From the NCBI GenBank assembly GCA_964559555.1, contig CAZLHM010000007.1:1942-65941 (forward strand): DNA of 64,000 nt. The letters are read 5' to 3'. Origin of the DNA: an uncultured Candidatus Bathyarchaeia archaeon (GTDB taxonomy: Archaea > Thermoproteota > Bathyarchaeia > 40CM-2-53-6). The notes below the pieces were generated by a model. The model searched no databases. It saw only the letters and a program-made list of their open reading frames with translations, and had not been told where the DNA came from. Position numbers and translations under genes: made by a program. This document shows, piece by piece, positions 1 through 64,000 of this stretch (the first letter of the stretch is position 1; the number at the start of each line of letters is the position of its first letter).

Positions 1-1445
1 CAGCCGAACCCCGTACGCTCTCTCTATAGATGACGATCGGAGTCGACGTGATGATCTCGAGCCCGGTCTTCGTTATCAGAGTGTTCGCGATCTCAAGGTG
101 AAGTGTTCCCATACCTGAGATAAGGTACTCGCCAGTCTCCTCGTTGATCGTGGTCACTAGATTCGGGTCTTCGATCGAAAGTCTCCTAAGCGTATCAACG
201 AGTCTCGGAAGGTCACGGCTGAACTTCGGCTCAACAGCCATTGTCACGACCGGCTCTGTGACATACTTCACCGCCTCAAAGGGGACGACATCTTTGCTTT
301 GAGAGAGCGTCTCACCAGCTCGCGCGGCATCCAGGCCCAGCAAGGCTGGAATGTTTCCAGCAGTCAGTGTGCCTACGATTTCTCGGTATGGTCCCATGAA
401 GATGCAAACCTGCTGTATTCTCTGATCTACGCGGGCTCCGAACAGATGGATCATGCTCCCTTCCTTGAGCGTACCGGAGAACAGTCGTCCCGACGCGACT
501 ACACCTGCCTGTGGATCCACGACGATGTTCGTCACCGCCATGACCGCTGGCCCGTTGTCGTCGCAGCTTATCATCCCCTGGCCGATCTCGCTGTTCAGAT
601 CTCCCTTCCAGATCTTCGGGATACGATACTTCTGTGCGACATGGGGCGGAGGCATCGCCTCAACGGCCATGTTCAGTATGGCTTCATGAAGCGGAGCTTT
701 CTCTCGGAGCTCGTCAACCTTCTCGTTCAGGTACGCGTCCACAACGTCTGAGAACTTGATGCCTTTCGTCTTGGCAACTTCAGCTGTGAATCCCCATCGA
801 TCTTTCGCGGAACCCATTGCTACGGTGTTGCCCGCGAAGCTGACACTCCACCTCTCACGATATTCAGGCTCAGCGTACAGGTTCACGAGGCGATTGAACT
901 CGGCAATGATGCGTGAGATTCTCTCTTGCACCTGTTCCGGGGAGAGCCGTAACTCCTTGATCAGCCTGTCGATCTTGTTGATGTAAAGAACTGGACGGAC
1001 CCTGTCTTCAAGAGCTTGCCTCGTCACCGTTTCAGTCTGAACCATTATCTCCTCAACCGAATCGACCACCACGACAGCGCCATCGATAGCTCGGATTGAC
1101 CGGGTTACTCGCCCAGAGAAATCAACGTGACCTGGGGTATCGATGAGATTGATCACGAATGGTTTCCCTTCGCGCTCGTGTAGGAGGCTGACGTTGGCGG
1201 CTTTGATCGTCATCTGGCGTTTCTGCTCTTCCTCCATGTAGTCAAGCGCTAGCGCTGTTCCTGCGACGGAGGGAGACAAGAGACCAGCAGCAGCTAGAAG
1301 GGAATCGCTCATCGTCGTCTTCCCGTGGTCGACGTGCGCGATGATCCCGATATATTCCGGGCTAGGCTGAGGCCTACGCCTTTCGGATCTGGTCCTTGTT
1401 CTCGATGATCTTCATGATCTCCGTTGTGGTCTTATACCGAGGCAT
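1..1445 (-). CDS. fusA: Translation elongation factor 2 (aEF-2), 5' part. The gene runs off the left edge and its reading frame is interrupted by a 28-nt intervening sequence at 1354..1381 (exon 1 = 1382..1445, exon 2 = <1..1353).
   Basis: My own minus-strand translation. Exon 1 gives MPRYKTTTEIMKIIENKDQIR. The downstream frame gives IGIIAHVDHGKTTMSDSLLAAAG, LIDTPGHVDFSGRV, YINKIDRL and later GMGTLHLEI, which are the G1/G3/G4 motifs and overall order of archaeal EF-2. A GGAG Shine-Dalgarno-like element lies about 8 nt upstream of the ATG at 1445. The ORF is absent from the supplied track because it is open at the window edge and split between frames. Confidence 0.9.
1354..1381 (-). other. Candidate bulge-helix-bulge (BHB) mini-intron inside the aEF-2 coding sequence (28 nt, RNA 5'-AGGCGUAGGCCUCAGCCUAGCCCGGAAU-3').
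   Basis: The central 4-bp helix is UCCG (1387..1384) paired with CGGA (1359..1356). It is flanked by 3-nt bulges AAA (1383..1381) and AUA (1355..1353). The intron-side helix is GGC (1380..1378) paired with GCC (1362..1360), followed by an AGGC-CUCA-GCCU hairpin (1375..1364). Cleavage after the second nucleotide of each bulge removes exactly 28 nt and restores ...QIRNIGIIAHVDHGKTT.... The unspliced frame stops at UAG 1376..1374. Confidence 0.6.
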
Positions 1446-1497
1446 TTCGTTCTCCTATCTTCGTTCGCGAAAGTGGGCTGCAGACCCTTTAGACGCC

Positions 1498-1504
1498 TTT
1501 TATA
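1498..1504. promoter_or_regulatory. TATA-box-like element (TTTTATA) in the divergent aEF-2/FEN1 spacer.
   Basis: This is the only A/T-rich TATA-like heptamer in the 150-nt spacer. It lies about 55 nt upstream of the EF-2 ATG and about 50-95 nt upstream of the candidate FEN1 starts. Confidence 0.3.
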
Positions 1505-1595
1505 CTTTTCCAGCTCCGATCGATTCCAGAGAAGACTTAGAACACACTACATGAATTCTCTGAGCGAATCACGGACGCATGCAAGGGTCAACGGT

Positions 1596-2633
1596 TTGGG
1601 CGTCAACGTTCGACCGATCATTGTTCGCCAAGAGATCAGACCCGAGACTCTGCGAGGAAGAGTGCTGGCTGTAGACGCAAACAACATGCTGTATCAGTTC
1701 CTGTCTCTGATCAGAACGCCGGATGGTGTCTCACTGAAGGATCGTGAGGGAAGGACAACCTCACATCTGGCTGGCCTGCTGTTCCGAACGACGAGGTTGA
1801 TGGTTGACTATGGTGTCGGGTTCGCGTTTGTCTTCGACGGTCCACCTCATCCCCTGAAGGCTAGGGTGCTCGCCGACAGGAGAAGCGCGCGAGAGAAGGC
1901 AATGACGGAGTGGGGCGAGGCGCTGAAGAGGCATGACTTCCAGACCGCTTGGTCGAAGGCCGTGGTCATGAGCAAGCTTGATCAGGCGATGATCTCCGAC
2001 GCGAAGCGTCTGCTCTCATGCATGGGCATGCCGTACGTCGAGGCCCCGGGTGAAGGGGAGGCGCAAGCTGCATACATGGCAGCTCAAGGCGATGTCTGGG
2101 CTGCAAACAGCCGAGACTATGATACACTTCTTTTCGGAAGTCCACGACTTGTACGATACCTCACAGTCTCGGGGAGGGAGTTTCTACCCAGCAAAGGAAC
2201 GTCCCGTCCCCTCATACCCGAACTGATAGAGCTGCCTTGCTTTCTCTCTCACCACAAGATCACACGAGAGCAATTCATTGATCTCGCAATACTCGTTGGA
2301 ACGGACTTCAACGAAGGCATCACAGGGATAGGTCCGAAGACTGCTCTCAAGCTAGTCCAGCAGTTCGGTTCACTCGAGAGTACTCCGGACAACATAAGGG
2401 AAAGGTTGCCGCAGGACTTTGAGGCCATACGCGGAATCTTTCTGCGACCGAACGTCAGACAGGACTACTCGATCGTGCAGCGACCCATGGATGAGCATTG
2501 TCTCTTCAGATTCCTATGTCAGGAGCGCGGATTCTCGCCAGAGAGAGTCCGGATCGCGGTGGAGAGACTGAGAGCCATCGCCAAGAGTAGACAGGAACTC
2601 GGCCTTGTACGTTGGCTGGGAGAGCACTCGTAG
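1596..2633 (+). CDS. fen: Flap endonuclease 1 (FEN1).
   Basis: The sequence carries XPG-N/XPG-I family features: GRVLAVDANNMLYQFL, FVFDGPPHPLK, APGEGEAQAAYM and VGTDFNEGITGIGPKTALKL (H3TH). Using TTG 1596 gives the canonical MGV... N-terminus. In-frame ATG 1551 and GTG 1473 are alternative, longer starts. Confidence 0.9.
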   Translation: MGVNVRPIIVRQEIRPETLRGRVLAVDANNMLYQFLSLIRTPDGVSLKDREGRTTSHLAGLLFRTTRLMVDYGVGFAFVFDGPPHPLKARVLADRRSAREKAMTEWGEALKRHDFQTAWSKAVVMSKLDQAMISDAKRLLSCMGMPYVEAPGEGEAQAAYMAAQGDVWAANSRDYDTLLFGSPRLVRYLTVSGREFLPSKGTSRPLIPELIELPCFLSHHKITREQFIDLAILVGTDFNEGITGIGPKTALKLVQQFGSLESTPDNIRERLPQDFEAIRGIFLRPNVRQDYSIVQRPMDEHCLFRFLCQERGFSPERVRIAVERLRAIAKSRQELGLVRWLGEHS

Positions 2634-2661
2634 GTTTTGGGGTCGGAGGTCGAGAATACGG

Positions 2662-4281
2662 TTGAGCGACACTGCCTCCGAGACTTCCTTTCGATCGTTT
2701 GCAGAACTCTGCAAGAGTCTTGAAGCAACAAGAAGTCGCAACGAGAAGGTCCGTCTGATCTCAGACTTCATCACGGCCTTGCAGCCTGCAGAACTCACGA
2801 TAGCTGTTCGCTTCCTCACGGGACGCGTTTTCAGCGAGCAAGAGATCAAGAAGTTGGGCGTGGGGGGCGCGACTCTGTGGAAACTCGCGAAGGCGAAGAC
2901 ACTACAGACCTCGCTACTTCCACAAGACGGAGGAATCGGCCTGACCGAGGTTGACAGGGCATTCCAGTTGCTAGCATCACTCAGTGGAAAGGATAGGCAA
3001 AAACGAGCCGAAAATCTGCTCCATGGACTGTTCTCGAGGTTCACCGACCTAGAGAAGAAATACGCATTCCGTCTGATCTCGGGTGAGATGGAACTCGGTG
3101 CAGTCGACGGAGTCCTACTAGCGGCCGTCGCAGGATCCTCAAAACTGGACCTAGACAGAGTCCGCAGGGCCTACATGATCATGGGTGATATTGGGAAGGT
3201 TGCGGAGCTTGCTCTCACGAATCCAGATGCAGTAAGATCAGCGAAGATCGTATTGTTCAGCCCTGTGAGGCCTATGCTTGCAGAGATGGCGGAAGGTATT
3301 GGACAGATCCTTGAATCGCATCCTCGCGGCACATCATTCGAATACAAATACGACGGTGCTCGCATACAGATACACAACAGCGGAGAGGAAGTCCGCATTT
3401 TCAGCAGAAGACTAACCGATGTCACAGAGAGTATCCCGGAAATCGTTGCGCTCGCCAAGGATCTGACAAGAAACCGGCAAACGCTCCTCGAGGGCGAGGT
3501 CATGGCGGTCGACAGCGATCGAAAGCCGCTGCCATTTCAAGATCTAATGCGCCGGTTCCGGCGAGTGCACGACATAGAAGGAGCCACGGAAACCGTTCCA
3601 CTGCAACTGCGTCTCTTCGACATCCTACTGCTCAACGATGAAGAACTGACCGAGAGGAGCTACAGCCAGCGACGAGAGATTCTCGAGCGAGAGGTTCCAT
3701 CAGAATTGCTCGCGCCACGAATGGTCACTGCAGACGAGTCAGAGGTCCAGCGGCTTTTCGACAAGGCTCTCGCAGAAGGACATGAGGGCTTGATGGCGAA
3801 AGCTTTGGACAGCAGATATGAAGTCGGCAAGAGGGGAAAGAAGTGGTTCAAGCTCAAGAAAGCCGAAACCCTAGACGTGGCAATCGTGGCTGCAGAGTGG
3901 GGATATGGTCGCAGAACGGGGTGGCTATCAAACTACCACCTCGCAGTCCGAGACGAAAGCACTGGCGAACATCTTGTCGTAGGCAAGACCTTCAAGGGTC
4001 TCACCGATGCTGAGTTTGCAGAAATGACAAAACGACTCAAAGAGTCCAAGGTGTCTGAAACGGACTACACAGTCAAGGTCAAGCCGACCATAGTTGTGGA
4101 GGTTGCATACGATGAGATCCAGCGGAGCCCTCACTACAAGTCAGGATTCGCTCTGAGATTTGCGAGAATCACGAGGATCAGAGATGACAAGACGGTTGAC
4201 GAAATAGACACTCTGCAGAGGCTCAGGGCACTCTACGATCACCAGTTTATCAGGAAAGGCAGGTTGAACAGCACCGTTTAG
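2662..4281 (+). CDS. lig: ATP-dependent DNA ligase.
   Basis: The adenylation motif EYKYDGARIQIH (KxDG) is present, along with SRRLTDVT, EGEVMAV, EGLMAK and KWFKLK. The length is typical for archaeal Lig. The start is uncertain: TTG 2662 gives MSDTASETSFRSFAELCKSLE, whereas ATG 2605 would overlap fen by 29 nt. Confidence 0.92.
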   Translation: MSDTASETSFRSFAELCKSLEATRSRNEKVRLISDFITALQPAELTIAVRFLTGRVFSEQEIKKLGVGGATLWKLAKAKTLQTSLLPQDGGIGLTEVDRAFQLLASLSGKDRQKRAENLLHGLFSRFTDLEKKYAFRLISGEMELGAVDGVLLAAVAGSSKLDLDRVRRAYMIMGDIGKVAELALTNPDAVRSAKIVLFSPVRPMLAEMAEGIGQILESHPRGTSFEYKYDGARIQIHNSGEEVRIFSRRLTDVTESIPEIVALAKDLTRNRQTLLEGEVMAVDSDRKPLPFQDLMRRFRRVHDIEGATETVPLQLRLFDILLLNDEELTERSYSQRREILEREVPSELLAPRMVTADESEVQRLFDKALAEGHEGLMAKALDSRYEVGKRGKKWFKLKKAETLDVAIVAAEWGYGRRTGWLSNYHLAVRDESTGEHLVVGKTFKGLTDAEFAEMTKRLKESKVSETDYTVKVKPTIVVEVAYDEIQRSPHYKSGFALRFARITRIRDDKTVDEIDTLQRLRALYDHQFIRKGRLNSTV

Positions 4282-4293
4282 CGGGTCGTCCCA

Positions 4294-4992
4294 ATGCGAG
4301 CTTGCGTACTCTTCAGTGGGGGCAAAGACAGCACATACGCTTTGTGGCTGGCATTGCATCAGGCGTACGACGTAGTCCGGCTCCTGACGGTCGTTCCCGA
4401 GAGGAGCGACTCCTGGATGTTCCATCACCCAGGGGTGGAGTGGGTTAGTCTTCACGCTGAGGCTTTGAAGATCCCACTGGCAACCACTAAGGCGTCAGGT
4501 GTCAAGGAACAAGAGTTGGGCGCGCTTCGAATCTCACTTTCGGAGCTCGTTGCTTCACATGGCATTGAGTGTGTCGTCACAGGTGCCATAGCGAGCGAGT
4601 ATCAGAGGTCCAGAATCGATCGCATCTGTGACGAAGTCGGCGTTCGATCCTTCGCCCCGTTGTGGGGAAGAGACCCTGAGGATTTGCTTCGGGAGGAGGT
4701 CGAGATGGGATTCGAGTTCATCATAACAGCATGTATGGCGATGGGTCTTGATTCAAGTTGGCTCGGGCGCATCATCGATCAGGCTGCGCTGGACGAACTG
4801 GGAGATATCGGCAAGAAGTACCGGATCAATCTCGCCTTTGAGGGAGGAGAGGCTGAGACCTTCGTGATCGACGGGCCAATCTTCGCGAAGAGGATTCGAA
4901 TCACTGACGCCCAACCGGTCTGGAAAGGAGAGTCAGGGTATCTCAACATCGCGCGAGCCTGTCTCGAAGAGAAGACGCTCAGGAACAACTAG
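4294..4992 (+). CDS. PP-loop ATP pyrophosphatase of the MJ0570 / diphthine-ammonia ligase (Dph6-like) family.
   Basis: The N-terminal CVLFSGGKDSTYAL is an SGGKDS PP-loop. The ~230-aa size and overall pattern match the archaeal MJ0570 family. Confidence 0.7.
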   Translation: MRACVLFSGGKDSTYALWLALHQAYDVVRLLTVVPERSDSWMFHHPGVEWVSLHAEALKIPLATTKASGVKEQELGALRISLSELVASHGIECVVTGAIASEYQRSRIDRICDEVGVRSFAPLWGRDPEDLLREEVEMGFEFIITACMAMGLDSSWLGRIIDQAALDELGDIGKKYRINLAFEGGEAETFVIDGPIFAKRIRITDAQPVWKGESGYLNIARACLEEKTLRNN

Positions 4993-6292
4993 CACGCCGG
5001 AGCAGATCCTCTGTTACTCTGCCGACGTTCTTCACGATCGAATTGGAATTCAGCGTGGTGAACTGTCGGCGTTCCATAAGGACGCGACCATTGACAATCG
5101 TGGTGTCGACATTTCCGGCGTTGGCGGAGTAGACCAGATCCGAGATGACCGTCTCGTTTCCATGGGTAGGCATGAGGTTCGGGGATCTAGTGTCAACGAG
5201 GAGCAAGTCAGCACACTTTCCTATCTCTATGCTTCCAACCTTGTCATCTAATCCCAAGACGTTGGCTCCCCCAATAGTTGCTAGGTCAAGCGCGGCTTGC
5301 GCGGGCAACGCCGTTGGATCGCTTCGTGAGTGTTTGTGCAGGAGTGCACAGAACTTCATCGTCTCGAACATGTTCAGGCTATTGTTGCTTGCAGCACCAT
5401 CTGTGCCAAGTCCCACCGACACGCCGCTTGCCATCATCTCAGGAACCGGAGCCACTCCGCCTACCGCGAGCTTCATGTTCGATACTGGACAGTGCGCGGC
5501 CTTTGTTCCGGACCGGCCCAACAATTTGATCTCATTGCTGCTCAACCAAACGCAATGCGCTCCGATGACGTTGGAGCCGAGAAATCCGATCTTGTTGAGG
5601 TACTCGGTAACCTTCAAGCCTCGCTTCTTCTCCATGTCCGCCTGTTCGACTTTTGTCTCTGCGATGTGGGTATGAACACACAAGTCGTCTCTGTCAGCTC
5701 GTTCCTTGGCCCACATCAGCGTTTCCTCCGAACACGAGTAGACCGCATGGGGCGCAATTGCTGGCCTGACTAGTGGATTTCTCAAACCCAGGAGGAAGTC
5801 TGCGACCTTGGATGCATTATCCCTCTGAAGCTTGATGTCCGGACTGGCATCTATTATCACGGAGGAGAGGACCGCTCTCAGGCCAGCTGTCTCTACCGCC
5901 CGAGCTTCTTGGTCGACGAAGAAGTACATGTCGTTGAAGGTCGTCGTTCCGGATGCGATCATCTCCATGCAGGCGAGCATCGTTCCCCAGTAGCAGGTTT
6001 CGCTTGTCATCTTCGGTTCAAGCTTCCAGATCTTGCCCGCAAGCCATTCTTGAAGTGGCATGTCATCAGCGTATCCTCTCAAGATCACCATCGGAGCATG
6101 CGTGTGCGTGTTCACCAACCCTGGGAGTAGGATCATGCCGTCGCCGTCAATGGTTCGTTCTGCATCACGAGTCACGTCCTTTCCTAGCTCAGTGATAAGT
6201 CCGTCTTCAACGTAGACGGAAGCATTCCTCAGCACCTTGCGTGTTGCGTCTTGTGTGACTATCCACGAGCAGTCTCGTATCAGGAGAGACAT
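4979..6292 (-). CDS. mtaD: Amidohydrolase, 5-methylthioadenosine/S-adenosylhomocysteine deaminase-like (MtaD family).
   Basis: Metal-binding motifs LPGLVNTHTHAPM, VHTHIAET, AHCVWL and LGTDGAASNN are present. I chose the start at ATG 6292 (MSLLIRDCSWIV...), because the track ORF extends to 6442 with a non-homologous leader. Confidence 0.8.
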   Translation of the reverse strand: MSLLIRDCSWIVTQDATRKVLRNASVYVEDGLITELGKDVTRDAERTIDGDGMILLPGLVNTHTHAPMVILRGYADDMPLQEWLAGKIWKLEPKMTSETCYWGTMLACMEMIASGTTTFNDMYFFVDQEARAVETAGLRAVLSSVIIDASPDIKLQRDNASKVADFLLGLRNPLVRPAIAPHAVYSCSEETLMWAKERADRDDLCVHTHIAETKVEQADMEKKRGLKVTEYLNKIGFLGSNVIGAHCVWLSSNEIKLLGRSGTKAAHCPVSNMKLAVGGVAPVPEMMASGVSVGLGTDGAASNNSLNMFETMKFCALLHKHSRSDPTALPAQAALDLATIGGANVLGLDDKVGSIEIGKCADLLLVDTRSPNLMPTHGNETVISDLVYSANAGNVDTTIVNGRVLMERRQFTTLNSNSIVKNVGRVTEDLLRRASCS

Positions 6293-6492
6293 CTTTGTCT
6301 GCGCCGCTGCAACGTTTTCGTGAATGGCAGAAAAGTCTTTCACCATTCGAGCACAGGACTGCTGGAACTCGGAAGTGAGACCTTGGACTCGCTGCATGAT
6401 GCCGGCAAGCCGGAAGTCGGCTTGTGAAGCTGACCAAGGCAAGCGTCTAGGACATGACTGAGCAGTTCGGCGATGTTTCTTCTCTACGAGGC

Positions 6493-7092
6493 TTACTCGA
6501 TTGTGGCGTGTCGCTTTCTCAGCTCGCTCTCGGTCAGGCCCAAACGTCGCATGAGTTCGACAACGATGCCGTCAAGGAATGTCATCAAGCTAATTTCGAA
6601 TACTGTCCCGAGTGGAGCCATGGGTTCATGCTCGCCCATCAGCTGGCGTAGGAAGTAGTCCTTCTCATCCGCGATCTTCGTTCGACCTCTGATGACGACA
6701 ACATGGTCAGCTAACTTCGCGAGGTCTGAGTCACGATACGAGGTTACAGCAATGATCCTCGCGCCAACAGCCTTACCGATCTCTGCCGCGGTGACCACGA
6801 GTTTGGTTGTACCGGATCCTGAGAGCGCAATAATGAGGTCTCCTTTCCCAATGGACGGTGTGATCGTCTCCCCAAGAACATAGACATAGAATCCGAGATG
6901 CATGAGTCGCATCGCGAAGGCTCGTCCGATCAAACCTGATCTCCCGGCACCGTGCACAAGAATTCTGCGATCGGTAGAGGCGAGCATCTCTGAGATCATC
7001 TTCTCGACTTGGTCCAGATCTACTCGGTTGAGAGACTCACGAACACTCTCGATTAGGTCTTGAGTCACATGTTGGTAGGTGGCCAGCCGCAA
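6493..7092 (-). CDS. hxlB: 6-phospho-3-hexuloisomerase (SIS domain, PHI).
   Basis: ILVHGAGRSGLIGRAFAMRLMHLGFYVYVLGETITPSIGKGDLIIALSGSGTT closely resembles archaeal PHI. Confidence 0.8.
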   Translation of the reverse strand: MRLATYQHVTQDLIESVRESLNRVDLDQVEKMISEMLASTDRRILVHGAGRSGLIGRAFAMRLMHLGFYVYVLGETITPSIGKGDLIIALSGSGTTKLVVTAAEIGKAVGARIIAVTSYRDSDLAKLADHVVVIRGRTKIADEKDYFLRQLMGEHEPMAPLGTVFEISLMTFLDGIVVELMRRLGLTESELRKRHATIE

Positions 7093-7195
7093 GTTGACCC
7101 CGATCTCAGGATAGTGTGCACAGACCGCTCTTTACTCTTGCCATTCGGATGTCGACCCCGAGTTGTCGCGAATGCAGTTGAATTGGCAACGTTGA

Positions 7196-7981
7196 TCAGA
7201 GCCACGGAAAAATCTTCGGCATCGTGATCGGAATACTAGGCGTGGGAAGCGGAATGAATAGGTACACGTAGACTGCCAAGGCGAGCATCAAGAGCGTGGC
7301 TACCCCGACAAGGTAGTCTGTTGACTTCATCCTGAGCACAATCAGGGGTTTCCGGTTCGGGCTTGCTCCGAACCCTCTGGATTCCAGCGCTTCGGCGAGT
7401 TCGATGCTTCTCCTGATCGCTGATACAATGAGCGGAATGAGGATGGGGATGTAGTTCCTTATCCTTTTCATGAAGTTGCCCTTGTCGAGTTCTAGCCCCC
7501 TAGATCGTTGTGCATCAATCACTGTCTGAGCGTCCAGGGCCATTGTCGGTACCAGCCTGACAGCCGTTGTGAACGTGAACGACAGAGTGTACGGAACGTG
7601 GGCTTGTTCAAGCGCGAGCCCCAAGTCATCCGGTGAGGTAGTCATGAAGAATAGTGAGAACGCTGACATCAGCGACAGGAACCTAAGCGTCATTGCTGCC
7701 GAAAAAACAATCGTGGAGCCGAAGACGAAGTTCATGACGAAGATGAGTGTGGCCAGAAGTAGCCCAGCCCTCATCGAGGAAGCCCACTTCCTCCATGTCT
7801 TTGCCGCATAGACGATGGGGAGCTGGATCAAGAAGATCACTATCAGCGCATAGATGTTCGAGAAGAGGAGAGCTGCGACAAATAATCCAATAGTCATGAT
7901 GAACTTGGCGCGAGGATCCATGTTGTGGATCGGCGTTGGGAGCTTGGCGAACTTGAACCCGTCAAAGACCTTCAGCGACAA
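7196..7981 (-). CDS. ecfT: ECF transporter transmembrane (T) component (EcfT/CbiQ).
   Basis: It is a polytopic membrane protein with the C-terminal ARSRGxE-type coupling motifs (AQRSRGLELD and ALESRGFG). It sits immediately downstream of two ECF-type ATPases. Confidence 0.85.
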   Translation of the reverse strand: MSLKVFDGFKFAKLPTPIHNMDPRAKFIMTIGLFVAALLFSNIYALIVIFLIQLPIVYAAKTWRKWASSMRAGLLLATLIFVMNFVFGSTIVFSAAMTLRFLSLMSAFSLFFMTTSPDDLGLALEQAHVPYTLSFTFTTAVRLVPTMALDAQTVIDAQRSRGLELDKGNFMKRIRNYIPILIPLIVSAIRRSIELAEALESRGFGASPNRKPLIVLRMKSTDYLVGVATLLMLALAVYVYLFIPLPTPSIPITMPKIFPWL

Positions 7982-8803
7982 CTACTTCCTCCTCCCCAGT
8001 GAGTGCAGAATCGCCTGCTGAGCCGAGTAGACATCAATTGCACTTTCTGGTAGTCCAAACTCTCTCAATTCATGCATCAGTGCGCCGATCTGAGGTCTCG
8101 TTAGGGAGGCTTTGTCTAGGAGCGGCTCGTCAGAAAGTAACTCCTCGGCCGGGCGGTCTCCGATGACTTTTCCTCTGGAGAGCAGGACGATGCGTGGCTT
8201 GCACTCCGCAACGAATTCGACGTCGTGGGTGATGATGATTACGGTCTTGCCTTGTGTGTTGAGTTGGACGATGAAGTTCCTAAGGCGGTCCTTCTGTTGG
8301 TAGTCCTGTCCGATGGTCGGTTCGTCGAGAATGATGTGTTTGGGATTCCAGACCAGCACAGCGGCGAGGGCTACTCTCTTTCTCTCTCCCCCGCTCAGTA
8401 TGAAAGGTGAGGATTCTGCGTACCGAGACAAGTCCAAGGTTTCCAAGATCGAGGTGACTCGTCGCTGAATGGTCTCTTCGTCGTAGCCAAAGTTCCTCAA
8501 AGAGAACGCGAGTTCTTCTTTGACGGTTTCCGAGAAGAGCTGATGGTCTGGGTTCTGAAAGACCAGCCCAACATCCCTCGAAAGCCTTGCAACGCTGGCT
8601 TCGCGCGTGTCTAAGCCATCGACCTTTACCTTCCCTACGGTCGGCATGAGGAGACCGTTGAAGGTCTTGACCAGCGTAGTCTTTCCAGCGCCGTTCTCCC
8701 CCATGATCGCAACGAATTCTCCATCGTTGATCGTGAGATCGATTCCGAGAAGAACCTCAGGCGAACTTGGATAGGCGAACCGGAGTTCCTCGGTTTCTAT
8801 CAT
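7982..8803 (-). CDS. ecfA2: ECF transporter ATPase component (EcfA2/CbiO).
   Basis: Walker A GENGAGKTT, signature LSGGERKRV and Walker B IILDEPT are present. Confidence 0.88.
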   Translation of the reverse strand: MIETEELRFAYPSSPEVLLGIDLTINDGEFVAIMGENGAGKTTLVKTFNGLLMPTVGKVKVDGLDTREASVARLSRDVGLVFQNPDHQLFSETVKEELAFSLRNFGYDEETIQRRVTSILETLDLSRYAESSPFILSGGERKRVALAAVLVWNPKHIILDEPTIGQDYQQKDRLRNFIVQLNTQGKTVIIITHDVEFVAECKPRIVLLSRGKVIGDRPAEELLSDEPLLDKASLTRPQIGALMHELREFGLPESAIDVYSAQQAILHSLGRRK

Positions 8804-9642
8804 TGCGTAAACATGCTCCTCAGCTGATTGGCTGCCTCGTCAACGGTCGTAGGCATCTGCGAGATCCGGAGCCCCTCTTTCTGTAAGAGCTGAAAGAGTG
8901 TCGTTACTCTCGGTAGACCGATACCGATTAGCCTGGCTTCCTCACCATAGACCTCTCCAGGTCGTCCGTCCAGGACGATCCTACTTTCATTCATCACAAT
9001 AACTCGATTTGCATGCCTAGACACAATGTCGAGTCTATGCTCAACGAGTATGATTGTGATTCTTAGCCGCTTGTTGATGCTGGAGATGACTTCGAGGATC
9101 TCCAAGGCCGACTTGGGATCTAGAAACGATGTTGGTTCGTCGAGAACGATCACTTTGGGTTGCATTGCTAGAACCGCTGCAATCGCGGCTCTCTGTTGCT
9201 GACCGCCAGAGAGCTCGTAGGGTGGCTTATCTTTGAGATCGATGATCCCGGTCACGCCAAGAGCCCAATCAACACGCTTTCTTGTTTCCTCTCTGCTGAG
9301 TCCAAGGTTCTCGGGGCCGAAGGCAACGTCTCTCTCGATGCTGAGGGAGAAGAGCTGGTTCTCCGGATTCTGGAAGACCAGACCTACATGTGACGCCAAC
9401 TCAGCGGTTGTGTGATCCTTGACGTTCATGCCGTCGACGATGAGTTCCCCACTAAAATCCCCCGAGTAGAAGTTTGGGATCAATCCATTTAGGCATCGGC
9501 AGATCGTCGTCTTCCCGCAGCCGCTTGGACCTGTAAGAACGACGAACTCCCCAGCGGATATGTCAAGTGAGATGTTCTGAATCGACGGTCTGGGGGCGCC
9601 CATGTATGTGAAGATCAGATGATCAGCCCGGATGATCGACAA
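8800..9642 (-). CDS. ecfA1: ECF transporter ATPase component (EcfA1/CbiO).
   Basis: Walker A GPSGCGKTT, signature LSGGQQQRA and Walker B IVLDEPT are present. It overlaps ecfA2 by 4 nt. Confidence 0.88.
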   Translation of the reverse strand: MSIIRADHLIFTYMGAPRPSIQNISLDISAGEFVVLTGPSGCGKTTICRCLNGLIPNFYSGDFSGELIVDGMNVKDHTTAELASHVGLVFQNPENQLFSLSIERDVAFGPENLGLSREETRKRVDWALGVTGIIDLKDKPPYELSGGQQQRAAIAAVLAMQPKVIVLDEPTSFLDPKSALEILEVISSINKRLRITIILVEHRLDIVSRHANRVIVMNESRIVLDGRPGEVYGEEARLIGIGLPRVTTLFQLLQKEGLRISQMPTTVDEAANQLRSMFTQ

Positions 9643-9744
9643 TCCGAATGTGACCTCTCAGCGCCCTCACCGTGACGCAATAGTCCGTGAGTAACTACCA
9701 TCTTTCGAGTTGCGCGCCATATCATGGCTGCGCCATATAGCCTT

Positions 9745-10749
9745 TCATCGAGCCGAAGACCAGTTTCGATTGACGTAAACTCTGAACAGTTCGACTGACT
9801 TGCGAAGTGCTTCTTCAAGGCTCGCCTGCACGGTTGCACCGGCCGCCGTAGAGTGACCACCGCCGGCACCATTCATGACCTGACCCAGTACTGTTGCTAG
9901 GTCTCGGCCAAGATGGAAGTTCGTTCCAGAGAAGAACTCGCTCGTGGAGCGGAAGCTTAGAGTCACTCCCGCTTCCTTCTCTCCGCCTACGATCGCTAGG
10001 TGTGCTCCCAATCCGATCAACGAGCGTGCTACAGACGCATGAAACGAACCTACCGTTGTTGTGGCGACGATCCAACCGTCTATGCTGTCCCAGTTCATGC
10101 GTCTGGCTGACTTCATTCGAGCAATGCGCTCGGAATTATCCATGGGGATTCTTATGATGTTCAAGGCCTTTGTGCCGTCCACTCCGTAGCCTAGAAGCTT
10201 GCATACGAGCCTCAGGGACCTTGTCGTGGCAATGGCGAAGTGGCCAGTCTCGTAGGCAAGTCCCAAGAACGCCGCGAGCGCTTCTCTCTTGGTTAAGCGA
10301 ACTCTCATGGCTCTGTAGAAGTCGTACACGACTTCGCAGGCCGAAGTCGCTTCGTCGTCGACAACAAGCATCGTTGCACGCTTTCGCGTGTCTGGATGAA
10401 CAGCGTGATGGTCAATGATAATGAGTGGTCTTCGGGATTTCTCAACTGGTTCCTTCAGAGAACCCAGTTGTTCGAGCGTGTTGGTGTCGACCGTGATGAT
10501 GGCGTCAAACTCAGTCGGGTCTACCTTCTCCGCGACTTGAAAACGTAGATGCTTCAGCACGCGTCCGGATACTCTGCTGACGCCATCGGGCGAAGACGCT
10601 ATCACCCTCAGGCCTCTTCTCACACGCCGTAGGAGCCTCGCCAGCAAGTATGCTGAGCATACCGCATCCGGGTCAGCGTTCTGATGACACAGTATCAGAA
10701 TGCTTCGAGAGGTCTTGACCACTCTCACTACTCGTTTGAAACTTTGCAC
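9745..10749 (-). CDS. DHH/DHHA1 family phosphoesterase (NrnA-like).
   Basis: Motifs ILCHQNADPDAVCSA, IITVDT, IIIDHH and, in DHHA1, GGGHSTAAG are present. Confidence 0.75.
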   Translation of the reverse strand: MQSFKRVVRVVKTSRSILILCHQNADPDAVCSAYLLARLLRRVRRGLRVIASSPDGVSRVSGRVLKHLRFQVAEKVDPTEFDAIITVDTNTLEQLGSLKEPVEKSRRPLIIIDHHAVHPDTRKRATMLVVDDEATSACEVVYDFYRAMRVRLTKREALAAFLGLAYETGHFAIATTRSLRLVCKLLGYGVDGTKALNIIRIPMDNSERIARMKSARRMNWDSIDGWIVATTTVGSFHASVARSLIGLGAHLAIVGGEKEAGVTLSFRSTSEFFSGTNFHLGRDLATVLGQVMNGAGGGHSTAAGATVQASLEEALRKSVELFRVYVNRNWSSAR

Positions 10750-11030
10750 AAGTCTAGCTCCTGGGCTTTGGCCTCGGCGGCGAGGAAAGCTACATCTGTG
10801 GCCTCGTCGACTGCGCTCTCAAGATCTGGGTCATCTTGTGATGCTTCCACGGCCACTTCAATGCTCAGCGAGAGAGGCTTGCCACCAAGAGCCTCAACTA
10901 TCAAATGCAGATCTTCCAACCTCCTCAGCGGAATCTTTGAGAGCAGGAATTTTCGAGCGGCCTCTTCTGCTGCGGTGCATATCGCTTCCGTCTCCTCGTC
11001 GGTAGGCTCCCGTCGGAGGTGAATGCTCAC
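10728..11030 (-). CDS. Small acidic conserved-archaeal-type protein of unknown function (possibly DUF3194-like).
   Basis: This 100-aa ORF lies between prefoldin beta and the DHH gene and overlaps the DHH gene by 22 nt. The family assignment is from memory of gene neighbourhoods only. Confidence 0.45.
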   Translation of the reverse strand: MSIHLRREPTDEETEAICTAAEEAARKFLLSKIPLRRLEDLHLIVEALGGKPLSLSIEVAVEASQDDPDLESAVDEATDVAFLAAEAKAQELDLCKVSNE

Positions 11031-11073
11031 AACTGATCCCGCTCAAGGACGAGCCATGAGACAGAAGGCGGGA

Positions 11074-11439
11074 CTATTCCGGTGCCCTTGGTGCTCGCAG
11101 TCTTTCTTGCAGTTTCGCCTGAATATCCTTGATCCTCTCACGTGTCCGTTCTTCTTGTCTTCCAAGGACAGTAACTCGAGTGTTAAGCAACTCTTTCTTC
11201 TCCTTGAGTTCGGTAAGCAATCCGTCCTTGTCTGCTCTCACTAGGATGCTTCCCACGCTCTTGTAGACAGGGTTCTCACCTGTCACCTTCTCCAGTTCTG
11301 CTAGTGCCCTATCGGTCTCTGTCATCTCGATCTCAAGCTGCTGCTTTTGAGCCACAACGGCTTGGAGTGTCTGCTGTAGCTGCTGAAGCCTGGCAAGCTC
11401 CTCTTGGACTTGCGGTGGTAGTTCAACTCCTTCGCTCAT
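11074..11439 (-). CDS. pfdB: Prefoldin beta subunit.
   Basis: It has a coiled-coil, beta-hairpin, coiled-coil pattern: PPQVQEELARLQQLQQTLQAVVAQKQQLE...VYKSVGSILVRADKD...LKEKKELLNTRV. I chose the start at ATG 11439 (MSEGVELPP), whereas the track ORF extends to 11508. Confidence 0.8.
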   Translation of the reverse strand: MSEGVELPPQVQEELARLQQLQQTLQAVVAQKQQLEIEMTETDRALAELEKVTGENPVYKSVGSILVRADKDGLLTELKEKKELLNTRVTVLGRQEERTRERIKDIQAKLQERLRAPRAPE

Positions 11440-11588
11440 GTATGTCACATCTGAAGTATTCGCGAGTCTCGGCGGTAGGTCTACTAGGCGGATACATAAG
11501 GGTTTCAAGAACCTTCACTTCCATCCGCGATGCTCGGAAACATATTAGAGGAGCGATTCGAGGTTAGCGAGGTCATGAGTGTTCGACC

Positions 11589-12731
11589 ATGTCAGAACTG
11601 TCGGCATCCGAGTTTCAGGAGATTGCGCGCTTCTTCGTTGTTGAATCTATGCGCATTGGAAAACGGAGCGACGGATCCCCCGAATCAGTCGTGATCAGGT
11701 ACAACACCGCTGACCCATCATGCATTGATTTCACTCTGAAGGTTGAAGAAGAATGCTGGAAGGCGGGAGCACACACCTTGCTCCGTCCAATCAACTTTGG
11801 CCGTGAGAGGATCAAGCTATCGAAGAAGCCAGAAACCTCCCTGAGAGAGATCGAGCCTCTACTACTTCGAATTGCTGAGGCGGAGGATGTTGACATATAC
11901 ATTGGAGAGTATGATGATCCAAACTTCAGTGCAGGCCTCGCTGACAAATGGAAGCTAGCTGCTCCTGCTCGCCAGAAGTACAGAGAGGTGATGGACGAGC
12001 GAAAGGTCAGATGGGCATACGTGGGTTGGCCAATTCCCTCTGCAGCCGCAGGTTACGGTATTGACGCAACGGAGTTTCGGCGTGTTTTCTTCAGTAGTAT
12101 TCGGCAGTCTTTCTCGAAGGACCTGATGAGGCTCATCGGGTACTACGGGACAGCGTTGGAAGGAAAGGACCAAGTCCGCATACTTGCACCCGACGGAACT
12201 GACTTGAGTTTCAGGATCAAGGGACGTCCCGTGCTTTTGGATGATCCCGTGGTCTCTCCAGAAGACGTGGCGCGGGGAGATGTGGGGCTGAACATCCCTT
12301 GCGGTGAGGTGTTTGTCGCTCCTCTGGAAACGACAGCCAACGGTACAATAGTGTTCGAGAATGTGGCTGTGCCCGGTTTCGGCAAGATCAGCAACCTGCG
12401 GCTAAGGTTTGTCGAAGGAAAGGTCGCAGATGTCACGGCGCACGAAGGTGCTGATAGGCTCAACAAGTTCTTGGACGCAAACACGGGTGACAAGGATCGA
12501 ATCGGAGAACTCGGAATTGGGTGCAATCCCGGAGCGGAATACACAGGTGGCAGCATAATAGTTGACGAAAAGATCTACGGCACGATTCATCTCGCTGTCG
12601 GGAACAACACTGGGTCATACCACGGTGTGAATAAGGCGTCAAGTCATCTAGACATGATCAAGAGCATGAAGCAGGGCGAACTCTACGTCGACGGGAAGCT
12701 GGTCATGAAGAACGGAGCGCCAGCCGAATAG
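11589..12731 (+). CDS. M29 family aminopeptidase (AmpS/PepS, aminopeptidase T-like).
   Basis: The C-terminal block GELGIGCNPGA...IYGTIHLAVGNN...SSHLDM is typical of thermophilic metalloaminopeptidase family M29. Confidence 0.75.
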   Translation: MSELSASEFQEIARFFVVESMRIGKRSDGSPESVVIRYNTADPSCIDFTLKVEEECWKAGAHTLLRPINFGRERIKLSKKPETSLREIEPLLLRIAEAEDVDIYIGEYDDPNFSAGLADKWKLAAPARQKYREVMDERKVRWAYVGWPIPSAAAGYGIDATEFRRVFFSSIRQSFSKDLMRLIGYYGTALEGKDQVRILAPDGTDLSFRIKGRPVLLDDPVVSPEDVARGDVGLNIPCGEVFVAPLETTANGTIVFENVAVPGFGKISNLRLRFVEGKVADVTAHEGADRLNKFLDANTGDKDRIGELGIGCNPGAEYTGGSIIVDEKIYGTIHLAVGNNTGSYHGVNKASSHLDMIKSMKQGELYVDGKLVMKNGAPAE

Positions 12732-12870
12732 CTGTCCAGGCCGATCCACTAGTCCTACCCGGGGCTTGGTCTTCACACAACACCGGTTGTTTCTGCTGAC
12801 GCAGTTTCAGCCGTCTCTCCGGAATATAGCGTTGCTGAACGCGGTGGATATTCGGGAAGGCGAGACAGTG

Positions 12871-13209
12871 ATGATCACTCGAGAGGGCAAGGTTCTACAG
12901 GTCGTCGAGACACATCTCTGCCAAGGATGCAGGGCTCTTGTCAAACATACTAGCTTCTCGATACGATACAACGCCTCACCGTCGGATCCCAACAGCGTGC
13001 TGAAGAGCTACCGATGGGTATGCTCCAGATGCGGCGCAGAAAGAGAGGAAACTAGGGAGACCGTAATTCCAAGCAGTAGAGCCCGTCTTATCGGTCGCAT
13101 CCTGAAGATGCGTGATGACTATGGAATACGGTCGATGAACATCTCGGCTGCAAACGCGAAACTGACTATTGAGATAGCCTTCGAAGATGCGCTCGTACAG
13201 TCGGCTTAA
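12871..13209 (+). CDS. Hypothetical small zinc-ribbon protein.
   Basis: Two CxxC pairs (LCQGCRAL and VCSRCGAE) are the only recognisable feature. The start is uncertain: ATG 12871, or TTG 12766 as in the track. Confidence 0.4.
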   Translation: MITREGKVLQVVETHLCQGCRALVKHTSFSIRYNASPSDPNSVLKSYRWVCSRCGAEREETRETVIPSSRARLIGRILKMRDDYGIRSMNISAANAKLTIEIAFEDALVQSA

Positions 13210-13254
13210 ATTCCGTGGTTTGGCGCATTCATAGTCGGCCGACAGTGAGCGCCG

Positions 13255-14370
13255 ATGGTGGAAGTCTCGATCGAGGATCAAGCCAGGGACATAACTACTT
13301 CAGCCAACGCAGGAATCCTTCGCATCGGCAAGATCTCGGCAGCCTTGCCAAACAAGTTCGCAACGACCGCCGAACTCAATGCAACTCGCACAGTTGGAAG
13401 CAAGGACATGCTTCCTGGCGAGGTGATTATCTCTGCCAAGCTCATGTATCCTGATTCACTCAAGAAGATCCTCAAGGAGGAAGACTCTCTCCGCAGCTTT
13501 GCACGACGCCTTTCACGTGAGTCAGGAGGATACGAGGATGTCGCAAGGCTGCTGTTTCTCATCTTCAAGGGAGAAGCATCGTACGGTAGTGCTGAAGACC
13601 TCAGAACGCTACTTGACCTTCAGTATTTCGCAGATATGGACGTTGTGACAGTTCAGCAGTCAGCTGAGATGAGTCCTGAGGATTTCGCGTCCCTGCTGAA
13701 GTTCGCTGAGAGGTGGCTGAGTCAGAAAGGCATCGACAAGCCGCTTATGCCAATAGTGCAGGCATCAGAGACCTTGCGCGAGTTTGAGCTTTTCGCTGCT
13801 CCTATACTGAAACGCAAGTTCGCTCTAATGGGGGTCGACATGAGGGGAGGCTTCCACTACTACACACTCAGAGCGATCGAGAAGGTCAAGAAGAAAGATC
13901 CTGGTGTGTGGATTCACGCGTTGCAGGTTCCTCCGAAGATCAGGTTTGCGCGCCACCTGCTACCATCTTCACAAGGAATGCTGATGCCCTATTTCGGGGT
14001 GGACAGTTTCTCTAGGTGGGTCGTGCCTCCGCCTCCTGTTCCTCTCACGAAAGACAAGATCAACGTGTTTGACAAGTCCGGATGGGGTGTCTTCAAGCGA
14101 AAGGAGTGGACTCAGCTCCATGGGAAGAAACTCACTTGCACATGCCCAATGTGCAAAGGCCAGAACCTCGAGGGATTCTACACCGGGAAGGTACTCACGG
14201 TCCTAGGCCGAAGCAAAATCCACGATCATTACGCTCAGCAAGATGAGCTGAAGAAAGCCTCAGAGAGCATACGCAAGCGCGAGTACACCACGTTGATCAA
14301 GAAGAAGAAGTACGCGAACCTATTCGTCGGAGAACTCAAGAAGTCGCTAGAGGCAGAAGCGAAGACCTAG
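13255..14370 (+). CDS. Divergent tRNA-guanine transglycosylase (TGT)/DpdA-like protein; substrate unknown.
   Basis: A C-terminal TGT-type zinc site C-x-C-x2-C-x22-H spans 14137..14223 (CTCPMC...TVLGRSKIHDHY, compared with E. coli TGT CDCYTC...ILGARLNTIHNLRYY). It is preceded by YFGVDSFS, which resembles the TGT GxDxFD strand. The N-terminal ~250 aa is not recognisable by eye. Confidence 0.45.
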   Translation: MVEVSIEDQARDITTSANAGILRIGKISAALPNKFATTAELNATRTVGSKDMLPGEVIISAKLMYPDSLKKILKEEDSLRSFARRLSRESGGYEDVARLLFLIFKGEASYGSAEDLRTLLDLQYFADMDVVTVQQSAEMSPEDFASLLKFAERWLSQKGIDKPLMPIVQASETLREFELFAAPILKRKFALMGVDMRGGFHYYTLRAIEKVKKKDPGVWIHALQVPPKIRFARHLLPSSQGMLMPYFGVDSFSRWVVPPPPVPLTKDKINVFDKSGWGVFKRKEWTQLHGKKLTCTCPMCKGQNLEGFYTGKVLTVLGRSKIHDHYAQQDELKKASESIRKREYTTLIKKKKYANLFVGELKKSLEAEAKT

Positions 14371-14948
14371 CTTGACGTCGCCGCCAGAAGCGTCATGAGG
14401 TCTCTCAGATTCACTTCCGACTTCGTGCGCCAACCAATCGAGAATCCTCCCGATTCGTCTTCCGTTAGGTACCCGTTCCGCACGAAGGCGTCTAGCAACG
14501 TCAGTGCCTTCCATCTTCCGACCTTCTCCGCCAGAAGCTTCTCTACCTCTTCTCGCGGTGCTTTGCCCTGTTTCGTGAGGACGTAAGCAATCGTTATCGT
14601 GAGAGCGGCTAGGTTGTCGATTCGCCACCCGGACAATCGAGCCTCCTTCGGAGTGAGGGTTCCTCTCAATGTAACCAAGTATCGAGCGTCCTCTGCTGCG
14701 TCTGTGACCGGCTCTTCAACGAGCGGCCTAGCCTGTGAATGTTCAGGCTCGATTCGCTTCACTTCGAGATCAAGTTCCGAAAGCAAGGCATCGACTTGCT
14801 TGACGATCTCCTTGTAGTTCTTCCCGAGCCCGGCTTTGAGTTCCCATTCCTTCGCGCCCGGCATCTTCCCTCGCTTGAACAGTAGTAGGTGGATCGCACG
14901 CTTGAGCTTCTCACCATAGAAACGTGTTTCGGCGCTAGCTTGTTCCAT
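14367..14948 (-). CDS. Tandem winged-helix protein, ScpB/KITE-like partner of the adjacent kleisin.
   Basis: The N-terminal half (AIHLLLFKRGKMPGAKEWELKAGLG...VDALLSELDLEVKRI) and the C-terminal half (REEVEKLLAEKVG...LLDAFVRNGYLTEDESGGFSIGWR) each follow the ScpB winged-helix pattern. It overlaps the kleisin gene by 14 nt. Confidence 0.5.
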   Translation of the reverse strand: MEQASAETRFYGEKLKRAIHLLLFKRGKMPGAKEWELKAGLGKNYKEIVKQVDALLSELDLEVKRIEPEHSQARPLVEEPVTDAAEDARYLVTLRGTLTPKEARLSGWRIDNLAALTITIAYVLTKQGKAPREEVEKLLAEKVGRWKALTLLDAFVRNGYLTEDESGGFSIGWRTKSEVNLRDLMTLLAATSS

Positions 14949-15792
14949 GAGTCATCTCACCCACACTTTCATCAAGAGCACTTCCGTTGCTGCGCACCAC
15001 TTGCTTGGGGATCGGAATCGGATAGCTGATCAATCCGTCGACCGCCTTTCCGGCAGGTGTCGAAAGCGGTACGAGTCTCATGCTATCGACTTCGCGGACG
15101 AGTCTCGCGAATCCATACGTGAGAAGGAAACTCACGAAGTAGGCGCGCTCTACGGTCTGCTGATATGTGTTACGTCGTACAAATGACCAGTAATCAACGG
15201 AGCTGCCTTCTCCAGTTCGGTCCATTAATTCCTTCCAGAGTCCTTGCAGATGCTTCTCGAAATCCTCGCGTGTAAGGATGCCGGATCTCACAAGATAGTC
15301 AAGGTCAGCGTCCACTGGGGGTGCGGCCTTTCCCATTGCGAGTCTCTTCCTTCTCGCCTCATATGAGAGCATCTGTTTCCAGTATTGGATTCCTTCCTGG
15401 ATAGCGTCAACCGTAAGTTGCTCTCGCTCGACTATTGGATGCCAAGACTTCAGGAAGATCTCACCGAGTCGTTTGACTGAGAGCGTGCGGAACTTCTTCT
15501 CAAGTAGCTCAGGGTTTGTGTAGAGCGAACTCGACTGGTATCGAAGTTGACTCCTCTGGAGGTTGAGTACTTCTGCCAAGTCCTTGATGGTTTCAGCGTC
15601 AAGGCAGTGATCCTCAAGCGATTCCCAGAATGGGAAGTACTTACGCAGCGTCTCAACGGCGAAGCTCACATCCATGAAGAACGGGTTGAATTTGTGATTT
15701 CTTATCGCCTCGCACGTCGAGATGAGCTCACGAAGCTCCTTTCGTCCCGACGGGAGTCTGACGCGCGCTGTCTTCTCGCTCGAGGGAGGCAT
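14935..15792 (-). CDS. ScpA-like kleisin.
   Basis: The C-terminal segment DYWSFVRRNTYQQTVERAYFVSFLLTYGFARLVREVDSMRLVPL matches the ScpA C-terminal winged-helix pattern. Its start codon directly abuts the stop of the SMC-like gene. Confidence 0.5.
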   Translation of the reverse strand: MPPSSEKTARVRLPSGRKELRELISTCEAIRNHKFNPFFMDVSFAVETLRKYFPFWESLEDHCLDAETIKDLAEVLNLQRSQLRYQSSSLYTNPELLEKKFRTLSVKRLGEIFLKSWHPIVEREQLTVDAIQEGIQYWKQMLSYEARRKRLAMGKAAPPVDADLDYLVRSGILTREDFEKHLQGLWKELMDRTGEGSSVDYWSFVRRNTYQQTVERAYFVSFLLTYGFARLVREVDSMRLVPLSTPAGKAVDGLISYPIPIPKQVVRSNGSALDESVGEMTHGTS

Positions 15793-17769
15793 CTATTTCA
15801 CCTTGGCCACGACGGAGCTGCCCTCAACGTTCTGTACAACTACTACGTGAACATCATGATCGGGCACTAGGACTTGGCCGGGCGTGATGGCGACGTACTG
15901 AGTGTTCTGCATCTCTCTTGCACTTGAAACGATCAGCCGTGAGATGACTTCCCGGTTCTTCGGGTCCATGTGAACATCGAACTCGTCAATTGCTCTGAAG
16001 GGGGAGGAGATGTGTTGTTGCAGTGCAAGCAAGAACGCCATCAGTGCGATGCTTCTTTCGCCACCGCTTTGGGTGAGTGAGTCAAGGCGGGTCGGAGGGA
16101 CGCCTTTGAATCCGACCAAGATGTCGAGTCCCGCTTGGTCGATACTCCTTGCTGTGCTGAGTTTCAGCTCGCCTTTCGCCCCAACTTCCTGCAAGATCTG
16201 GTTGTAGCGCATTCTGAGCGATTCCAGGAAGGATAACATCACCTCCTTCCATTTTTCGAGCCTCTTCTCCACCTCAGCCATGATCTCTTGTCTATTCCTT
16301 GCGAGCTGTTCCGTCTTTTCGCGTAGGTCTTCGTAGACCGCTGTGTATGAGGCATACATTTTCTCCACATCTTCTGAAAGGTGAGCAATGGGCCGGAGTT
16401 GCTCCTCGGTAGCACCGATGTCCATAATTATGTCGCCGATCTTTCTGGGGTTCTGGAACCTAGGACCCATCTTCTCGGCGTTCACTCTAAGCGGCTGAAT
16501 CTCCTCTTCTAGTATCCTGTGCTGGGTCTCAAGGTCAGCAAGCTCTTCGCTGAGCATCTTCCTCTTGAATCCGAGAACTTGCGTGTCAACGCGAGCGTCT
16601 ATCAGCCGAGAGAGTTCACCCTCGATTCGGGCATCCAATTCACGTAGTTCATTCTCCTTTCCCTGACGCCTTTCTCGAGCACGTCCCAGCTTCTGTTCTG
16701 CTTCGATGCGAACCCGAGTCCAGTCGTCCAGCCATTCCCTCATCGAGAGAAGCAGATCCGAGTGCTCCCCAGGGTTCGCGGGCACGGATTGCAGTGCGTC
16801 GCTGGTTTCATTATTGACATTTGGGAAGAGGCGCTTCTTGGCCTCATCAGAGAAACGCTGGACCCATTCAATTGTCGACGCAATTGACGATTCTTGGCGA
16901 ACGAGCTCCAAGTACCTATTGTGCAGTTCAAACCTATCCTTCAGATGCGTGTCGTATCTCTCTTGGCGGCGCTTGAGGAGCTCGTCCGCTTCCTGCAGTT
17001 TTTGGTCCGCGTTCTCGATCATTCTGGCTCTTGTTTCAATTCTCTCTCTGATACGTGAAAGGGCCTCTTCGCGTTTCTGAATCCTTGCCCAAGCCATCTC
17101 TCGCTTCAGATCTGCAAGCTTGGTGTCCAGAGTTTTCTTCAGTAGGAACCGCTCGTATTCTCTTCGCCAGTAGTCGTGCGTTTCCTTTGTCGACTCGAGA
17201 ACCTGAACGAGTGACTCCTCCTCGCCGGCTACCTTTGTGAGGCGATCTTGCGCTTCGAGGACATTGATGCGATAGGACTGGAATCCAACGGCTTCCTCCA
17301 GCATCTTCAGTTTGTCATTCGGAGGAATCGAAGCAAACTTACCCACCATAAGTTGATGCATGATGACGAGGATGTTGTCAGGGTTCAGACCGTACCTATC
17401 AAGAGCGTTTACGACATCGGTTTTGCTCACAGGGTGATCTTGGACAAGGTACTGGTAGGTTCCATTTCGCTTGAGGACCCGTGTAACGGTCACGTTGTCG
17501 ACGTGGTATTGAGGAAACGGTTTGCCGTGCTCTCTGGCCCGGTTGTCCAGTTGGAGGGTTATCCGAGCCTCGCTTGTGCCCCATCTTATTAGGTCGCTAA
17601 GGCGGCGAGCTCTCTCTGTGTACGTCTGGCCCAGAACGACTGAGATTGCGAGGAGAATGGATGACTTCCCTGCCCCGTTGGGGCCGCAGATCAAGTTTAG
17701 CCCTGACTCTAGTGGCACGTACGCATTCTCGTACGACATGAAGTTCGTCAGAGCTATGCCCTTGATCAT
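15793..17769 (-). CDS. Short SMC-family ATPase (658 aa) with SMC5/6-like head motifs and no hinge or zinc hook.
   Basis: The N-terminal head is IALTNFMSYE...LICGPNGAGKSSILLAISVVLG (Walker A). About 400 aa of heptad-rich coiled coil is broken once by FPNVNNETSDALQSVPANPGEHSD. The C-terminal head carries signature LTQSGGERSIALMAFLLALQ and Walker B/D-loop PFRAIDEFDVHMD. Confidence 0.7.
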   Translation of the reverse strand: MIKGIALTNFMSYENAYVPLESGLNLICGPNGAGKSSILLAISVVLGQTYTERARRLSDLIRWGTSEARITLQLDNRAREHGKPFPQYHVDNVTVTRVLKRNGTYQYLVQDHPVSKTDVVNALDRYGLNPDNILVIMHQLMVGKFASIPPNDKLKMLEEAVGFQSYRINVLEAQDRLTKVAGEEESLVQVLESTKETHDYWRREYERFLLKKTLDTKLADLKREMAWARIQKREEALSRIRERIETRARMIENADQKLQEADELLKRRQERYDTHLKDRFELHNRYLELVRQESSIASTIEWVQRFSDEAKKRLFPNVNNETSDALQSVPANPGEHSDLLLSMREWLDDWTRVRIEAEQKLGRARERRQGKENELRELDARIEGELSRLIDARVDTQVLGFKRKMLSEELADLETQHRILEEEIQPLRVNAEKMGPRFQNPRKIGDIIMDIGATEEQLRPIAHLSEDVEKMYASYTAVYEDLREKTEQLARNRQEIMAEVEKRLEKWKEVMLSFLESLRMRYNQILQEVGAKGELKLSTARSIDQAGLDILVGFKGVPPTRLDSLTQSGGERSIALMAFLLALQQHISSPFRAIDEFDVHMDPKNREVISRLIVSSAREMQNTQYVAITPGQVLVPDHDVHVVVVQNVEGSSVVAKVK

Positions 17770-17870
17770 CCACTGGTGCTTCCGAGTCGGATAGCGAATT
17801 TCTCAGCACCGTAAAAACCTTCGGGGGCTCTACGTATCAATAGCGGATCGCCACAACGACGGCGCTACGC

Positions 17871-20777
17871 CTAATCCCAGAAGCGTCGAGTCTCGGTATA
17901 CTTCAACTTCGCCTTCAACAGGTCGGCGTAGAATTCGTCATCTTGCGTGTGCATTCTAGCCAAGATGCTCGCTGCAGTCTGCGGGCCGACTCCCCAAGTC
18001 AGCATAGCCAGAATTGCCTGTTTTCCATATGAAAGAACCAAATCCGCGGCGCGCCGTGCTTGGCTAAGGCCACGCCTCTCTTCCTCGGTCAGTTTCTCCT
18101 TGAACTTCCACTTCCGTAGGATTCCGGGCACATCCGCTCTTACCTTATTCTGCAGGCTGAGCAACCCTGAACCGCATGTGAGACACCTTGGGAAGTCCGG
18201 GAGTTCGTCCGTCCGCTTCTCAGTCATCGCGGAACCGCACTGCATGCACATCAGCTGGACCCTCTGGGCTAGGAGTGCCGTTTTCATTCGCGACAGGCTG
18301 TCCTTCTTCGTGCTCTCTGGCGCAACCATCTCCGCGACTTCAACAAGCTTGTTCAGCATATAGAACGCCTGAGGCGAGGGGGAGTCCTGCGACAGCACGG
18401 GCACAACCGAGATCCTTCCGTGTGCAATCGAGCGCACAATTTCCTTGGCCGAGTCAAGATCAACCTCTCTAAGCTTCGCCTCCCGCATCGTTTCTTCGTG
18501 GATGGGTGTCGATTCAAAGCGTGATGAAAGGTCCAAGAGCGTTCGATCCGCAAAAAACAGACCGCGCGGAATCGCTCCGAACCTCTCAGCAATGAACTTC
18601 ATACCGTACGAGAAGGGAAAGCGGCGTTTCGAGTACCTAGTGAAGGCCTCCTCCATCGTCTCGCCGGACATTGAGAGCAGCTCTCTCGAGAGGGAATTGA
18701 TGGAATCCCGAGAGACTACGTCAGGAAGTTCGATCAGGATACGATATCCATCTGCCCATACGTTGCCGACAGCGCATCGTTCCGTAAGAATCTGATCGAA
18801 GACGTATGCGAGAGCCCTATTGACCGCCTCCCCGAATGACGCGTGGACTATCAGGTATCGGTCAAACCCCTCAACGAGGATGGTCTTGTCGCTTGGTACG
18901 GGATACCCCTTGGCAACATAGTTCTCGATCTCCTCGACGATGCGAGTCGCGGCCAGTCTCTCTACTGGATAGTGTCCGGACAGTTCCTCGATGGCATCCT
19001 CCTTGCCATGCGACTTCACGCTCTTCTCCACCTCTGACCTGATTTTCCCTACTTCTTGCGCGACTCCAAGCGGAACCGGGAGAATCTCGCCATCCCATCC
19101 CGGTATAGCGGCGGTCGGATCCTCGATTGGCACGACGTAGATGTTGCCATCCTCTGCAACCTGTGCGATCTCCCACACGCGGCCTCTGCAGATGAAGTGG
19201 ACTCCCTTCCTGGCACGTAGGAGCACGAATTCCTCCCCGAGGGTTCCAATTCTCGTTTGAGACGTGATGTCGAGTATTGTGTAACGTCGCTCGTCGGGTA
19301 TCATCGAGAGATTCCGGTAGTAGTACTCCCTAGTCTTGGAAGTCCTTGACAGGACGTTGCCTTTCCTACGAATCAGACCTAGCTTCTCCATGTACTTCGT
19401 CACCCAATCCAGTTGGTCGAGGGTGAGAGTGCTGAAGACACCTGATCTTCTAACGATCGAAAGTATCCCCTTTGGCGTCGCGTGATCAACATCCATTAGG
19501 ATGCCTGCCACTTGGTGTGCGAGTACATCAAGAGCATTCGAGTGTATACTGACTGATTCCAGTCGCTGCTCCTTTGCTCTCCTGATGATTGCAGCCGATT
19601 CAAGCACGTCCTCAGGATACGCGCAGATCACGATCCCCTCAGAGATGCGGCCTAGGCGATGACCTGATCTTCCAACTCGCTGAATGAGTGCAGAAACCTG
19701 CCGTGGCGAGAGATACTGCACAGTTAGATCAGCGCTACCGATGTCTATGCCAAGCTCGAGCGTCGACGTGCAGATGATCCCTCTGAGCTTGCCAGCCTTG
19801 AACTCGGTCTCGACACGAGAGCGTTCCTCACGTGATAAAGACCCGTGGTGAACTGCGATCCGTTTGTCCAGTGCACCCAATCTGAGGCCGAGCATCTCAG
19901 CATGCTGACGACTATTCACGAAAACCAGCGTCGAAGTGTGAGTGTCGACAAGCTCTCTGATTCTCGATATCCTAGCGGCGGCTTCGGGGCTCGTGTATAG
20001 AGACTGTGCAAGGTCGTGGTCCTCGGGAGTGGGATAAGGATACTCAACGTGGTACCTAGTCTCTTTGTCGATGCTGATGTTGATTGTCTCACATTTCTCC
20101 AGAGGACCAACCAAGAAGTTCGCGACCTTTTCAGGATCACCAACTGTCGCCGACAGTCCAATCCTCTGAAACTTACTTCCTGTGATTTGTCGCAGTCGCT
20201 CTAGCCCGATTGTGAGTTGGGCTCCACGCTTGTCTTGGCTGAGCTCGTGGATCTCGTCTATGATGACCGCTTGAACGGACTTCAGATGCTGTCTCATGGC
20301 GGCGCCTGGCAGTATCGCTTGGAGTGTCTCCGGTGTGGTTATGAGCATGTGTGGAGGATCTCTGCTCTGTTTTCGTCGCTGGGACGGGGGAGTATCGCCA
20401 TGGCGTATCTCGCATCGGATTCCTATCTTGTCGGTGAGTGCTGTGACTCTTCTGACCATGTCACGGTTCAGCGCACGAAGTGGAGTCACGTATAGAATCG
20501 CGATGCCTTTTCTAGATCGTCTCGTGAGATACTGACTAAGTATAGGCAGGAGCGCTGCCTCGGTCTTTCCAGTCGCCGTCGGCGCGATCAGAAGAACGTT
20601 TTCTCCGTTGAGAATGCGAGGAATTGCGAGCGCTTGAGGCGGAGTAGGTGTCGTCATTCCTAGGTCAGCGAGAGCGTCACTAATCGGTCGTGCGAGCAAT
20701 TGGAATGTGTTTTCCGATCCTATCGCCGAGCGAACGCTCAAACCAGTCTCCCTGTCGCGATCGCGAATCCAGTACAC
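17871..20777 (-). CDS. lhr: Lhr-family large ATP-dependent helicase (DEAD/DEAH box) with a C-terminal zinc ribbon.
   Basis: Motif I APTATGKTEAALLPIL, motif II IIDEIHEL, LSATVG and HHGSLSRE..R are present. A C-terminal CMQCGS...CLTCGS forms the zinc ribbon. The 968-aa size fits the family. Confidence 0.85.
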   Translation of the reverse strand: MYWIRDRDRETGLSVRSAIGSENTFQLLARPISDALADLGMTTPTPPQALAIPRILNGENVLLIAPTATGKTEAALLPILSQYLTRRSRKGIAILYVTPLRALNRDMVRRVTALTDKIGIRCEIRHGDTPPSQRRKQSRDPPHMLITTPETLQAILPGAAMRQHLKSVQAVIIDEIHELSQDKRGAQLTIGLERLRQITGSKFQRIGLSATVGDPEKVANFLVGPLEKCETINISIDKETRYHVEYPYPTPEDHDLAQSLYTSPEAAARISRIRELVDTHTSTLVFVNSRQHAEMLGLRLGALDKRIAVHHGSLSREERSRVETEFKAGKLRGIICTSTLELGIDIGSADLTVQYLSPRQVSALIQRVGRSGHRLGRISEGIVICAYPEDVLESAAIIRRAKEQRLESVSIHSNALDVLAHQVAGILMDVDHATPKGILSIVRRSGVFSTLTLDQLDWVTKYMEKLGLIRRKGNVLSRTSKTREYYYRNLSMIPDERRYTILDITSQTRIGTLGEEFVLLRARKGVHFICRGRVWEIAQVAEDGNIYVVPIEDPTAAIPGWDGEILPVPLGVAQEVGKIRSEVEKSVKSHGKEDAIEELSGHYPVERLAATRIVEEIENYVAKGYPVPSDKTILVEGFDRYLIVHASFGEAVNRALAYVFDQILTERCAVGNVWADGYRILIELPDVVSRDSINSLSRELLSMSGETMEEAFTRYSKRRFPFSYGMKFIAERFGAIPRGLFFADRTLLDLSSRFESTPIHEETMREAKLREVDLDSAKEIVRSIAHGRISVVPVLSQDSPSPQAFYMLNKLVEVAEMVAPESTKKDSLSRMKTALLAQRVQLMCMQCGSAMTEKRTDELPDFPRCLTCGSGLLSLQNKVRADVPGILRKWKFKEKLTEEERRGLSQARRAADLVLSYGKQAILAMLTWGVGPQTAASILARMHTQDDEFYADLLKAKLKYTETRRFWD

Positions 20778-20996
20778 TGTTCAAGCGGCTCCGTTATGGG
20801 TGTTGAGGGGATGATCACGTATCGTCTGATCACTGCATTCACGAGCGCTCCTCAGAGTTGGATTTGTAGTTGACTCATCTCAGTTGGATCATGATACGTG
20901 GCTTTGTGTGATTCTCATCAAACTCTCTTCCTAACAAACACGAGAGACACTCTCACAGCGATTCCTCAAATCGTAGATTTCGAGCGAGACGAGACG

Positions 20997-21003
20997 TTTA
21001 TAT
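20997..21003 (+). promoter_or_regulatory. TATA-box-like element (TTTATAT) upstream of gar1-tfb.
   Basis: It lies about 50 nt upstream of the homology-supported TTG start of gar1. It overlaps the ATG at 21002 used by the track ORF, which argues against that ATG being the real start. Confidence 0.35.
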
Positions 21004-21052
21004 GAGAAGCAGCGAGGTTGTAGACGCACCTGCTCGGAGTGACGGCGCGCAT

Positions 21053-21286
21053 TTGAGAAGACTGGGCAAGGTTCTACATGTCTCAAAAAGCCGTGCCCTG
21101 ATTGTGAAACTAGATCCTCCGAAGTTTGTGAAACCCGGCACCAAGACATGCGACAGTAGATTGAAGAGCATTGGTACTGTCGGGGATGTTCTCGGGCCTG
21201 TGTCAGGACCCTATGCTTCGATAAGACCGAGCATCCTCAAGCCGGAATCTGTTGTCGGACGAATATTGTACGCCATCGATGACTAG
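21053..21286 (+). CDS. gar1: H/ACA RNP protein Gar1.
   Basis: (M)RRLGKVLHVSKSRALIVKL...IGTVGDVLGPVSGPYASIRP matches the archaeal Gar1 core. The TTG 21053 start reproduces the usual M-K/R-R-LGKV N-terminus. gar1 next to tfb is a known archaeal arrangement. Confidence 0.8.
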   Translation: MRRLGKVLHVSKSRALIVKLDPPKFVKPGTKTCDSRLKSIGTVGDVLGPVSGPYASIRPSILKPESVVGRILYAIDD

Positions 21287-21287
21287 C

Positions 21288-21309
21288 TTGGTGGAAGATT
21301 GGTGGAAGA
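21288..21309 (+). repeat. Perfect tandem duplication of the 11-mer TTGGTGGAAGA, spanning the gar1-tfb junction and the tfb start codon.
   Basis: Read directly from the sequence: ttggtggaaga ttggtggaaga. Confidence 0.9.
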
Positions 21310-22255
21310 TCCACAGACGGATCTAGGGGAGAGAGTGCAGGTACAACCGAAGCCCCGAGTGTGTCCGGAGTGCGGTGGCTCCAAGCTGATGCGAGACTAT
21401 GACGCTGCGGAGATTGTGTGCGTAAGTTGCGGATGTGTAATAGCTGAGAAGCTCGCCGATAGTCGGCCTGAATGGCGTGCGTTCGACGACGAGCAGAAGG
21501 CCAAGAGAGCCCGAGCCGGTGCACCTCTAACCTACACGATCCATGACAAAGGTCTCTCGACCGTCATTGACTGGCGTGACAGGAGAGGAAGCGGTCGTCA
21601 GATGACAGCCACTGAGAGGCTCGATATGTACAAGCTTCGCAAGTGGCAAAGGCGCGTACGTGTTTCTGATGCGACCGAGCGAAATCTTGCGGTTGCCCTT
21701 TCTGAATTGAGCAAGCTTGCTTCAGCGCTCAATCTGCCTAAGAACCTCCTCGAGACGGCTTCCGTGATCTACAGGCGGGCAATCAAGAAGAGGCTAATTC
21801 GAGGAAGATCCATCCACAACGTTACTGCGGCGGCCATCTACATGAGTTGCAGGCAATGCGGCGTTCCTAGGACGTTAGACGAGATTGCGACCGCAAGCAA
21901 TCTAAGCAAGAAGGACATCGGCAGAAGCTACAGATTCATGGTACGAGAACTGGAAACGTTCGTCCCGCCCTCAACTAGCAGGCACTACGCCGCCAGATTC
22001 AGCAACAAGCTGATAATCTCCGGGAAGGCTGAGGCAATGGCGATTCGAATTCTTGAGACGGCCACTAGGATGAAACTCACGAGTGGGAGAGGACCGACGG
22101 GGATCGCCGCTGCCGCGACGTATATCGCTGCGGTTCTGACGAACGAGCGTAAGACGCAACGTGAAATTGCGGAGATCGCGAACGTGACTGAGGTCACGAT
22201 CCGAAATCGGTACAAAGAACTTCTTGAAAGACTCTTCATCGAGGTACCGATGTAG
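21299..22255 (+). CDS. tfb: Transcription initiation factor TFB (TFIIB homologue).
   Basis: An N-terminal Zn ribbon (CPECGGSKLMRDYDAAEIVCVSCG) is followed by a B-reader and two cyclin folds (NLAVALSEL..., GRSIHNVTAAAIYMSCR, GPTGIAAAATYIA). It begins with TTG. Confidence 0.93.
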   Translation: MVEDPQTDLGERVQVQPKPRVCPECGGSKLMRDYDAAEIVCVSCGCVIAEKLADSRPEWRAFDDEQKAKRARAGAPLTYTIHDKGLSTVIDWRDRRGSGRQMTATERLDMYKLRKWQRRVRVSDATERNLAVALSELSKLASALNLPKNLLETASVIYRRAIKKRLIRGRSIHNVTAAAIYMSCRQCGVPRTLDEIATASNLSKKDIGRSYRFMVRELETFVPPSTSRHYAARFSNKLIISGKAEAMAIRILETATRMKLTSGRGPTGIAAAATYIAAVLTNERKTQREIAEIANVTEVTIRNRYKELLERLFIEVPM

Positions 22256-22303
22256 CCTCTGCTTGGAAAGCCTGCTTGGAACCTTGAGTTGTGACACCAG
22301 ATT

Positions 22304-23266
22304 CTAGGTCTCTGACGCCTTTCGTCTCCGGCGGATGACTATGCCCACCACCACGAGAACGATGATGACCACGAGTCCTAGAATCAGCATCTGGTTGGTC
22401 AGCAGTTGTTCGACGGGGCTTGGCTGGCTCGTTTGAGTCCTCGGTAACTCTGCAACCACAGAGAACCAGACTGGGATCGTCACCACGTTATCCGCTTGCA
22501 GATCATCTCTGTAGTAGACAACGATCGTGGTCTGATACCTGCCCTCCGCCGTGTCTGGGCCAACAAGTGCGGTGACACTGAAGGGGGCGGGCGCGTTGGG
22601 ATCAACTTGTCCAACATATGTTGGCTTGATGGAGTCACTGACAATCGGTGGATCTGGGGCGATCGACACATTCGCATACATTGCGGGGATGACGCCTCGA
22701 TTCAGCAGGTTTCCTGAGATCGTTATCTCGGTTCCGCGTAGCGATGGATCTGGGCTGATTGTGATCTCGTAGACTTTCATATCAATCCAGCCTCTGATCA
22801 GGAACGAGATCGCGTGAGTCTCAGTTGACGGAATGGTCTCGCCGAGGAGCTTGTAGACGGCCACGACGGCTCCTTGCAGAGTCAAACCCGCCGCAGTCGA
22901 GGGAGCAAAGACGGTGAGGTTCGCGCGTATCACGTCTCCACGCCCAAAGTACGATCTGATCCAGTGGTTGTCACCGAACAGTACGATGGGTGGAGGAACT
23001 GTAAGCGCCACATCAAGTTCGGTCAGGTACTTACCAACATTCTGGATTTCTATCGTCAAGGTGCTGTTTCGTGACGCTGCCAGCACATTTCCAGATAAGC
23101 TAACCGACAGGTTTGCTGATGAGACCGTATACCCATTCTGAATCCCCACCGAAAACATAGTCAGAATCGAGAGGACTAGGAGTAAGACCAAGCCTACGCG
23201 TGACCTACGTCGTGCCCTCATTGTCGATGCAGCACCGATTTGACTGCGCAAGTGCAGGGGAAGCAT
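22304..23266 (-). CDS. Predicted cell-surface protein with an N-terminal signal/anchor, a beta-rich ectodomain and a C-terminal TM anchor.
   Basis: The N-terminus is RARRRSRVGLVLLLVLSILTMF and the C-terminus is LILGLVVIIVLVVVGIVIRRRRK. The real start is probably ATG 23221. Confidence 0.55.
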   Translation of the reverse strand: MLPLHLRSQIGAASTMRARRRSRVGLVLLLVLSILTMFSVGIQNGYTVSSANLSVSLSGNVLAASRNSTLTIEIQNVGKYLTELDVALTVPPPIVLFGDNHWIRSYFGRGDVIRANLTVFAPSTAAGLTLQGAVVAVYKLLGETIPSTETHAISFLIRGWIDMKVYEITISPDPSLRGTEITISGNLLNRGVIPAMYANVSIAPDPPIVSDSIKPTYVGQVDPNAPAPFSVTALVGPDTAEGRYQTTIVVYYRDDLQADNVVTIPVWFSVVAELPRTQTSQPSPVEQLLTNQMLILGLVVIIVLVVVGIVIRRRRKASET

Positions 23267-23328
23267 AATTAAAGGTAAGCACTTTTGGTCCGCTGGGATC
23301 TTGTGGGCTTGTTCTCGGCCCGCAGCAA

Positions 23329-26300
23329 CTATCGTCGCCGGTGGCTCCTCATGCCGGAGCCACGACGTGACGTCCTGCCAGCTGCTGTGCGGACTCGATT
23401 TAGGCCGATAGAGAATGGGTCCTCTCCGATCGACCAGTCCCTAACGAGCTCTCCCATTGCACGAATCTTCTTGAGATGTTCTATCGTCAGATTCCTTGCC
23501 CGTACTTCTGCAGTGAGGTAGTCCCGCCTACTCCTGACAGAGGATGCTATCTCAACTGTCGGCGTCACTATGTGTACATCGATGAAGGCATCTACTTTCA
23601 GGTCCATCTCCTTGCGCATCTGTTGAATTCTTCGAACCAAGTCTCGCGCAAGACCATCCGCTTCCTCCTCCGGGGTCAGTGTGGTGTCGACGAACACTCT
23701 ACCGCCCTCGAAGTCGGCTGCAGGTTGAGTCTGCTGAACATCCTCTTTGAAGGTGACGTGTGACCGTTGTATCCTCACCTTCTCGGAGTCCTGTTCGATC
23801 TCCACCGGTCCCCGTTCGAGCCTATCTCGAAGCTCTTCAGCATCCATTGCCGCTAGCACTTCCGCGACTCTTGAAGCCCGTGACTTCAGCTCAGGGCCGA
23901 GCACAGCCATGTTAGGGATCACTCGGACCGTCGCCTTGCCGGTGAATCCATAGGAAGGAGACAACTCCAACGAACGAGTATTCAGTTGCTCAAGGAGCAA
24001 CGGCTTCAGTCTGGCTAGCGCGTCGCGAACATCTTGTTGATCGGTCGCAACTGTGACGCTTCTCACCGGCTGTCTCAGCTTCAGGCCTGCTTTCATTCTC
24101 GCCATCGCAGCTGCCGACACGACCCGCTGGCAGACCTCAAGTCGCTTCTCCAAGACCTCATCGAGCCAGCGGACTTGGGGCTTCGGCCAATCGAGGGCGT
24201 GAATAGTAGGGGAGGGACGTGGTTCAGCTGGTTGAAACACACCTAGGTATAGTGCTTCGGCGATGAACGGAGTGAATGGAGCCAACATCATGATCGCCTG
24301 GCGAAGTGCATGACATAGAACCGAGTAGCCTGCGAGCTTCTCAGGGTCTTCTTTCTCGATCCAAGTACGTCTTCTGACCAATCGAATATAGTTATGACTC
24401 AAATCGTCTACGAGGAAGTTCTTTAGAGCCCTCACAGCTTCATGGATTCGGTAGCCATCCATTGCTGCGGTGACAGATTGGATCACGCGTTCCGTCCGGC
24501 TCATCAGCCAGAGATCTTCCTCCCTCATGTAGGACCTCATCCTCTCAGGAGGGTAGACATTTGGGTCGAACCTGTCCAAGTTCATGTACGTACTGGCGAA
24601 GACGTACACGTTCCAGATCGTCTGCAAGTCGCCCCCGACCTGTGCAAGCACTTTCCATGAGAACTTCAGATCCTCCCAAGGCGTGTTCTGCAGCACATAG
24701 AATCGAAGTGCATCACGCCCGTGGCGATCTATCACTTCTTGAGGAGACACGAAGTTGCCGAGGGACTTGTGCATCTCCCTAGCTTGCTCGTCAAGCATGA
24801 AGCCGTGCATCAGCACGGTCTTATAGGGCGTCTGATTGAAAGCCACTAGTCCTGCCTTGAGGAGAGAGAAGAACCATCCTGAGATCTGGTCGCGCCCTTC
24901 GACTATGAAATCGGCAGGCCACCATTTCTTTGCCTCATCCTGCTGAGCCGGATATGCAAGGCATGCGTAGGAGGAAATCCCCGAGTCAAACCAACCAACC
25001 ATCACGTCGGGGATTCTATTCATTTCGCCACCACAAGTGCATCTTAGTGTGACCTCATCGACCCAAGGTACGTGCAGCTCCCTAACCCTCTTGCGACCGG
25101 TGCTCACACGTCGCAATTCCTTCCAAGACCCGATGACTTCACGATGTCCACAGGATTGGCACAGCCAGATTGGAAGGGGTGTACCCCAGAACCTTTGCCT
25201 TGAGACAACCCAGTCTCTCAGCCCTTGAAGCCAGTTCCGAAACTGGTTGGCGCCAGCCCACTCAGGAATCCATTCGGTCGCCTCCACCTCGGCGAGCATC
25301 TTCTCTCTCATCTGAGTGACTTTGATGAACCATTGGTCTGTGGCACGTATGATGAGTGGTGTGTGACATCGCCAACATACGGGGCTTCTGTGAACGATCT
25401 CACCAGCAAAGAGAAGTGCTCCCTTCTCCTTGAGATCTACAATCACTTCTGGGTTTGCAGCTTTCACATCTTTGCCTGCATACTTTCCTGCGTCGGTGAC
25501 GAACTTCCCCTGATTATCAACCAACATGAGGACAGGTAGTCCATTCCGGAGGCCAACTTCATAGTCCTCTTCTCCATGCCCCGGCGCGGAGTGGACGCAT
25601 CCGGTGCCTTCATCGAGCGATACATATTCCCTGCTGAGTACGACTCTGTGACCTCCGGTGAGACGAGACTGTGCAGGAACTAGATCTGCTAGCGGGGAGG
25701 TGTAGGCGAGCCCGTTGATGTCTTCTCCCTTGAACGTGTCGATTAGTTCGAGCTTAGCCCCAGTCTCCGCAGCTACGGATCGCATCCTTTCCTTTGCCAT
25801 CACGTAGATCTCATTCTCGCGTCTGACTCGGGCATACTCGTAGTCAGGGTGAACCATCACGCCTGTGTTCGACGGAAGAGTCCAAGGCGTCGTTGTCCAG
25901 ATGAGTATGTGCTCGTTTTCTCTGCCGTCGATCGGGAACTTGACATAGATCGACGGGTCTGCGAGGTCTCGATACTCGAGCACAACTTCATAATCGGAAA
26001 GAACAGTCTCGCAGCGTGGACACCAATGCACAACCTTGAGGCCGTGCTCTAGAAGGCCGTCCTGTTCTGCCTTCTTGACAGTCCACCATGCAGACTCAAC
26101 GTAGGCGTCGTCGTGAGTAAGATATGGACGCTCCCAATCCATCCATACTCCTAGGTCGGAGAATATGGCGCTCATTACCTTCGAGTTGTCGTTGGCGAAT
26201 TTCTTGCATTCCGAGACGAACTTTGCAAGTCCGTAGGTTTCCACATCGCGTTTCTGTTTGAAGTCGTGTTGGCGCTCTACGGCAAGCTCGATCGGTAGGC

Positions 26301-26583
26301 CGTGGCAATCGTATCCGGGCTGGTCTCTGCAATTGAATCCCCTCGCTCGCTTGTAGCGAAGGACCACGTCCTTGACGATCTTGTTCCAGCAGGTGCCAAT
26401 GTGGGGAGTGTCGGAGGACGGAAATGGCGGACCGTCCAGAAAATAGAACTTGGGTGCTCTCGATCTGCTAGCTTTGACATGCTTGTATGCCCGCGCTCTC
26501 TTCCAGAGGGCGTGCACCTCCTTTTCCAATTCCTTCCAGTTGTGTGTCTTTCGTATTGCTCCGATCTCACGCTTCAATTCCAA
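23329..26583 (-). CDS. ileS: Isoleucyl-tRNA synthetase.
   Basis: It shows class I aaRS features (PPFPSSDTPHIGT as the HIGH region, MHKSLGN as KMSKS), a CP1 editing domain and Zn-type CxxC pairs. The 1084-aa size fits. Confidence 0.93.
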   Translation of the reverse strand: MELKREIGAIRKTHNWKELEKEVHALWKRARAYKHVKASRSRAPKFYFLDGPPFPSSDTPHIGTCWNKIVKDVVLRYKRARGFNCRDQPGYDCHGLPIELAVERQHDFKQKRDVETYGLAKFVSECKKFANDNSKVMSAIFSDLGVWMDWERPYLTHDDAYVESAWWTVKKAEQDGLLEHGLKVVHWCPRCETVLSDYEVVLEYRDLADPSIYVKFPIDGRENEHILIWTTTPWTLPSNTGVMVHPDYEYARVRRENEIYVMAKERMRSVAAETGAKLELIDTFKGEDINGLAYTSPLADLVPAQSRLTGGHRVVLSREYVSLDEGTGCVHSAPGHGEEDYEVGLRNGLPVLMLVDNQGKFVTDAGKYAGKDVKAANPEVIVDLKEKGALLFAGEIVHRSPVCWRCHTPLIIRATDQWFIKVTQMREKMLAEVEATEWIPEWAGANQFRNWLQGLRDWVVSRQRFWGTPLPIWLCQSCGHREVIGSWKELRRVSTGRKRVRELHVPWVDEVTLRCTCGGEMNRIPDVMVGWFDSGISSYACLAYPAQQDEAKKWWPADFIVEGRDQISGWFFSLLKAGLVAFNQTPYKTVLMHGFMLDEQAREMHKSLGNFVSPQEVIDRHGRDALRFYVLQNTPWEDLKFSWKVLAQVGGDLQTIWNVYVFASTYMNLDRFDPNVYPPERMRSYMREEDLWLMSRTERVIQSVTAAMDGYRIHEAVRALKNFLVDDLSHNYIRLVRRRTWIEKEDPEKLAGYSVLCHALRQAIMMLAPFTPFIAEALYLGVFQPAEPRPSPTIHALDWPKPQVRWLDEVLEKRLEVCQRVVSAAAMARMKAGLKLRQPVRSVTVATDQQDVRDALARLKPLLLEQLNTRSLELSPSYGFTGKATVRVIPNMAVLGPELKSRASRVAEVLAAMDAEELRDRLERGPVEIEQDSEKVRIQRSHVTFKEDVQQTQPAADFEGGRVFVDTTLTPEEEADGLARDLVRRIQQMRKEMDLKVDAFIDVHIVTPTVEIASSVRSRRDYLTAEVRARNLTIEHLKKIRAMGELVRDWSIGEDPFSIGLNRVRTAAGRTSRRGSGMRSHRRR

Positions 26584-26805
26584 TCATTCCTGAGTTGCTC
26601 GTGCGTCAAGATACGGGATAGTTCCCGTGGAAGTCCGCGCAATGTGCTTGCCAATCCGGTGGTTGCTTGATGGGCAGCATAGGCTAGGAAAGAACTTCGA
26701 TTTCTCGGTCACCTTTCACAGTAGCCACCCGCAGCCAGCTTATAGCGGAGACAGGTTCTATTTAGCCTTCATCACGGCAGCCCGCAGTGAAACAAGTGAA
26801 TTCGA

Positions 26806-27795
26806 ATGCCCTCACTGGTTCTTGGCATCGAGTCCACAGCACACACCTTTGGCGCGAGCATTGCGAGTACTGACGAGCGAATCCTTTCGGACTCGAAGCG
26901 TGTCTATATTCCCCCTGCGGGGCATGGAATCCATCCTAGGGAAGCAGCACAACACCATTCATCCCTAGCTGATGCGGTCATTCGGGACGCATTCGCTCAG
27001 GCGAGGATTCACCCAAAGGATCTTGATGCTGTGGCAGTAGCCCTGGGACCTGGCCTTGGGCCAACACTGCGAATCGGAGTAACGCTTGCAAGGGCGATCG
27101 CTTGGAAGTTACAGATTCCAATGATTCCGGTTCATCACGCGATCGGTCACATAGAGATAGGAGCACTAACGACTGGTTCGCACGATCCTCTTGTGGTATT
27201 GCTTTCTGGAGGCCACACGACGATCGCTGCGTTCGCGAACCGGAAGTGGAGAGTCTACGGCGAGACAGAAGACATCACGCTTGGTAATCTTCTCGACATG
27301 TTCGCGCGATCGGCTGGGCTGGAATCGCCTGGAGGACCAGAGATCGAGCGGCTTGCGCTGAAAGGCAAGAGCTTCATTGAACTTCCCTATACCGTGAAGG
27401 GAAACGATGTCTCATACTCGGGCCTGCTTACAGCCGCAACGAAACTCTTTCAATCGGGCAAGGGGATCGAGGATCTCTGCCTTTCTCTACAAGAAGTCTC
27501 CTTTTCCATGCTGGCAGAAGCAGCAGAGAGGAGCTTGGCCCACACTGAGAAGAAGGAGATACTTCTAGTGGGAGGTGTTGCTTCCAACACAGCTCTACGA
27601 AAGAAGCTCGAGATTGTGTCAAGTGAACACGGGGCGCTTCTCAGAGCAGTTCATCCGAAATACGCTGGTGACTGCGGTGCCCAGATCTCGTGGACAGGTG
27701 CCCTAGCTCTTGGACACAGAGTGTTTGTCGACATCGAGCGAAGCGAGGTCAAGCCTCGCTGGAGAATCGATGACGTGGACGTGCCCTGGAGGTGA
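26806..27795 (+). CDS. kae1: Kae1, tRNA N6-adenosine threonylcarbamoyltransferase (KEOPS catalytic subunit).
   Basis: Motifs LGIESTAHTFGASI, VHHAIGHIE, LLSGGHT and LVGGVASN are present. Confidence 0.92.
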   Translation: MPSLVLGIESTAHTFGASIASTDERILSDSKRVYIPPAGHGIHPREAAQHHSSLADAVIRDAFAQARIHPKDLDAVAVALGPGLGPTLRIGVTLARAIAWKLQIPMIPVHHAIGHIEIGALTTGSHDPLVVLLSGGHTTIAAFANRKWRVYGETEDITLGNLLDMFARSAGLESPGGPEIERLALKGKSFIELPYTVKGNDVSYSGLLTAATKLFQSGKGIEDLCLSLQEVSFSMLAEAAERSLAHTEKKEILLVGGVASNTALRKKLEIVSSEHGALLRAVHPKYAGDCGAQISWTGALALGHRVFVDIERSEVKPRWRIDDVDVPWR

Positions 27796-28462
27796 TGGTG
27801 GTCTGCTGATACGAAAAGGCGCGGAGGCCAGTATATTCTTGGAGGAGTGGTACGGCAGGCAGGTCGTAATGAAGACTCGTCTGCCAAAGTCGTACAGAGT
27901 CGGCCCCCTCGACGCTTCGATCAGGTTCGCTAGGACATCACGAGAGGCCAACCTGCTCCACGACTCGAAACGAGCAGGTGTGCCAACTCCAACCGTATAC
28001 GAGGTTGACAGAAGCACCTGCACTATCGCAATGGAATATGTGAATGGGCCGCGTCTTAAAGAGGCGTTGTCGACCATGAAGGCGCCTGAGGTCCGAAGAA
28101 CCGTTTTGATGGTGGGATCGCTGATTGGTCGACTGCACAAAGGAGGCATCGTTCACGGCGACCTTACTACATCAAACATGATCCTCCGAGACGGAGCGAA
28201 GCTCTTCTTCATAGACTTTGGACTTGGAGACTATTCATCCGAGTTGGAAGCGAGAGGAGTAGACCTTCTGCTAATGAGCAGAGCCTTCAAGAGCACGCAT
28301 TTCGCAATATACTCGAAGGCATTCAAGGACGTCCTTGCCGGCTATAGTGAAGTAATCGGACCGAGCGATACACAACTGGCTCTCAAGAAGATGCGCGAGA
28401 TCGAAATCCGAGGGAGATACAGTGAGAGGTCTCAGACGGGTTTACTTCCTGACTTCAAATAG
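27770..28462 (+). CDS. bud32: Bud32/PRPK atypical kinase (KEOPS subunit).
   Basis: Motifs LIRKGAEASIF, VVMKTR.PKSYR, IVHGDLTTSNMI and FIDFGL are present. The start at ATG 27770 overlaps kae1 by 26 nt, whereas the track ORF starts at 27710. Confidence 0.85.
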   Translation: MTWTCPGGDGGLLIRKGAEASIFLEEWYGRQVVMKTRLPKSYRVGPLDASIRFARTSREANLLHDSKRAGVPTPTVYEVDRSTCTIAMEYVNGPRLKEALSTMKAPEVRRTVLMVGSLIGRLHKGGIVHGDLTTSNMILRDGAKLFFIDFGLGDYSSELEARGVDLLLMSRAFKSTHFAIYSKAFKDVLAGYSEVIGPSDTQLALKKMREIEIRGRYSERSQTGLLPDFK

Positions 28463-29003
28463 GAGCAAGTTTAGGGAAGCAGCAGAAATCGCCTTCGCGT
28501 CAGATTTCAGATTACAGATGCTGTCTGCACCGAAGATCGAGATACAATCAGAAGATCTTCGAGAGATTGCTTCGTATGCCGCTAAAGAAGCAGCGGAACG
28601 GCTACGACTGGAAGTTGTCGTAGAGGATGCCGGTCTTTTCATAAATGCGCTAAAGGGATTTCCCGGACCCTATTCGTCGGACGTCTTCAAACGTCTCGGA
28701 ACCAAAGGCATACTGACGCTGATGCAACATGTCTCATCAAGAGAGGCGAGATTCTATTCTGCTGCAGCGTTCTGCGTACCCAATGCCAATCCAAAGTGCT
28801 TTGCGGGAATAGTGAGGGGTAGGATAAGCACGCGTGAGAGGGGAAAGGGCGGATTCGGCTTTGATCCTATTTTCATACCGGCGATGGGCGACGGGAGAAC
28901 CTTTGCAGAGATGACCAACTCAGAGAAGAACAGGATGTCGCATAGAGCCCAATCATTTCGCAAACTCGTGCGGTGGCTCTCGAGTGTGCGAATAGGAACC
29001 TAG
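28422..29003 (+). CDS. rdgB: Non-canonical purine NTP pyrophosphatase (HAM1/RdgB/ITPase).
   Basis: Motifs FLTSNRSKFREA, VEDAGLFI..L.GFPGPYS, GFGFDPIF and SHRAQSF are present. The GTG start overlaps bud32 by 41 nt. Confidence 0.88.
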   Translation: MRGLRRVYFLTSNRSKFREAAEIAFASDFRLQMLSAPKIEIQSEDLREIASYAAKEAAERLRLEVVVEDAGLFINALKGFPGPYSSDVFKRLGTKGILTLMQHVSSREARFYSAAAFCVPNANPKCFAGIVRGRISTRERGKGGFGFDPIFIPAMGDGRTFAEMTNSEKNRMSHRAQSFRKLVRWLSSVRIGT

Positions 29004-29381
29004 AGAACTTCGCAACGGAAGTCGCACTCTCCTGCGGCTTTAGAGACATGCAAGACGTCAAAAGAGTCCTGCCGGTCATCTCAGAATGGGGCAGGAGCAG
29101 GCTGTGATTGGGGAAGGCGACCCCTGAAGGACTGCTGAGTATTCCCTCATATTTCGACTGGATTGAGGCGAGTTCATGAGTACAGCGCGATAGCCGCCTT
29201 CTCTTACAGTACGCCGATCCAGTCTGCCAGCAACGAGAGTTGCGGATTTCGGGAACTTGCTCCGGGGGAATTTGCAGACATGCGCGACGAGTGGACGATG
29301 CAGGAACTGCTTAAATAGATCAGTCTTGGTCGAATAGCGAGATCTGGAAACGGATAGCAATAATCACAGAGTGCGTCTGAC

Positions 29382-29831
29382 TTGGCTAGGTTATACACAA
29401 GCAAGCGGGGCCGTTCGGGCTCGACCCGTCCCGTTAGCAAGAAACCACCCCTGTGGTTCAAGTATACTCCAGAAGAGGTGGAGGCGCTCATAGCAAAGCT
29501 GGCCAAGGAGGGGAACTCGGCGAGTTCGATCGGAGTGATCCTCAGGGATAGGTACGGTGTGCCCTTGGTCAAACCTATCACGGGGAAGAGCGTCACGGAA
29601 CATGTCACAGCCGCCGGCCAAGCGCAGAAGATCCCGGAAGATCTTGACTACTTGTTCCGCAGGGCAGAGGGATTGCGAAAGCATTTGGAGAAGAACAGGA
29701 AAGACTATCCAAACAAGAGAGCACTCGCAACAGTCGAGTCCAAGATCCATCGACTTGTGAAATACTACAAGTCACAGGGCAAGCTGCAGCCGGAGTGGGA
29801 GTACAAGCCCATGGCCGCCTCCGTGGCGTAG
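29382..29831 (+). CDS. rps15: Ribosomal protein uS15 (S15P/S13e).
   Basis: (M)ARLYTSKRGRSGSTRP...GVILRDRYGVPLVKPITGKS...HLEKNRKD matches the family. A TTG start is required because there is no in-frame ATG in the conserved part. Confidence 0.93.
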   Translation: MARLYTSKRGRSGSTRPVSKKPPLWFKYTPEEVEALIAKLAKEGNSASSIGVILRDRYGVPLVKPITGKSVTEHVTAAGQAQKIPEDLDYLFRRAEGLRKHLEKNRKDYPNKRALATVESKIHRLVKYYKSQGKLQPEWEYKPMAASVA

Positions 29832-29833
29832 AA

Positions 29834-31273
29834 ATGTCCTCTCCATCGAATCCAGACGGCCTTCTTGCTAGAGCCAATGAAGCCGCGGGAATTCTCAAGG
29901 ATAAGGCGTCACACAGTTCGAAGATCTTGGTGCTTTCCCATTACGATGCGGATGGGCTGTCAGCAGCAGGTATCCTAGGATCAAGCCTTTCGAGGATGAA
30001 AGGCAACTTCCAGCTGAGAGTGATAAAGGAACCTGATCCTCAAACGCTTGACGACGCATTACGGTGCGAACCCGAGTTTGTCGTGTTTGCAGACATTGGA
30101 AGCGGCTATCTTGAGGGGCTCGTCGAGAGGATTAAGGAACGCGAACTCCTGATCATTGATCATCATCCCCCAAGTTCCAAGCCATCCCAACGAGTCGTTC
30201 AGGTGAATCCGCATGATTTCGGCATTGACGGTGCGACCGATGTAAGCGCGGCCGGGCTTGCCTACCTCGTCTGTCGCAATCTGTCCCCGTCGAATGCTGA
30301 TCTTTCCGCTCTAGCGGTCGTGGGTGCCCTCGGAGACATGCAGGACAAGAACAAGGAGAGATGTCTCCGCGGACTCAACGATCTCGCAGTTCGGGACGCT
30401 GTAGAATGCGGTTGTCTAAAGACTGACAGGGACTTGCTGTTCTTTGGCAGAGAGACTCGTCCGATCCATCGCGCGATCTCCCTGACCACAACCCCTTACT
30501 TGCCATATCTGAGCGGTGAAGAGGACAACTGCACGGCTCTGCTCGCTTCTAGGAACATCTCATTGAAGGACGGAGAACGCTGGAGAACAATAAGCGACCT
30601 GAGCCACAAGGAGAAGCAAGCGCTACTCAGCGGGATCATCGATCTGCTTCTCTCGAAAGGATTCAAAGGAAGCAAAGCCTTGGAACTGATAGGAACCGTT
30701 TACACACTAACGAAAGAGCCTACGGGGAGCCCTACTCGTGATGCTCGAGAATTCTCCTCGACGCTCAATGCGTGTGGGAGAATGGATCGGCAAGGACTTG
30801 CTGTCGCTATATGTTTGGGTGAAAGAGGAACAGTGATGGATGACGTCCAGGAAGTCGTAACCGGCTATCGCAAGAGACTTGCCGAGTACATGGAATGGCT
30901 GACGCAGACACCTTCCGCAGTCACAGAGCTTCAGGCTGTCTGCGTGGTTAGGGGCGAAGAGAAGATCGCCGAAAACATGACAGGCGCGTTGTCGTCAATC
31001 ATTTCATCAGCCGGTCATCTAAGACCGGACAAGGCCACAGTCGTCGCGGCCAAGTCTCGAGATGGCGGGGTGAAGATCTCCGCAAGAGCACCTGAGGCTC
31101 TGCTTAGGAAGGGAGTGGACTTGGGCTTGGTCCTGCAGAAGGCTGCGGCAGCTCTCGGGGGGTTTGGCGGAGGTCATAACGTCGCTGCCGGGGCTCACAT
31201 TGCGTCTGTCAACCCCGAGGAATTGTATCACATGATCGACCGATTGATCTCAGAGCAGATGAAGGACGCTTGA
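29834..31273 (+). CDS. recJ: RecJ/Cdc45-like DHH-DHHA1 nuclease (archaeal GAN/RecJ family).
   Basis: Motifs VLSHYDADGLSAAG, FADIGSG, IIDHH and GGGHNVAAGA are present. The start at ATG 29834 lies 3 nt after the rps15 stop. Confidence 0.8.
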   Translation: MSSPSNPDGLLARANEAAGILKDKASHSSKILVLSHYDADGLSAAGILGSSLSRMKGNFQLRVIKEPDPQTLDDALRCEPEFVVFADIGSGYLEGLVERIKERELLIIDHHPPSSKPSQRVVQVNPHDFGIDGATDVSAAGLAYLVCRNLSPSNADLSALAVVGALGDMQDKNKERCLRGLNDLAVRDAVECGCLKTDRDLLFFGRETRPIHRAISLTTTPYLPYLSGEEDNCTALLASRNISLKDGERWRTISDLSHKEKQALLSGIIDLLLSKGFKGSKALELIGTVYTLTKEPTGSPTRDAREFSSTLNACGRMDRQGLAVAICLGERGTVMDDVQEVVTGYRKRLAEYMEWLTQTPSAVTELQAVCVVRGEEKIAENMTGALSSIISSAGHLRPDKATVVAAKSRDGGVKISARAPEALLRKGVDLGLVLQKAAAALGGFGGGHNVAAGAHIASVNPEELYHMIDRLISEQMKDA

Positions 31274-31527
31274 AAGCGACCATTGTCACACACCATCGAA
31301 CCGGCATGGCGGCAAAGGCAATTGAGGCAGCGTTGAGACCTGACAATGAGTCTGCACCTCCACCTCTCAAGGTCAGATCAAGAGCGAACGGGAGAACTGT
31401 CATTTCAAAGGTAACAGGCGCACAAGACTTGGATTCGCTGCTCTCCACCATTGACGATCTCTTGCTGTGCCTCATTGCTACGGACAGAACTTTGTCAGGT
31501 TTGAAGCCAAAAGGAAGTCCGCAATAG
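31270..31527 (+). CDS. pcc1: Pcc1-like KEOPS subunit (first of two paralogues in the window).
   Basis: It is an 85-aa protein with the Pcc1/CTAG pattern (AAKAIEAALRPDNES...TGAQDLDSLLSTIDDLL). The TTG start overlaps the recJ stop. Confidence 0.6.
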   Translation: MKATIVTHHRTGMAAKAIEAALRPDNESAPPPLKVRSRANGRTVISKVTGAQDLDSLLSTIDDLLLCLIATDRTLSGLKPKGSPQ

Positions 31528-31610
31528 AATAGGCATCGACTGTAGGTGAGTTGTGCTACAAAGGTTTAATAGCCCATCGAAGGTGCTGCGTGTCCGCTCA
31601 GGGATCACGA

Positions 31611-32249
31611 TTGTCCAAGGCCGCCAAGAAAGTCAGAGACAAGTGGCGAGCGAAGGAATGGTATGATGTCTACGCGCCCGGGTACTTTGGCGAGAAGAAG
31701 GTCGCATCGATCCCCTGCAGTGACCCAACCATGCTGATGGGTCGAGTCGTCGAGACGACGCTGTATGACATCACGAACGACTTCTCCCACCAATCCACGA
31801 AGCTCTACTTCCTAGCCGTGAACGTCAAGGGGAGCAGAGTTGAAACAATCCTCAAGGGACATGAGTATTCCGCGGACTATCTTCGCAGCCTAGTCAGACG
31901 CGGAAGTACGCGAATAGACGCGATCTTCAACGTGACATCGAAGGATCAATATGTCACGAGAGTATCTGTGGTGGCTTTCACACGGGATCGAGTCAACGCC
32001 AACCAACAACATCTCATCAGAGCCATTATGAAGAAGACAATAGAAGAGAAGGCAGCTACGCTCGCGTACGACCAACTCTGTCACGAGATGGTCCTCGGGA
32101 TCTTCGGCTCTGAAGTCTACAACCTGGGAAAGAAGATCTCGCCGCTTCGACATGTCGGCGTACGAAAGTCCAAGTTGCTCGTCATACCTGAGGGTATCAT
32201 TGCGAAGCCAGCTGAGATTCTGGCCCAAGCCAAGGCCGTGGAGGCCTAG
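31611..32249 (+). CDS. rps3ae: Ribosomal protein eS1 (S3Ae).
   Basis: KKVRDKWRAKEWYDVYAPGYFG... is typical of S3Ae. The start is uncertain: TTG 31611 and GTG 31590 are candidates, and the track ORF begins at 31551. Confidence 0.88.
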   Translation: MSKAAKKVRDKWRAKEWYDVYAPGYFGEKKVASIPCSDPTMLMGRVVETTLYDITNDFSHQSTKLYFLAVNVKGSRVETILKGHEYSADYLRSLVRRGSTRIDAIFNVTSKDQYVTRVSVVAFTRDRVNANQQHLIRAIMKKTIEEKAATLAYDQLCHEMVLGIFGSEVYNLGKKISPLRHVGVRKSKLLVIPEGIIAKPAEILAQAKAVEA

Positions 32250-32557
32250 CGGCCGCCTCTCCGGTACATCTTCTTGATTTCATCCTGCAGTTCTAGAAGC
32301 TGCCTTCGCAAGTCAGCATCTGCTGGTTCACCGCCTACTTGGCTACCCGGCCGAGATGCAATTCGATCGAAACGAACCATGGCTACCCGAACACGTTCCT
32401 GCAGCTCCCCGATCGCCTCCGTCTCGTGAAGGTAACCTGCAAGTACTCCGACCAATCCCCCAGCGGCGAGACCAGCAATGAACGAGGCAAAATCGAAAAC
32501 CAACTGGTATCCCTCCGGCCGGCGCACGCTTGGAGTTGTCACACTTTTAAGAGCCAT
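32246..32557 (-). CDS. Hypothetical small membrane protein.
   Basis: It has one hydrophobic segment (FASFIAGLAAGGLVGVLAGYL) followed by a charged helix. I recognise no family. Confidence 0.4.
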   Translation of the reverse strand: MALKSVTTPSVRRPEGYQLVFDFASFIAGLAAGGLVGVLAGYLHETEAIGELQERVRVAMVRFDRIASRPGSQVGGEPADADLRRQLLELQDEIKKMYRRGGR

Positions 32558-32598
32558 GGTCGGATGCTCGAAGCAAACGACATGTACTAGATCCGAGG

Positions 32599-33873
32599 GT
32601 GAGAGTGCGAGGAGCACAGACCTTGAGGATTTCAGAACAAATCCGAAAGGCCGTAGTTCTGGCAGCTGGCAAAGGAGTGCGTCTCTGGCCGCTCACCGAG
32701 AACCGGTCCAAGCACATGATCCCCATTGCAGGAAGACCGGTGATTGAACACCTCCTACTGGGGATCAAGTCGTCAGGCATACATTCCGTAGTGCTCGTGA
32801 CATCCTACAGAGAGGATGTCATAAGAGAACACTTCGGCGACGGAAGGAAGTTTGGCGTCAAGATAGAGTACGTGCATCAGTCTGACGTTTCTGGAACCGC
32901 GAGCGCGGCCTCAATAGTGCGTGAGCAGGTAGACGGAGGCAACTTCTTGCTTCTCTACGGCGACTTAGTCGTAAGCTCGAAGGCGATCAAGTCTGTCCTT
33001 GGAACGCACCTGAACAAGGGGCGCAAGCCTACTGTAGGATTGGTTCCAGTCAGGCGCCCTGAGTTCTACGGGGTAGGAAGGGTCTCAGGAGAATGGATCG
33101 CTGAAATCGTGGAGAAACCTGACGCCGGCTCAGCACCGAGCAATCTCGCCAACACCGGGATCTACGTCCTACCGCCAGAGGTGTTCAGCTACTTGGAGGC
33201 GACATCAAGATCCGGACGGGGAGAGTTTGAGATAACCGACGCCATCTCCTCGCTATCCCAACGCGGAACTCAGATCGCTTGGGCGCAGATACGATCCGAC
33301 GATTGGCTGGACATCGGCAGACCATGGGACCTTCTCTCCGCCAACGCGAGGCTCCTTGACAGATCGAAGCGGGCAATCAAGGGTACCGTAGAGAAGGGCG
33401 CGACAATGATAGGTCACGTCACGATCCAGAAAGGCGCCACAATTAGGAAAGGCACAATTATCGAAGGCCCGGCTTGGATCGGGGAGAATGCTACTGTAGG
33501 GCCGATGGCACACATACGTGCATGTACATCAATCGGAAGAAGCGCAGTAATCGGCAACTTCTGCGAGATCAAGAACTCGATCATCATGGACGGAACTCAC
33601 ATTCATCACCTTTCATATGTCGGCGACAGCATCATCGGAGAAAGATGCAATCTCGGAGCAGGTACGGTAGTTGCAAACGTGAAGTTCAGTGACAGAAACG
33701 TACAGATGAGACTGAGGGACAAGCTAGAAGACAGCGGCCTAAGAAAGCTAGGTGTTTTCACAGGTGATGATGTCAAGACCGGAGTCAATTCATCCATAAT
33801 GCCGGGCGTCAGAATTGCCTCAGGTGCAACGGTTCCTGCTGGGTCTGTCATCTCCGAAGACATCAGCTCGTAG
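32599..33873 (+). CDS. Bifunctional sugar-1-phosphate nucleotidyltransferase / acetyltransferase-like protein (GlmU-like: NTP-transferase plus left-handed beta-helix).
   Basis: The N-terminus has AVVLAAGKGVRLWPLTENRSKHMIP. The C-terminus has hexapeptide repeats (IGENATVGP, IGRSAVIGNFCEI, IGERCNLGAGTVV). Confidence 0.8.
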   Translation: MRVRGAQTLRISEQIRKAVVLAAGKGVRLWPLTENRSKHMIPIAGRPVIEHLLLGIKSSGIHSVVLVTSYREDVIREHFGDGRKFGVKIEYVHQSDVSGTASAASIVREQVDGGNFLLLYGDLVVSSKAIKSVLGTHLNKGRKPTVGLVPVRRPEFYGVGRVSGEWIAEIVEKPDAGSAPSNLANTGIYVLPPEVFSYLEATSRSGRGEFEITDAISSLSQRGTQIAWAQIRSDDWLDIGRPWDLLSANARLLDRSKRAIKGTVEKGATMIGHVTIQKGATIRKGTIIEGPAWIGENATVGPMAHIRACTSIGRSAVIGNFCEIKNSIIMDGTHIHHLSYVGDSIIGERCNLGAGTVVANVKFSDRNVQMRLRDKLEDSGLRKLGVFTGDDVKTGVNSSIMPGVRIASGATVPAGSVISEDISS

Positions 33874-33887
33874 AGAAAACGGAAGCG

Positions 33888-35096
33888 TCACCCTCGCTTC
33901 TTTGCGCTGATGATGGAGATCACGTCGCGGTCTTTGAGTATGTGGTCCTCGCCTATCCTCATCTTCGACCTTACCTCAACGCCATAGAGGAATCCTTCTC
34001 CGAGATCGGAGTGGATCATCCCGGCGAACTGCTTTGCCGTGGTTCCAAAGGGAACCAAATAGACGTCTGGTAGAACACGTCCCTTGTGGTCTGTGAGGTT
34101 CTCGGCATTCTCAACTGGATACACTGAGATCATCCTCAACATCTTGAAGAACGCATGATCAATTGCAGCCTGGACGCCGGTTGAGCCCCACGGAATCAGT
34201 ATCTTCTCTCGTATTCTGTTAAGACCCGCTACCTGTTCAGGCGACAGGCTGGCGCTTGTCACTTTGAAGTTGCTTTCACCGGGTCTGTAGTCCGTGAGGC
34301 CTTTCTCGGCGGTTCTCCTAAGTGCAAGCTCGGCCTCCGCGCAACATGGGATCACAGGGTATCCTGTCTTCTCCAACGCCTCTGCGTTCTCCTTTGCGAC
34401 TGGGATGTCGATCTTGTTTGCCGCAACAAGCATCGGCTTTGTGATGCGCCTGACTTCGTGCAGGAAATTCAACAGCTCATCTTCGGTCCATCGGCTTGGG
34501 CGAGAAGGATCAACGTGAATGCTCTCAAAAGCTCTCATTACGTGAACACGCCTGACTCCAAGCCCGCTCAGCCTCTCCTCGAGAACAGAGCTGAGTTCCT
34601 CTTTCGTTTCCTGAACCCTCTTCACGGTCCTGTCCCAGTCCTTCTTCACGATCTGAAGCAGCCACATGTCAAGCTCTCTCTCAAGGAATTGCACATCCTC
34701 TCGAGGGTCGTGTGCACCGGGATCGCAGGGTTTTCCTTCGATGTCGGTTGCGCCGGCAGCATCTACTATGTGGATAAGAGCATCTGCTTGCCTGATCTCA
34801 TCGAGGAATTGGTTGCCGAGACCTCGCCCCTGCCATGCACCAGGGACAAGCCCTGCGCAGTCAACGAGCTCAACCGGAACCAGTCGCGTTCCGTTGGCGC
34901 ACGCGGAGTTGGAGGGGTTGTCCTGAACATCGAACTCTCTACAAACACAAGGCGTTCTAACGTACCCAACGCCTCTATTCGGTTTGATCGTCGTGAAAGG
35001 ATAGTTTGCGATTGCGACATGCGCCAAGGTCGCAGCACTGAAGAAAGTGCTCTTCCCGACGTTAGGTTTTCCGACAACTCCAACGGAGAAACCCAT
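33888..35096 (-). CDS. Obg-like GTPase/ATPase of the YchF/OLA1 group with a C-terminal TGS domain.
   Basis: G1 VGVVGKPNVGKST, YPFTTIKPN, DCAGLVPGA and AANKID are present, with a TGS-like tail (ILKDRDVISI). Confidence 0.8.
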   Translation of the reverse strand: MGFSVGVVGKPNVGKSTFFSAATLAHVAIANYPFTTIKPNRGVGYVRTPCVCREFDVQDNPSNSACANGTRLVPVELVDCAGLVPGAWQGRGLGNQFLDEIRQADALIHIVDAAGATDIEGKPCDPGAHDPREDVQFLERELDMWLLQIVKKDWDRTVKRVQETKEELSSVLEERLSGLGVRRVHVMRAFESIHVDPSRPSRWTEDELLNFLHEVRRITKPMLVAANKIDIPVAKENAEALEKTGYPVIPCCAEAELALRRTAEKGLTDYRPGESNFKVTSASLSPEQVAGLNRIREKILIPWGSTGVQAAIDHAFFKMLRMISVYPVENAENLTDHKGRVLPDVYLVPFGTTAKQFAGMIHSDLGEGFLYGVEVRSKMRIGEDHILKDRDVISIISAKKRG

Positions 35097-35287
35097 TGGG
35101 CATCACGCTCTCTGTCGCGGACATATGGAAGGTCTCTTCTATTCAAGCTTCGTTGAACGCGAAGCCACTGATCTCACATATGATAATACAAGTCGGATTT
35201 CCGGGTGGGACAAGCTTTATCGAGCGGTTTCCTGGTGGTGTGGACCCGTATCTGCAAGGCAGGAAAGTGAGCAGACGGTAATGGGAC

Positions 35288-35752
35288 ATGGGCGCCTACA
35301 AGTATATCGCGAAATCATGGGAGCAGCGGAAGAGCGGTGAGCTTGTTCGATATCTGCGTCAAGCGGCGATAGGTTGGAGAAGAGACCATGCCATCGAACG
35401 TATAGAGTATCCGACTCGCCCAGACCGCGCAAGGAGTCTTGGGTATCGAAGGAAACAAGGTTTCATCCTCGCAAGGGTTCGCGTCAGAAAAGGAGGTGCT
35501 AGGAAGCCCCGCCCCTCTTCGGGGCGCAGGCCCAAAGCCATTGGAGTCAGCAAATTCACGAGGGCCAAGAACCTCAAACAGATAGGGAAAGAGAGAGTGG
35601 CCAAGAAGTTCCCAAATCTGAAAGTCCTGAATTCGTACTACGTTTGGGAAGACGGTACAAGCAGATGGTTCGAGGTAGTTCTCGTCGATCCAAACCACCC
35701 GGCCATCAGAGGAGATCAGGCAGTAAGGCAAGCACTTGGGCTCAAGATATGA
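35288..35752 (+). CDS. rpl15e: Ribosomal protein eL15 (L15e), short form.
   Basis: MGAYKYIAKSW...GYRRKQGFILARVRVRKGGARKPRP...NSYYVWEDGTSRWFEVVLVDPNHPAI matches the family. The ORF stops 13-14 codons after DPNHPAI. Confidence 0.9.
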   Translation: MGAYKYIAKSWEQRKSGELVRYLRQAAIGWRRDHAIERIEYPTRPDRARSLGYRRKQGFILARVRVRKGGARKPRPSSGRRPKAIGVSKFTRAKNLKQIGKERVAKKFPNLKVLNSYYVWEDGTSRWFEVVLVDPNHPAIRGDQAVRQALGLKI

Positions 35753-35828
35753 GACACGAGAGCAAGCTTCCCACTGATCAGAGTTCTTATCTCTGATGTG
35801 ACTGGAATACTCCGCTGGTAGAAAGTGT

Positions 35829-36635
35829 TTGGGGGACAAGCACAGGGCGGTTCTGATCAAGCTGGGCGGCTCGGTAATAACTCACAAGAACCGACCGTTC
35901 AAAGCAGACTACGCCGCACTGAGGCGAATTGCGCGGGCGCTTGCAAGACGCCGCGAGAGGCTCGTGCTTCTCAACGGCGCTGGCTCATTTGGACACATCC
36001 CCGTGAAGCACCACCAACTCGACAAAGGGTTTGGTTCTAACAAGCTGGAGGCGTTTTCCCAAACCAAGCTACAGTTGCTCAGGCTTCAACAGATCTTGAT
36101 TTCGGTGCTGTCCAGCCACGGCATTCCGACGGTGCCCTTCATCCCTTCAAGTTTCATGCTTGCACAGTCAGGGAGGTTGTGCAAGGTGGACCTTCTTCCA
36201 CTATGTAAGCTGCTGGACTTGGGGCTGGTTCCACTACTGGGCGGCGATCTTGTGCCAGATCTGGACAGAGGCTGGAGTGTCGTCTCAGCAGACCAGATGG
36301 CCTCTTGGATCGCCCCTCGAATCGGAGCGTCAATGCTGATCTACGGAACTGACGTTGATGGATTCTACTCATCTGATCCAAAGAACTCCCCAGAAGCGAG
36401 GTTCATAGAGACCGTGACTTATCGAGATGTTCAAACCGTCGCGAGATCCGCTCTAGGCTCCAGAACACCCGATGTCACTTCAGGAATGCGTGGCAAGCTA
36501 CACGAAGCACAGCGTGCCGCAAAAAGGGGAGTTGCTGTCATAATCATGAACCTTAGGAGGCCCGAGAGGCTACACGCAATCCTCGACGGCAAGAAAGGGA
36601 AGTGGACTACGGTACTGCCGCCGGGAGGTGTCTAG
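35829..36635 (+). CDS. ipk: Isopentenyl phosphate kinase (amino-acid kinase fold).
   Basis: VLIKLGGSVITHK...LLNGAGSFGHIPV... and the C-terminal DVTSGM are present. It begins with TTG. Confidence 0.8.
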   Translation: MGDKHRAVLIKLGGSVITHKNRPFKADYAALRRIARALARRRERLVLLNGAGSFGHIPVKHHQLDKGFGSNKLEAFSQTKLQLLRLQQILISVLSSHGIPTVPFIPSSFMLAQSGRLCKVDLLPLCKLLDLGLVPLLGGDLVPDLDRGWSVVSADQMASWIAPRIGASMLIYGTDVDGFYSSDPKNSPEARFIETVTYRDVQTVARSALGSRTPDVTSGMRGKLHEAQRAAKRGVAVIIMNLRRPERLHAILDGKKGKWTTVLPPGGV

Positions 36636-36994
36636 AGCAAGGATAGGTTGCCCGTTAGGCTGTCGATGAGAGGAGATGGCCCCGGCCCTATGGCGAGACA
36701 TGTGATCGTTCCGGGCTCTAGTTGCGTGAGACCGCGGTCCGTAACCAATGCCGAAGGGAGTCGAAGTTCCTTTGTCCTCTTCTCCAACTGGAAGATCTCT
36801 TCCACAGATTCTGCCCTGACCACGACCTTGCATTGTCCCTCCTTCAGCCATGCATCCCACCAAGCCTTGAACGTCCTGCGAGCTTCTTCGGCGGCTGAGA
36901 CGGCCCCATGTGCCACTTGGACCGCGATCTTGCCCTTTCCCATGTCCAAGTCTCGCCTAACCACCATGACCTGCTTGAACTCGAAGAGTTCCAC
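36632..36994 (-). CDS. pth2: Peptidyl-tRNA hydrolase, archaeal type (Pth2).
   Basis: KQVMVVRRDLDMGKGKIAVQVAHGAV...VTDRGLTQLEPGTITCLAIGP matches the family. Confidence 0.9.
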   Translation of the reverse strand: MELFEFKQVMVVRRDLDMGKGKIAVQVAHGAVSAAEEARRTFKAWWDAWLKEGQCKVVVRAESVEEIFQLEKRTKELRLPSALVTDRGLTQLEPGTITCLAIGPGPSPLIDSLTGNLSLL

Positions 36995-37092
36995 TCAAGT
37001 TCACCTGTAGCTCGTTCTCAAGCGTTGAGTTCAACTATCAGTTAGCACCACTTGGACAAGAGTGTTCTGCCAGCGCCGAGTCTGATCACACA

Positions 37093-37536
37093 ATGACACC
37101 GAAGACGTCTCCCTTTCTTTCAGCTGAATTCAGTGCAATTGCCCACGCCACAGAGAACATAGAGAACGTGGAACAGTCAGTGAGATTTCTAGTAGGATTC
37201 GCGTCAGGATCGAACGTCAAGCTGACCAGACAGTACCTGAGAGGTCACCACGGGAACATGATCACGACGGTCTCCGCGAGACTACCCGGGGCAGAACTGA
37301 ACCTAGACGCTCTCGCACGGTTGCTCCGAAGTCTTCCGATTCAAGACAGGCAATTCCTGTCGCGTCAGATCTCCGGGTGCATAGATGAGGGTAGGAACCT
37401 ATACCTGAGGTTCGACAAGCAAGAGGCCTTCACGGGGAACGTGAGACTTCAGGATGGAGACCCGATCCGTGTGAGATTCAAGTTCGGCCGAGCGTACGAT
37501 GAAAAGGCAATAGCTAGTCTCTGCGGGGAGAGCTGA
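37093..37536 (+). CDS. Conserved archaeal predicted RNA-binding protein (COG1931 / DUF54-type) of the exosome superoperon.
   Basis: The N-terminal IAHATENIENV motif is present, and the gene sits immediately upstream of Rpp30/Pop5. Confidence 0.6.
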   Translation: MTPKTSPFLSAEFSAIAHATENIENVEQSVRFLVGFASGSNVKLTRQYLRGHHGNMITTVSARLPGAELNLDALARLLRSLPIQDRQFLSRQISGCIDEGRNLYLRFDKQEAFTGNVRLQDGDPIRVRFKFGRAYDEKAIASLCGES

Positions 37537-37544
37537 CTTCCAGG

Positions 37545-38258
37545 ATGAGAGCCTACGCGGACCTTCATTTGTGCCCGATCTTGGATGACCTAACCAACGC
37601 TCAGTCGATGGCGAAGTTGCTCGCTGAGTTTCGGGTGCGACTTGTCGGCGTGGTCATCCCCGCAGACAAGCTAGGAATTCACCCAATAGTGCTTGACGCG
37701 TTCGAGGACGCAGGGCTTGATGTAGCCAAACGCTTGGATCTGAAACCCAGATCTCGCGACGAACTCTTGAGAGCATTGCGAAGATACAGGAATCGTTGCG
37801 AGATCATCTCGGTTGAGTGCAGTGCAACTTCCGTCGCTCGCGTTGCGGTACGAGACAGACGGGTCGACCTTGTCTACTTTCAGAATCGAGAACGTGGGAA
37901 CATCTTCAGAGGAAACCTCGCAGGCAATTGTCGAGCGGTGCTGGAGGTAAATCTGTCAGAACTGGCGCACGGACCGGGTTTCGAGACGGCGCTCCGTAGC
38001 CTTAGGCGCGACATAGCGAGCGCCGCCCAAACATCCGTGGAAGTCACCGGGTCTACAAACGCATCAAGTCCATTTGCCTTGAGATCTCCTCGTGACATAG
38101 CTGGACTCCTCCACATTCTTGGGCTTTCGATTCGAAGTGCGCTGGGTGCTGTCTCCGACATCCCGCATGAAATCGTGGCAAGGAATCGACTTCGAGCCAA
38201 GATGCCGAATGCAGAGGAAGGCGTGAAAGTGGTCAGAAGGGCCGCGGCAGATGAATAG
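37545..38258 (+). CDS. rnp3: RNase P protein component 3 (Rpp30).
   Basis: It starts with the YADLHL-type motif, has TIM-barrel-like length, and sits in the Rpp30-Pop5 pair. Confidence 0.75.
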   Translation: MRAYADLHLCPILDDLTNAQSMAKLLAEFRVRLVGVVIPADKLGIHPIVLDAFEDAGLDVAKRLDLKPRSRDELLRALRRYRNRCEIISVECSATSVARVAVRDRRVDLVYFQNRERGNIFRGNLAGNCRAVLEVNLSELAHGPGFETALRSLRRDIASAAQTSVEVTGSTNASSPFALRSPRDIAGLLHILGLSIRSALGAVSDIPHEIVARNRLRAKMPNAEEGVKVVRRAAADE

Positions 38259-38580
38259 ACCTTCCATGAGATATTTCCTAGTCAAGTTCGTCGCAAGAGA
38301 CCCTATCTCCGCAGATGTCCTAGAAAATGCTCTATACGGTTCGATCGAGAGGATGTTTGGGAAGTTTGGTTCGGAAGAACTGAGGACGCGTTTCATTGCC
38401 TTTGAAGAAAGTAGCAAGCTGGCTGTTGTGCGGTGCACTTCGGCGTCAGTGGAGAAGTTGCGGACTGCTCTCCTACTGATGCGTGAGGTAGATGGGGCTC
38501 CTCTAGCTGCCGGTGTTCTGCGTTCCTCAGGGACGATCAGAGGGCTCAAAGTGCGTGTCCGAGGTCTTCGACGCAGGTAG
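38251..38580 (+). CDS. rnp2: RNase P protein component 2 (Pop5).
   Basis: RYFLVKF...MFGKFGSEEL...LAVVRC...SGTIRGLK matches the family. It overlaps rnp3 by 8 nt. Confidence 0.8.
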   Translation: MNRPSMRYFLVKFVARDPISADVLENALYGSIERMFGKFGSEELRTRFIAFEESSKLAVVRCTSASVEKLRTALLLMREVDGAPLAAGVLRSSGTIRGLKVRVRGLRRR

Positions 38581-38639
38581 AGTAGGATGGTGAGGATCTG
38601 ACGGCCCCGAGCAAGAAACGCTCCAAAGCCAAGTCAGAT

Positions 38640-39839
38640 CTATAGCTTGAAAGACGTCACCGTGCCAAGTACCGCGACAACGAGCAGGATTGGTAGTGTG
38701 ACCGAAATGCTCGCCACCGAGGCGAGATACCCAGTCGCAAAGGTTGCTGCTGAAGCAATCATCAGCCCAATGCTGAGATTCAGGGCATAGGTCAACCCCA
38801 GCCTCCTGTGTGACATTCTCAGCCCAAGTAGGCCGTTCACTGCTGGAAACGTGATAAACACAGGTATTCCCGTCAGGGCGATTGCCACTTCCCGCAAGAT
38901 GGATTCCGAGAGGTACGCCACCGGGATCGAGACGCAAACGTTGGCGATCAGAAACAGGATCGTTTCTATCCCAAACATCACCCTAAGCGTCTTGGGCTCT
39001 CCGCCGAGCCCACTCACTACCCTCCCAGTCATCAACCCCGCGAAGGCACCAATTCCGATCCAGAAAGCTACAATTCCCGTGCTCCACGAGGGGCTAAGAC
39101 CTTCTATGAGGTTGAAGTAGAGAGGCATGTACCCCGTGAAGATGATGAATGAAACCGTCGTTAGCGAAGATGTCAGTGCCAAGATCGCAAAGGTCGACCT
39201 TTCTGACCGTACATCTCTCGTGTCGTTGCTCGTTTCACGGGATCGTGGACTAGGTCGCGCGTAGAAATTTACTGGAGACTTGCTAACCGTTACGATGAAG
39301 TAGACGAAGAGGACAAGCCCGAGACCGCCCCAGACCCAGAAAGGTGTTCTCCAACTGAACGCTTCGGAGAGCAGGCCGGTGGAGAATGTGGCAAATGTCA
39401 GACCCAGGTCGCCAATTGCTCCTTGGTAGCCGAACGCGGCGGTTCGGTCCTCAAAGGTACGTCCAATCGAGGCAAAGCTGACTGGATGATAGACACCTGC
39501 TGCTGACCTCAAGAACACATAGAAGACGAGCACTTGAAAGAACGTCGCACTGATCGGGAACATCAGGTCGGCCGCAACTATGCTCGCAAATCCTAAGACA
39601 AGGACACGTCGAGCATGTCCACGATCAGACAGAACACCGAACGCGAGCTGCAGCACCATTGTCGAAACAAGACCGGCAGTCAGGACTGTGCCTATCTCGA
39701 GGAAACTCAATCCAAGGCCGATCCTCATCACGGGCAGGGCAGACGCGAAGAGCGTTAGAGAGCCATCATTGACACAATGGTATATGCTCAATGCGAGCAG
39801 CCTGCGTGAGTCCTCGTTCAAGGTTCGGCCTCCGTCCAA
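38640..39839 (-). CDS. MFS-type transporter.
   Basis: It has about 12 predicted hydrophobic segments and the loop motif GVLSDRGHARRV (MFS signature D-R-x-G-R-R-like). Confidence 0.75.
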   Translation of the reverse strand: MDGGRTLNEDSRRLLALSIYHCVNDGSLTLFASALPVMRIGLGLSFLEIGTVLTAGLVSTMVLQLAFGVLSDRGHARRVLVLGFASIVAADLMFPISATFFQVLVFYVFLRSAAGVYHPVSFASIGRTFEDRTAAFGYQGAIGDLGLTFATFSTGLLSEAFSWRTPFWVWGGLGLVLFVYFIVTVSKSPVNFYARPSPRSRETSNDTRDVRSERSTFAILALTSSLTTVSFIIFTGYMPLYFNLIEGLSPSWSTGIVAFWIGIGAFAGLMTGRVVSGLGGEPKTLRVMFGIETILFLIANVCVSIPVAYLSESILREVAIALTGIPVFITFPAVNGLLGLRMSHRRLGLTYALNLSIGLMIASAATFATGYLASVASISVTLPILLVVAVLGTVTSFKL

Positions 39840-39943
39840 ACCCGGCGTAAGAAGAGGGGCAGTCTGTTATCTGTTATGGAGAAGACCACTCATCTTGTGT
39901 GCGGCCAGAGGTGGTTGCTGCACATTCCGACAGACTGCGCGCT

Positions 39944-41131
39944 TCACCGATCCCAATTGCTGACCAGGTTCACCAGAGCCCTCTTGACAAGCTCGATATC
40001 CGCAAGGTAGACGAACTCGTCGACGCCGTGAAATCTGCAGTCATCTCGTATCGGCCCGAAGGAGATGACCGGAATTCCAACCTTCGCGAAGAAGTGGCCA
40101 TCGTTTCCGCCCAGCTCTCCCGCGACGGGGATCTTCTCTCCGAATGCCTCCTGAACTGCTCGACAGAACCGTCTGACCAGAGGGTGTTTGGGATCTGTGA
40201 AGTAGTTTGACGGCGTCTGCTGCACATACTCGAGTGTTGCGTTCACTTTCAGCGAGGACTTGTTCTTCTCGAAGTATCTCGTGAAACGTTTCTTGGCCTC
40301 TTCATAGTTCTCATCGGGGCACACGCGAAGGTCAAACCTTGCCTCGCATTCGCCTGGAATAATGTTCTCCTTTTCGCCCGAACTGAGCATCGTGATCGAG
40401 AACCTGCCCCAGATCTTCTTGTGAGGCGAATCAGGAGAGGCCGGTATCTTTGATCTCACCCGTTCACGTGTCTTCGAGTGTGCTGACAATCTTGCAAGAA
40501 AGGGGATCGCTTCATCTATTGCGTTCACGGCAAGGTGAGGATATCCCGCATGACCCTGCTTCCCTCTGACGACTACCCTACCCCACAGGACACCGCTAGC
40601 GCCGATCGAAACCACCGTAGGCGAGGCGTCGAGGACGACAGCAGCATCTCCGCGGATGCCGACATTCTTGACCAAGTATCCGAGGCCAAGTTCGCCTCCC
40701 ACTTCCTCGTCCGGACACACGAGGAGAACAACATTCGCCTTGGGTTTTCCCACAGCCAATTCTCGAAGAGCTGCCATGGCGCACACAATTGCGCCTTTGT
40801 CGTCCGCGGCACCGCGCCCAAAGGCTTTCCCCCCTTCGACGGTGAGCCTGAATGGGTCATATGTCCATCCAACTCCCGCGGCCACAACATCATAGTGGGT
40901 CGCGAAGAGTATGGTCTGTTGCGCACCAGCATCTAGGCGAACCGCAACACTCGGCCTAGGCTTCTTGTCGGATGCACACTCAGCCGAGTCATGGATCTCA
41001 GTCCTGAGACCGATCGACTCAGCCTCCTCACTGACCAGGTTTGCACAATCGACATATCCCGTCTTGAGATTCGAGTCCGAGTCAATCTCAACAAGCCGTG
41101 AGAGGAAATCGACATCTCCGGACTGGCGCAC
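39944..41131 (-). CDS. M20 family metallopeptidase (ArgE/DapE/acetylornithine deacetylase-like).
   Basis: Motifs ATHYDVV, GRGAADDKGA, PDEEVGG and HAGYPH are present. Confidence 0.8.
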   Translation of the reverse strand: MRQSGDVDFLSRLVEIDSDSNLKTGYVDCANLVSEEAESIGLRTEIHDSAECASDKKPRPSVAVRLDAGAQQTILFATHYDVVAAGVGWTYDPFRLTVEGGKAFGRGAADDKGAIVCAMAALRELAVGKPKANVVLLVCPDEEVGGELGLGYLVKNVGIRGDAAVVLDASPTVVSIGASGVLWGRVVVRGKQGHAGYPHLAVNAIDEAIPFLARLSAHSKTRERVRSKIPASPDSPHKKIWGRFSITMLSSGEKENIIPGECEARFDLRVCPDENYEEAKKRFTRYFEKNKSSLKVNATLEYVQQTPSNYFTDPKHPLVRRFCRAVQEAFGEKIPVAGELGGNDGHFFAKVGIPVISFGPIRDDCRFHGVDEFVYLADIELVKRALVNLVSNWDR

Positions 41132-41390
41132 CCTGTTCTACCCCAATACTAGCCTATCTTTGTAGGTCTCATTCAATAGACTTACCTCTCCCCCTCGACG
41201 GTGGCTCCGCAAATGACTATAGCCGAAATCAGAGTACCATCTTTCGACGAAGGTCTTAAATGAATACTGGAAACACATAGGCTTCGTTTGCCCTTGAGCA
41301 TTCAACGCTGTCCAGTTTTGACTTCAGGGATCCTGTAGCCTGCGAGAGCGCCGAGGAAGGGCACAATGATAGGAAGTACCCAGATCCTGA

Positions 41391-41990
41391 ATGAGTCGGG
41401 AGGTGAGTGGATTGAAGAGGAATTTGTTGTACGGCTCGTTTCCATTGATCTTGTTGGTCCTGTCGGTGTATGCAACACATGCGATGGAAGATCCCAATCG
41501 TGTCGTCGCTGAAGCTGTCAGTGCCTCGCTAGAGGGTATTAGCCCCGTCGGCGCAGCGGTTGCTATCGTGTCGATTCCAGGGCCAGCTTCGTCGACTACC
41601 ATAGTCGTTCACATATACAGCAGGGAGCCCTTGGGTATTCGATTCGTCTCTCTGTCCTTCATGAAGTGCAAGTCCACCGCCGGGGATAGAATAATCATCG
41701 GTGCTGACGGCGTCTTCAACGTGGTGCCCCCACCTGGCGGAACCGTGACAGTCTACACGCCAGACGCAACGCATCCGGTTCCGGTCGTGCTCGTCGAATT
41801 CACTGGCTTTGATATCACAGAGGAAGCGACCTTCCAACTTGACCCTGACACATTTGGTGATCCACTATACGGCGCTCAAGTAAGAGAGCTGAAGAACATC
41901 CTAGTCCAACTCTGGTTCGAGAACGGCAAGGTCAGCCAAGGGAAGATGGTACTTGATGCTGCTGGGAACTTGGTGGTTCTCCTGCCATGA
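41391..41990 (+). CDS. Hypothetical secreted/anchored protein.
   Basis: It has an N-terminal hydrophobic segment (LLYGSFPLILLVLSVYA) and then a beta-rich sequence. I recognise no family. Confidence 0.45.
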   Translation: MSREVSGLKRNLLYGSFPLILLVLSVYATHAMEDPNRVVAEAVSASLEGISPVGAAVAIVSIPGPASSTTIVVHIYSREPLGIRFVSLSFMKCKSTAGDRIIIGADGVFNVVPPPGGTVTVYTPDATHPVPVVLVEFTGFDITEEATFQLDPDTFGDPLYGAQVRELKNILVQLWFENGKVSQGKMVLDAAGNLVVLLP

Positions 41991-42017
41991 GGCTCCGGAC
42001 AAGACACTGTATGCTGC

Positions 42018-42023
42018 TTTTTT
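42018..42023 (+). terminator. Oligo-T tract (TTTTTT) 28 nt after the stop of the 41391..41990 ORF; archaeal-type terminator candidate.
   Basis: Read directly from the sequence: gctgcttttttctc. Confidence 0.35.
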
Positions 42024-42941
42024 CTCTACATATTCTCACTTGTAGGCATTTCAAGACGGATCTCACCTTCTGAAGGTTCCAGTTATCTCTGATCATCCTT
42101 TCGCTTGCGAAGCCCCGTTCTGACAGCAGAGATTCTTGACGCCTTGACTTCTCTCGGCAACAAGGGGTCTGGGTCCTTCCTTGCAGAATCATGAAACACA
42201 TCAGAGCAATGACCGAGACCTTGATCACGTAGTCGCTTCCCCGGAAACAGCCGAGACCATGAGGCCAAGCTTGGACAAGTAAATACTGCTCCCGATAATC
42301 GGTGGATGTACCTTGGAGATTTGAATACCCGCATCTTGGCTCATTGTGGTGATCGCTTCCACAACACAGTAGTGTAGAGACTACCTGCCATTACCACCGG
42401 GGATGACGAAGTCAATCCTAGACAGGTCTTACGCTGAAAGAAATGACGTTATTCCAACGGTATGCGTGAGAGATCACTGGATTCTGGGGTCCGACCGTCG
42501 CAGAGTTCGTCATCGCCCCTCAGCATCGAGGCGTCTGCCTGGGACTGGCGTCGTCATACCCGGATGTGAGTCTGCATACGTTGGACATTAGGCTAGCGGC
42601 GGAAGAGTACTTTCTCGCGCATCTTGGGCGGGGCTGACTCGGACTTCTCCTCTTCCACTAGGCAGACCACAAAGCCTCATTGCTGATTCTCACCGTGAAA
42701 CCATCAAAGCCATTCATGATCCAAGTCCGGCAGCCATTTTGCCAAGCGTTTGCGAACAGTCTCGACGGTGAGGGCTGCAGGTTTCGGTGTCGGGACGTAG
42801 GGATCCCTTCGCTGGTTTGCTGAGTCTTGGGCTTCTTGGCGCTCGTCCAAAACTCGACTTTCGCCAAAATCAAGCGATGGGCTTGACAGCCACGAATCAA
42901 TGCATCGGCACGACTGCTCGCATGGCTGCTTGGAAGTAGGC

Positions 42942-43361
42942 CTATCCGGGAAAGAAGTAAGGCACGGTCTGCTTCGCGGACGGTACCGAACCCCTTCTAG
43001 CCTCGTGCCGCTCACGAGCTTTTCTTTGCCTGATCGTCACGGTGCCTGACTGAGTTGTTACATGGTACTCGTCCGCTCCCATGTGATGAAGTGCTTTCTT
43101 CGCGGCATCTTTGACGGTATCCAGTTTCAGGTTCAAGTCAGACTCGTCGCCGTCTCCTATTCCAATAATGTGATGTTGCACGTGCACAGGGATCTTCAAT
43201 TTCTCCTGCAAGAACTTGGCGAACAGACCACGGTCGCCGCGAAACTCCCTCATGTCGACTTCGATCATCGACCTCACCGCTAGCACATGTATATTCAGTC
43301 CCAATTTTGTCTTATGCTGCGCCAGAGTTGGACTGCACCCTTTCTCGAACCGCAACAACAC
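42942..43361 (-). CDS. Hypothetical small basic protein. The likely real start is ATG 43268 (MIEVDMREF...). It shows a weak resemblance to eL22.
   Basis: This is the only clean ORF in the 42.0-43.6 kb stretch. FAKFLQEKLKI and AAKKALHH loosely echo eukaryotic eL22 (FEQFLQERIKV, TKKYLKK). Confidence 0.35.
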   Translation of the reverse strand: MLLRFEKGCSPTLAQHKTKLGLNIHVLAVRSMIEVDMREFRGDRGLFAKFLQEKLKIPVHVQHHIIGIGDGDESDLNLKLDTVKDAAKKALHHMGADEYHVTTQSGTVTIRQRKARERHEARRGSVPSAKQTVPYFFPG

Positions 43362-43610
43362 TCAGTTCAGATAGCGAGATTGGCCCTTCCATTTGCTCCC
43401 CGAGATGTCTGCCTCATGATCTCGTCTCATGTACGATCGCGATGTTACTTCTCTCAGTGAGAGATGGCGTTGTTTCCAAGCGCTGGATTTAGATAGCCGA
43501 CTGAGCGACTAAGGGGAGAAAGCTACCTGACATGCTCCGCACGGGCGCGTGTGGGGAGGGTAAGCGTCGAAAGAAGAACAGCTTGATGAATCGAGCAAAG
43601 GTGAAGATGA

Positions 43611-44357
43611 TTGTCAATGTTCTCTGTGCCAGGGGCCTATGATCGAGCCATCACTGTATTCTCTCCGGATGGCCGGCTCTTCCAGGTTGAGTATGCATCT
43701 GAGACTGTCAAGAGGGGGGCGACTGTGCTCGGAATCGCGTCGCCGGAAGCCGTTGTCCTAGCCGCTGAGGAAAGGGCAACATCGAAGCTTCAGGATCCGT
43801 CTTTCATGTGGAAGATCTTTCAGATCGACGAGCACGTAGGTGCAGCTGTCGCTGGACTCAGCTGTGATGCGCACATACTTGTCGACCAAGCCAGGATCTA
43901 CGCTCAGAGCAACCGTCTCCTATATGACGAGCCGATTGACATAGAAATTCTTACTAGACGTATCGGCGAGATCAAGCAGCTCTATACTCAGCACGCAGGT
44001 GTGAGGCCCTTCGGTATATCAATTCTCTTCGGAGGAATAGACCGGAAGGGCAGTCGTATCTTCTGGACGGACCCGAGCGGTGCTTATCTTGCCTACAAGG
44101 CTTGGGCGATTGGTGCAGGCGGGGACGCCGCAAACGAGATCCTCGAGGCCGAATACAAAGACAGCATAGCTCTCGATGACAGTGTGTTGTTGGCTCTGAA
44201 GTGTATGAGCAAAGTGCTCGAGGAGAAGATCGACGCGCAGAAGATACGGATCGCGGTGATTCCGACGGCCACTAAGAAGTTCACGAAGCTTGCTCCGCCT
44301 GATGTGGAGAAACAGCTCAAGAAGCTCGAGTCAGCCAAAAAGGCTGGCACCAAATGA
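43611..44357 (+). CDS. psmA: Proteasome alpha subunit.
   Basis: YDRAITVFSPDGRLFQVEYA is present together with the rest of the alpha-type fold. The start is either TTG 43611 or ATG 43617. Confidence 0.93.
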   Translation: MSMFSVPGAYDRAITVFSPDGRLFQVEYASETVKRGATVLGIASPEAVVLAAEERATSKLQDPSFMWKIFQIDEHVGAAVAGLSCDAHILVDQARIYAQSNRLLYDEPIDIEILTRRIGEIKQLYTQHAGVRPFGISILFGGIDRKGSRIFWTDPSGAYLAYKAWAIGAGGDAANEILEAEYKDSIALDDSVLLALKCMSKVLEEKIDAQKIRIAVIPTATKKFTKLAPPDVEKQLKKLESAKKAGTK

Positions 44358-45043
44358 GCGACAAGTACACGACTGCAAGGATAACCAAGAGCGGAGAGAA
44401 GTTCGAGATCCTCGTCCGGCCTGAGCCTGCTCTGGACTACAAGATGGGCAAGGCGATCCCGATCTCTCAGATGCTTGTGATCGACGAGATCTATGCAGAC
44501 GCCAGCAAGGGGACTCGCGCATCAGCTGAGAAGCTTCAGAAGTCCTTCGGAACCACGGAGCCTATTGCCGTGGCCGAGGAGATCATGAAGCACGGCGAAC
44601 TCCAGCTCACAACCGAACAGCGAAGGCAGCTCGTAGAAGACAAGAGGAAACAGATCATAGCCTTCATTTCGCGCAACTGCATCGACCCGAGGACTGGGAC
44701 ACCGCATCCTCCCCTGAGAATAGAGCAGGCCTTCTCCCAGATCCGGATGGTGATCGACCCGTTCAAACCCGCAGATGAACAGGCGAGGGGGATTATCGAG
44801 GAACTTCGCACCCTCCTGCCGATCAAGGTCGAGAAGATGAAAGTTGCAGTGAAGGTCTTCCCGGAGCATGCGGCAAAGGCGTACGGCTCAATCAAGGGTT
44901 TCGGTACGATCACGAAGGAAGAATGGCAGGCGGACGGCTCACTGGTCGCTCTCGTCGAAATGCCCGCTGGGCTCTACGGCTCGTTCATAGATCGCATCGG
45001 GAAGCTCACTCAAGGCACCGTGCAGACAAAAGTGTTAAAGTAG
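44354..45043 (+). CDS. sdo1: SBDS-family ribosome maturation protein (Sdo1).
   Basis: ARITKSGEKFEILVRPEPALDYKMG... is an FYSH domain. It occupies the conserved position between psmA and rrp4. Confidence 0.85.
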   Translation: MSDKYTTARITKSGEKFEILVRPEPALDYKMGKAIPISQMLVIDEIYADASKGTRASAEKLQKSFGTTEPIAVAEEIMKHGELQLTTEQRRQLVEDKRKQIIAFISRNCIDPRTGTPHPPLRIEQAFSQIRMVIDPFKPADEQARGIIEELRTLLPIKVEKMKVAVKVFPEHAAKAYGSIKGFGTITKEEWQADGSLVALVEMPAGLYGSFIDRIGKLTQGTVQTKVLK

Positions 45044-45084
45044 GTCACCTTTCTCCTTCACGTTCTCCCTATGCTAGAACTGAG

Positions 45085-45780
45085 ATGGAATGGTTGACCG
45101 TATTCGCTGAAAAGAAGCAGCTCGTGGCTCCAGGGGAACTGCTCGCGGAAGGATCGTATTTCCCCGGTGAGAATACGTACAGAGAAGGCAACAGAATATA
45201 CGCGTCTAGGATCGGGCTCGCTGACTTGGCCGCGAATAGACTGATTGTCGTTCCACTGAAAGGATGCTACATTCCAAGAGTTGATGATTTCGTTATCGGC
45301 CGCGTTGTTGACATGACGATGTCCGGATGGATCGTAGATGTATCCGCCCCCTATCCTGCCATGCTGCCCCTATCTGAAACTCCTGCTGCAAGATCGTTGT
45401 CCGCGAGAAAGGATCTCACACGGATCCTTAATGTGGGGGATCTTGTGATGGCCGAGGTTATCGCATTTGACAGAACACGAGACCCATTGCTGACCATAAG
45501 AGGTCGAGGCCTAGGGAAGATCTCGTCGGGACGAGTCGTGCACATCTCACCTGCCAAGATCCCTAGACTGATTGGTAGGAAGGGGTCCATGATCAGTATG
45601 CTCAAGAAAGTCACAGACTGCGACATGATTGTAGGACAGAACGGCACGGTGTTGGTGTCAGGCCGCCAACCGAAAAACGAGCGAGTAGCTGTAGCGGCAA
45701 TGCTCATGATCGAACGAGAAGCTCACACACGAGGACTTACGGATCGCGTGAGTGAGATGATGAGTAGAGAACTGAGGTAG
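45085..45780 (+). CDS. rrp4: Exosome RNA-binding subunit Rrp4 (S1 + KH).
   Basis: VAPGELLAEG...YIPRVDDFVIGRVVDMTMSGWIVDV is the S1 domain and LIGRKGSMISML is the KH GxxG motif. I chose the start at ATG 45085, whereas the track ORF starts at 44923 inside sdo1. Confidence 0.88.
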   Translation: MEWLTVFAEKKQLVAPGELLAEGSYFPGENTYREGNRIYASRIGLADLAANRLIVVPLKGCYIPRVDDFVIGRVVDMTMSGWIVDVSAPYPAMLPLSETPAARSLSARKDLTRILNVGDLVMAEVIAFDRTRDPLLTIRGRGLGKISSGRVVHISPAKIPRLIGRKGSMISMLKKVTDCDMIVGQNGTVLVSGRQPKNERVAVAAMLMIEREAHTRGLTDRVSEMMSRELR

Positions 45781-45787
45781 AGAATAG

Positions 45788-46552
45788 ATGACTCAGAACG
45801 AGACTAGCCTGTTGGATGACAACGGGCTACGAGTAGACGGTAGGAGACTCGACGAGCTCAGGCCTCTGAAGATGGAAGTTGGAGTATTGGACAAAGCAGA
45901 CGGTTCCGCGTACATTGAACACGGCAAGAACCGCATAATGGCAGCGGTCTATGGACCACGAGAAGCGCACCCGAAACATATTGCTCTCCCTGACCGCGCT
46001 GTCGTCAGGTGTCGTTATCACATGGCACCCTTTTCAGTAGAGGAGAGGAAATCCCCCGCCCCATCGAGAAGAGAACTCGAGCTGTCCAAAGTCATCAGAG
46101 AAGCCTTAGAAGGCTCGATAATGTCCGAGTTCTATCCCCGGACCTCCATAGACATTTACATTGAGATCCTCCAATCTGATGGAGGTAGTAGATGCGCGGG
46201 AATAACCGCAGCGTCGCTTGCACTCGCAGACGCCGGAATACCTCTGAGAGAGATCGTTGCTGCCTGTGCTGTCGGAAAAGTCGCCGGAAAGATCGCATTG
46301 GATCCCTCTGACGTAGAAGACAAACTCGGTGAGGCAGATCTTCCCGTGGCATTCATGCCAAAGGCCAATGCGATCACGTTGCTTCAGATGGACGGGTCCT
46401 TAACGGAGGACGAGTTCAACCAAGCGCTTGACATGGCAATTGACGCGTGCAGGAGAATCAACCAGACACAGATCGAGGCTCTCAAGCAAAAGTACATCGC
46501 TGTAAAGGAGCAAGCGGAGGAGAGGGAAGAACTGAAGGAGGTCACTAACTGA
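45788..46552 (+). CDS. rrp41: Exosome catalytic subunit Rrp41 (RNase PH).
   Basis: [12 protein letters not shown]...[23 protein letters not shown]...[22 protein letters not shown] matches the family. Confidence 0.92.
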
Positions 46553-47373
46553 TGTCGTCGACCCCACAGCTGCCACCCGTTGCCAAGGTCGAACAGAAGA
46601 CGGTGGCTGATCTTATTGCACAAGGAAAGAGGATCGACGGGCGAGGCTTAACTGACTACAGGAACCTGAAGATCGAGACCGGAATTGTTCAGAAGGCAAA
46701 CGGATCTGCTCTTGTCCACCTTGGAAAGACAAAGGTCCTGACCGGAATCAAGGTTGAGCTTGGAGAACCGTTCCCCGATACACCTGACCAAGGAGTGCTT
46801 ACAGTCAATGCTGAGCTTGTTCCTATGGCTTCACCTTCATTCGAGCCTGGACCTCCAAGCGAGGGAGCGATTGAACTGGCAAGGGTCGTGGATCGAGGGC
46901 TTAGAGAATCGAAGGCCCTCCCACTCGAGAAGCTGTGCATCGACCCCGGCAGGAAGACGATGATCGTCTTTGTTGACGTGTACGTCCTTGATCACGACGG
47001 AAACTTGATCGACGCTTCTGCCATTTCGGCACTGGCCGCACTGGTCACGTCAAAAAGAAAGACGTTCGAGCTGAATGGCGGAGAAGTGCAAATGAAGGGC
47101 GAACTCGTGCCATTAGAGATCAGGAACGAACCGGTGGCGGTAACCGTTGCAAAGATAGACAATAACATGGTGCTGGATCCTTGCCTCGAAGAGGAGCTTG
47201 TTGTGAATTGCCGGCTGACCGTGACTTCTGACCGGGACGGCAACATCTGTGCAATGCAGAAAGGGGGCCTAGGTGTGCTGACCGACCAGGAGATCCGACA
47301 AGCCGTCAGGATTGCGATTGACAAAGGAAGAGAGATCCGCGGCGCGATCAGAGGAGCGACTGGTCGAAGTTGA
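46552..47373 (+). CDS. rrp42: Exosome subunit Rrp42 (RNase PH-like).
   Basis: RIDGRGLTDYR...ANGSALVHLGKTKVL... matches the family. Its start overlaps the rrp41 stop. Confidence 0.9.
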   Translation: MSSTPQLPPVAKVEQKTVADLIAQGKRIDGRGLTDYRNLKIETGIVQKANGSALVHLGKTKVLTGIKVELGEPFPDTPDQGVLTVNAELVPMASPSFEPGPPSEGAIELARVVDRGLRESKALPLEKLCIDPGRKTMIVFVDVYVLDHDGNLIDASAISALAALVTSKRKTFELNGGEVQMKGELVPLEIRNEPVAVTVAKIDNNMVLDPCLEEELVVNCRLTVTSDRDGNICAMQKGGLGVLTDQEIRQAVRIAIDKGREIRGAIRGATGRS

Positions 47374-47774
47374 AGGTCAAGAAAGTCGGCCCAGCCGGGA
47401 GCTTTGGTGCTAGGTACGGAACTGTCGCGAGGCGAAGATACGCCGAAGTAATCGCCGGAATGCGTGTTCCGCACGAGTGCCCCAGATGCCACGTACGAGC
47501 CGTGAGGCGGCTTGCGGTTGGAGTGTGGAGCTGCAGAAAATGTGGAGTCAAGTTCTCTGGCGGAGCATACCTCCCCACCACGAAGCTAGGTGAGGTGGCA
47601 AGAAGAGCTGCAAGGGAAGGACTCGCTGCAGGACTGCTAGCAGCAGAACTCAAGGCAAAGGCCGAAGCTCGAGCATCGGAAGAGAAAGCTGCCGCCGCAG
47701 CACGTGAGAAACGAAAGAGGAGAAGAAGGAAGGCAGAGAAACCTGCCGAGGAAGCGACCGAAACGAAGCAATAG
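47370..47774 (+). CDS. rpl37ae: Ribosomal protein eL43 (L37Ae) with a ~45-aa K/A/E/R-rich C-terminal extension.
   Basis: GSFGARYG...CPRCHVRAVRRLAVGVWSCRKCGVKFSGGAY is the zinc ribbon. The tail is AAELKAKAEARASEEKAAAAAREKRKRRRRKAEKPAEEATETKQ. The TTG start overlaps the rrp42 stop. Confidence 0.9.
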   Translation: MKVKKVGPAGSFGARYGTVARRRYAEVIAGMRVPHECPRCHVRAVRRLAVGVWSCRKCGVKFSGGAYLPTTKLGEVARRAAREGLAAGLLAAELKAKAEARASEEKAAAAAREKRKRRRRKAEKPAEEATETKQ

Positions 47775-47787
47775 AAAGCCCGCTGCG

Positions 47788-48072
47788 GTGCTAACACTCA
47801 AGAATGCCAAGGCCGAAGCGAAGATCTCAATACCGTTTGGAACCGAGTCAGATGCTGAGGCGCTCCGCCGAGCCCTAGGACCAGAAACCGTCGGCCAGAA
47901 GACGACCAGAGCGTTGGTTGCTCTGAGCAAACGTCAGAGACAGGTCACGATGAAGTTCTTCGCCACAGACCTCGTTGCCCTGCGAGCAATCATTAACTCC
48001 TTCCTACGTCTAGCCGCGACATGGAACCGTGTATCCAAGTGTATGAGTTTTGCACACGAGCATGACATTTGA
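47788..48072 (+). CDS. Second Pcc1-like protein (Pcc1 or Pcc2 paralogue of KEOPS).
   Basis: AKISIPFGTESDAEALRRALGPE...FFATDLVALRAIINSFLRL is the Pcc1/CTAG family pattern. It sits at the conserved superoperon position after L37Ae. I chose the start at GTG 47788 because the track ORF (47704) overlaps the rpl37ae tail. Confidence 0.65.
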   Translation: MLTLKNAKAEAKISIPFGTESDAEALRRALGPETVGQKTTRALVALSKRQRQVTMKFFATDLVALRAIINSFLRLAATWNRVSKCMSFAHEHDI

Positions 48073-49313
48073 CCAAATGGCTCTCGCCAGGTGAAGCTTC
48101 GTTGTATGACCAGTTCGATGGCGAGATGGAGAAGCGCGGACTGGAGACCGTACTCGTCATAGGTGAGAGCACGCTTGGAAATCCCGAGCTTGCCTACGTG
48201 GCTGGAACAACAATTCCGCGCGGAGGCATTTTTGTCAAGCGAAGAGGTCGAGATCCGATCCTCGTTGTCAGCAACATAGATGTTGGAAGTGCAAGACGCG
48301 GGCGCGTCAGGAAGGTTCAGACATACACTGACTATCACTATGAGAGACTGATCCAGCGCCATGGTCGTGAGCGCGGCTACGTGAAGCTACTTCAGTCACT
48401 CCTGAGGTCCATCGGCACCGAGGGAAGAGTGTGCATATACGGTCACAACGACTTCTCTCGTCTTCTATCAGTTGCAGATTCCCTACGCAGGCTCGGATAC
48501 AGAATATCTGGAGAAAGCGACACGACAGTAATCGAGTCTCTTAGAGAGACAAAGGACGCGGCTGAAGTCGAGAGAATCCGAGATGTTGGGGTGCGAGCGG
48601 CCAAAGTTGTGCGGTGCACGCTACAGATGCTTCGAGAGTGCAAAGTCAGTGCGGGAAAACTCAAGACAAAGAAGGAAACATTGACCGTTGGAATGGTCAA
48701 GTCTCGAATCAATGGTCTATTGGCGGAGCACAATCTCATGGCGCCCGAGGGAACCGTCTTCGCGATCGGAAAGAGTTCGGCAGACCCACATGAATTCGGG
48801 ATCCTGTCAGAGCCGGTCAGATCGGGCGAACCAATTGTCTTCGATTTGTTTCCCATGGCTGCAGATGGATACTGGTTCGATCTGACTAGGACCTACGTGA
48901 TTGGCAAGCCGTCGCGTAGGATCAGGAGAATGTTTGAGGCTGTACTCGACGTGCAATTGAAGTCTCTCGATTCAATCCAACATGGTGTGCCGGCGAGCCA
49001 GATCATGAACCATGCATGCGATACCTTCGAACGATACGGCTTCAAGACGATCAGAGCAACCCTGAAGGGAGACAGGGCGGCTTCTAGGGTCGGATTCATC
49101 CATTCTCTTGGTCACGGAGTGGGGCTGACTGTTGGAGAGAAGCCGTACCTCAGCCTACTTGGCAAGGACACACTCCGAACAGGGCAGGTCTTTACCGTCG
49201 AACCCGGCCTCTACGAACCCAAAGTAGGCGGCGTGAGAGTCGAGGACACGATCCTGCTGAGAAGACGACGGATTTACAATCTCACACCTCTGGAGAAGGA
49301 CCTAACGATCTGA
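48069..49313 (+). CDS. M24 family Xaa-Pro peptidase (prolidase/aminopeptidase P-like).
   Basis: Metal-ligand blocks FDLFPMAADGYWFDLTRT, HSLGHGVGL and VEPGLY...GGVRVEDT are present. Confidence 0.82.
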   Translation: MTKWLSPGEASLYDQFDGEMEKRGLETVLVIGESTLGNPELAYVAGTTIPRGGIFVKRRGRDPILVVSNIDVGSARRGRVRKVQTYTDYHYERLIQRHGRERGYVKLLQSLLRSIGTEGRVCIYGHNDFSRLLSVADSLRRLGYRISGESDTTVIESLRETKDAAEVERIRDVGVRAAKVVRCTLQMLRECKVSAGKLKTKKETLTVGMVKSRINGLLAEHNLMAPEGTVFAIGKSSADPHEFGILSEPVRSGEPIVFDLFPMAADGYWFDLTRTYVIGKPSRRIRRMFEAVLDVQLKSLDSIQHGVPASQIMNHACDTFERYGFKTIRATLKGDRAASRVGFIHSLGHGVGLTVGEKPYLSLLGKDTLRTGQVFTVEPGLYEPKVGGVRVEDTILLRRRRIYNLTPLEKDLTI

Positions 49314-49375
49314 CCAGCTATTTCTGCCAAGTCTAATACGTCCGTATGTTGCATCTATTGGGCGAGGTCTGTGCA

Positions 49376-49858
49376 ATGGAAACCAAGGTTGTGCGAATAG
49401 AGGTCCCAGAAGGCACCAACATCATACTTGGCCAAAGCCACTTCATAAAGAGCGTTGAGGACCTCCACGAAGCTGTTGTCGGCGCAGTGCCCAACGCCAA
49501 GTTCGGGATAGCATTCAACGAATCGAGTGGTCCATGCCTAGTGAGGGTCTCAGGCAACGATCAAGAACTGACCAACCTCGCTGGAAAGTCCGCCCTCAAG
49601 GTTGGCGCTGGACACGTGTTCATCCTATTCCTGAAAGACGCCTACCCGATCAATATCCTCGACAAGATAAAGGCCGTGCCCGAGGTCTGTTCAATATATG
49701 CGGCCACTGCCAACCCCATTCAAGTGATTGTAGCGGAGACCGGGCAGGGCAGAGGTATCTTGGGCATAATCGACGGTTCGAAACCGAAAGACATCGAGAC
49801 TCCCAAGGATGTTGAGGATCGCAAGAACTTCCTGAGGAAGATCGGCTACAAGCTGTGA
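49376..49858 (+). CDS. Adenosine-specific kinase family protein (PF04008-type).
   Basis: GQSHFIKSVEDLHEA...FGIAFNESSG..LVR..GND...AGHVFI...AYPINIL matches my memory of this archaeal family. I chose the start at ATG 49376. Confidence 0.6.
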   Translation: METKVVRIEVPEGTNIILGQSHFIKSVEDLHEAVVGAVPNAKFGIAFNESSGPCLVRVSGNDQELTNLAGKSALKVGAGHVFILFLKDAYPINILDKIKAVPEVCSIYAATANPIQVIVAETGQGRGILGIIDGSKPKDIETPKDVEDRKNFLRKIGYKL

Positions 49859-50093
49859 GATGCCCTCTCACGTGCGCATCCTGAAAACACTTAATACATC
49901 ACAATCGGCTGGAGGGTCGTACTGAGGCGTTAGAAATGGGCGGTCGACTTTGTGCCGGCTTACATTCCAAGGACGACTCTGCTCGATCTGAATAGAATCA
50001 TCCTGAACAGTTCACAGGAACGCCCTGAAAGACGGCGAGCCCTAGTGTCTGTACAACGATTTCTGGGCATCTTCAGCCAAGAGTGATTCGATC

Positions 50094-51503
50094 GTGACTC
50101 TCAGACTGACAAATACACTTGGAAGAAAGCTCCAGAGTTTCGTGCCTCTAAGGAAGAATGCAGTTAGGATGTACACGTGCGGTCCCACAGTGTGGGACTA
50201 CGCGCACATCGGTAACTTCCGCACGTACGTCTTTCAAGACGTTCTGAGAAGATACCTGAAGTACAAAGGATACAAAGTCTTCCAAGTGACAAACATCACA
50301 GATGTCGAAGACAAGACGATACGACAATCGCGAGCGGAAGGAGCAACACTTCGTGAATACACAAGCAAGTACGAGGAGGCTTACTTCACAGACCTCACGG
50401 CGCTGAACATCGAGAAAGCAGAACAATACCCGCGAGCAACCGCACACATCAACGAGATGGTGGCACTCGTCAACAAACTGATACGCAAGGGCGTCGCATA
50501 CGAGGCGGACGAATCCATCTACTTCGATATTTCGAAGTTCAAGGCATATGGGAAGCTCTCAGGCGTACGTCTAAGCGAACTCAAACTTGGAGCCAGAGTG
50601 GACTCGGACGAATATGGCAAAGATGAAGCGACAGACTTCGTGCTCTGGAAAGCATGGCGCTCAGAGGACGGAGAAGTATTCTGGGAAACCGAAGTTGGCA
50701 AGGGTAGGCCGGGATGGCACATTGAGTGTTCTGCGATGTCAATGAAGTACCTTGGGACACCATTCGACATACATTCAGGTGGAGAAGACCTGATCTTTCC
50801 TCATCACGAGAACGAGATCGCACAATCCGAAGCTGCAACTGGAAAGAAGTTCGTGAAGTACTGGTTGCATTCAGGTTGGCTTCTGGTTGGAGGAAGGAAG
50901 ATGGCAAAGTCATTCGGGAACTTCATCACGCTGAGAGATCTGCTCGGCAGAGGTCACGATCCTCTGGCAGTTAGATATCTCCTGATGTCCGCTCACTACC
51001 GTGCTCAGCTCAACTTCACTGAAGAAAGCCTGAAGGACGCCGGGAAGGCCGTCCAGTCACTGCGAGGCACCTTTGAGCGACTGGGAAGCATAGAAGCGAA
51101 AGAAAGAGGCATCAATCGGAAGCTGCGGATAGCTCTGTCAAAGGAACAACGAGAGTTCGAAAGCGCGATGGACGATGACCTTAATACGCCTAGGGCGCTT
51201 GCTGCCCTGCATCGCATCGCAAGAGCAGTCAACAGGCAAATTGACCGGCGAGAAATGTCTCGTGGAGATGTGCAGGTCGCGCTTCGGGTCTTCAAATCGA
51301 TAGACAAGGTGGTCGGGATTCTTGTCGAACGACCAAAGACTGAAGCTTTGCCGCCTGAGGCAAACCGGTTGATAGGGAGGAGAGAGGAAGCACGCATGCA
51401 GCGAGACTGGGCAACAGCAGACAGCTTGCGTGATCAACTGTTGGCCATGGGGATTATCATCGAAGATACCCCAACCGGAACCATATGGAAACGTCGAGCA
51501 TAG
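50094..51503 (+). CDS. cysS: Cysteinyl-tRNA synthetase.
   Basis: MYTCGPTVWDYAHIGNFRTY is the HIGH region, GWHIECSAM is present, and KMAKSFGN is KMSKS. It begins with GTG. Confidence 0.93.
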   Translation: MTLRLTNTLGRKLQSFVPLRKNAVRMYTCGPTVWDYAHIGNFRTYVFQDVLRRYLKYKGYKVFQVTNITDVEDKTIRQSRAEGATLREYTSKYEEAYFTDLTALNIEKAEQYPRATAHINEMVALVNKLIRKGVAYEADESIYFDISKFKAYGKLSGVRLSELKLGARVDSDEYGKDEATDFVLWKAWRSEDGEVFWETEVGKGRPGWHIECSAMSMKYLGTPFDIHSGGEDLIFPHHENEIAQSEAATGKKFVKYWLHSGWLLVGGRKMAKSFGNFITLRDLLGRGHDPLAVRYLLMSAHYRAQLNFTEESLKDAGKAVQSLRGTFERLGSIEAKERGINRKLRIALSKEQREFESAMDDDLNTPRALAALHRIARAVNRQIDRREMSRGDVQVALRVFKSIDKVVGILVERPKTEALPPEANRLIGRREEARMQRDWATADSLRDQLLAMGIIIEDTPTGTIWKRRA

Positions 51504-51577
51504 CAGCCTCCCCTTCAGCGGCGAAGGCTTTTTGACCGCAACAGACCAATCGTGGCTCCAAACGGGGCTCGTATGAT

Positions 51578-52015
51578 TTGGATGGCAAATTTCTCAGTAC
51601 CCTATTCTGGGCAGCTCTTGTCAACACGGTCTTCTTGGTTTTCAGTCTGATCAGGATATTTGCGGCGAAGGAGGTACGGTACGGCCTTCTGGACCTGTTC
51701 AACCCTCGTTTCTATCTGGAAAACCCAATCTTCATTCTTCTAATGATCATAGGCCCAGTGACCTTCATCTCCGACTTGATGGTGTTCTCGGCTGCAGGAG
51801 AGGTGTCAACGAGGATACTCGGACTGTTTGGTCTGAGCGCATTGAATCTTGTCGGGGTGATTTTCGCCTTCTTGCAGTTCGTATTGGTGAACATCCTTTT
51901 CGCAACGGAACACATCTCAAGTCGTGTGTGGATGTTGCTGCTGCTGTGGTTCGTACTTGTGGTCTCGGGAACCCTAACAGGTACAGCAATCATGGGTGAA
52001 CTCGCGAAACAATGA
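51578..52015 (+). CDS. Hypothetical membrane protein (about 4 TM segments).
   Basis: The call rests on the hydrophobicity pattern only. Confidence 0.45.
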   Translation: MDGKFLSTLFWAALVNTVFLVFSLIRIFAAKEVRYGLLDLFNPRFYLENPIFILLMIIGPVTFISDLMVFSAAGEVSTRILGLFGLSALNLVGVIFAFLQFVLVNILFATEHISSRVWMLLLLWFVLVVSGTLTGTAIMGELAKQ

Positions 52016-52107
52016 TCGTGCAGACCGAGATCTGACTTGCTCTGTGTAGACATCATTATATGTGTGACATCGAATCACGTGCGCAAACCGCGGAACGACG
52101 AGAGAAC

Positions 52108-53382
52108 ATGAGTGCCGAAGACACCGACCAAAGCGGCAGGGAGGACAACGCTCCGAGCTGGCAACCTGAGGTTAACATTGGAACACTCGGCCACGTGGAC
52201 AACGGCAAGAGCACACTCGTCCAGTCAATAACCGGCGTCTGGACTGCGAGACACTCGGAGGAGCTCAGACGGGGTATCACGATCAGAATAGGATATGCTG
52301 ATGTTTTCATTTACAGGTGTCCAAAATGCAAACCACCCCATAACTACACTACTGCTCCGAAGTGCCCTCGATGTGCATCGGAGACCAGATTCAGACGCGG
52401 CATAAGCTTCGTCGACTGCCCCGGCCACCACAGTCTCATGGTAACGATGCTCTCAGGTGCAGCACTCATGGATGGCGCACTCTTCGTAGTGGCCAGTAAC
52501 ATCAAGTTCCCGCAGGCTCAAGATCGCGAACACCTACTGGCCGCACAGATGGTCGGCATACAGCGACTGATAGTCATACAGAACAAGATCGATATTGTCG
52601 ACCGAGCTCAAGCGATGGAGAATTATGAGGAGATAAAATCGTTCTCCAAGAACACGATCGCAGCCGATGCGCCCGTGATCCCCGTCTCCGCTCAGCACGG
52701 CGCGAACACCGACGTGGTTCTGTACGAGATGGAAAAGAGAATCCCTACGCCCAAGAGGGATCCTACCGCTTCACCGCGAATGTATGTCCTGAGGTCCTTC
52801 GACATCAACAAACCTGGGACAGAAATTGAGAATCTCCACGGAGGAATCATCGGAGGATCAATCATGCAAGGCACTTTCAGAGTAGGCGACGAGATAGAAA
52901 TCAAGCCGGGCCTGTCGATCGAGACGGGCGGGAAGACCCGTTACGAACCCCTAGTCTCAAAAATAACGAGCCTGAACGTCTCCAAAGGCCCGGTCACGGA
53001 AGCCCGAAGCGGAGGCCTAGTTGGCGTTGGCACATCCCTAGATCCGTCTCTCACAAAGTCAGATGGTCTCGTCGGTAGCGTAGTCGGAAAGGTGGGAGAA
53101 CTTCCACCAGTCATCGAGAAGCTCACGGCAGAAGTGGCGCTCTTCGAAAGAGCTGTAGGGACGGAGCAGCTGGTCGTTGTCGACAAGATTAGGACGAACG
53201 AGCCTTTGGTCCTTAACATGGGCACTGCTGTCACATCGGGCATCGTGACGTCAGCAAGAGATAGCATTGTGGACGTTGCTCTCCGAAAGCCCGTCTGCCC
53301 AATCCCAGGCTTCAAGATCGCGGTGAGTAGGCGCATAGGCGACAGTTGGCGCTTGATCGGCTTTGGGGCGCTAAAGGGATAG
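52108..53382 (+). CDS. eif2g: Translation initiation factor aIF2 gamma subunit.
   Basis: VNIGTLGHVDNGKSTL, the zinc knuckle CPKCK...CPRC, DCPGHH and QNKID are present. I chose the start at ATG 52108. Confidence 0.93.
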   Translation: MSAEDTDQSGREDNAPSWQPEVNIGTLGHVDNGKSTLVQSITGVWTARHSEELRRGITIRIGYADVFIYRCPKCKPPHNYTTAPKCPRCASETRFRRGISFVDCPGHHSLMVTMLSGAALMDGALFVVASNIKFPQAQDREHLLAAQMVGIQRLIVIQNKIDIVDRAQAMENYEEIKSFSKNTIAADAPVIPVSAQHGANTDVVLYEMEKRIPTPKRDPTASPRMYVLRSFDINKPGTEIENLHGGIIGGSIMQGTFRVGDEIEIKPGLSIETGGKTRYEPLVSKITSLNVSKGPVTEARSGGLVGVGTSLDPSLTKSDGLVGSVVGKVGELPPVIEKLTAEVALFERAVGTEQLVVVDKIRTNEPLVLNMGTAVTSGIVTSARDSIVDVALRKPVCPIPGFKIAVSRRIGDSWRLIGFGALKG

Positions 53383-53385
53383 CTC

Positions 53386-53793
53386 GTGGCTGCAACTGTC
53401 TATTTGGACACGAGCTTTCTTATGCTGTCCGCAAAGTTTCACATTGACGTTCTATCGGAAACGGCGAGAATGCTGTCGAGCAGGACCGAGTTTGTGGTTC
53501 CACTTGCGGTGATTACTGAACTCCAAGGTCTTGCGCGCAATCGAGGCGCATCAGGACGTGATGCGAGAGTAGCTATGAAACTCATTCAAGGAGGAAATGT
53601 CAAGGTTATTTCATCCAAAGAAATCGTGGACGCAGATGAAGCATTGATTCAAGCCTCGGAACTGGCAAACACTGTCGTCGCGACTGCAGATGCAGAACTC
53701 CGCAGAAAGATCAGAGCGGCTGGAAAACCCGTGGTCTTTCTCAGAGAAAAGGCTAAGTTGGAGCTTGAAGGCATTGACGCAGCTTACAGGTAG
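53386..53793 (+). CDS. PIN-domain protein (Fcf1/Utp24-like, COG1412).
   Basis: VYLDTSFLM...VVATADAELR is present. It occupies the conserved position between aIF2-gamma and Rpo7. Confidence 0.75.
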   Translation: MAATVYLDTSFLMLSAKFHIDVLSETARMLSSRTEFVVPLAVITELQGLARNRGASGRDARVAMKLIQGGNVKVISSKEIVDADEALIQASELANTVVATADAELRRKIRAAGKPVVFLREKAKLELEGIDAAYR

Positions 53794-53832
53794 ACAATCG
53801 AGAAAGCATTGTGACACAGAGCGGAGATTTCT

Positions 53833-54408
53833 TTGTTCAAGATACTGACAGTTGAGGATATTGTAAGAATCCCACCGAAGAGCTTCGGCAACCCGATTGA
53901 CAAAGCTGCGAGAGATCAAGTCAAGCTCAAGTACGAGAACATCGTCGACGAACAGCTGGGCTACGCAGTCTACGTCGTCGATGTCAATGTCGACCCTGTG
54001 GGAAAGATACTGCCAGGGGATGGATCGACATATCATCGAGTCACATTCAAGCTTCTCAGCTTCTTCCCTGATATGCACGAAGTGGTGGAGGGAGAAGTCG
54101 TTGAGGTTACAGACTTCGGAGCGTTCGTCAGAATCGGTCCAGAAGATGCGCTCCTTCACGTGTCCCAAGTTATGGACGATTACATATCTTATGATGAGAA
54201 GCATGGGATTCTCGTAGGGAAAGAAAGCCAGAGGAAGATCGCCAAAGGAGATTTCGTTAGAGGCCGAATAATAGCCGTGAGCTTTCCCCGTGGTGGATCC
54301 GGGGGCAAGATTGGAATCACGATGCGCCAACCTTTCCTGGGGAAGATCGACTGGATTGAACAGGACGTGCGTCGTGCCAGAGGGCCAAGAGAGGAGAAAG
54401 CGGGTTGA
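53833..54408 (+). CDS. rpo7: RNA polymerase subunit Rpo7 (RpoE').
   Basis: (M)FKILTVEDIVRIPPKSFG... is followed by an S1 domain (GEVVEVTDFGAFVRIGPEDALLHVSQ). A TTG start is required. Confidence 0.9.
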   Translation: MFKILTVEDIVRIPPKSFGNPIDKAARDQVKLKYENIVDEQLGYAVYVVDVNVDPVGKILPGDGSTYHRVTFKLLSFFPDMHEVVEGEVVEVTDFGAFVRIGPEDALLHVSQVMDDYISYDEKHGILVGKESQRKIAKGDFVRGRIIAVSFPRGGSGGKIGITMRQPFLGKIDWIEQDVRRARGPREEKAG

Positions 54409-54590
54409 CAGAGAAAGCGTGCAAGAACTGTAGATACATCAGCAACGGCCCGGTTTGTCCAAACTGCAAGTCCACCAACCTCAGCGACGATTGGACCGGC
54501 CTCGCGATCATCATTGATCCAGAAGGATCTGAGATCGCCAAGAAGATGAGGATCAAATCACCGGGACGATATGCAGTCAGAGTGCGATAG
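54405..54590 (+). CDS. spt4: Transcription elongation factor Spt4 (RpoE'').
   Basis: It has the Zn ribbon CKNCRYIS...CPNCKS followed by DDWTGLAIIIDPE. Confidence 0.88.
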   Translation: MTEKACKNCRYISNGPVCPNCKSTNLSDDWTGLAIIIDPEGSEIAKKMRIKSPGRYAVRVR

Positions 54591-54620
54591 ATCACGAGCT
54601 TTGACGTTGTTGGTCAGAGA

Positions 54621-55139
54621 TTGCCAAAGCTCGTAATAACTGAGGAAATGCGATCGTCTCTCAAGAAACCATTAGGCAGACTCCTTGCAGGGCAAGGTGC
54701 TCAGATCTACAGGGAAATCTCGAGACTCATATCACGCAACCGGCCACCGCGAGTCATTTTCGTAGGCGACGCCGTTTCAAGAGGAGCAGTGGCCGCTCAT
54801 CTTCGCAGAGATCTCATCATAGTCGACGGCAGAGAGATGAGACTCGAAACCAAACCCGTTCGCGTGGATGCAAAGAGAACGTTCCGAGTTCGGAACGACC
54901 CGGGTACAATCGCTCTGGATGCGCTCGCAGCAGTAGAGAGCGCGGTTCAATCTGGAAATGCCATGATAGTTGTGGATGGTGAGGAGGACTTGCTTGCACT
55001 TGTCGCGATAGCAGTCGCACCGACTGGTTCTTTCGTGATGTACGGACAACCTAGTGAAGGAATTGTTCTCGTTGAGGTGGACAACAAGACGAGAGAAAAC
55101 GCGATTGCTTTCTTCGATTGCATGACCAGAGCGGAGTAG
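54621..55139 (+). CDS. DUF359 / GTP-dependent dephospho-CoA kinase family protein.
   Basis: LKKPLG...IFVGDAVS...LIIVDGREMR is present. It occupies the conserved position after spt4. It begins with TTG. Confidence 0.65.
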   Translation: MPKLVITEEMRSSLKKPLGRLLAGQGAQIYREISRLISRNRPPRVIFVGDAVSRGAVAAHLRRDLIIVDGREMRLETKPVRVDAKRTFRVRNDPGTIALDALAAVESAVQSGNAMIVVDGEEDLLALVAIAVAPTGSFVMYGQPSEGIVLVEVDNKTRENAIAFFDCMTRAE

Positions 55140-55153
55140 GGTTAAATCCCTTT

Positions 55154-55348
55154 CTATGCGTAGTCGGTAAAACTGCAGGATCCACAGGTCCACCGTTCGA
55201 CGGGCTTCCTATGATGCGCCATGAAACTTCCACAGCGAGGGCACTTCTTGTTCTTCAGCCTGATCAGTGCCTTCTGAGGGTCGACATCGTACAGCTTGCT
55301 CGCTCGTGCCTCCTTCTCTCTAGCTGGTTGTTGCTCGCTCAAAGTCAC
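55154..55348 (-). CDS. rps27ae: Ribosomal protein eS31 (S27ae).
   Basis: It has the zinc ribbon CPRCGSFMAHH...WTCGSCSFT. Confidence 0.88.
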   Translation of the reverse strand: MTLSEQQPAREKEARASKLYDVDPQKALIRLKNKKCPRCGSFMAHHRKPVERWTCGSCSFTDYA

Positions 55349-55353
55349 ACACG

Positions 55354-55737
55354 CTATCTCCGGGGCCTTGTTTGGGTTTTCGCGCTAGCTTTGGTTTCCG
55401 TCTCTGCTGTCTTGGCCGCTTTCGCAGACTTCGCTTCTCTAACCTTAGCTCTCTCCTCATGAGGCAGGTTCCTGATGGCTATATGTTCGGGAACAGTTGC
55501 CGACGCGATGCTAGGCTCATCATAGACTTGGAGAGCACAAAACGTTTTCCCCACTCCTGTTGATGGGCGGAGATCTACAACGAATACGTTCTCTATCTTT
55601 GTGCCAAGTTTGGAGGCCATTCGTTTTCTTACGTCCAGTCGTTGCGGAGTGCCTTCTCCTCTGTGTTCGATCTCAAGGCTGATCTCCTTCCGTTTCAACA
55701 GAGCGTTGTATGTCTCATTTGCCACCTTGATTTCCAT
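55354..55737 (-). CDS. rps24e: Ribosomal protein eS24 (S24e) with a K/A/T-rich C-terminal tail.
   Basis: MEIKVANETYNALLKRKEISLEIEHRGEGTP.R..VR matches the family. The tail is ERAKVREAKSAKAAKTAETETKASAKTQTRPRR. I chose the start at ATG 55737. Confidence 0.88.
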   Translation of the reverse strand: MEIKVANETYNALLKRKEISLEIEHRGEGTPQRLDVRKRMASKLGTKIENVFVVDLRPSTGVGKTFCALQVYDEPSIASATVPEHIAIRNLPHEERAKVREAKSAKAAKTAETETKASAKTQTRPRR

Positions 55738-55750
55738 TGCTGGCACACAT

Positions 55751-56239
55751 CTACCTCTTCTTTTTGACTTTCTTTGCAGGCTTCTTGGTTGGTTTTGGCT
55801 TCTTGGCTTCAGGCTGGGCACGTTTCTTGGGCACACGGATTGCTTCGACGGTCGGTTCTTTGATCTCGGGAGGTTTCTCTTCGGGTTTTGCCTCCGCAGG
55901 CACGATGACCATGTTGATCTGGTAGGTCTCGTCCGTTATCATGCGACCTCGGACAAGCTTTCTTCTACGTTCTCCGGGCCTTGTCGGTTTGAATCCAACT
56001 CCTCCCGAAAGAACCACATACTTCTTCGCTCCGCCGTGGATGTCGACTCGCAACGGTATTCCGTCCCTATCGCAGCCACCCGTGATCTTGAGCCTGGTTC
56101 CCGAAAGTCCCAGCTGCGAACCGTCAACAACATCACCGATGCTTCTGCCGACGAGAGCCTGTGCTCTTGAACCCTCGAGCTCAGCCACTGTTGCCTTCGC
56201 CGTCTGTGGGTCAGACACAATCATCTTGAATTTGGCCAT
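55751..56239 (-). CDS. rps6e: Ribosomal protein eS6 (S6e) with a K/P/E/A-rich C-terminal tail.
   Basis: MAKFKMIVSDPQT...KITGGCDRDGIPLR...ERRRKLVRG matches the family. The tail is PAEAKPEEKPPEIKEP...KKRAQPEAKKPKPTKKPAKKVKKKR. Confidence 0.9.
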   Translation of the reverse strand: MAKFKMIVSDPQTAKATVAELEGSRAQALVGRSIGDVVDGSQLGLSGTRLKITGGCDRDGIPLRVDIHGGAKKYVVLSGGVGFKPTRPGERRRKLVRGRMITDETYQINMVIVPAEAKPEEKPPEIKEPTVEAIRVPKKRAQPEAKKPKPTKKPAKKVKKKR

Positions 56240-56318
56240 GTTTCGCACCGTCGGACGGAAGTCCTACATACGCAAAGTGACGCGTTTAATAAGCTTGTCA
56301 GCTCGCCGGCAGTATCCA

Positions 56319-56681
56319 CTACGTGTTCTGTTTCCGCAAAAAACCGACAAGCTCTTTCAGATTCAGAAACGCCATCTCATGAAGGGGCGCGGTTCTTCTC
56401 TCTAACCACACGTGACGGGTCTTCATCCCTCTCAAGGCATTCAGCAAAGTCTCAAGTGTGATCGAATCGACATGGGCGTCAGGCCGGGACGCGATCACTG
56501 CCTCTAGCAGCGCATGACGCTCCTTAGCAGTGTGAGTAGCTGCCCTCAATCGAAAGTACACCGGCTTGGACTCGGTCCCTTTGAGAATCCCGAAGATCGT
56601 TCCATCTTTGAGTTCCACCAAGATCGCGTCATATTGGTGGATCTCGTTGATTATGTAGAGGATTTCCGTCTCGGAGATCAT
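56319..56681 (-). CDS. Hypothetical protein (120 aa).
   Basis: It is a clean ORF with no overlapping alternative. I recognise no family. Confidence 0.4.
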   Translation of the reverse strand: MISETEILYIINEIHQYDAILVELKDGTIFGILKGTESKPVYFRLRAATHTAKERHALLEAVIASRPDAHVDSITLETLLNALRGMKTRHVWLERRTAPLHEMAFLNLKELVGFLRKQNT

Positions 56682-56864
56682 CGAGAACTCAAGTCCAAGG
56701 TCTATGATGCTAGCCCGGGCGAGCGCTTAAGATTGTTGCCTGATTTGAAATCGGACAGAATTGTCGCCCGAGTTTGCTGAGACAGTGGATTTTTCACACA
56801 GAAACATTGATAAAAGCAAGCCGTTTGCATAGGCTAGTCTCTGGCAGATGTGCAGGTGAAGCGA

Positions 56865-57254
56865 ATGCCAAAACCGCCCTACGTCAAGTTCGAAGTATCA
56901 AAGGAGATCGTAGACAAAGCGTATCAAGTCGCTCAAGTAGCGAAGGATTCCGGCAAGATAAGGAAGGGAACGAACGAGTCAACAAAGGCAATCGAGCGGG
57001 GACTAGCCAAGCTCGTGCTCATAGCGGAGGATGTGGAACCTCCTCAGGTTGTTGCTCATCTTCCAATCCTATGCGAAGAGAGAAAGATACCCTACTTGTT
57101 CGTCCCAAGCAAACTGGACCTCGGAAGATCGGCGGGAATAGATGTCGGATGTGCCGCAGTTTCAATCATCGAAGCTGGAGAAGGAACGAACACACTGAAA
57201 GATCTCACAGCTGCGGCTGAGCGCCTTAGGACTGGCAGTGGAGCCAAAGCCTAG
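56865..57254 (+). CDS. rpl7ae: Ribosomal protein L7Ae (eL8 family; also a C/D and H/ACA RNP component).
   Basis: YVKFEV..E...[42 protein letters not shown] matches the family. The start is ATG 56865 or GTG 56850. Confidence 0.93.
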
Positions 57255-57256
57255 AT

Positions 57257-57481
57257 ATGTCCGCTGCACGAGAGAAATCAAGAGAAGAGCCAACGCCCGC
57301 CGAGGTTACGCAGGTCATAGGCAGGACCGGCGTTACGGGCGAGGTTATCCAAGTCAGAGTCCGTCTACTAGAAGGAAGGGACAAAGGCCGAATCATAACC
57401 CGCAACGTGAAAGGTCCAATCAGGGTCGGAGATGTTCTCATACTCAGGGAAACGGAGAGAGAGGCTAAGAAGATCAGGTAG
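57257..57481 (+). CDS. rps28e: Ribosomal protein eS28 (S28e).
   Basis: [57 protein letters not shown] matches the family. Confidence 0.93.
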
Positions 57482-57681
57482 TGTCGAGCTTGCCGAGGAC
57501 GAACAAGTGCTCCTTCTGTGGCAAACCGTTTCCGCCTGCCACGGGAATGATGTACATCAGAAACGACGGGACAATACTGTACTTCTGCTCGGCAAGATGT
57601 CGCAAGAACGTCCTCATCTACAAGCGGGATCCGCGGAAGTTGAAATGGACAGCCTACTACGGCAAGAAAGAGCGCGGCTAG
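57481..57681 (+). CDS. rpl24e: Ribosomal protein eL24 (L24e).
   Basis: [34 protein letters not shown] matches the family. The GTG start overlaps the rps28e stop. Confidence 0.92.
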
Positions 57682-57759
57682 GATACTGTGGCGGTCAGGG
57701 TTCGGCTACGAAATAGGCATTTCCCCAAGGGCGTGCACGCGACCACAACGCGTGATTGT

Positions 57760-58023
57760 TCAGCCGTATCTATAGGAAATGCCTGCTCCGCCCTTCGGAT
57801 TCACCCACTCAATAAACGGGCATGCAATCCTGCACGTTCCACACTCAACGCAGTTCTCGTAAGCTACGAAGACCTTGGGCTCGACATAGGAGTAGACGTT
57901 GGCAGGACATACATCTAGACAGATCCTGCTCGCGCATTTGGCACATGCTTCATCGTCTACTTTGATGTGCGACTCCTCGTCGACTACGTGTCTCAGCAGG
58001 TACAGTTTCTCTTCGAGTTTCAC
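57760..58023 (-). CDS. fixX: Ferredoxin-like protein FixX.
   Basis: Cys clusters CAKCASRICLDVCP and CVECGTCRIACP are present. It overlaps fixC by 4 nt. Confidence 0.8.
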   Translation of the reverse strand: MKLEEKLYLLRHVVDEESHIKVDDEACAKCASRICLDVCPANVYSYVEPKVFVAYENCVECGTCRIACPFIEWVNPKGGAGISYRYG

Positions 58024-59306
58024 AGGAACTTCCTCCCAAGAACGTAGGCATCTTTCAGCATTCGCGTTACACTGCGCCTAGAGGTGACAATCGTCCTGAT
58101 CTTCTTGATCTTCTCCTCTCTGGAGGCGCCGTCTACATCGAACCACTCGCCCAAGGCCGCGTTGAAGGCTTCGGGATATGCCTGCATGATCTCAAGGTTC
58201 TTTTCGATGTAACGGAGCAGTCCGGATTGTTTCTTCATGTCCCGTACCGGGAACGAGTCGTTCAGTAGGTCTTGGTATTTCGACAATCCGCTGGGAGAAA
58301 AATCGTTGGCTCTGTGCGAATTTGTAGCGACTTCACCTGCAATCCTGCCTGAGAGCACAGCTAGGTCGGCTCCTTCACCTGTGATCGGGTTCGCAAGCAT
58401 TGCAGAGTCACCCACAACAAGCACACCGCCGGAGAAGAGCCTAGGCATGCCGGCGTACCCGCCTTCGGGTATCATGTGAGCTTGGTACTCCTTGACTTGA
58501 CCATCCCGAATGTATGGTTCAACAGAAGGTTCAGCCTTGAAGGTCTCAATCAGGTCATACGGTTTAGCCGCTTCTGTTGTCATCGTCGAAACGATTGCTC
58601 CGAATCCCACCGAGATGGAGTCCAAGTTGGTGTAGAGAAAACCAAAACCTACCAAGCCCTCGAATGGTTCTCCAACGTAGTGTATGGCGGCGCCTTCACC
58701 ATCCTTGAGGCCGAATCGTTCTTGGATTCGATCAGAGGGCAATGTGATGATCTCCTTTACGGCGATTGCCATCTGGTTGGGTTTCGCCCTCTTCGTTAGG
58801 CCGGCCTTCTCGCACAGCATCGCATTCGCGCCTTCAGCTATGACCACTAGGTTAGATGAGACATCTCCTCTGTCCGTTCTCACCCCAGTGATCTTGCTGC
58901 CATCCGAGACCAGTTCTGTGACGTTTGTCTTGTTCACAAGAATTGCACCTGCGTCCTCAGCCTTCTTTGCATACCACCTGTCGAATTTGGACCGTAGAAT
59001 TGTGTATCCCTTTGGTGTTTCTGACTCTCGTGCACGTTTGTAGGTGACCATTGTACTGTCGTTCTTTCCGATCAGGCAGTAGGAGTGCTGAACAATCATT
59101 CTCTCCAGCGGTGCTTCTGTCCAGAACCGCGGAATCAGGTCGTGTAGGGTCTTAACGTAGAGGACGCCGCCTATGACATTCTTGCTGCCTGGGCATTCAC
59201 CCCTCTCTATGACGAGGATTTTCATGCCGCTCTTTGCCATGACGTATGCGGATGTCACACCAGCAGGTCCGGCACCGACCACAATTGCGTCGAACTTCTC
59301 GGTCAA
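58020..59306 (-). CDS. fixC: FAD-dependent oxidoreductase FixC (ETF:quinone oxidoreductase-like).
   Basis: FDAIVVGAGPAGVTSA is the dinucleotide-binding motif. The length and its position between the ETF gene and fixX fit the family. Confidence 0.82.
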   Translation of the reverse strand: MTEKFDAIVVGAGPAGVTSAYVMAKSGMKILVIERGECPGSKNVIGGVLYVKTLHDLIPRFWTEAPLERMIVQHSYCLIGKNDSTMVTYKRARESETPKGYTILRSKFDRWYAKKAEDAGAILVNKTNVTELVSDGSKITGVRTDRGDVSSNLVVIAEGANAMLCEKAGLTKRAKPNQMAIAVKEIITLPSDRIQERFGLKDGEGAAIHYVGEPFEGLVGFGFLYTNLDSISVGFGAIVSTMTTEAAKPYDLIETFKAEPSVEPYIRDGQVKEYQAHMIPEGGYAGMPRLFSGGVLVVGDSAMLANPITGEGADLAVLSGRIAGEVATNSHRANDFSPSGLSKYQDLLNDSFPVRDMKKQSGLLRYIEKNLEIMQAYPEAFNAALGEWFDVDGASREEKIKKIRTIVTSRRSVTRMLKDAYVLGRKFL

Positions 59307-59338
59307 GAAGTAACGATCTCCATATTCAAGTCGTCTAC

Positions 59339-61216
59339 TTAGCGAGTGATTTCCTCGATCAACGCTGGAATTATCTTCCCGGCGTCTCCTATCACGCCAT
59401 AGTTGCAGGAATTGAAAATTGGGGCATCAGGGTCATTGTTCAGAGCTATGACGGTCTCTGCACCCTGTATGCCCACCAAGTGTTGAATGGACCCGGATAT
59501 GGCGACTGCGACATAGAGTTTCGGTCTGATGGTCTTCCCTGTCTGGCCAATTTGGATCTCTTTGTCGGCGAATCCTGACTCTACAGCCTTGCGAGACGCA
59601 CCGACGGCCCCCCCTAGGGCCTTTGCCAGGTCTCTCACAAGCTCAAAGTTCTTAGCTGAACCGAGTCCCCTCCCTCCTGAGACAACGATGTCAGCCTCCT
59701 CAACCATGCTGCTCCTCTCGACCCATTGGAAGTCGAGCACCTTGGTCGGAACCTCCTCCTCTCTCAGGTCTATCTTGACTCTCTCGATCTCACCAGTGCC
59801 CTTGATCTTCGTTGGCTTCGCGAATACCCCGGGCCGAACAGTGCTCATCTGAGGCAAGTGCTTCGGAGTCATGATCATCGCCAGTTGACTTCCGCCAAAT
59901 GTGGGCCTGATCTGAAGCAACAGTCCAGTATCCGGTTCGATGTCAAGTGATGTGCAATCCGCCGTCAAACCTGCGTGTATCTTTGTTGCGACGATGCTCG
60001 CTAGGTCTCTACCATTTCGAGTTGCCCCAATCAACAAGATCTGGGGTGGCCTTGATGTCGCCAACTCAGTCAGACTCTTGGCATATGGCGCAGGACGATA
60101 GTGCATGAGTAGAGGGTGGTCGATCAGGTAGACCTTGGACGCGCCGTAGTTCAAGGCTTCTCGCGCAATTGCATCCACATCGTGCCCAAGAACAACCGCC
60201 TCTAGCTGAGTGCCTAGCTTCCTCGCCAACTTGTGTCCTTCACCAAGCAGCTCCCACGAGACACCTGCGACATGTCCCTCGTTCTGTTCAATGAATACCC
60301 ACACGCCCGCGTGTTCCGAGCTGGGCTGACTCTTGACTACAGGTCGTATGTCCCGGTCTTCCGAAACCAAAGAACTCCCGGATCGTTCTCGACCGATCCT
60401 GCAAGATAGAACCTTGTCCTTCAACCAGCGAGCGGCCTGCGCAGGATCACTCCTACCGTCAAATATCTCTCCTCTTCCCCTAGCTTTGGGGATGAACATC
60501 TTGCGGACCGTTGTAGGCGAGCCGGCCATGCCGATTCTCGCCGGGTCGGCTTCGATCACTTCCTTGTTCCAGAAATCTACCTTTGCCCTTCGGGCATCGA
60601 GAATACCCTGTATCGTTGCCCTACGCGGTTTGTTCACTTCCTCAAGAACCGACACAGCAGCGGGTAGAGAGACTTGGACTGTCTCGACGATCTCGTCGGC
60701 CTTTCTGACCGCGAGGACTGTTCTCCCTTGTGGATCTACCTTTGCTATGCGCTTTGTGTACGTGATTATCGGCACGTCCATCCTAGCGGCGACGCCGGGG
60801 CCCACTTGTCCTGTCTCACCATCGAGTGCCTGTTTTCCAAAGAGCAGAAGGTCAATAGGCCCCTCTTCCTTCTCCACCTTTCGAATGGCTGTAGCGATTG
60901 TATAGCTCGTGGCGTATGTGTCTGCACCGGCCATGGCTCTGTCGGTCAAGAGGATTGCCCGATCAGCGCCCATCGCGAGCAAATCTCTCAGAGCATTTTC
61001 TGCCTGTAACGGTCCCATGGTCATCACGATGACTCTCGCGCCGTAGAGGTCCTTGAGCTTCAAACCTTCCTCAACTGCGTTGACATCTGTGGGATTGATG
61101 ACCGCGGGAATACCTTCTCTGATCAGGGTACCAGTCTCGGGGTCGATCTTTATCTCGGCGGTGTCTGGTACTTGCTTGATGCATGCTAGTACCCGCAATC
61201 TCAGCTTCGCCGCCAT
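59339..61216 (-). CDS. Fused electron-transfer flavoprotein, EtfB (N-terminal) plus EtfA (C-terminal) in one 625-aa polypeptide.
   Basis: The N-terminal half is VLACIKQVPD...INPTDVNAVEEGL...LLFGKQALDGETGQVGP (beta). The C-terminal half is VWVFIEQ...GGRGLGS...RPKLYVAVAISGSIQHLVG (alpha FAD-binding motif). Confidence 0.85.
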   Translation of the reverse strand: MAAKLRLRVLACIKQVPDTAEIKIDPETGTLIREGIPAVINPTDVNAVEEGLKLKDLYGARVIVMTMGPLQAENALRDLLAMGADRAILLTDRAMAGADTYATSYTIATAIRKVEKEEGPIDLLLFGKQALDGETGQVGPGVAARMDVPIITYTKRIAKVDPQGRTVLAVRKADEIVETVQVSLPAAVSVLEEVNKPRRATIQGILDARRAKVDFWNKEVIEADPARIGMAGSPTTVRKMFIPKARGRGEIFDGRSDPAQAARWLKDKVLSCRIGRERSGSSLVSEDRDIRPVVKSQPSSEHAGVWVFIEQNEGHVAGVSWELLGEGHKLARKLGTQLEAVVLGHDVDAIAREALNYGASKVYLIDHPLLMHYRPAPYAKSLTELATSRPPQILLIGATRNGRDLASIVATKIHAGLTADCTSLDIEPDTGLLLQIRPTFGGSQLAMIMTPKHLPQMSTVRPGVFAKPTKIKGTGEIERVKIDLREEEVPTKVLDFQWVERSSMVEEADIVVSGGRGLGSAKNFELVRDLAKALGGAVGASRKAVESGFADKEIQIGQTGKTIRPKLYVAVAISGSIQHLVGIQGAETVIALNNDPDAPIFNSCNYGVIGDAGKIIPALIEEITR

Positions 61217-61373
61217 CGAGTTAGACGACTTCTATTTATTGAATTCTGCACGGGTTCAAACAGGTGACCCACTGCCCCACTGTCTGAGCGAAAGAATGCG
61301 GTCTGCTGATGTAGGATCTCCGTGGAATCGATCATCTGGACGATGGCTCCGATCCTCTCATGCGAGGAGACGA

Positions 61374-63152
61374 TCAGAGCCCCCAGATGGGGTTCTGTCG
61401 TCGCTTCAATTGAATCAGATCCTTTAGCAACTGATCTTCTTCAGGGGGCAATTCAGCAGCGAATTTTGACTGCAGTATCTTCACATGCTTCTCTGGAACG
61501 TCGACAATGAGGCCTTCTCCTTCAACCACGTTCCGGCCGACAACTGCTTTGTCAATTGATGCGGCTACTTGCATTCCTTTCGTCGCTTCCTGTAAGTCCT
61601 TGCCCTTGTCTTGTATCTGCATGATCTCACCTACCCTCCGTCCGTTCTCGTCAATCACCGGATACCTTGAGCGAATCCTCCCAGCTAGAATCTCTACGCC
61701 TACGACGGCGGGCTTGCTTCGCCGAAAGACGAACCCGGGAAGAACCCTCAGCGCCCCTGGCCTAACTAGGCTGTCCAATTCGGCTTTCATACCCGCGGCT
61801 TTCTGGTCCTCGAACCATTTCATGTAATCTTCGATCAGGTGGTAGATTATGTCGGCTTTGAAGATCGGAATCCCTGCAGTCGCTGCTTCCTGCGCCGCGT
61901 CGGGAAGAACTTTGACGTTGAACCCAAGAACCACGGCATGTAGCCTGTCGTCAACCCATACCGCCTCGGCTTCAGCAATATCTCGTCTGGAAATGTCTCC
62001 GACATCCGCGAGTCTGAGGGGAACGTTGTAGTTTGACAGGGAGTTTGTGATCGCCTCGAGAGATCCTAGGGTATCGGTCTTGAGTATGACCCCGTCTCGG
62101 TCGGTTTGTATTCGGAGTCTCTCAACTTCCTCGTCGACAATTCGAGCGTACTCTTTCACGTTCTTGCCGTGTGGAACTGCGTAGAGAGGGGAACCGGCGA
62201 GGGCAAGGTCGAGATTTGGGGCAGCGATCTTCACGCCCGAGGCAGCGGCAATCCGTTCCGCGGTCAAGAACCTATCTCGTGGGTCACGGATCTCGTCAAG
62301 TGGTTTAGGGAGCAGGAGTGCTCGAACCTTTGTTGAGATCGGGCCTTCTCTTCCTCCCAACACGATCGTGTCGTTGACCTTGAGCGTGCCGTCGTAGATG
62401 ATGGCATTGACCGTCATGCCAAGGCCAGGCTCTTCCTTGACCTCAAGAACCGTTCCGAGCGCGGGTCCTCCCTTCATCTCGAGTTTGTCATGCATGTATG
62501 CCTGCGTCAATCCCGCCACGATGGCAAGAAGCTCTGGAATACCTTCCCCGGTCCGGGCGCATGTAGGGATGATTGCCACCACTTTCGTGAAGTCAGTTAT
62601 CTTATCGAAACGGTCTGATCGGAAGCCGAGCCTCGACAAGGTTCCCATTATCGTGTAGATGCGGTTGTCAACTTCCGTCTGGATTTCCGGTGCTTGCTGG
62701 TTGAACGAGAGAATGAATGACGTGTCAGGCGTTGACCTCCATCCTCTTATCAGATCGATCTTGTTGGCAGCCACAACGAATGGGGTCTTTCGGCCCTTGA
62801 GTATGTTCAGAGATTCGGTCGTCTGTGGTTCGACGCCTTTTGAAACGTCAATGACAAGGACTGCGATGTCCGCCGCCGATCCACCTCTACGCCTTAGATT
62901 GGAGAATGTCTCGTGTCCTGGAGTGTCGATGAATAGGAGTCCGGGCACATCTATTTTGATCTTGAATTGATCAAGAAGAGGCCCGCAGATTTCCTTGATG
63001 ACTGAGGAAGGCAGCAGGCTCGCACCGATCCATTGGGTTATCTGGCCTGGTTCACGTGAAGCAACTGAAGTGCCTCGGATCTTGTCAAGGAGAGTGGTCT
63101 TACCGTGATCCACATGACCCAGTACTGCTACGATGGGCTGTCGAAGCGGCAT
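61374..63152 (-). CDS. infB: Translation initiation factor aIF5B (IF-2 homologue).
   Basis: PIVAVLGHVDHGKTTLLDKIRGT, FIDTPGHE and AANKID are present. The 592-aa size fits. Confidence 0.93.
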   Translation of the reverse strand: MPLRQPIVAVLGHVDHGKTTLLDKIRGTSVASREPGQITQWIGASLLPSSVIKEICGPLLDQFKIKIDVPGLLFIDTPGHETFSNLRRRGGSAADIAVLVIDVSKGVEPQTTESLNILKGRKTPFVVAANKIDLIRGWRSTPDTSFILSFNQQAPEIQTEVDNRIYTIMGTLSRLGFRSDRFDKITDFTKVVAIIPTCARTGEGIPELLAIVAGLTQAYMHDKLEMKGGPALGTVLEVKEEPGLGMTVNAIIYDGTLKVNDTIVLGGREGPISTKVRALLLPKPLDEIRDPRDRFLTAERIAAASGVKIAAPNLDLALAGSPLYAVPHGKNVKEYARIVDEEVERLRIQTDRDGVILKTDTLGSLEAITNSLSNYNVPLRLADVGDISRRDIAEAEAVWVDDRLHAVVLGFNVKVLPDAAQEAATAGIPIFKADIIYHLIEDYMKWFEDQKAAGMKAELDSLVRPGALRVLPGFVFRRSKPAVVGVEILAGRIRSRYPVIDENGRRVGEIMQIQDKGKDLQEATKGMQVAASIDKAVVGRNVVEGEGLIVDVPEKHVKILQSKFAAELPPEEDQLLKDLIQLKRRQNPIWGL

Positions 63153-63279
63153 CTCTTGTCATCTCTGAAGAGACGAAACCTGATGAGAGCCAGAACTCTC
63201 TTAAACGTTTGACAAACTAACCCTTCCGTGACAGCAGAAGATCCTGAAGCAGCAAAGCCAGTCTAAGCGCAATTCCTCT

Positions 63280-63286
63280 CACTTTT
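63280..63286 (+). promoter_or_regulatory. TATA-box-like element (TTTTATC) about 40 nt upstream of the second Lhr-type helicase gene.
   Basis: Read directly in the infB/lhr divergent spacer. Confidence 0.3.
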
Positions 63287-63323
63287 ATCGAGCGTTTGTG
63301 TTGATACTGCGGGCTGGCTCCGA

Positions 63324-64000
63324 ATGGAAGTTGCCGAAGCCAACGTCTTCTCGTTGCTAGCGAAGCCGGTGGCTGAGGCAGCAATCGAACGTGGATTCGA
63401 CAGACCAACCGAGGCACAGAATCAAGCCATCCCAAAGATCCTCAACGGCCAGAACGTGCTGCTCATCTCGCCGACAGCTTCGGGAAAGACAGAAGCGGCT
63501 GTCTTGCCAATTCTAAGTCGCCTCATTACATCGAAGACCGACGAGCCGGGCATATCCATCCTATATGTTTCTCCTCTTAGAGCACTGAATCGCGACCTAC
63601 TTGACCGTCTCCAATGGTGGTGCCATCGCCTCGACGTGAAAGTCGCCGTTAGGCATGGAGATACTGAAACAAAGGAGCGGGGGATGCAGGCGAAGAATCC
63701 TCCTGACATGCTCATCCTAACTCCCGAGACTCTGCAGGCGATCATTCCTGGTAGGATCATGCGAAGAAACCTTCGCAAGGTCGGATACGTGGTCGTAGAT
63801 GAAGTCCACGAGCTTGCTGAGGACAAGCGGGGGAGTCAGCTCGCTCTTGCGCTTGAGAGACTTCGCTGGATTACAGGAAGGGAGTTTCAGATAGTCGGTC
63901 TGTCTGCGACAATTGGAACTCCCGAAAGAGTCGCAGGATTCCTTGCGGGCACCAACCGACCTGTCAGTATTGTGCGGGTACCGGTCGGGCGGAAGATGAG
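63324..64000 (+). CDS. lhr: Second Lhr-type DEAD/DEAH helicase, 5' part (runs off the right edge).
   Basis: My own translation from ATG 63324 gives MEVAEANVFSLLAKPVAEAAIERGFDRPTEAQNQAIPKILNGQNVLLISPTASGKTEAAVLPIL...LRALNRDL...VVDEVHELAEDKRGSQL...LSATIG. It is collinear with the N-terminus of the 17871..20777 protein. Confidence 0.85.
   Translation, partial: MEVAEANVFSLLAKPVAEAAIERGFDRPTEAQNQAIPKILNGQNVLLISPTASGKTEAAVLPILSRLITSKTDEPGISILYVSPLRALNRDLLDRLQWWCHRLDVKVAVRHGDTETKERGMQAKNPPDMLILTPETLQAIIPGRIMRRNLRKVGYVVVDEVHELAEDKRGSQLALALERLRWITGREFQIVGLSATIGTPERVAGFLAGTNRPVSIVRVPVGRKM

Follow-up and report, generated by a model that had tools for sequence, protein, structure and literature searches.

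A probable bulge-helix-bulge intron interrupts the EF-2 gene of Bathyarchaeia just before the P-loop

Results

A split EF-2 reading frame

The window, which is the whole 64,000-nt stretch of DNA analysed here from an uncultured Candidatus Bathyarchaeia archaeon, carries on its minus strand an archaeal elongation factor 2 (aEF-2) gene that is divided between two reading frames (Table 1). Starting at ATG 1445..1443, the gene opens with MPRYKTTTEIMKIIENKDQIR, and the complete translation in this frame, MPRYKTTTEIMKIIENKDQIRKA, ends at the TAG (UAG in the RNA) at 1376..1374. The remainder of EF-2 (...RSERRRPQPSPEYIGIIAHVDHGKTTMSDS...) follows in the next frame, which is open as far as the window edge and in which ATG, GTG and TTG are all absent between the upstream stop and the P-loop. 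The longest EF-2 ORF that can be called in this frame starts at Met 1312, 3' of the P-loop, and exon 2 is 100% identical to the 694-aa EF-2 gene call P0001.

A preliminary description of this DNA had placed the frame break at these positions, and all of its coordinates hold. It had also proposed that an exact deletion of 28 nt (1381..1354) would rebuild EF-2, and in-silico removal of this segment indeed creates the junction CGA-A/AU-AUC and the protein IRNIGIIAHVDHGKTT, so that EF-2 reads ...DQIRN-IGIIAHVDHGKTT. The 28-nt segment follows the first 64 nt of coding sequence and stands just 5' of the P-loop, and the bulge-helix-bulge (BHB) motif described below begins 59 nt in. Upstream of the ATG, the stretch with probable expression signals is unchanged in three other assemblies, and AGGAG is kept among close relatives.

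Table 1. Features of the split aEF-2 gene in the window
Feature	Position	Strand	Description
aEF-2 exon 1	1382..1445	-	ATG 1445..1443 to CGA (Arg, codon 21), then A1382 as first base of the Asn-22 codon; from translation
aEF-2 exon 2	1..1353	-	AU completes Asn-22, then IGIIAHVDHGKTT...DTPGHVDF...NKIDR; gene leaves the window at position 1
Putative 28-nt intron, AGGCGUAGGCCUCAGCCUAGCCCGGAAU	1354..1381	-	Excision would give ...KDQIRNIGIIAHVDHGKTT; homologous introns at 147 other loci
In-frame UAG within the intron	1374..1376	-	Third codon after Arg-21; unspliced RNA would give 23 residues
Central helix H, 5' strand UCCG	1384..1387	-	In exon 1; pairs with 1359..1356 in MFE and centroid folds
Central helix H, 3' strand CGGA	1356..1359	-	In the intron; from fold and RNAalifold
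5' 3-nt bulge AAA	1381..1383	-	Predicted 5' splice site between 1382 and 1381
3' 3-nt bulge AUA	1353..1355	-	Predicted 3' splice site between 1354 and 1353
Intron-internal helix h'	1360..1380	-	GGC 1380..1378/GCC 1362..1360; G1377 bulged; UAGGC 1376..1372/GCCUA 1367..1363; loop CUCA 1371..1368
Probable expression signals	1452..1510	-	TATAAAA (TATA-like) 1504..1498 after a purine-rich stretch; GGAG 1455..1452 before the ATG; read from the sequence

A relaxed BHB motif at the required junctions

The preliminary description had drawn a central helix UCCG/CGGA, opposed AAA and AUA bulges and a GGC/GCC intron helix around the two junctions. This layout is confirmed, and the ViennaRNA MFE and centroid folds both include UCCG/CGGA, the AAA bulge and GGC/GCC. 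The capping hairpin had been given as AGGC-CUCA-GCCU; the hairpin and its loop CUCA stand, but the stem is 5 bp long (UAGGC/GCCUA) rather than 4. As in natural BHB motifs, each bulge sits 3' of its own central-helix strand, and the canonical BHB cut after the second bulge nucleotide coincides on both sides with the sites required for the 28-nt excision, as had been claimed.

The central helix has exactly 4 bp, and the two 3-nt bulges lie on opposite strands, a layout that is the same at 35/35 genome-derived loci. The intron-side helix h', for which at least two Watson-Crick pairs are expected, consists of GGC/GCC and the 5-bp hairpin. The exon-side helix is weak, as described earlier: it comprises an A-U pair, a mismatch and an A-U pair, so that a single A-U pair closes the 3' bulge on the exon side. 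The strict hBHBh' definition, as quoted in PMC7714728, requires at least two consecutive Watson-Crick pairs on the exon side, and the window motif falls short of it. The EF-2 motif is thus a relaxed (HBh'-like) BHB, as is usual for cbf5, and its cleavage would need an enzyme of relaxed specificity. The MFE fold offers a different register on the exon side, in which the 3' bulge has 5 nt; this was rejected as not conserved, since its partner column falls on a third codon position that varies freely among the aligned sequences. The energy of the single 71-nt window fold is ordinary compared with shuffles (z = -0.23), so the case that the motif is more than chance comes from comparison with relatives.

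Inserts at the same codon across Bathyarchaeia

The window 28-mer is identical in three independent assemblies, which rules out an assembly indel at this position. An insert at the same EF-2 codon was found in 34 of 80 species-level reference genomes (a set of genomes related by EF-2), all 34 of which belong to Bathyarchaeia according to their label or their position in the EF-2 tree, and in 113 JGI metagenome contigs. Together, the window and 147 other loci make up 148 loci with 96 distinct introns, which are 26-44 nt long and fall into all three length phases (38/30/37). Whatever the length or phase of the intron, its in-silico removal at the canonical BHB cut sites yields ...[I/V]RN[I/M]GIIAH[V/I]DHGKTT at 148/148 loci.

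It had been suggested that orthologues with an in-frame insertion would point to a simple 1-nt error or a +1 frameshift. Every distinct intron has an in-frame stop, however, and only exact excision at the BHB positions rebuilds the conserved IRN[I/M]GIIAH across loci. The one candidate for an in-frame orthologue, P0140, is the sole ORF call to continue through the insert; it is no counter-example, since both FEN1 and EF-2 on its contig are broken by frameshifts, with AAG where AAAG is expected. Intron-less homologues encode EF-2 of 728-730 aa, whereas the calls on intron-bearing loci are 693-706 aa long and many of them are without the P-loop.

One relative (L012) has a second intron, also with a canonical BHB, between IIAH and VDHGK, 21 nt downstream of the first site, which shows that the phenomenon is not confined to one sequence. 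Other Bathyarchaeia EF-2 genes do contain genuine inteins, with a LAGLIDADG domain, 11 codons downstream. An intein identity for the 28-nt insert was ruled out, as a segment of this size with a stop codon cannot encode a Hint domain and splicing motifs.

The BHB pairs covary

Covariation of the BHB pairs among relatives, proposed earlier as a check, was found in several forms. In an unselected set of 29 distinct genome-derived sequences, the central helix is paired in 100%, and its changes comprise one CG-to-UA double change and three changes of U-A to U-G. The 5' bulge of 35 genome-derived sequences is AAA in 31, UAA in 2 and AAU in 2; the third base of the 3' bulge, which is the second base of the Asn codon, is invariably A. 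The first four pairs of h' are paired in 93-94.5%, with compensatory changes at three of the four. The covariation score of the genome-derived set is 0.301 versus 0.138 in shuffles (0/500 shuffles reach 0.301), slid registers score far below the true one, and a 64-sequence set gives the same picture. RNAalifold predicted the central helix, bulge and h' de novo, with compensatory changes at 8/12 pairs. On the exon side, 64% of cells are paired and the mismatch is invariant, while the first pair changes from A-U to G-C in three sequences.

These comparisons also bear on translational recoding, in which the RNA would stay uncut and the ribosome would frameshift or, as on phage T4 gene 60, bypass the insert. 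The window insert (3n+1 nt), with a stop and a hairpin soon after the break, superficially resembles a bypass. However, with insert lengths in all three phases no single frameshift rule works, and inserts that are multiples of 3 nt still carry in-frame stops. Neither a constant offset nor matched codons were found across orthologues, and no matched take-off and landing codons yield the conserved IRNIG: take-off from AUC with landing at AUC 1351 would drop R, N and one I, all three of them conserved, and one clade has AUG as the landing codon. Moreover, what is conserved and covaries is exactly the endonuclease motif, namely the 4-bp helix and two 3-nt bulges. We consider recoding highly improbable.

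Selection on both exons and a fixed stop in the intron

Purifying selection acts on each exon in its own frame. Omega for exon 1, over 97 distinct sequences, is 0.27 in its own frame and about 1.5 in the other two; for exon 2, it is 0.15 in its own frame, and the other frames across both exons give 1.5-2.7. Decay of the gene, raised earlier as a possibility, is contradicted by these values. The in-frame stop lies at a fixed intron codon in 90 of the 96 distinct introns (TAG in 78, TAA in 8 and TGA in 4), compared with 4.4% in shuffled introns, which suggests selection against translating the unspliced RNA.

An assembly or sequencing error, or a pseudogene with a functional EF-2 encoded elsewhere, has a practically negligible probability. 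EF-2 paralogues do exist in some Bathyarchaeota (Narrowe et al., 2018) and one long-read contig has indels in the region, but an identical insert is present in three independent assemblies, the 148 insert-bearing loci stem from numerous studies and assemblers, the ORF downstream, about 694 codons long, is unbroken and 100% conserved, and purifying selection is strong on either exon.

Selection on exon 1 also argues against EF-2 being made without any joining, from an internal start at Met-36 or at a Met before GIIAH in some clades, with the 23-residue ORF as a separate leader peptide. Gene callers give 694-aa and 706-aa ORFs of precisely this kind, and in the L006-L011 clade an AUG stands immediately 5' of GIIAHVDHGKTT. 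In the window clade and most others, though, GIIAH is preceded by AUC, AUU or AUA, and the first available start is located 3' of the P-loop. Translational GTPases that lack the P-loop would be inactive, and this would apply to such an EF-2. In addition, exon 1 encodes a normal aEF-2 N-terminus that is fused to the rest of the protein in intron-less relatives. An internal start, which predicts an EF-2 N-terminus of MSDSLL or MGIIAH instead of the MPRYK...IRNIGIIAH expected from splicing, therefore seems extremely improbable.

Searches for splicing machinery, spliced products and further introns

Among the first 60 ORFs of the window, searched with Pfam, we found neither EndA nor RtcB domains, nor any truncated N-terminal domain hinting at another intron. 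A tblastn search of 1.2 Mb of related DNA with a Methanocaldococcus jannaschii EndA sequence returned weak matches that were rejected as EndA candidates; the one inspected (L117) falls within a DNA ligase gene. The exact spliced junction of the window clade had no match in metagenome contigs, which are an essentially DNA-derived collection. Likewise, in a protein collection of essentially DNA-derived sequences, the 113-residue spliced N-terminus had no full-coverage match of at least 90% identity; the full-coverage matches reach at most 87%, and all are from intron-less lineages.

Rfam detected no known RNA family at the EF-2 intron, and ARAGORN found almost no tRNAs in the window and 44 related loci, so that these near-empty results are uninformative on the tRNA introns of the lineage. 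A window-wide scan for ORF-fusing BHB motifs gave thousands of chance motifs and no convincing second intron; its filter also dropped the true EF-2 intron, since no stop closes the downstream frame within it.

Discussion

The EF-2 insert is very likely a BHB intron that would be excised by the splicing endonuclease, with the exons joined by an RtcB-type ligase, as judged from the sequences of the 148 loci. According to this model, the transcript would fold so that UCCG of exon 1 pairs with CGGA of the intron, placing the central helix between two opposed 3-nt bulges, with the intron side closed by the covarying hairpin. The tRNA-splicing endonuclease EndA would then cut after the second base of each bulge, between 1382 and 1381 and between 1354 and 1353. 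Ligation by an RtcB-type enzyme would complete the Asn-22 codon from A and AU and free the 28-mer, probably as a circle. The predicted junction is ...GAUCCGAA joined to AUAUCGGG, or, in read form, ...CAGAUCCGAA joined to AUAUCGGGAUC, and the predicted junction peptide is NIGIIAHVDHGK, preceded by ...DQIR. Only the spliced mRNA could encode this peptide and the 729-residue EF-2 with its P-loop, and unspliced RNA would give the 23-residue peptide that ends at the conserved intron stop.

The identity of the enzymes, the cleavage itself and any regulatory role are inferences, and pairing on the exon side is poorer than in strict BHB substrates. Removal at the RNA level could in principle be due to other machinery, such as another endonuclease or a self-cleaving element. 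This is very unlikely, given the natural BHB geometry, the coincidence of the required cuts with the canonical positions at every locus, the absence of a known RNA family in the Rfam search, and a length of 26-44 nt, which is below what a group I or group II ribozyme needs. According to the literature, broad-specificity (alpha-beta)2 endonucleases occur chiefly among TACK archaea, to which Bathyarchaeota belong.

Four known systems invite comparison with the EF-2 intron. First, the cbf5 pre-mRNA intron of Crenarchaeota, found in Desulfurococcales and Sulfolobales (Watanabe 2002; Yoshinari 2006; Yokobori 2009, PMC2738675), is likewise a short BHB-type intron within protein-coding sequence. Its motif is often relaxed, it occurs in a TACK lineage with a hetero-oligomeric endonuclease, its distribution is patchy with lineage-specific loss, and annotation routinely misses or mis-calls it. 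The host there is a pseudouridine synthase, whereas here it is EF-2, and the lineage here is Bathyarchaeia. The EF-2 intron differs further in its position near the start of the coding sequence, just before the P-loop, in the conserved stop at a fixed position and in the second intron site in one relative. Splicing of cbf5 has been shown experimentally, while the EF-2 intron is known from sequence alone. Second, HVO_1309 of Haloferax volcanii has a BHB intron in its 5' UTR, with an excised piece of 46 nt (Schwarz et al., 2020, PMC7714728). It is also an mRNA substrate of an archaeal splicing endonuclease, but its intron lies in an untranslated leader and leaves the reading frame uninterrupted; the endonuclease that cuts it comes from a halophilic euryarchaeon, and the intron was verified in vitro and by circRNA-seq.

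Third, the BHB introns of archaeal tRNA and rRNA have their geometry in common with the EF-2 intron (a 4-bp helix, two 3-nt bulges and cleavage 3' of the second base in each bulge) and are of comparable size, at 11-175 nt for tRNA introns. Their hosts are stable RNAs whose mature fold helps to present the motif, whereas the EF-2 motif must form in a translated mRNA, where its exon side is constrained by codons. Finally, in the IRE1/RtcB system of eukaryotes (XBP1 and HAC1), a protein endonuclease also removes a very short mRNA intron without a spliceosome, ligation is of the RtcB type, and removal shifts the reading frame. The XBP1 intron is 26 nt long. The IRE1 substrate has twin stem-loops with splice sites in 7-nt loops, whereas EF-2 has a BHB; an IRE1-type intron was ruled out here, as the splice sites lie in 3-nt bulges flanking one helix. 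The XBP1/HAC1 system is, moreover, a stress-regulated switch.

The preliminary description had named cbf5 as essentially the only gene with described BHB introns in coding sequence, in agreement with reviews from 2020 and 2023. Introns in archaeal mRNAs are rare. Reviews up to 2023-2025 list one coding example of endonuclease-dependent archaeal mRNA splicing (cbf5) and one 5'-UTR example, and in the searchable literature we found no earlier report of a BHB intron in EF-2. EF-2 is very probably a new protein-coding host for cbf5-type BHB splicing. The list of BHB-spliced mRNAs would gain an essential, highly expressed translation factor, from a different and globally abundant lineage, along with about 96 natural variants of a minimal BHB substrate, and the question is raised of how a BHB forms within a translated message. 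There are also consequences for annotation: automatic calls shorten EF-2 to 693-706 aa, which matters where it serves as a phylogenetic or completeness marker, and other mini-introns could hide from gene callers in the same way.

Production of the ribosomal translocase in these Bathyarchaeia would depend on the tRNA-splicing machinery. The second independent BHB site in the same gene and the systematic hiding of introns by gene callers lead to a wider reading, which we regard as speculative and rather unlikely. Rather than being a passive relic, the EF-2 intron could be the visible part of a wider functional mRNA BHB splicing in Bathyarchaeia, in which the tRNA-splicing endonuclease and ligase gate the synthesis of EF-2, the intron stop serves either as a fail-safe or to terminate a leader peptide, and other essential genes carry unannotated mini-introns. 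If this were true, elongation capacity would be coupled to RNA-processing capacity, much like the gating of the stress response by XBP1/HAC1.

An interrupted EF-2 reading frame

On the minus strand, the ATG at 1445..1443 opens a frame that starts MPRYKTTTEIMKIIENKDQIRKA and ends at the TAG at 1376..1374, and the remainder of an archaeal EF-2 (IGIIAHVDHGKTT, DTPGHVDF, NKIDR onward) lies in the adjacent frame and continues to the edge of the window. In this second frame the P-loop is not preceded by any ATG, GTG or TTG, and the longest ORF with a conventional start therefore begins at Met 1312, downstream of the P-loop. Excision of 28 nt (1381..1354) fuses CGA-A with AU-AUC to give ...DQIRNIGIIAHVDHGKTT; translation of both frames thus bears out the preliminary description of an aEF-2 gene that is interrupted and can be repaired by a 28-nt deletion. 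A gene for diphthamide synthase (Dph6-type, Pfam Diphthami_syn_2), the enzyme that modifies EF-2, is located about 3 kb away at 4294-4989 (+), with FEN1 and an ATP-dependent DNA ligase between the two, and the same neighbourhood was found at one related locus (L117).

The 694-residue product that gene callers assign to this locus is present on six contigs. In all three of the independent assemblies read at the locus (two from JGI metagenomes, one from ENA) the 28-mer and its flanks are identical, so the insert, unchanged, is no assembly error. Their only difference from the window is at codon 18 (1392-1394), which is GAC (Asp) in the window vs AGT (Ser); all three bases of this codon differ, inside a 220-nt stretch that is otherwise invariant.

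Occurrence in Bathyarchaeia

A search with the spliced protein placed the organism in Bathyarchaeia. About 95 of the 120 best-matching EF-2 proteins were N-terminally short calls (693-706 aa, query coverage 88-95%), and homologues without the intron had 728-730 aa. Among EF-2 loci fetched from 80 species-level reference genomes, an insert was present at exactly the same codon in 34, every one of them labelled Bathyarchaeia/Bathyarchaeota or placed among Bathyarchaeia in the EF-2 tree, and in none of the non-Bathyarchaeia genomes of that set. Two of the carrier contigs had been binned into bacterial MAGs; intron-bearing archaeal EF-2 in MAGs labelled Acidiferrales, Methylomirabilota and Saccharimonadales (loci L006, DATIYC010000210.1, and L007, DATKOK010000147.1; proteins P0019, P0023 and P0037) most likely reflects mis-binning. 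A search of JGI metagenome contigs with a pattern derived from the insert's conserved boundaries recovered 113 further contigs, whose intron interiors comprise 73 distinct sequences (58 new). The pooled set comprises 148 loci and 96 distinct introns of 26-44 nt, with length phases 0/1/2 in 38/30/37 cases.

In a neighbour-joining EF-2 tree the intron occupies one large Bathyarchaeia clade and is also carried on deeper branches (L044/L048/L053/L054 and L051, 67-73% identity to the window protein). Several other Bathyarchaeia clades lack it, as does L010, a locus nested in the intron clade. This patchy distribution suggests an old gain and then several losses; recurrent gain at a single site is a possible alternative.

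Only one ORF call, P0140, reads through an insert. Its contig (L081:1480-1660, ENA ERZ25039509 contig_189555) has AAG at the 5' bulge where relatives have AAAG, and FEN1 and EF-2 are each broken by frameshifts into several ORFs. It looks like an indel-prone assembly giving a misleading in-frame read-through ORF, and P0140 was dropped as a counter-example.

In silico excision, stop codons and selection on the exons

When each 3-nt bulge was cut in silico behind its second base, all 148 loci gave an ORF with an in-frame start that reads ...[I/V]RN[I/M]GIIAH[V/I]DHGKTT. Ribosomal frameshifting or bypassing of the insert could be proposed instead of splicing. This explanation fails, since insert lengths fall in all three phases and therefore no frameshift rule restores the protein, and matching codons for bypassing are absent; inserts of 3n length still contain in-frame stops. 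Use of an internal start for EF-2 would, in most clades, give a GTPase without a P-loop.

Every distinct intron (n=96) contains an in-frame stop; among shuffles of matched composition 28% do. The stop occupies the third codon position past the Arg codon in 90 of the 96 (TAG 78, TAA 8, TGA 4; shuffled expectation 4.4%), counts that represent non-independent events given the shared phylogeny of the introns. This stop is the second wholly intronic codon (window 1374-1376) and lies inside the co-varying helix. The interchange of TAG, TAA and TGA at a single position suggests that it is the presence of a stop that is selected.

By pairwise Nei-Gojobori-type counts, omega in exon 1 (21 codons) is 0.27 in its own frame vs about 1.5 in the two other frames, and in exon 2 (200 codons) 0.15 vs 1.7-2.7. 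The idea that the locus is a decaying pseudogene or an artefact fails against this selection on both exons and the replication of the insert across assemblies. Two selected coding segments separated by spacers of variable phase require precise joining, and by these substitution patterns both exons are evidently expressed as protein.

Structure and covariation of the motif

The minimum-energy and centroid folds of a 71-nt region contain the elements in the table below.

Elements of the predicted bulge-helix-bulge (BHB) fold of the EF-2 insert
Element	Window position	Strand	Basis
Central helix UCCG/CGGA	1387..1384 with 1359..1356	minus	minimum-energy and centroid folds
AAA bulge	1383..1381	minus	minimum-energy and centroid folds
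GGC/GCC helix	1380..1378 with 1362..1360	minus	minimum-energy and centroid folds
Hairpin, 5 bp, UAGGC/GCCUA around CUCA	within intron	minus	minimum-energy and centroid folds

The central helix, AAA bulge and GGC/GCC helix of the preliminary description all recur in the folds, and the capping hairpin gains one pair over its count. Both bulges are positioned 3' of their own strand of the 4-bp helix, as in pre-tRNA, where bases 32-35 pair with the intron and cleavage follows the second bulge base on either side. This single sequence folds with ordinary stability (z = -0.23); the argument must rest on comparison with relatives.

Genome-derived loci chosen without a structural pattern (35 sequences, 29 distinct) were placed in a register-anchored alignment whose columns comprised exon flank, central helix, bulge, the first and last four bases of the intron interior, central helix and bulge. 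Across the 29 distinct sequences all cells of the central helix (100%) are paired, with a CG-to-UA double change in L051 (UUCG/CGAG) and U-A to U-G in three sequences. The intron-side helix is paired in 93% of cells, with two-sided changes at three of its four pairs (AU/GC; CG/UA/GC; GC/CG/UA). The covariation score was 0.301, vs 0.138 ± 0.015 in shuffles, of which none of 500 reached 0.301, and sliding the partners by 1-3 columns reduced pairing from 88% to 17-52%. Inclusion of metagenome sequences (64 distinct rows) gave the same picture, the central helix and closing G-C pair having no weight in that subset because the search pattern set them. From 18 full sequences in the 29-nt class, supplied without a structure, RNAalifold predicted ((((...((((((((......)))))))))))); 8 of the 12 pairs show compensatory changes.

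Pairing in the exon-side helix, described earlier as weak in the window, is weak throughout (A-U, an invariant mismatch, A-U), and the motif is therefore relaxed by strict definition, as is typical of cbf5 introns. In three distinct sequences, including L014 and L051, the first pair of this helix has changed to G-C through an Ile-to-Val change together with AAU-to-AAC.

A probable second intron site and an intein

The hot-spring Bathyarchaeia MAG DRTY-6_201803_bins_58 (contig JAVZFM010000049.1, L012:248-289) lacks the intron at the window's site, where its Arg codon is AGG. Its IIAH and VDHGK are instead separated, 21 nt downstream, by an in-frame 42-nt insert that contains two stop codons. 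This insert folds (z = -3.96) into a canonical central helix (GCCC/GGGC), bulges (AUA and AGG) and an 11-bp intron-side helix, and cutting after the second bulge base in silico yields exactly IIAHVDHGKTT. It is an independent case supporting action of the splicing endonuclease on mRNAs in Bathyarchaeia. In five further Bathyarchaeia loci (L013, L041, L042, L046 and L047, about 1-1500 each; L041:1-1515) an intein ending VVHN|T splits the P-loop between GK and TT, and that of L041 matches Pfam Intein_splicing and LAGLIDADG_3. Across Bathyarchaeia, a stretch of about 13 codons of EF-2 thus accommodates two sites for BHB introns and one for an intein.

Discussion

The occurrence in relatives, the excision at BHB positions, the covariation and the selection on both exons together support the original interpretation, and a BHB intron is very probably spliced from EF-2 mRNA. 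Removal by machinery other than the tRNA-splicing endonuclease EndA and the ligase RtcB is conceivable but an unnecessary assumption, because the required cuts match canonical BHB positions. Neither enzyme was found among the 60 window ORFs scanned; according to the literature, the broad-specificity (alpha-beta)2 endonuclease occurs chiefly in TACK archaea, to which Bathyarchaeota belong.

Reviews and primary papers give crenarchaeal cbf5 as the sole archaeal coding sequence with a BHB intron, in agreement with the earlier statement; the same literature describes a 5'-UTR intron in Haloferax HVO_1309 and holds that more introns probably are still to be found. The literature searched contained no report of an EF-2 intron, which papers beyond it may hold, and a detailed study of archaeal EF-2 evolution mentions none (Narrowe et al., 2018). 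The EF-2 intron shares its mechanism class with that of cbf5; its novelty lies in the gene that hosts it, in the lineage, in the extent of the comparative support and in a stop codon conserved within the intron.

ARAGORN found no tRNA genes, and Rfam no families at gathering score, in the 64-kb window, and about 450 kb of related loci gave only two ARAGORN calls, including one with an odd 4-base anticodon (L152:5118-5212). tRNA genes may be sparse here in the lineage, or disrupted in ways that ARAGORN and Rfam miss. Elsewhere in the window, a Kae1/TsaD-like ORF (26806-27792, +) and a Bud32/RIO-type kinase ORF (27710-28459, +) overlap in different frames by about 85 nt, measured from the first possible start codon, which may be mis-chosen; Kae1 and Bud32 are fused in some archaea.

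For EF-2 expression in Bathyarchaeia, the conserved intronic stop may limit translation of unspliced RNA.

Follow-up and report, generated by a model that had tools for sequence, protein, structure and literature searches.

Archaeal SMC proteins related to SMC5/6, and the type of operon that encodes them, have already been published (Yoshinaga & Inagaki 2021, PMC8665677; van Hooff et al. 2025, bioRxiv 10.1101/2024.01.07.573240), and the cassette reported here belongs to that family and operon type. It shares with the published operons the SMC5/6-allied head, the Nse4-like kleisin and the Nse1,3-related kite neighbour, as well as the TACK-centred distribution including Bathyarchaeia, and nothing sets it apart from them. 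An earlier note on this DNA called such compact complexes poorly characterised in archaea, which holds for their biochemistry, though the family and operon type were already present in the phylogenomic literature cited above. In these two papers the coiled-coil region was removed, or the phylogeny alone was treated. A term search of the main text and supplements of van Hooff et al. (bioRxiv 10.1101/2024.01.07.573240) turned up neither the lack of a hinge nor a shorter length in the archaeal clade, and no Lhr or helicase; in the Yoshinaga paper (PMC8665677), such a search met hinge and length in general or methods contexts only. Unmentioned in both are the clade's lack of a hinge, the CxxC apex of a sister subgroup and the aLhr1 adjacency in many distant archaeal lineages; the missing hinge of the mini clade and its conserved pairing with aLhr1 appear not to have been described previously.

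Layout of the SMC-kleisin-kite cassette

The window, meaning the whole 64,000-nucleotide stretch of DNA analysed, is part of a Bathyarchaeia chromosome and carries three packed minus-strand genes, encoding an SMC ATPase, a kleisin and a tandem winged-helix protein.

15793..17769, minus strand: mini-SMC ATPase, 658 aa, SMC5/6-related (ORF; Pfam, PDB, profile and Foldseek matches)
14935..15792, minus strand: Nse4-type kleisin, 285 aa (ORF; start codon abuts the SMC stop codon)
15052..15345, minus strand: C-terminal winged-helix domain of the kleisin, approximately residues 150-247, Nse4_C-like (Pfam, family profile)
14367..14948, minus strand: kite-like tandem winged-helix protein, 193 aa (ORF; 14-nt overlap with the kleisin gene)

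The ORF list agreed with the earlier note on the coordinates, strand and lengths of the three genes, and also on the 0-nt SMC/kleisin junction and the 14-nt kleisin/kite overlap; the kleisin and kite-like genes are translationally coupled to the SMC gene. Each of the three proteins has hundreds of same-length homologues, and the SMC-kleisin-kite gene order is kept in approximately 65 of 80 species-representative loci, spanning Thermoproteota classes, Hadarchaeota and one Asgard lineage. On these two grounds the genes are real rather than chance ORFs. The proposal of a complete SMC-kleisin-kite cassette is supported. We are highly confident in the identity of the cassette as an SMC5/6-related archaeal SMC complex.

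The 285-aa protein had been credited with a ScpA-type C-terminal winged helix, which was not upheld, as neither Pfam nor the family profile searched against the PDB gave any ScpA match. Instead, the domain is of the Nse4 type: Pfam Nse4_C matched weakly (E=0.011), the family profile found human NSE4/EID3 (9lwi_D, E=1.2e-6) and yeast Nse4 (E=0.003) in the PDB, and several of the 238 homologues carry a precomputed Pfam Nse4_C match. This winged helix is the predicted site for binding the SMC head 'cap', and the N-terminal 130 residues of the kleisin are strongly conserved.

The 193-aa protein has 645 homologues, nearly all of about 193 aa. Its AlphaFold2 (AF2) secondary structure, HHH-ββ followed by H-β-HH-ββ, comes from a model of low pLDDT (55), and its best Foldseek matches were Nse1/MAGE-G1, JetB, MukE and Nse1-Nse3, all of them weak and borderline (E ~1e-3, TM-scores ~0.35). 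The Pfam SMC_Nse1 match was weak as well (E=0.096), and the kite family profile returned zero sequence matches in the PDB. Because the predicted secondary structure is that of a tandem winged helix and the top fold matches are kites only, the protein looks like a kite, probably nearest to Nse1/Nse3, although this assignment is less firm. Of the two ScpB-like winged helices claimed previously, the tandem winged helix is thus retained, in a low-confidence model, while no ScpB signal was seen.

Head and hinge-less arm of the mini-SMC

The ATPase motifs and arm segments are listed below; the motifs were read from the sequence and are invariant in a 36-sequence alignment (A1).

17662..17685, minus strand: Walker A / P-loop GPNGAGKS, residues 29-36
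16828..17280, minus strand: N-terminal coiled-coil arm, residues 164-314, one continuous helix (AF2, pLDDT ~90)
16765..16827, minus strand: apex, residues 315-335, a 21-residue Cys-free Pro/Asn/Ser-rich loop in place of a hinge or zinc hook (AF2)
16183..16764, minus strand: C-terminal coiled-coil arm, residues 336-529, with helix breaks at 435-443 and 462-466 (AF2)
16051..16071, minus strand: ABC signature QSGGERS, residues 567-573
15964..15999, minus strand: Walker B and D-loop FRAIDEFDVHMD, residues 591-602, with catalytic E596

All of the motifs quoted by the earlier note (Walker A, QSGGERS, Walker B/D-loop) are present, and judged by them the SMC ATPase is catalytically intact. Pfam SMC_N spans residues 1-645 with E=4.7e-35. 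Among PDB sequences (phmmer), the best matches were Smc5 (6e-34) and Smc6 (1e-26), with prokaryotic Smc (2e-25) behind them and Rad50 (~1e-5) far behind, and the protein is not a Rad50/SbcC member. The family profile ranked Smc5 (141.6 bits) and Smc6 (132.4) before Pyrococcus Smc (130.1), a small margin between SMC5/6 and archaeal Smc. Yeast Smc6 and Smc5 stood on top of the Foldseek matches, and when 1.84 billion representatives were searched exhaustively, eukaryotic SMC5/SMC6 (Arcella SMC5, Mycoemilia SMC6 and dictyostelid proteins) gave the best full-length matches outside the archaeal family. In a crude neighbour-joining (NJ) head tree, in which the 'canonical' sequences carry no labels, 281 of 300 bootstraps set the mini clade, its hinge-bearing archaeal relatives and eukaryotic SMC5/6 apart from the canonical-like SMCs. 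The SMC5/6-like heads proposed earlier are therefore borne out by sequence, profile, fold and a rough tree, and the published phylogenies agree with this alliance (PMC8665677; bioRxiv 10.1101/2024.01.07.573240).

In the AlphaFold2 model, the arm is a plain coiled-coil hairpin that joins the N- and C-terminal head halves, with approximately 150 residues per arm (~22 nm). The apex loop has pLDDT <50 and no secondary structure, indicating disorder; its length and sequence differ even between close relatives, and it is the least conserved part of 72 family members (major-residue frequency 0.08, 71% gaps). Pfam detected no SMC_hinge in the ATPase, though SMC_N covers nearly all of it, and the description 'hinge-less' is consequently sustained by Pfam, model and apex conservation. 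A Rad50-type CxxC hook, whose absence the earlier note had pointed out, is impossible, since the ATPase has a single Cys (C28), and CxxC was found in 0 of 71 relatives. The gene is not a broken one, because the 71 full-length species representatives all measure 543-684 aa, nor is it a frameshifted canonical smc. A sister subgroup of the mini clade has the Rad50-like CxxC apex, and Asgard-type relatives keep a globular middle domain, unlike the hinge-less mini clade.

Head, neck and joint are conserved in the family alignment, but distal arm and apex are not: in the N-terminal arm, conservation is 0.57 at the neck (approximately residues 166-230) and 0.29 in the distal part, and it is 0.50 over residues 435-529. 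The modelled helix breaks are consistent with an SMC 'joint', and Foldseek matched the Pyrococcus Smc head and joint structure 5xei. This conservation pattern fits kleisin binding at the neck, while a hydrophobic pattern missed by conservation scoring could still allow the distal arms to dimerise.

Gene neighbourhood and proposed role

A helicase gene lies 101 nt upstream of the cassette on the same strand.

17871..20777, minus strand: aLhr1-type Lhr helicase, 968 aa, with a C-terminal CxxC...CxxC zinc ribbon (Pfam DEAD, Helicase_C, WH_Lhr, DEAD_assoc)

At 30-31 of 80 loci, in different phyla, an Lhr gene is a direct neighbour of the cassette, and aLhr1 is adjacent in 25 of the 61 loci with at least 3.5 kb of flank, often convergent and within +/-65 nt of the kite gene. 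The adjacency was observed in Bathyarchaeia, Hadarchaeota, Methanomethylicia, Nitrososphaeria/Caldarchaeum, Conexivisphaera and Hodarchaeaceae, and the zinc ribbon occurs in all 26 cassette-linked Lhr proteins (26/26). Convergent adjacency does not amount to co-transcription, and it could be retained ancestral synteny. In two Bathyarchaeia loci a Rad50 gene lies 2-3 kb from the cassette. The other neighbours in the window are housekeeping genes (TFB, IleRS, Kae1, aIF5B), GC content is flat over the region, and the inheritance of the cassette looks vertical.

Overall, we read the cassette as a chromosomal operon for an archaeal SMC complex of the SMC5/6-related kind, in a reduced form whose SMC is of half length and has no hinge, with a putative clamp/repair role (probability about 0.6). 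Two SMCs, one kleisin and two kites would assemble, as in other homodimeric kite-type SMC complexes. The N-domain of the kleisin would bind one SMC at its conserved neck, and the Nse4_C winged helix of the kleisin would bind the second SMC at the cap. Engagement of the heads would be driven by ATP, and DNA would be clamped on top of them, beneath the kleisin/kite module. With the hinge missing, the complex would have no conserved apical dimerisation device, and would therefore not close into a large ring at a hinge but act on DNA as a short clamp or tether gated by ATP, with the heads, and possibly arm-arm contacts too, holding it together. By analogy with SMC5/6 and by gene neighbourhood, it may act with aLhr1 to maintain replication DNA that is damaged or stalled; its role is best sought in DNA repair or replication stress, and this clamp/repair mechanism is put forward tentatively, at slightly below even odds.

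The complex might instead be a general chromosome organiser, that is, a compact condensin-like motor which folds or segregates the chromosome and complements or replaces Smc-ScpAB, with no specific repair role. The complete complex with intact ATPase motifs, the vertical inheritance and the housekeeping surroundings would all suit such a motor, and canonical SMC is also present in only 44 of 80 genomes with an SMC5/6-related protein (Yoshinaga & Inagaki, PMC8665677), so that in the remainder this protein may be the only SMC. However, we consider it unlikely, given that ~22 nm arms without an apical dimerisation domain are hard to square with a ring closed by a hinge or with a loop extruder that takes long steps, that a canonical hinge-bearing SMC can share the contig with the cassette (locus L044), that ScpB-like kites recorded in Bathyarchaeia genomes suggest a division of labour, and that the recurrent neighbours, aLhr1 and Rad50, are repair genes.

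Somewhat less likely still is a RecN-like protein, in which short-armed, hinge-less SMCs dimerise tip to tip through their coiled coils and tether broken ends for recombination under regulation by kleisin and kite. The shape is that of RecN (~550-680 aa, short antiparallel coiled coil, no hinge) and the context is repair-related, but the protein is not a RecN homologue: NCBIfam recN scored 49.5 bits against a cutoff of 408, and RecN was absent from the top 50 fold matches. RecN itself has neither kleisin nor kite, and with apex and distal arms poorly conserved, there is no sign of a conserved tip interface.

A defence role against foreign DNA, in which a Wadjet/Mks-like system (the option left by the earlier note) or another one would sense and restrict it, is very improbable: the SMC-kleisin-kite architecture is common to JetABC, PADLOC matched mad3 to the ATPase (7e-37) and JetB weakly to the 193-aa protein (5.8e-4), JetB is within the top fold matches of the kite model and the neighbouring Lhr matches BrxHI, but no JetD/MksG-type nuclease or Toprim gene was found in or beside the cassette, the mad3 match is generic because two ordinary ABC ATPases in the window score equally well (7e-35, 1e-27), JetC reached only 2e-7 over 44 residues, and the cassette keeps its housekeeping synteny from one phylum to the next instead of lying in a variable island.

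Comparison with known SMC systems

With Wadjet JetABCD/MksBEFG the cassette shares the logic of SMC, kleisin and kite; it differs in lacking both a nuclease subunit and any MukF/JetA-type kleisin signal, in a JetC similarity restricted to the P-loop region and in its housekeeping, syntenic context. Like RecN and Rad50, the mini-SMC has a coiled-coil hairpin without an SMC hinge and a putative repair role, and its total length is near that of RecN, whereas in sequence and fold it stands much nearer to SMC5/6 than to either, it has no CxxC hook and no Mre11 partner, and the kleisin and kite that accompany it are absent from RecN/Rad50. Prokaryotic Smc-ScpAB, with a homodimeric SMC as predicted here, is likewise an operon of SMC, kleisin and kite with the same ABC ATPase motif set, and a head-proximal 'joint'-like break is predicted in the mini-SMC as well. 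Against this, the mini-SMC scores 196 bits where the NCBIfam SMC equivalog cutoff is 729, the cassette gives no SMC_hinge, ScpA or ScpB Pfam match, and the arms of the mini-SMC are less than half as long.

The eukaryotic Smc5/6 holo-complex (Smc5-Smc6-Nse1-Nse3-Nse4 with Nse2 and Nse5/6) is closest to the mini-SMC in head sequence and fold. The cassette has a single SMC gene (a putative homodimer) in place of the Smc5/6 heterodimer, an SMC of 658 aa with no hinge compared with ~1100 aa, one kite gene and no RING domain, and no candidates for Nse2 or Nse5/6. Common to both are the Nse4-type C-terminal winged helix of the kleisin and the kite-type partners, and DNA repair or replication stress is the putative field of action of both.

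The cassette and its SMC ATPase

ORF calling agreed with the earlier note on the coordinates, the lengths, the abutting junction and the 14-nt overlap of the three minus-strand genes that make up the cassette:

15793-17769, minus strand, SMC ATPase, 658-aa ORF
14935-15792, minus strand, kleisin, 285-aa ORF, with its ATG immediately after the SMC stop codon
14367-14948, minus strand, kite-like protein, 193-aa ORF, overlapping the kleisin gene by 14 nt

The three genes are translationally coupled. Base composition is flat across the region, the annotated start codons are backed by alignments, and homologues of matching length number in the hundreds for each product; one SMC-kleisin-kite set amounts to about 130 kDa. 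The ATPase motifs quoted in the earlier note were found in the 658-aa protein and are invariant in an alignment of 36 sequences. A broken, frameshifted canonical smc gene was ruled out, as both head halves lie in one ORF and 71 species representatives display the identical architecture at 543-684 aa.

With regard to the identity of the ATPase, Pfam SMC_N covers residues 1-645, and the protein scores far under all curated equivalog cutoffs of NCBIfam.

Table. NCBIfam scores of the 658-aa ATPase (bits; cutoff)
SMC_prok_A: 196; 729
Rad50: about 55; 700-1000
RecN (TIGR00634): 49.5; 407.85
ASRP (archaea-specific SMC-related protein): 49.4; 300
Arcadin-4 (Rkd4): 35.7; 860

Among solved structures, a phmmer search of the PDB placed yeast Smc5 (6e-34), human Smc6 (1e-26) and archaeal Smc (2e-25) first, followed by Smc3, Smc2, Smc1 and then Rad50 (about 1e-5), and a profile of the family kept this order at a narrower margin (Smc5 141.6, Smc6 132.4 and Pyrococcus Smc 130.1 bits). 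HMMER, run exhaustively against 1.84 billion cluster representatives, gave about 120 sequences at E<1e-30; outside the archaeal family, the best full-length matches were, by their source names, eukaryotic SMC5/SMC6 from Arcella, Mycoemilia and several dictyostelids. When the AF2 model was searched with Foldseek, yeast Smc6 and Smc5 came first, the Pyrococcus Smc head and joint fourth, Rad50 12th and JetC 44th, and RecN was absent from the best 50 matches. The SMC5/6-like head proposed in the earlier note was therefore recovered by phmmer, profile and fold comparison. Rad50/SbcC, with its E-value of about 1e-5 against 6e-34 for Smc5 and its CxxC hook missing here, was ruled out as the identity of the ATPase, as were RecN, on its bit score and the fold matches, and ASRP and arcadin-4, on their bit scores.

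A rough neighbour-joining tree of the head domains (282 columns, 300 bootstraps) united the short hinge-less family, here called the mini clade, and a longer CxxC-bearing subgroup in one clade in 283 of the 300 replicates. This clade, together with hinge-bearing archaeal relatives and eukaryotic SMC5/6, was split from the canonical-like hinge-bearing SMCs in 281/300, and published phylogenies agree with the grouping (PMC8665677; bioRxiv 10.1101/2024.01.07.573240). The SMC head thus groups with eukaryotic SMC5/SMC6 and not with canonical archaeal or bacterial SMC, though its profile margin over Pyrococcus Smc is small and the tree crude.

Pfam gave no SMC_hinge (PF06470) match in the 658-aa ATPase. 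In the AF2 model, which has a mean pLDDT of 76 and reaches about 90 in the arms, a single helix (164-314) and a disordered loop of 21 residues (315-335) are followed by helices 336-434, 444-461 and 467-529, and the breaks at 435-443 and 462-466 would correspond in place to the SMC joint. The apex loop varies in length and sequence even between relatives that are 55-80% identical, and conservation was lowest there among 72 family members from separate species.

Table. Major-residue frequency by region (72 family members)
Heads: 0.63-0.68
Neck and joint: 0.50-0.57
Distal arms: 0.29-0.30
Apex: 0.08, with 71% gaps

All 71 full-length relatives span 543-684 aa, none of the 71 carries a CxxC, and the window ATPase has one cysteine in its entire length. 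The absence of PF06470, the short predicted loop and the single cysteine bear out the hinge-less and hook-less architecture claimed in the earlier note. Each arm has about 150 residues, which corresponds to about 22 nm; for the Smc arm, about 47-50 nm has been given (PMC5344682).

The partner proteins turned out differently from what had been supposed. Neither the ScpA-type winged helix ascribed to the 285-aa protein nor the two ScpB-like winged helices ascribed to the 193-aa protein were recovered, and an ScpA/ScpB identity was rejected, as no Pfam or NCBIfam match to either family was obtained at E<=1 in either protein. The 285-aa protein gave a weak Pfam Nse4_C match (E=0.011), several of its homologues bear PF08743, and the kleisin family profile matched in the PDB the C-terminal winged helix of human NSE4/EID3 (1.2e-6) and yeast Nse4 (0.003), with nothing else at E<1. 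The adjacent kleisin is Nse4-related. Conservation in this kleisin is highest over the N-terminal 130 residues, which would fit a neck-binding domain.

For the 193-aa protein, Pfam SMC_Nse1 reached E=0.096 with no other Pfam or NCBIfam domain, and the kite family profile found no significant sequence match in the PDB. Its AF2 model, which is poor (pLDDT 55), displays the secondary structure of two winged-helix units, and its five best PDB folds are all kites (Nse1/MAGE-G1, JetB, MukE and Nse1-Nse3) at borderline values (E about 1e-3, TM about 0.35); since the model is of low confidence, these fold matches are suggestive only. The protein is probably kite-like, leaning to Nse1/3, and is not demonstrably ScpB-like.

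Distribution, gene neighbours and relatives with other apexes

One scan of species-representative genomes yielded 80 loci, spread over Bathyarchaeia, Hadarchaeota, Methanomethylicia, Nitrososphaeria/Caldarchaeum, Korarchaeia-like lineages, Thermofilales, Conexivisphaera, Culexmicrobium and one Hodarchaeaceae. With an HMM for each of the three proteins, the order SMC-kleisin-kite was recovered at about 65 of these loci; the three co-localised genes thus have the centre of their distribution in TACK and Asgard archaea. At three Bathyarchaeia loci (L016, L029 and L034) the mini-SMC has no kleisin or kite gene within 2-3.5 kb downstream, and the cassette may be split in some lineages or these may be solo paralogues. 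Some cassette-bearing sequences, namely L009 (DASPWZ010000014.1) and the proteins P0149 and P0166, carry bacterial labels in public records (Candidatus Dormiibacterota, [Eubacterium] cellulosolvens and Candidatus Acidoferrum), which are probably due to mis-binning or contamination.

In the window, the neighbours of the cassette are housekeeping genes (TFB, IleRS, Kae1, aIF5B and an M29 peptidase), and a tRNA scan of the window found none. Farther away, a 625-aa ORF (59339-61216, minus strand) with two ETF-domain stretches and an ETF_alpha FAD-binding domain looks like a beta-alpha fusion of electron-transfer flavoprotein. A 371-aa gene (13255-14370, plus strand) is convergent with the kite gene, their 3' ends overlapping by 4 nt; its product matched no family, and it adjoins the cassette at 10 loci, all of them Bathyarchaeia or unclassified archaeal MAGs. 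Clustering of the flanking ORFs showed that just two further gene families recur across phyla, an Lhr helicase and a protein of about 235 aa:

Window 17871-20777, minus strand, aLhr1-type Lhr helicase, 101 nt upstream of the cassette on the same strand
L014 8304-8993, minus strand, protein of about 235 aa
L073 9174-9911, minus strand, protein of about 235 aa
L058 9204-9950, minus strand, protein of about 235 aa

The Lhr gene is present at 30-31 of the 80 loci, or at 25 of 61 when only loci with 3.5 kb or more of flank are counted, and the archaeal lineages concerned are very distant from one another. In most cases it follows the kite gene directly and converges with it (gaps of -64 to +48 nt); L001 resembles the window in having it directly upstream on the same strand, with a gap of 72 nt. 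Cassette-linked aLhr1 was also found at L043, L057, L062, L065, L067, L070, L073 and others. All 26 full-length linked helicases bear the C-terminal CxxC...CxxC ribbon, the defining feature of aLhr1 according to PMC8301817; the same paper records no conserved neighbours for this helicase and describes it as biochemically uncharacterised. The protein of about 235 aa (230-250 aa) occurs at 24 loci in TACK, Hadarchaeota and one Hodarchaeaceae genome, mostly on the strand opposite to the cassette and upstream of it, and directly adjacent in about half. It has no Pfam, NCBIfam or PDB match, its gene is absent from the window, and it may be a further partner or regulator of the cassette.

Other SMC-type genes were found near the cassette. 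On one Nitrososphaerota contig (L044), a gene for a canonical hinge-bearing SMC, whose N-terminal head is interrupted by an intein, was found 3.6 kb away from the mini cassette, and two Bathyarchaeia loci (L018 and L022) hold short Rad50 genes of about 700 aa with Pfam zinc hooks, 2-3 kb upstream of theirs:

L044 8394-12473, minus strand, canonical SMC
L018 6037-8148, minus strand, short Rad50
L022 4673-6790, minus strand, short Rad50

The mini-SMC therefore coexists with both. In the window itself no canonical SMC was found among ORFs of at least 150 aa, the sole ORF above 1000 aa being IleRS.

Two kinds of longer relatives were recognized. The CxxC-long group (P0378, P0388 and P0391, three Bathyarchaeia clusters of 1016-1047 aa; locus L082 2105-5248) has the heads in common with the mini-SMC but bears at the apex about 470 inserted residues, in the middle of which a conserved C-[DE]-[KR]-C-G-S resembles the Rad50 zinc hook. 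P0378 is about 40% identical to the window ATPase in both head/neck halves, is a solo gene with no kleisin or kite beside it, and nests with P0388 inside the mini clade of the head tree. The second kind, the hinge-bearing relatives with a globular middle domain, comprises P0398 (982 aa), P0441 (928 aa) and P0450 (835 aa), each followed by kleisin and kite homologues; the loci of this kind are L081 4014-8261, L083 6001-10438 and L084 6001-9632 (CP147778.1), the last being that of P0450. P0450 has a Pfam SMC_hinge match at 4.6e-11, and its locus, L084, is set among genes for ubiquitin, E1, E2, RING and Roadblock proteins, as is typical of Asgard archaea. The middle region of P0398, whose locus has an Lhr gene 2.3 kb downstream, gave no significant match in the PDB or Pfam, and we therefore name it only a globular middle domain, hinge-like by position. 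Because these longer relatives come off at the base of the mini clade or outside it in the neighbour-joining tree, the simplest reading would be a loss of the middle domain, or hinge, in the mini clade.

Proposed mode of action and its alternatives

The ABC/SMC motifs of the ATPase are intact, its heads and neck are conserved, and the kleisin has a cap-binding domain of the Nse4 type. By analogy with established SMC-kleisin-kite structures, the complex would assemble as 2:1:2 SMC:kleisin:kite, ATP would engage the heads, and DNA would be clamped on them beneath the kleisin-kite module. Since no conserved apical dimeriser is present, the complex may, we suggest, be a short clamp or tether anchored at the heads and not a large closed ring. 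The kinship with SMC5/6 and the aLhr1 and Rad50 neighbourhoods lead us to propose further that it may act at damaged or stalled replication DNA.

A bolder reading, to which we give a probability of roughly 0.3, is that the widespread TACK branch of the SMC5/6-related family would work without hinge or hook as a minimal head-anchored, ATP-gated DNA clamp, having lost the middle domain still present in the Asgard-type relatives. In one Bathyarchaeia sub-branch the apex would have been rebuilt as a Rad50-like CxxC hook and kleisin and kite dropped, and the mini complex would form a functional module with aLhr1 on damaged or stalled replication DNA, much as SMC5/6 is linked to fork-remodelling helicases, of which this would be the archaeal equivalent.

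Set against a role at damaged or stalled DNA, a general chromosome organiser, which the earlier note had also considered, seems unlikely. We consider it more doubtful still that the protein serves as a RecN-like tether joined tip to tip.

A defence system is very improbable, as the best PADLOC match of the ATPase, mad3 at 7e-37, is generic and a nuclease subunit is missing from the cassette. The mad3 model also matched two ordinary, adjacent ABC ATPases of the window, as did mad8, and this similarity to mad3 and mad8 is thus of a general ABC-ATPase kind:

8800-9642, minus strand, ABC ATPase, mad3 7e-35
7982-8803, minus strand, ABC ATPase, mad3 1e-27

No other mad model matched in or beside the cassette. 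JetC matched at 2e-7 over residues 3-46 only and JetB weakly (5.8e-4), JetA and JetD gave no PADLOC match in the cassette, and the neighbouring genes gave no defence matches beyond generic helicase and ABC similarity. The Wadjet/Mks-like surveillance option raised in the earlier note accordingly found no support, and Wadjet, MADS or other defence identities were rejected, the PADLOC matches having proved generic.

To our knowledge, none of the eukaryotic SMC complexes is less well understood than SMC5/6, and the prokaryotic proteins most closely related to it have so far been treated merely as tips of phylogenetic trees. If the head-anchored clamp is correct, a widespread archaeal branch has a half-size, hinge-less complex with a single SMC and a single kite, a very small natural system that could be used to ask which SMC actions (clamping, entrapment, translocation) need a closed ring. 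Evolutionary scenarios would gain in precision as well, the SMC5/6 ancestor being better modelled on the hinge-bearing Asgard-type relatives than on the mini forms. The recurrence of aLhr1 beside the cassette offers a first testable functional partner, for the mini complex and for aLhr1 alike.

Comparison with known systems

The "SMC5/6-related aSMC" family and the three-gene operon type have already been published, and the published listings include Bathyarchaeia genomes with adjacent Nse4-related and Nse1/3-related genes (PMC8665677; bioRxiv 10.1101/2024.01.07.573240). The hinge-less architecture of the clade, the CxxC-apex subgroup and the aLhr1 linkage were found in neither family paper nor in full-text searches, which the slash in "SMC5/6" hampers. 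These three features are apparently undescribed and merit specialist attention; their functional meaning is inferred.

Compared with Rad50/SbcC, which is defined by an apical CxxC zinc hook and an Mre11/SbcD partner, the window ATPase lacks the defining features. Canonical Smc-ScpAB has a central hinge, arms of about 50 nm and a length of about 1150-1200 aa, none of which is displayed by the window ATPase, and its ScpA kleisin and ScpB kite have no signal in the partners encoded here. Eukaryotic Smc5/6 adds Nse1 RING, the Nse2 SUMO ligase and Nse5/6, whereas the cassette holds no additional subunit genes; and where Smc5 and Smc6 form a heterodimer joined at the hinge, the cassette encodes a single, hinge-less SMC.

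Follow-up and report, generated by a model that had tools for sequence, protein, structure and literature searches.

A divergent TGT-fold, zinc-site protein encoded beside a small SMC complex in Bathyarchaeia

Introduction

Which role can be assigned to a TGT-like protein whose gene lies tail to tail with an SMC-like cassette? This question is raised by a gene in the window analysed here, a stretch of 64,000 nucleotides from an uncultured Candidatus Bathyarchaeia archaeon. The initial annotation of this gene described an orphan, highly divergent relative of tRNA-guanine transglycosylases (TGT) and DpdA and considered a DNA- or RNA-base-exchange enzyme with a new specificity plausible. In SMC complexes that differ from the principal condensin-like type, for instance Smc5/6 and Wadjet/MksBEFG, specificity is conferred by additional subunits. 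A relationship of archaeal Smc5/6-like complexes to eukaryotic SMC5/6 has been proposed (Yoshinaga and Inagaki 2021). A literature search for TGT-like or TGT-fold proteins together with SMC or kleisin found no paper linking them, and TGT is not mentioned in a preprint on SMC evolution (10.1101/2024.01.07.573240).

Results

The gene for this TGT-fold, zinc-binding, SMC-associated protein occupies positions 13255..14370 (+), with an ATG start at 13255 and a stop codon at 14368-14370, and encodes 371 amino acids with a pI of 9.5, among them TVLGRSKIHDHY. ORF translation together with family conservation identified a zinc site, C295-x-C297-x2-C300-x22-H323, at 14137..14223 (+). The sequence G248-V-D250-S-F-S253 (13996..14013, +), located 45 residues before C295, is the counterpart of the TGT G-x-D-x-F-D strand and carries Ser253 at the position of the nucleophilic aspartate. 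Reading frame, length, motifs and their spacing are as initially annotated. Alignment to ArcTGT revealed that H221-A-L-Q-V-P-P-K228 in barrel strand 7 (13915..13938, +) replaces P-V-H-L-F-G-A-G-H-P of that enzyme, HALQVPPK standing in place of HLFGAGHP. Strand 8 is followed by an insert of 12-20 residues that is absent from ArcTGT and bacterial TGT; this W255-VV-PPPP-V-P-LTKDKIN-VFD loop and hairpin (14017..14073, +) is the signature of an SMC-linked subfamily, being kept from Bathyarchaeia to members from Methanomassiliicoccales and Nitrososphaerota and missing from a distant subfamily without SMC linkage.

Database searches with the protein itself agreed with its description as highly divergent. 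Pfam, NCBIfam and PADLOC scans gave no match, PF01702 included, phmmer found none in the PDB, and a profile of the close clade retrieved only noise from the PDB. A search of the ESM Atlas returned unnamed archaeal clusters only. The homology became visible with deeper profiles: the family profile (A2) matched ArcTGT 1iq8 with an E-value of 6.7e-9 at the N-terminal lid and the zinc site, its zinc ligands aligning to the C279/C281/C284/H307 region of 1iq8. With hhalign the family was aligned to Bathyarchaeia ArcTGTs with a probability of 98.1% (E 5.5e-13) and the distant subfamily to ArcTGT with 93.8%, and PF01702 was matched by 8 of 47 distant members.

An AF2 model calculated from a 69-sequence alignment reached a pLDDT of 95.4 and superseded an earlier run with a shallow alignment of 23 sequences (pLDDT 64.8). 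The (beta/alpha)8 barrel, the N-terminal beta-lid and the C-terminal zinc subdomain are all kept in this model. Comparison with ArcTGT 1iq8_A gave a Z-score of 24.8 and an rmsd of 3.5 over 311-313 residues (VIA; model residues 2..365); the structure search further returned bacterial TGT (Z 24.2), QTRT2 (Z 22.7) and DpdA (Z 15.8), with generic TIM barrels at Z <= 13.6, and Foldseek gave an E-value of 2e-12. The fold takes up residues 2-365 and ends at about residue 365 of 371, leaving no C-terminal C1, C2 or PUA domain; the lack of a PUA domain had already been noted. Profile and structure searches bear out the proposed TGT-superfamily fold with its zinc site, within which the protein belongs to a subfamily not described before.

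The term orphan had to be dropped. More than 190 homologues exist, with 190 matches at E <= 1e-3 in the 90% clusters and 74 representatives at 50% clustering, and 30 of the 41 related Bathyarchaeia genomes carry one copy of the gene. Viral contigs yielded no relatives, and a weak search detected no fused longer forms. Since H323 is invariant and C295, C297 and C300 are more than 90% conserved among 69 family members, down to 16% identity, the zinc ligands are no chance match. Likewise, about 80 invariant columns among 23 sequences of 50-86% identity indicate that the gene is not a decaying relic. Conservation is highest for residues at the C-terminal ends of the barrel strands (K105-G-E, Q134-Q135, D195-M-x-G-G-F, H221..Q224-V-P-P-K and D250-S-F-S-R-W), which form the usual catalytic face of TIM barrels. 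H221 is more than 90% conserved family-wide, and Q224, P226, P227 and K228 do not vary within the close clade. This pattern of sequence conservation fits a working pocket, which is possibly catalytic.

The three aspartates on which catalysis and base reading depend in TGTs are invariant in TGT and DpdA (PMC10164549). Residue equivalences in the family were taken from profile alignments and predicted secondary structure rather than from superposed coordinates; the placement of Ser253 relies on two independent profile alignments and the predicted strand order. At the nucleophile position (D249 in 1iq8, D280 in Z. mobilis), occupied by Ser253 here, all 69 aligned members carry Ser, Asn, Thr, Ala or Cys and none carries Asp. 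The strand follows the family-wide motif [FY]G[IV]D[ST]xS, and a second hhalign run paired FGIDTxS of the family with LGCDLFD of ArcTGT, where the two aspartates are D246 and D249 in 1iq8 numbering. Of the catalytic GxDxFD strand recognised in the initial annotation, the first aspartate (D250) is retained and very strongly conserved family-wide, whereas the second, the nucleophile, is Ser; the two other catalytic Asp positions are not conserved either. The base-reading aspartate after strand 4 (D130 in 1iq8, D156 in Z. mobilis) corresponds to Q134-Q135, the position being mostly Gln or His in the SMC-linked subfamily and I-P-D/N in the distant one. For the acid/base residue (D95 in 1iq8, D102 in Z. 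mobilis), no conserved Asp was found after strand 97-104 in a low-confidence alignment; this region reads K/R105-G106-E/D107 in the close clade and is a gap or variable across the family.

One hhalign run set V-F-D273 instead of Ser253 opposite the ArcTGT nucleophile. D273 was rejected as the nucleophile: the position is D, N, S or T across the family and hence not conserved, and the second alignment matches GIDTxS to GCDLFD and puts the R-F-D strand on the ArcTGT hairpin (R261-Y-M in its own numbering) between the GxDxFD strand and the zinc site.

As the three catalytic Asp positions are not conserved, canonical base exchange is disfavoured. Their absence, which the initial annotation itself had named as counter-evidence to its base-exchange proposal, argues against a canonical enzyme.

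The search for a canonical ArcTGT suggested at the outset found one elsewhere in the same genome, as a separate ORF of 564-576 amino acids (G000:C10:18445-19413). The housekeeping TGT role is covered by this gene, and the gene at 13255..14370 is not the ordinary ArcTGT of the lineage; for that identity, C1/C2/PUA domains and about 540-580 amino acids would be expected instead of 371. Nearly all genomes of the class carry ArcTGT (38 of 41). QueC and QueE both went undetected in the genome analysed here, which is 93% complete.

The neighbours of the gene are an M29 peptidase, a small Zn protein, the SMC-like cassette and Lhr. A KITE-like gene (14367..14948, -; 193 amino acids) lies tail to tail with it, the two stop codons overlapping by 4 nt on opposite strands as initially reported. 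Its assignment is based on a weak PADLOC JetB match (E 5.8e-4) and on gene order, with no support from Pfam or PDB sequence profiles; the gene is present in 96 of 121 Bathyarchaeia genomes. It is followed by an Nse4-like kleisin (14935..15792, -; 285 amino acids), whose family profile A6 matched yeast Nse4 (E 2.7e-6) and human NSE4/EID3 (3.6e-6), Nse4_C being found in 5 of 13 members, and by a mini-SMC ATPase of 658 amino acids (15793..17769, -; SMC_N E 4.7e-35), both head halves of which are matched by SMC_prok_A. Upstream, the small co-oriented CxxC...CxxC ORF seen earlier is present and can be read from 12766 or 12871 to 13209. This protein (12766..13209, +; 45-nt gap) had no family match in Pfam or NCBIfam, and its gene precedes the TGT-like gene in some Bathyarchaeia loci only and, by tblastn, not in other phyla; its membership of the module is uncertain.

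The suggested co-occurrence with the SMC-like cassette proved strongly positive. The mini-SMC/kleisin/KITE-like cassette adjoins the TGT-like gene at 11 of 12 loci of relatives and at about 49 of 54 informative public loci. Among the 41 related genomes, about 27 contain both and 7 neither. Five arrangements were observed, namely convergent, convergent with a gap of about 1 kb, co-directional with a gap, divergent, and a tight four-gene T-S-k-K operon in Methanomassiliicoccales MAGs (a 12-nt gap in L148, abutting coordinates in L150). The genes in between in the gapped arrangements are lineage-specific. The same groups appear in the tree of the SMC-like proteins and in that of the TGT-like proteins, with the Thermoplasmatota modules nested inside the TGT-linked clade, and only lineages whose cassette belongs to one particular clade carry the TGT-like gene. 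We conclude that the TGT-like gene and a second, small SMC complex, made up of a mini-SMC, an Nse4-like kleisin and a KITE-like protein, are coupled at the genome level.

This coupling has exceptions in both directions. The TGT-like gene is unlinked in L120, L137-L140, G017, G022 and G032. The TGT-like protein is not a core subunit, since most of the remaining Bathyarchaeia orders have the cassette but lack this gene, as do G031 and G034, two high-quality genomes from its own order. Because gene and cassette are convergent in most Bathyarchaeia, they are not transcribed together there. The distant subfamily (loci L088 and L089) has no clear partner genes; one neighbour encodes a Schlafen AlbA_2 protein.

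Discussion

The protein shares with ArcTGT (P. horikoshii 1IQ8) and bacterial TGT (Z. mobilis) the barrel, the beta-lid and the CxCxxC...H site, aligning structurally over about 311-314 residues, as well as the L-x-D-L-Q motif, the G-x-D strand and the helix after the zinc site; the lid motif D..G.R.G...TP occurs in distant members of the family. It differs from them by an identity of 14-16% only, by the lack of C1/C2/PUA domains, by the loss of all three conserved catalytic and base-reading aspartates, and by its linkage to SMC-like rather than tRNA-modification genes. A similar combination is known from QTRT2 (QTRTD1; 6FV5), the non-catalytic eukaryotic TGT subunit, in which fold and zinc site are kept and catalytic and substrate-binding residues are replaced (PMC6165067), the nucleophilic Asp by Glu and the acid/base Asp by Cys. 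QTRT2 aligns with the model over 311 residues at 12% identity and serves as our working analogy, that of a TGT-fold scaffold or binding subunit. QTRT2, however, pairs with a catalytic TGT to modify tRNA, whereas the conserved partners here are the mini-SMC, the kleisin and the KITE-like protein.

Because the catalytic aspartates are lost and the cassette is adjacent in several archaeal lineages, the protein is probably an accessory factor rather than a base-exchange enzyme. Our reading in full, which we hold with about as much doubt as confidence, is that of an undescribed, probably non-transglycosylating nucleic-acid- or ligand-binding accessory factor of an archaeal Smc5/6-like complex. Such a protein would not exchange guanine for 7-deazaguanine. 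By analogy with QTRT2, its remodelled, basic barrel face and its zinc subdomain may bind nucleic acid or another ligand, and the protein could help to target, load or regulate the complex or serve as a sensor for it, perhaps dimerising as other TGTs do. A parallel is offered by the fourth, non-core subunits of 'second' SMC complexes, JetD/MksG of Wadjet/MksBEFG and Nse2 and Nse5/6 of Smc5/6, which are likewise added to SMC, kleisin and KITE and, like the TGT-like gene, do not occur throughout the range of the family. Among them, JetD is known as a Toprim nuclease and Nse2 as a SUMO ligase; unlike the product of 13255..14370, none of these subunits has a TGT fold.

The strongly conserved barrel face with D250 and the intact zinc subdomain would also suit an active enzyme of new chemistry or substrate working with the SMC-like ATPase, such as a DNA/RNA base-flipping glycosylase, an exchange enzyme without the canonical Asp triad or a Cap10-like protein modifier. 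The TGT fold was already re-tooled for DNA in DpdA (PMC10164549) and for protein in Cap10, and DpdA requires ATP hydrolysis by a partner (PMC10164549); its dependence on the ATPase DpdB would be the analogy. Every characterised active member, Cap10 included, nevertheless keeps the three aspartates of which none is conserved in this family; QueC and QueE were not detected in the genome, Pfam, NCBIfam and PADLOC scans found no QueC-like, DpdB or DpdC partner near the gene, and the DpdA models of PADLOC and NCBIfam gave no match to the protein. We consider such an enzyme possible but rather unlikely. These negative results also count against a DpdA-type insertase of 7-deazaguanine into DNA, which we regard as very improbable. 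The protein resembles DpdA (7UI4) in its barrel, its approximate size and the lack of a PUA domain, and the nearby Lhr helicase carries generic DpdJ/DpdF-model matches. The initial label DpdA-like does not agree with the structural comparison, in which tRNA TGTs and QTRT2 are nearer (Z 24.8, 24.2 and 22.7, against 15.8 at 9% identity for DpdA); equivalents of the invariant D95, D130 and D256 of DpdA are absent, and Lhr adjacency is limited to the closest relatives (L098-L100, L103).

That the closest structures are those of tRNA TGTs and QTRT2 would be in agreement with an RNA-binding or -modifying protein that has nothing to do with the SMC-like complex. Such a protein could be a non-catalytic partner of ArcTGT, resembling QTRT2 in its pairing with QTRT1, and the adjacency would be inherited synteny. 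The separate transcription implied by convergent orientation in most Bathyarchaeia and the unlinked copies in some genomes point in the same direction. The linkage, however, outlasts rearrangement into five gene orders and recurs in other phyla, a tight operon included, the two gene trees are congruent, and the gene accompanies a single cassette clade rather than the near-universal ArcTGT. This explanation therefore appears improbable to us.

Database entries of this family are currently labelled 'hypothetical' or 'Zn-finger nucleic acid-binding protein', and neither Pfam nor NCBIfam holds a model for it, which constitutes an annotation gap. If the accessory-factor reading is true, the family would be a further re-use of the TGT fold after DpdA (DNA) and Cap10 (protein) and, to our knowledge, the first prokaryotic TGT subfamily in which the whole Asp triad is gone under strong purifying selection. 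More speculatively, and with considerable doubt, the protein may be a base-flipping DNA reader or a new DNA- or protein-modifying enzyme that directs the archaeal Smc5/6-like complex to particular DNA, be it foreign, damaged or specially marked; this would establish a new type of subunit for SMC targeting or effector function, derived from a tRNA-modification enzyme. A conserved TGT-fold partner would provide a concrete, testable handle on the targeting of archaeal Smc5/6-like complexes.

Fold and superfamily placement

The reading frame at 13255..14370 (+) was confirmed, with a product of 371 aa. As initially annotated, this product contains TVLGRSKIHDHY, the zinc motif C295-x-C297-x2-C300-x22-H323 (nt 14137-14223) and, 45 residues before C295, G248-V-D-S-F-S253; its stop overlaps by 4 nt that of a minus-strand gene for a 193-aa protein (14367..14948), and a small CxxC...CxxC ORF (12766-13209, +) lies 45 nt upstream. 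The small protein could be assigned to no family. Its counterparts are 62-84% identical in two close relatives (loci L098 and L102) and 32-38% identical across one set of Bathyarchaeia loci; at L099-L101 and in other phyla, the position upstream of the TGT-like gene gave no match to it. The G+C content is uniform over the whole window, so the region bears no mark of foreign origin.

The single TGT-like protein gave no match in Pfam, NCBIfam, PADLOC or PDB sequences. A profile of 47 diverse members matched the archaeosine tRNA-guanine transglycosylase (ArcTGT, 1iq8) of P. horikoshii, the match (E 6.7e-9) covering the lid motif at the N-terminus as well as the zinc region, and eight of the 47 reached PF01702 individually. 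Comparison of the 69-sequence family with 31 Bathyarchaeia ArcTGTs by hhalign yielded a probability of 98.1% (E 5.5e-13, 316 columns). The AlphaFold2 model built from the 69-sequence alignment (pLDDT 95.4, pTM 0.94) found exclusively TGTs as best Foldseek PDB matches (E 2e-12). Alignment of this model to one representative per PDB sequence cluster ranked ArcTGT 1iq8_A highest (Z 24.8, 311 residues, rmsd 3.5), followed by bacterial TGT (Z 24.2, 314 residues), the non-catalytic eukaryotic subunit QTRT2 (Z 22.7, 311 residues), the DNA preQ0 insertase DpdA (Z 15.8, 279 residues), CBASS Cap10 (Z 14.5, 268 residues) and generic TIM barrels (Z 13.6 or less). The protein is thus closer to tRNA TGTs and QTRT2 than to DpdA. 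Because of these profile and structure results, the proposed membership of the TGT superfamily is secure.

A separate, canonical ArcTGT is encoded once in the window's own genome, by a 564-576-aa ORF on contig C10 (PF01702 at 262 bits, 1iq8 at E 2.8e-90); the housekeeping role thus falls to this ORF and not to the TGT-like gene. Nor is that gene an orphan, as had been supposed: 190 homologues were found in a database clustered at 90%, almost all of them 362-374 aa long. None has a Pfam domain, and those with a named source all come from Bathyarchaeia MAGs. Searched exhaustively with HMMER, a set of 1.84 billion representatives gave 74 matches, which extended to a wider family of 365-400-aa proteins with 20-30% identity, for which no curated model exists. 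The gene is single-copy in 30 of 41 related genomes, among them 21 of the 24 from the window's own family. About 80 invariant columns in the alignment of 23 sequences (50-86% identity) indicate that it is under strong purifying selection and is not a relic. A distant subfamily (L088-L092 and L096, in G416, G283, G346, G113, G329 and G323; ORFs of 330-415 aa, E 1e-17 to 6e-27) comes from complete genomes of low G+C content that belong to a different family in the phylum, and an SMC-like neighbour is absent at these loci. At L089 a small ORF upstream overlaps the gene, and a Schlafen AlbA_2 protein is encoded close by.

Active-site residues

An alignment of 1iq8 with the ArcTGT of the window's genome set the reference numbering; in 1iq8 the aspartates are D95 (within V-D-S-G-S-F-Q), D130 (within F-L-D-I-P) and D249 (second Asp of G-V-D-L-F-D), and the zinc ligands C279, C281, C284 and H307. 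Neither the TGT nor the DpdA family varies at any of these aspartates (PMC10164549), and analogous residues are kept in Cap10. In the TGT-like protein the zinc site is intact and the aspartate triad is lost, with equivalences based on profile alignments and predicted strand order. The initial annotation had likened GVDSFS to the catalytic GxDxFD strand, which holds for its position and first Asp (D250), but the nucleophile is replaced by Ser253. All 69 aligned members share the strand 8 pattern [FY]-G-[IV]-D-[ST]-x-S, D250 is retained in the family, and the nucleophile position holds Ser, Asn, Thr, Ala or Cys in other members.

D273 was considered as nucleophile and rejected. A first hhalign placed V-F-D273 at that position; a separate one, of the distant subfamily alone against ArcTGT, set F-G-I-D-T-x-S opposite L-G-C-D-L-F-D and the downstream R-F-D...L-G opposite the ArcTGT hairpin R-Y-x-T-x-x-G, which explains the first pairing as a misalignment. 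The D273 position varies in the family (D, N, S or T). The base-reading position after strand 4 is occupied by Q134-Q135 in the window protein and by I-P-D/N in the distant subfamily, which keeps the I-P-D motif yet has Ser at the nucleophile position. After strand 3, at the acid/base position, there is no conserved Asp; the stretch is K/R-G-E/D in the close clade and, in the wider family, either varies or falls in alignment gaps. Strand 7 reads H221-A-L-Q-V-P-P-K228, whereas ArcTGT has H-L-F-G-A-G-H-P. We conclude from these alignments that canonical double-displacement chemistry would be unavailable to the protein. Its most conserved residues line the barrel's C-terminal face, so this face evidently has some function.

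Linkage to a mini-SMC cassette

The convergent cassette (14367..17769, -) encodes the 193-aa protein, a 285-aa kleisin and a 658-aa protein. The last matches SMC_N (E 4.7e-35) and, in both head halves, SMC_prok_A, which identifies it by sequence as an SMC-family ATPase. As a full-length SMC (1195-aa ORF, G000:C10:41568-45077) is also present in the genome, the cassette is a second SMC system. The kleisin profile matches yeast Nse4 (E 2.7e-6) and human NSE4/EID3 (3.6e-6) better than ScpA (0.2), and five of 13 kleisin members match Nse4_C. The KITE label of the 193-aa protein is based only on a weak JetB match and gene order, sequence profiles giving no confirmation. Yoshinaga and Inagaki reported that SMC homologues found in MAGs of Bathyarchaeota and other TACK archaea group with SMC5/6; these may or may not belong to the same family as the mini-SMC of the window. 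An Lhr-type helicase (17871-20777, -) upstream adjoins the cassette in the closest relatives only (L098-L100, L103) and is therefore outside the conserved module; its PADLOC matches (BrxHI, DpdJ) seem to reflect no more than general similarity among helicases.

The suspected co-occurrence was confirmed. Probed by tblastn with the window's proteins, 11 of 12 relatives' loci, from several families, carry the whole cassette next to the TGT-like gene. Among 185,579 species genomes scanned, 59 TGT-like loci were found, mostly in Bathyarchaeia, the others in MAGs of Methanomassiliicoccales (L148, L150, L152), Thermoplasmatota (L147), Nitrososphaerota (L156) and one labelled Halobacteriales (L151); the cassette is present at about 49 of about 54 public loci with sufficient flank. 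Five arrangements occur: convergent as in the window; convergent with a gap of about 1 kb; co-directional with the TGT-like gene upstream of a 1.6-1.9-kb lineage-specific insert; divergent (L156); and, in Methanomassiliicoccales, a tight operon in which the TGT-like gene is followed by those for mini-SMC, kleisin and KITE (with a spacing of 12 nt in L148 and coordinates that abut in L150). Among 41 relatives about 27 have both gene and cassette and 7 neither; most departures from this pattern come from genomes that are incomplete or from the ends of contigs, and two good genomes (G031, G034) have the cassette without the gene. Five contigs with an archaeal TGT-like locus (L114, L121, L139, L147, L151) have Bathyarchaeia-like flanking genes under MAG labels including Acidiferrales bacterium, Methylomirabilota bacterium and 'bacterium'; the bacterial labels probably reflect mis-binning, and 'Halobacteriales' (L151) and 'Thermoplasmatota' (L147) deserve checking.

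The cassette is near-universal across Bathyarchaeia, its KITE-like gene occurring in 96 of 121 genomes. In the other orders no TGT-like gene was found within 16 kb of it or in the genomes. A maximum-likelihood mini-SMC tree splits (99% SH-aLRT) the cassettes of these orders, together with long-branched L156, from a clade of 17 TGT-linked and two unlinked cassettes in which the Thermoplasmatota modules are nested, and these groups recur in the TGT-like tree. Both are quick trees of related genomes and serve as a consistency check only; their agreement suggests that the four genes diversify, and apparently transfer between phyla, as one unit. The TGT-like gene is thus lastingly linked to, and co-diversifies with, one clade of the Smc5/6-like mini-SMC cassette.

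Possible function

The initial annotation's DpdA-type reading is not favoured by the structural ranking and the lost triad, and a true insertase is highly improbable. In the window's genome, a 93%-complete MAG, the deazaguanine genes are partly represented: a PTPS/QueD-like gene is present, but QueC gave just 22-bit PP-loop matches in wrong-size ORFs, QueE reached 23 bits at most and a separate ArcS was not found. The genome gives no support for a dedicated pathway serving another transglycosylase, missing genes being weak evidence in a MAG; for the canonical ArcTGT, either preQ0 is salvaged or QueC and QueE lie in the missing ~7%.

We consider it about an even bet that the protein is a non-catalytic accessory factor of the SMC-like complex. 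Its remodelled barrel face and its zinc subdomain would then form the binding site for nucleic acid or some other ligand (the protein has a pI of 9.5); QTRT2, a non-catalytic subunit with the TGT fold, offers a model for this role (PMC6165067). The loop W-VV-PPPP-V-P-LTKDKIN, invariant in and specific to the SMC-linked subfamily, is a candidate interface. A novel catalytic function working together with the SMC ATPase would also accommodate the linkage and the conserved face, and is a possible if less probable reading beside the lost triad. An RNA-related function with merely inherited synteny, to which the similarity to tRNA TGTs might point, appears unlikely beside the co-diversification.

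In a shallow soil clade of Bathyarchaeia (L137-L140, L120, G017, G022, G032) the TGT-like gene is relocated away from the cassette, 64 kb apart on a single contig in G017; these genomes offer a natural test case for the importance of linkage. In the literature searched, no paper connects a TGT-like protein with SMC or kleisin, and we class the gene as new on two counts: it represents a new subfamily of the TGT superfamily and, among the accessory genes of SMC modules, a new type.
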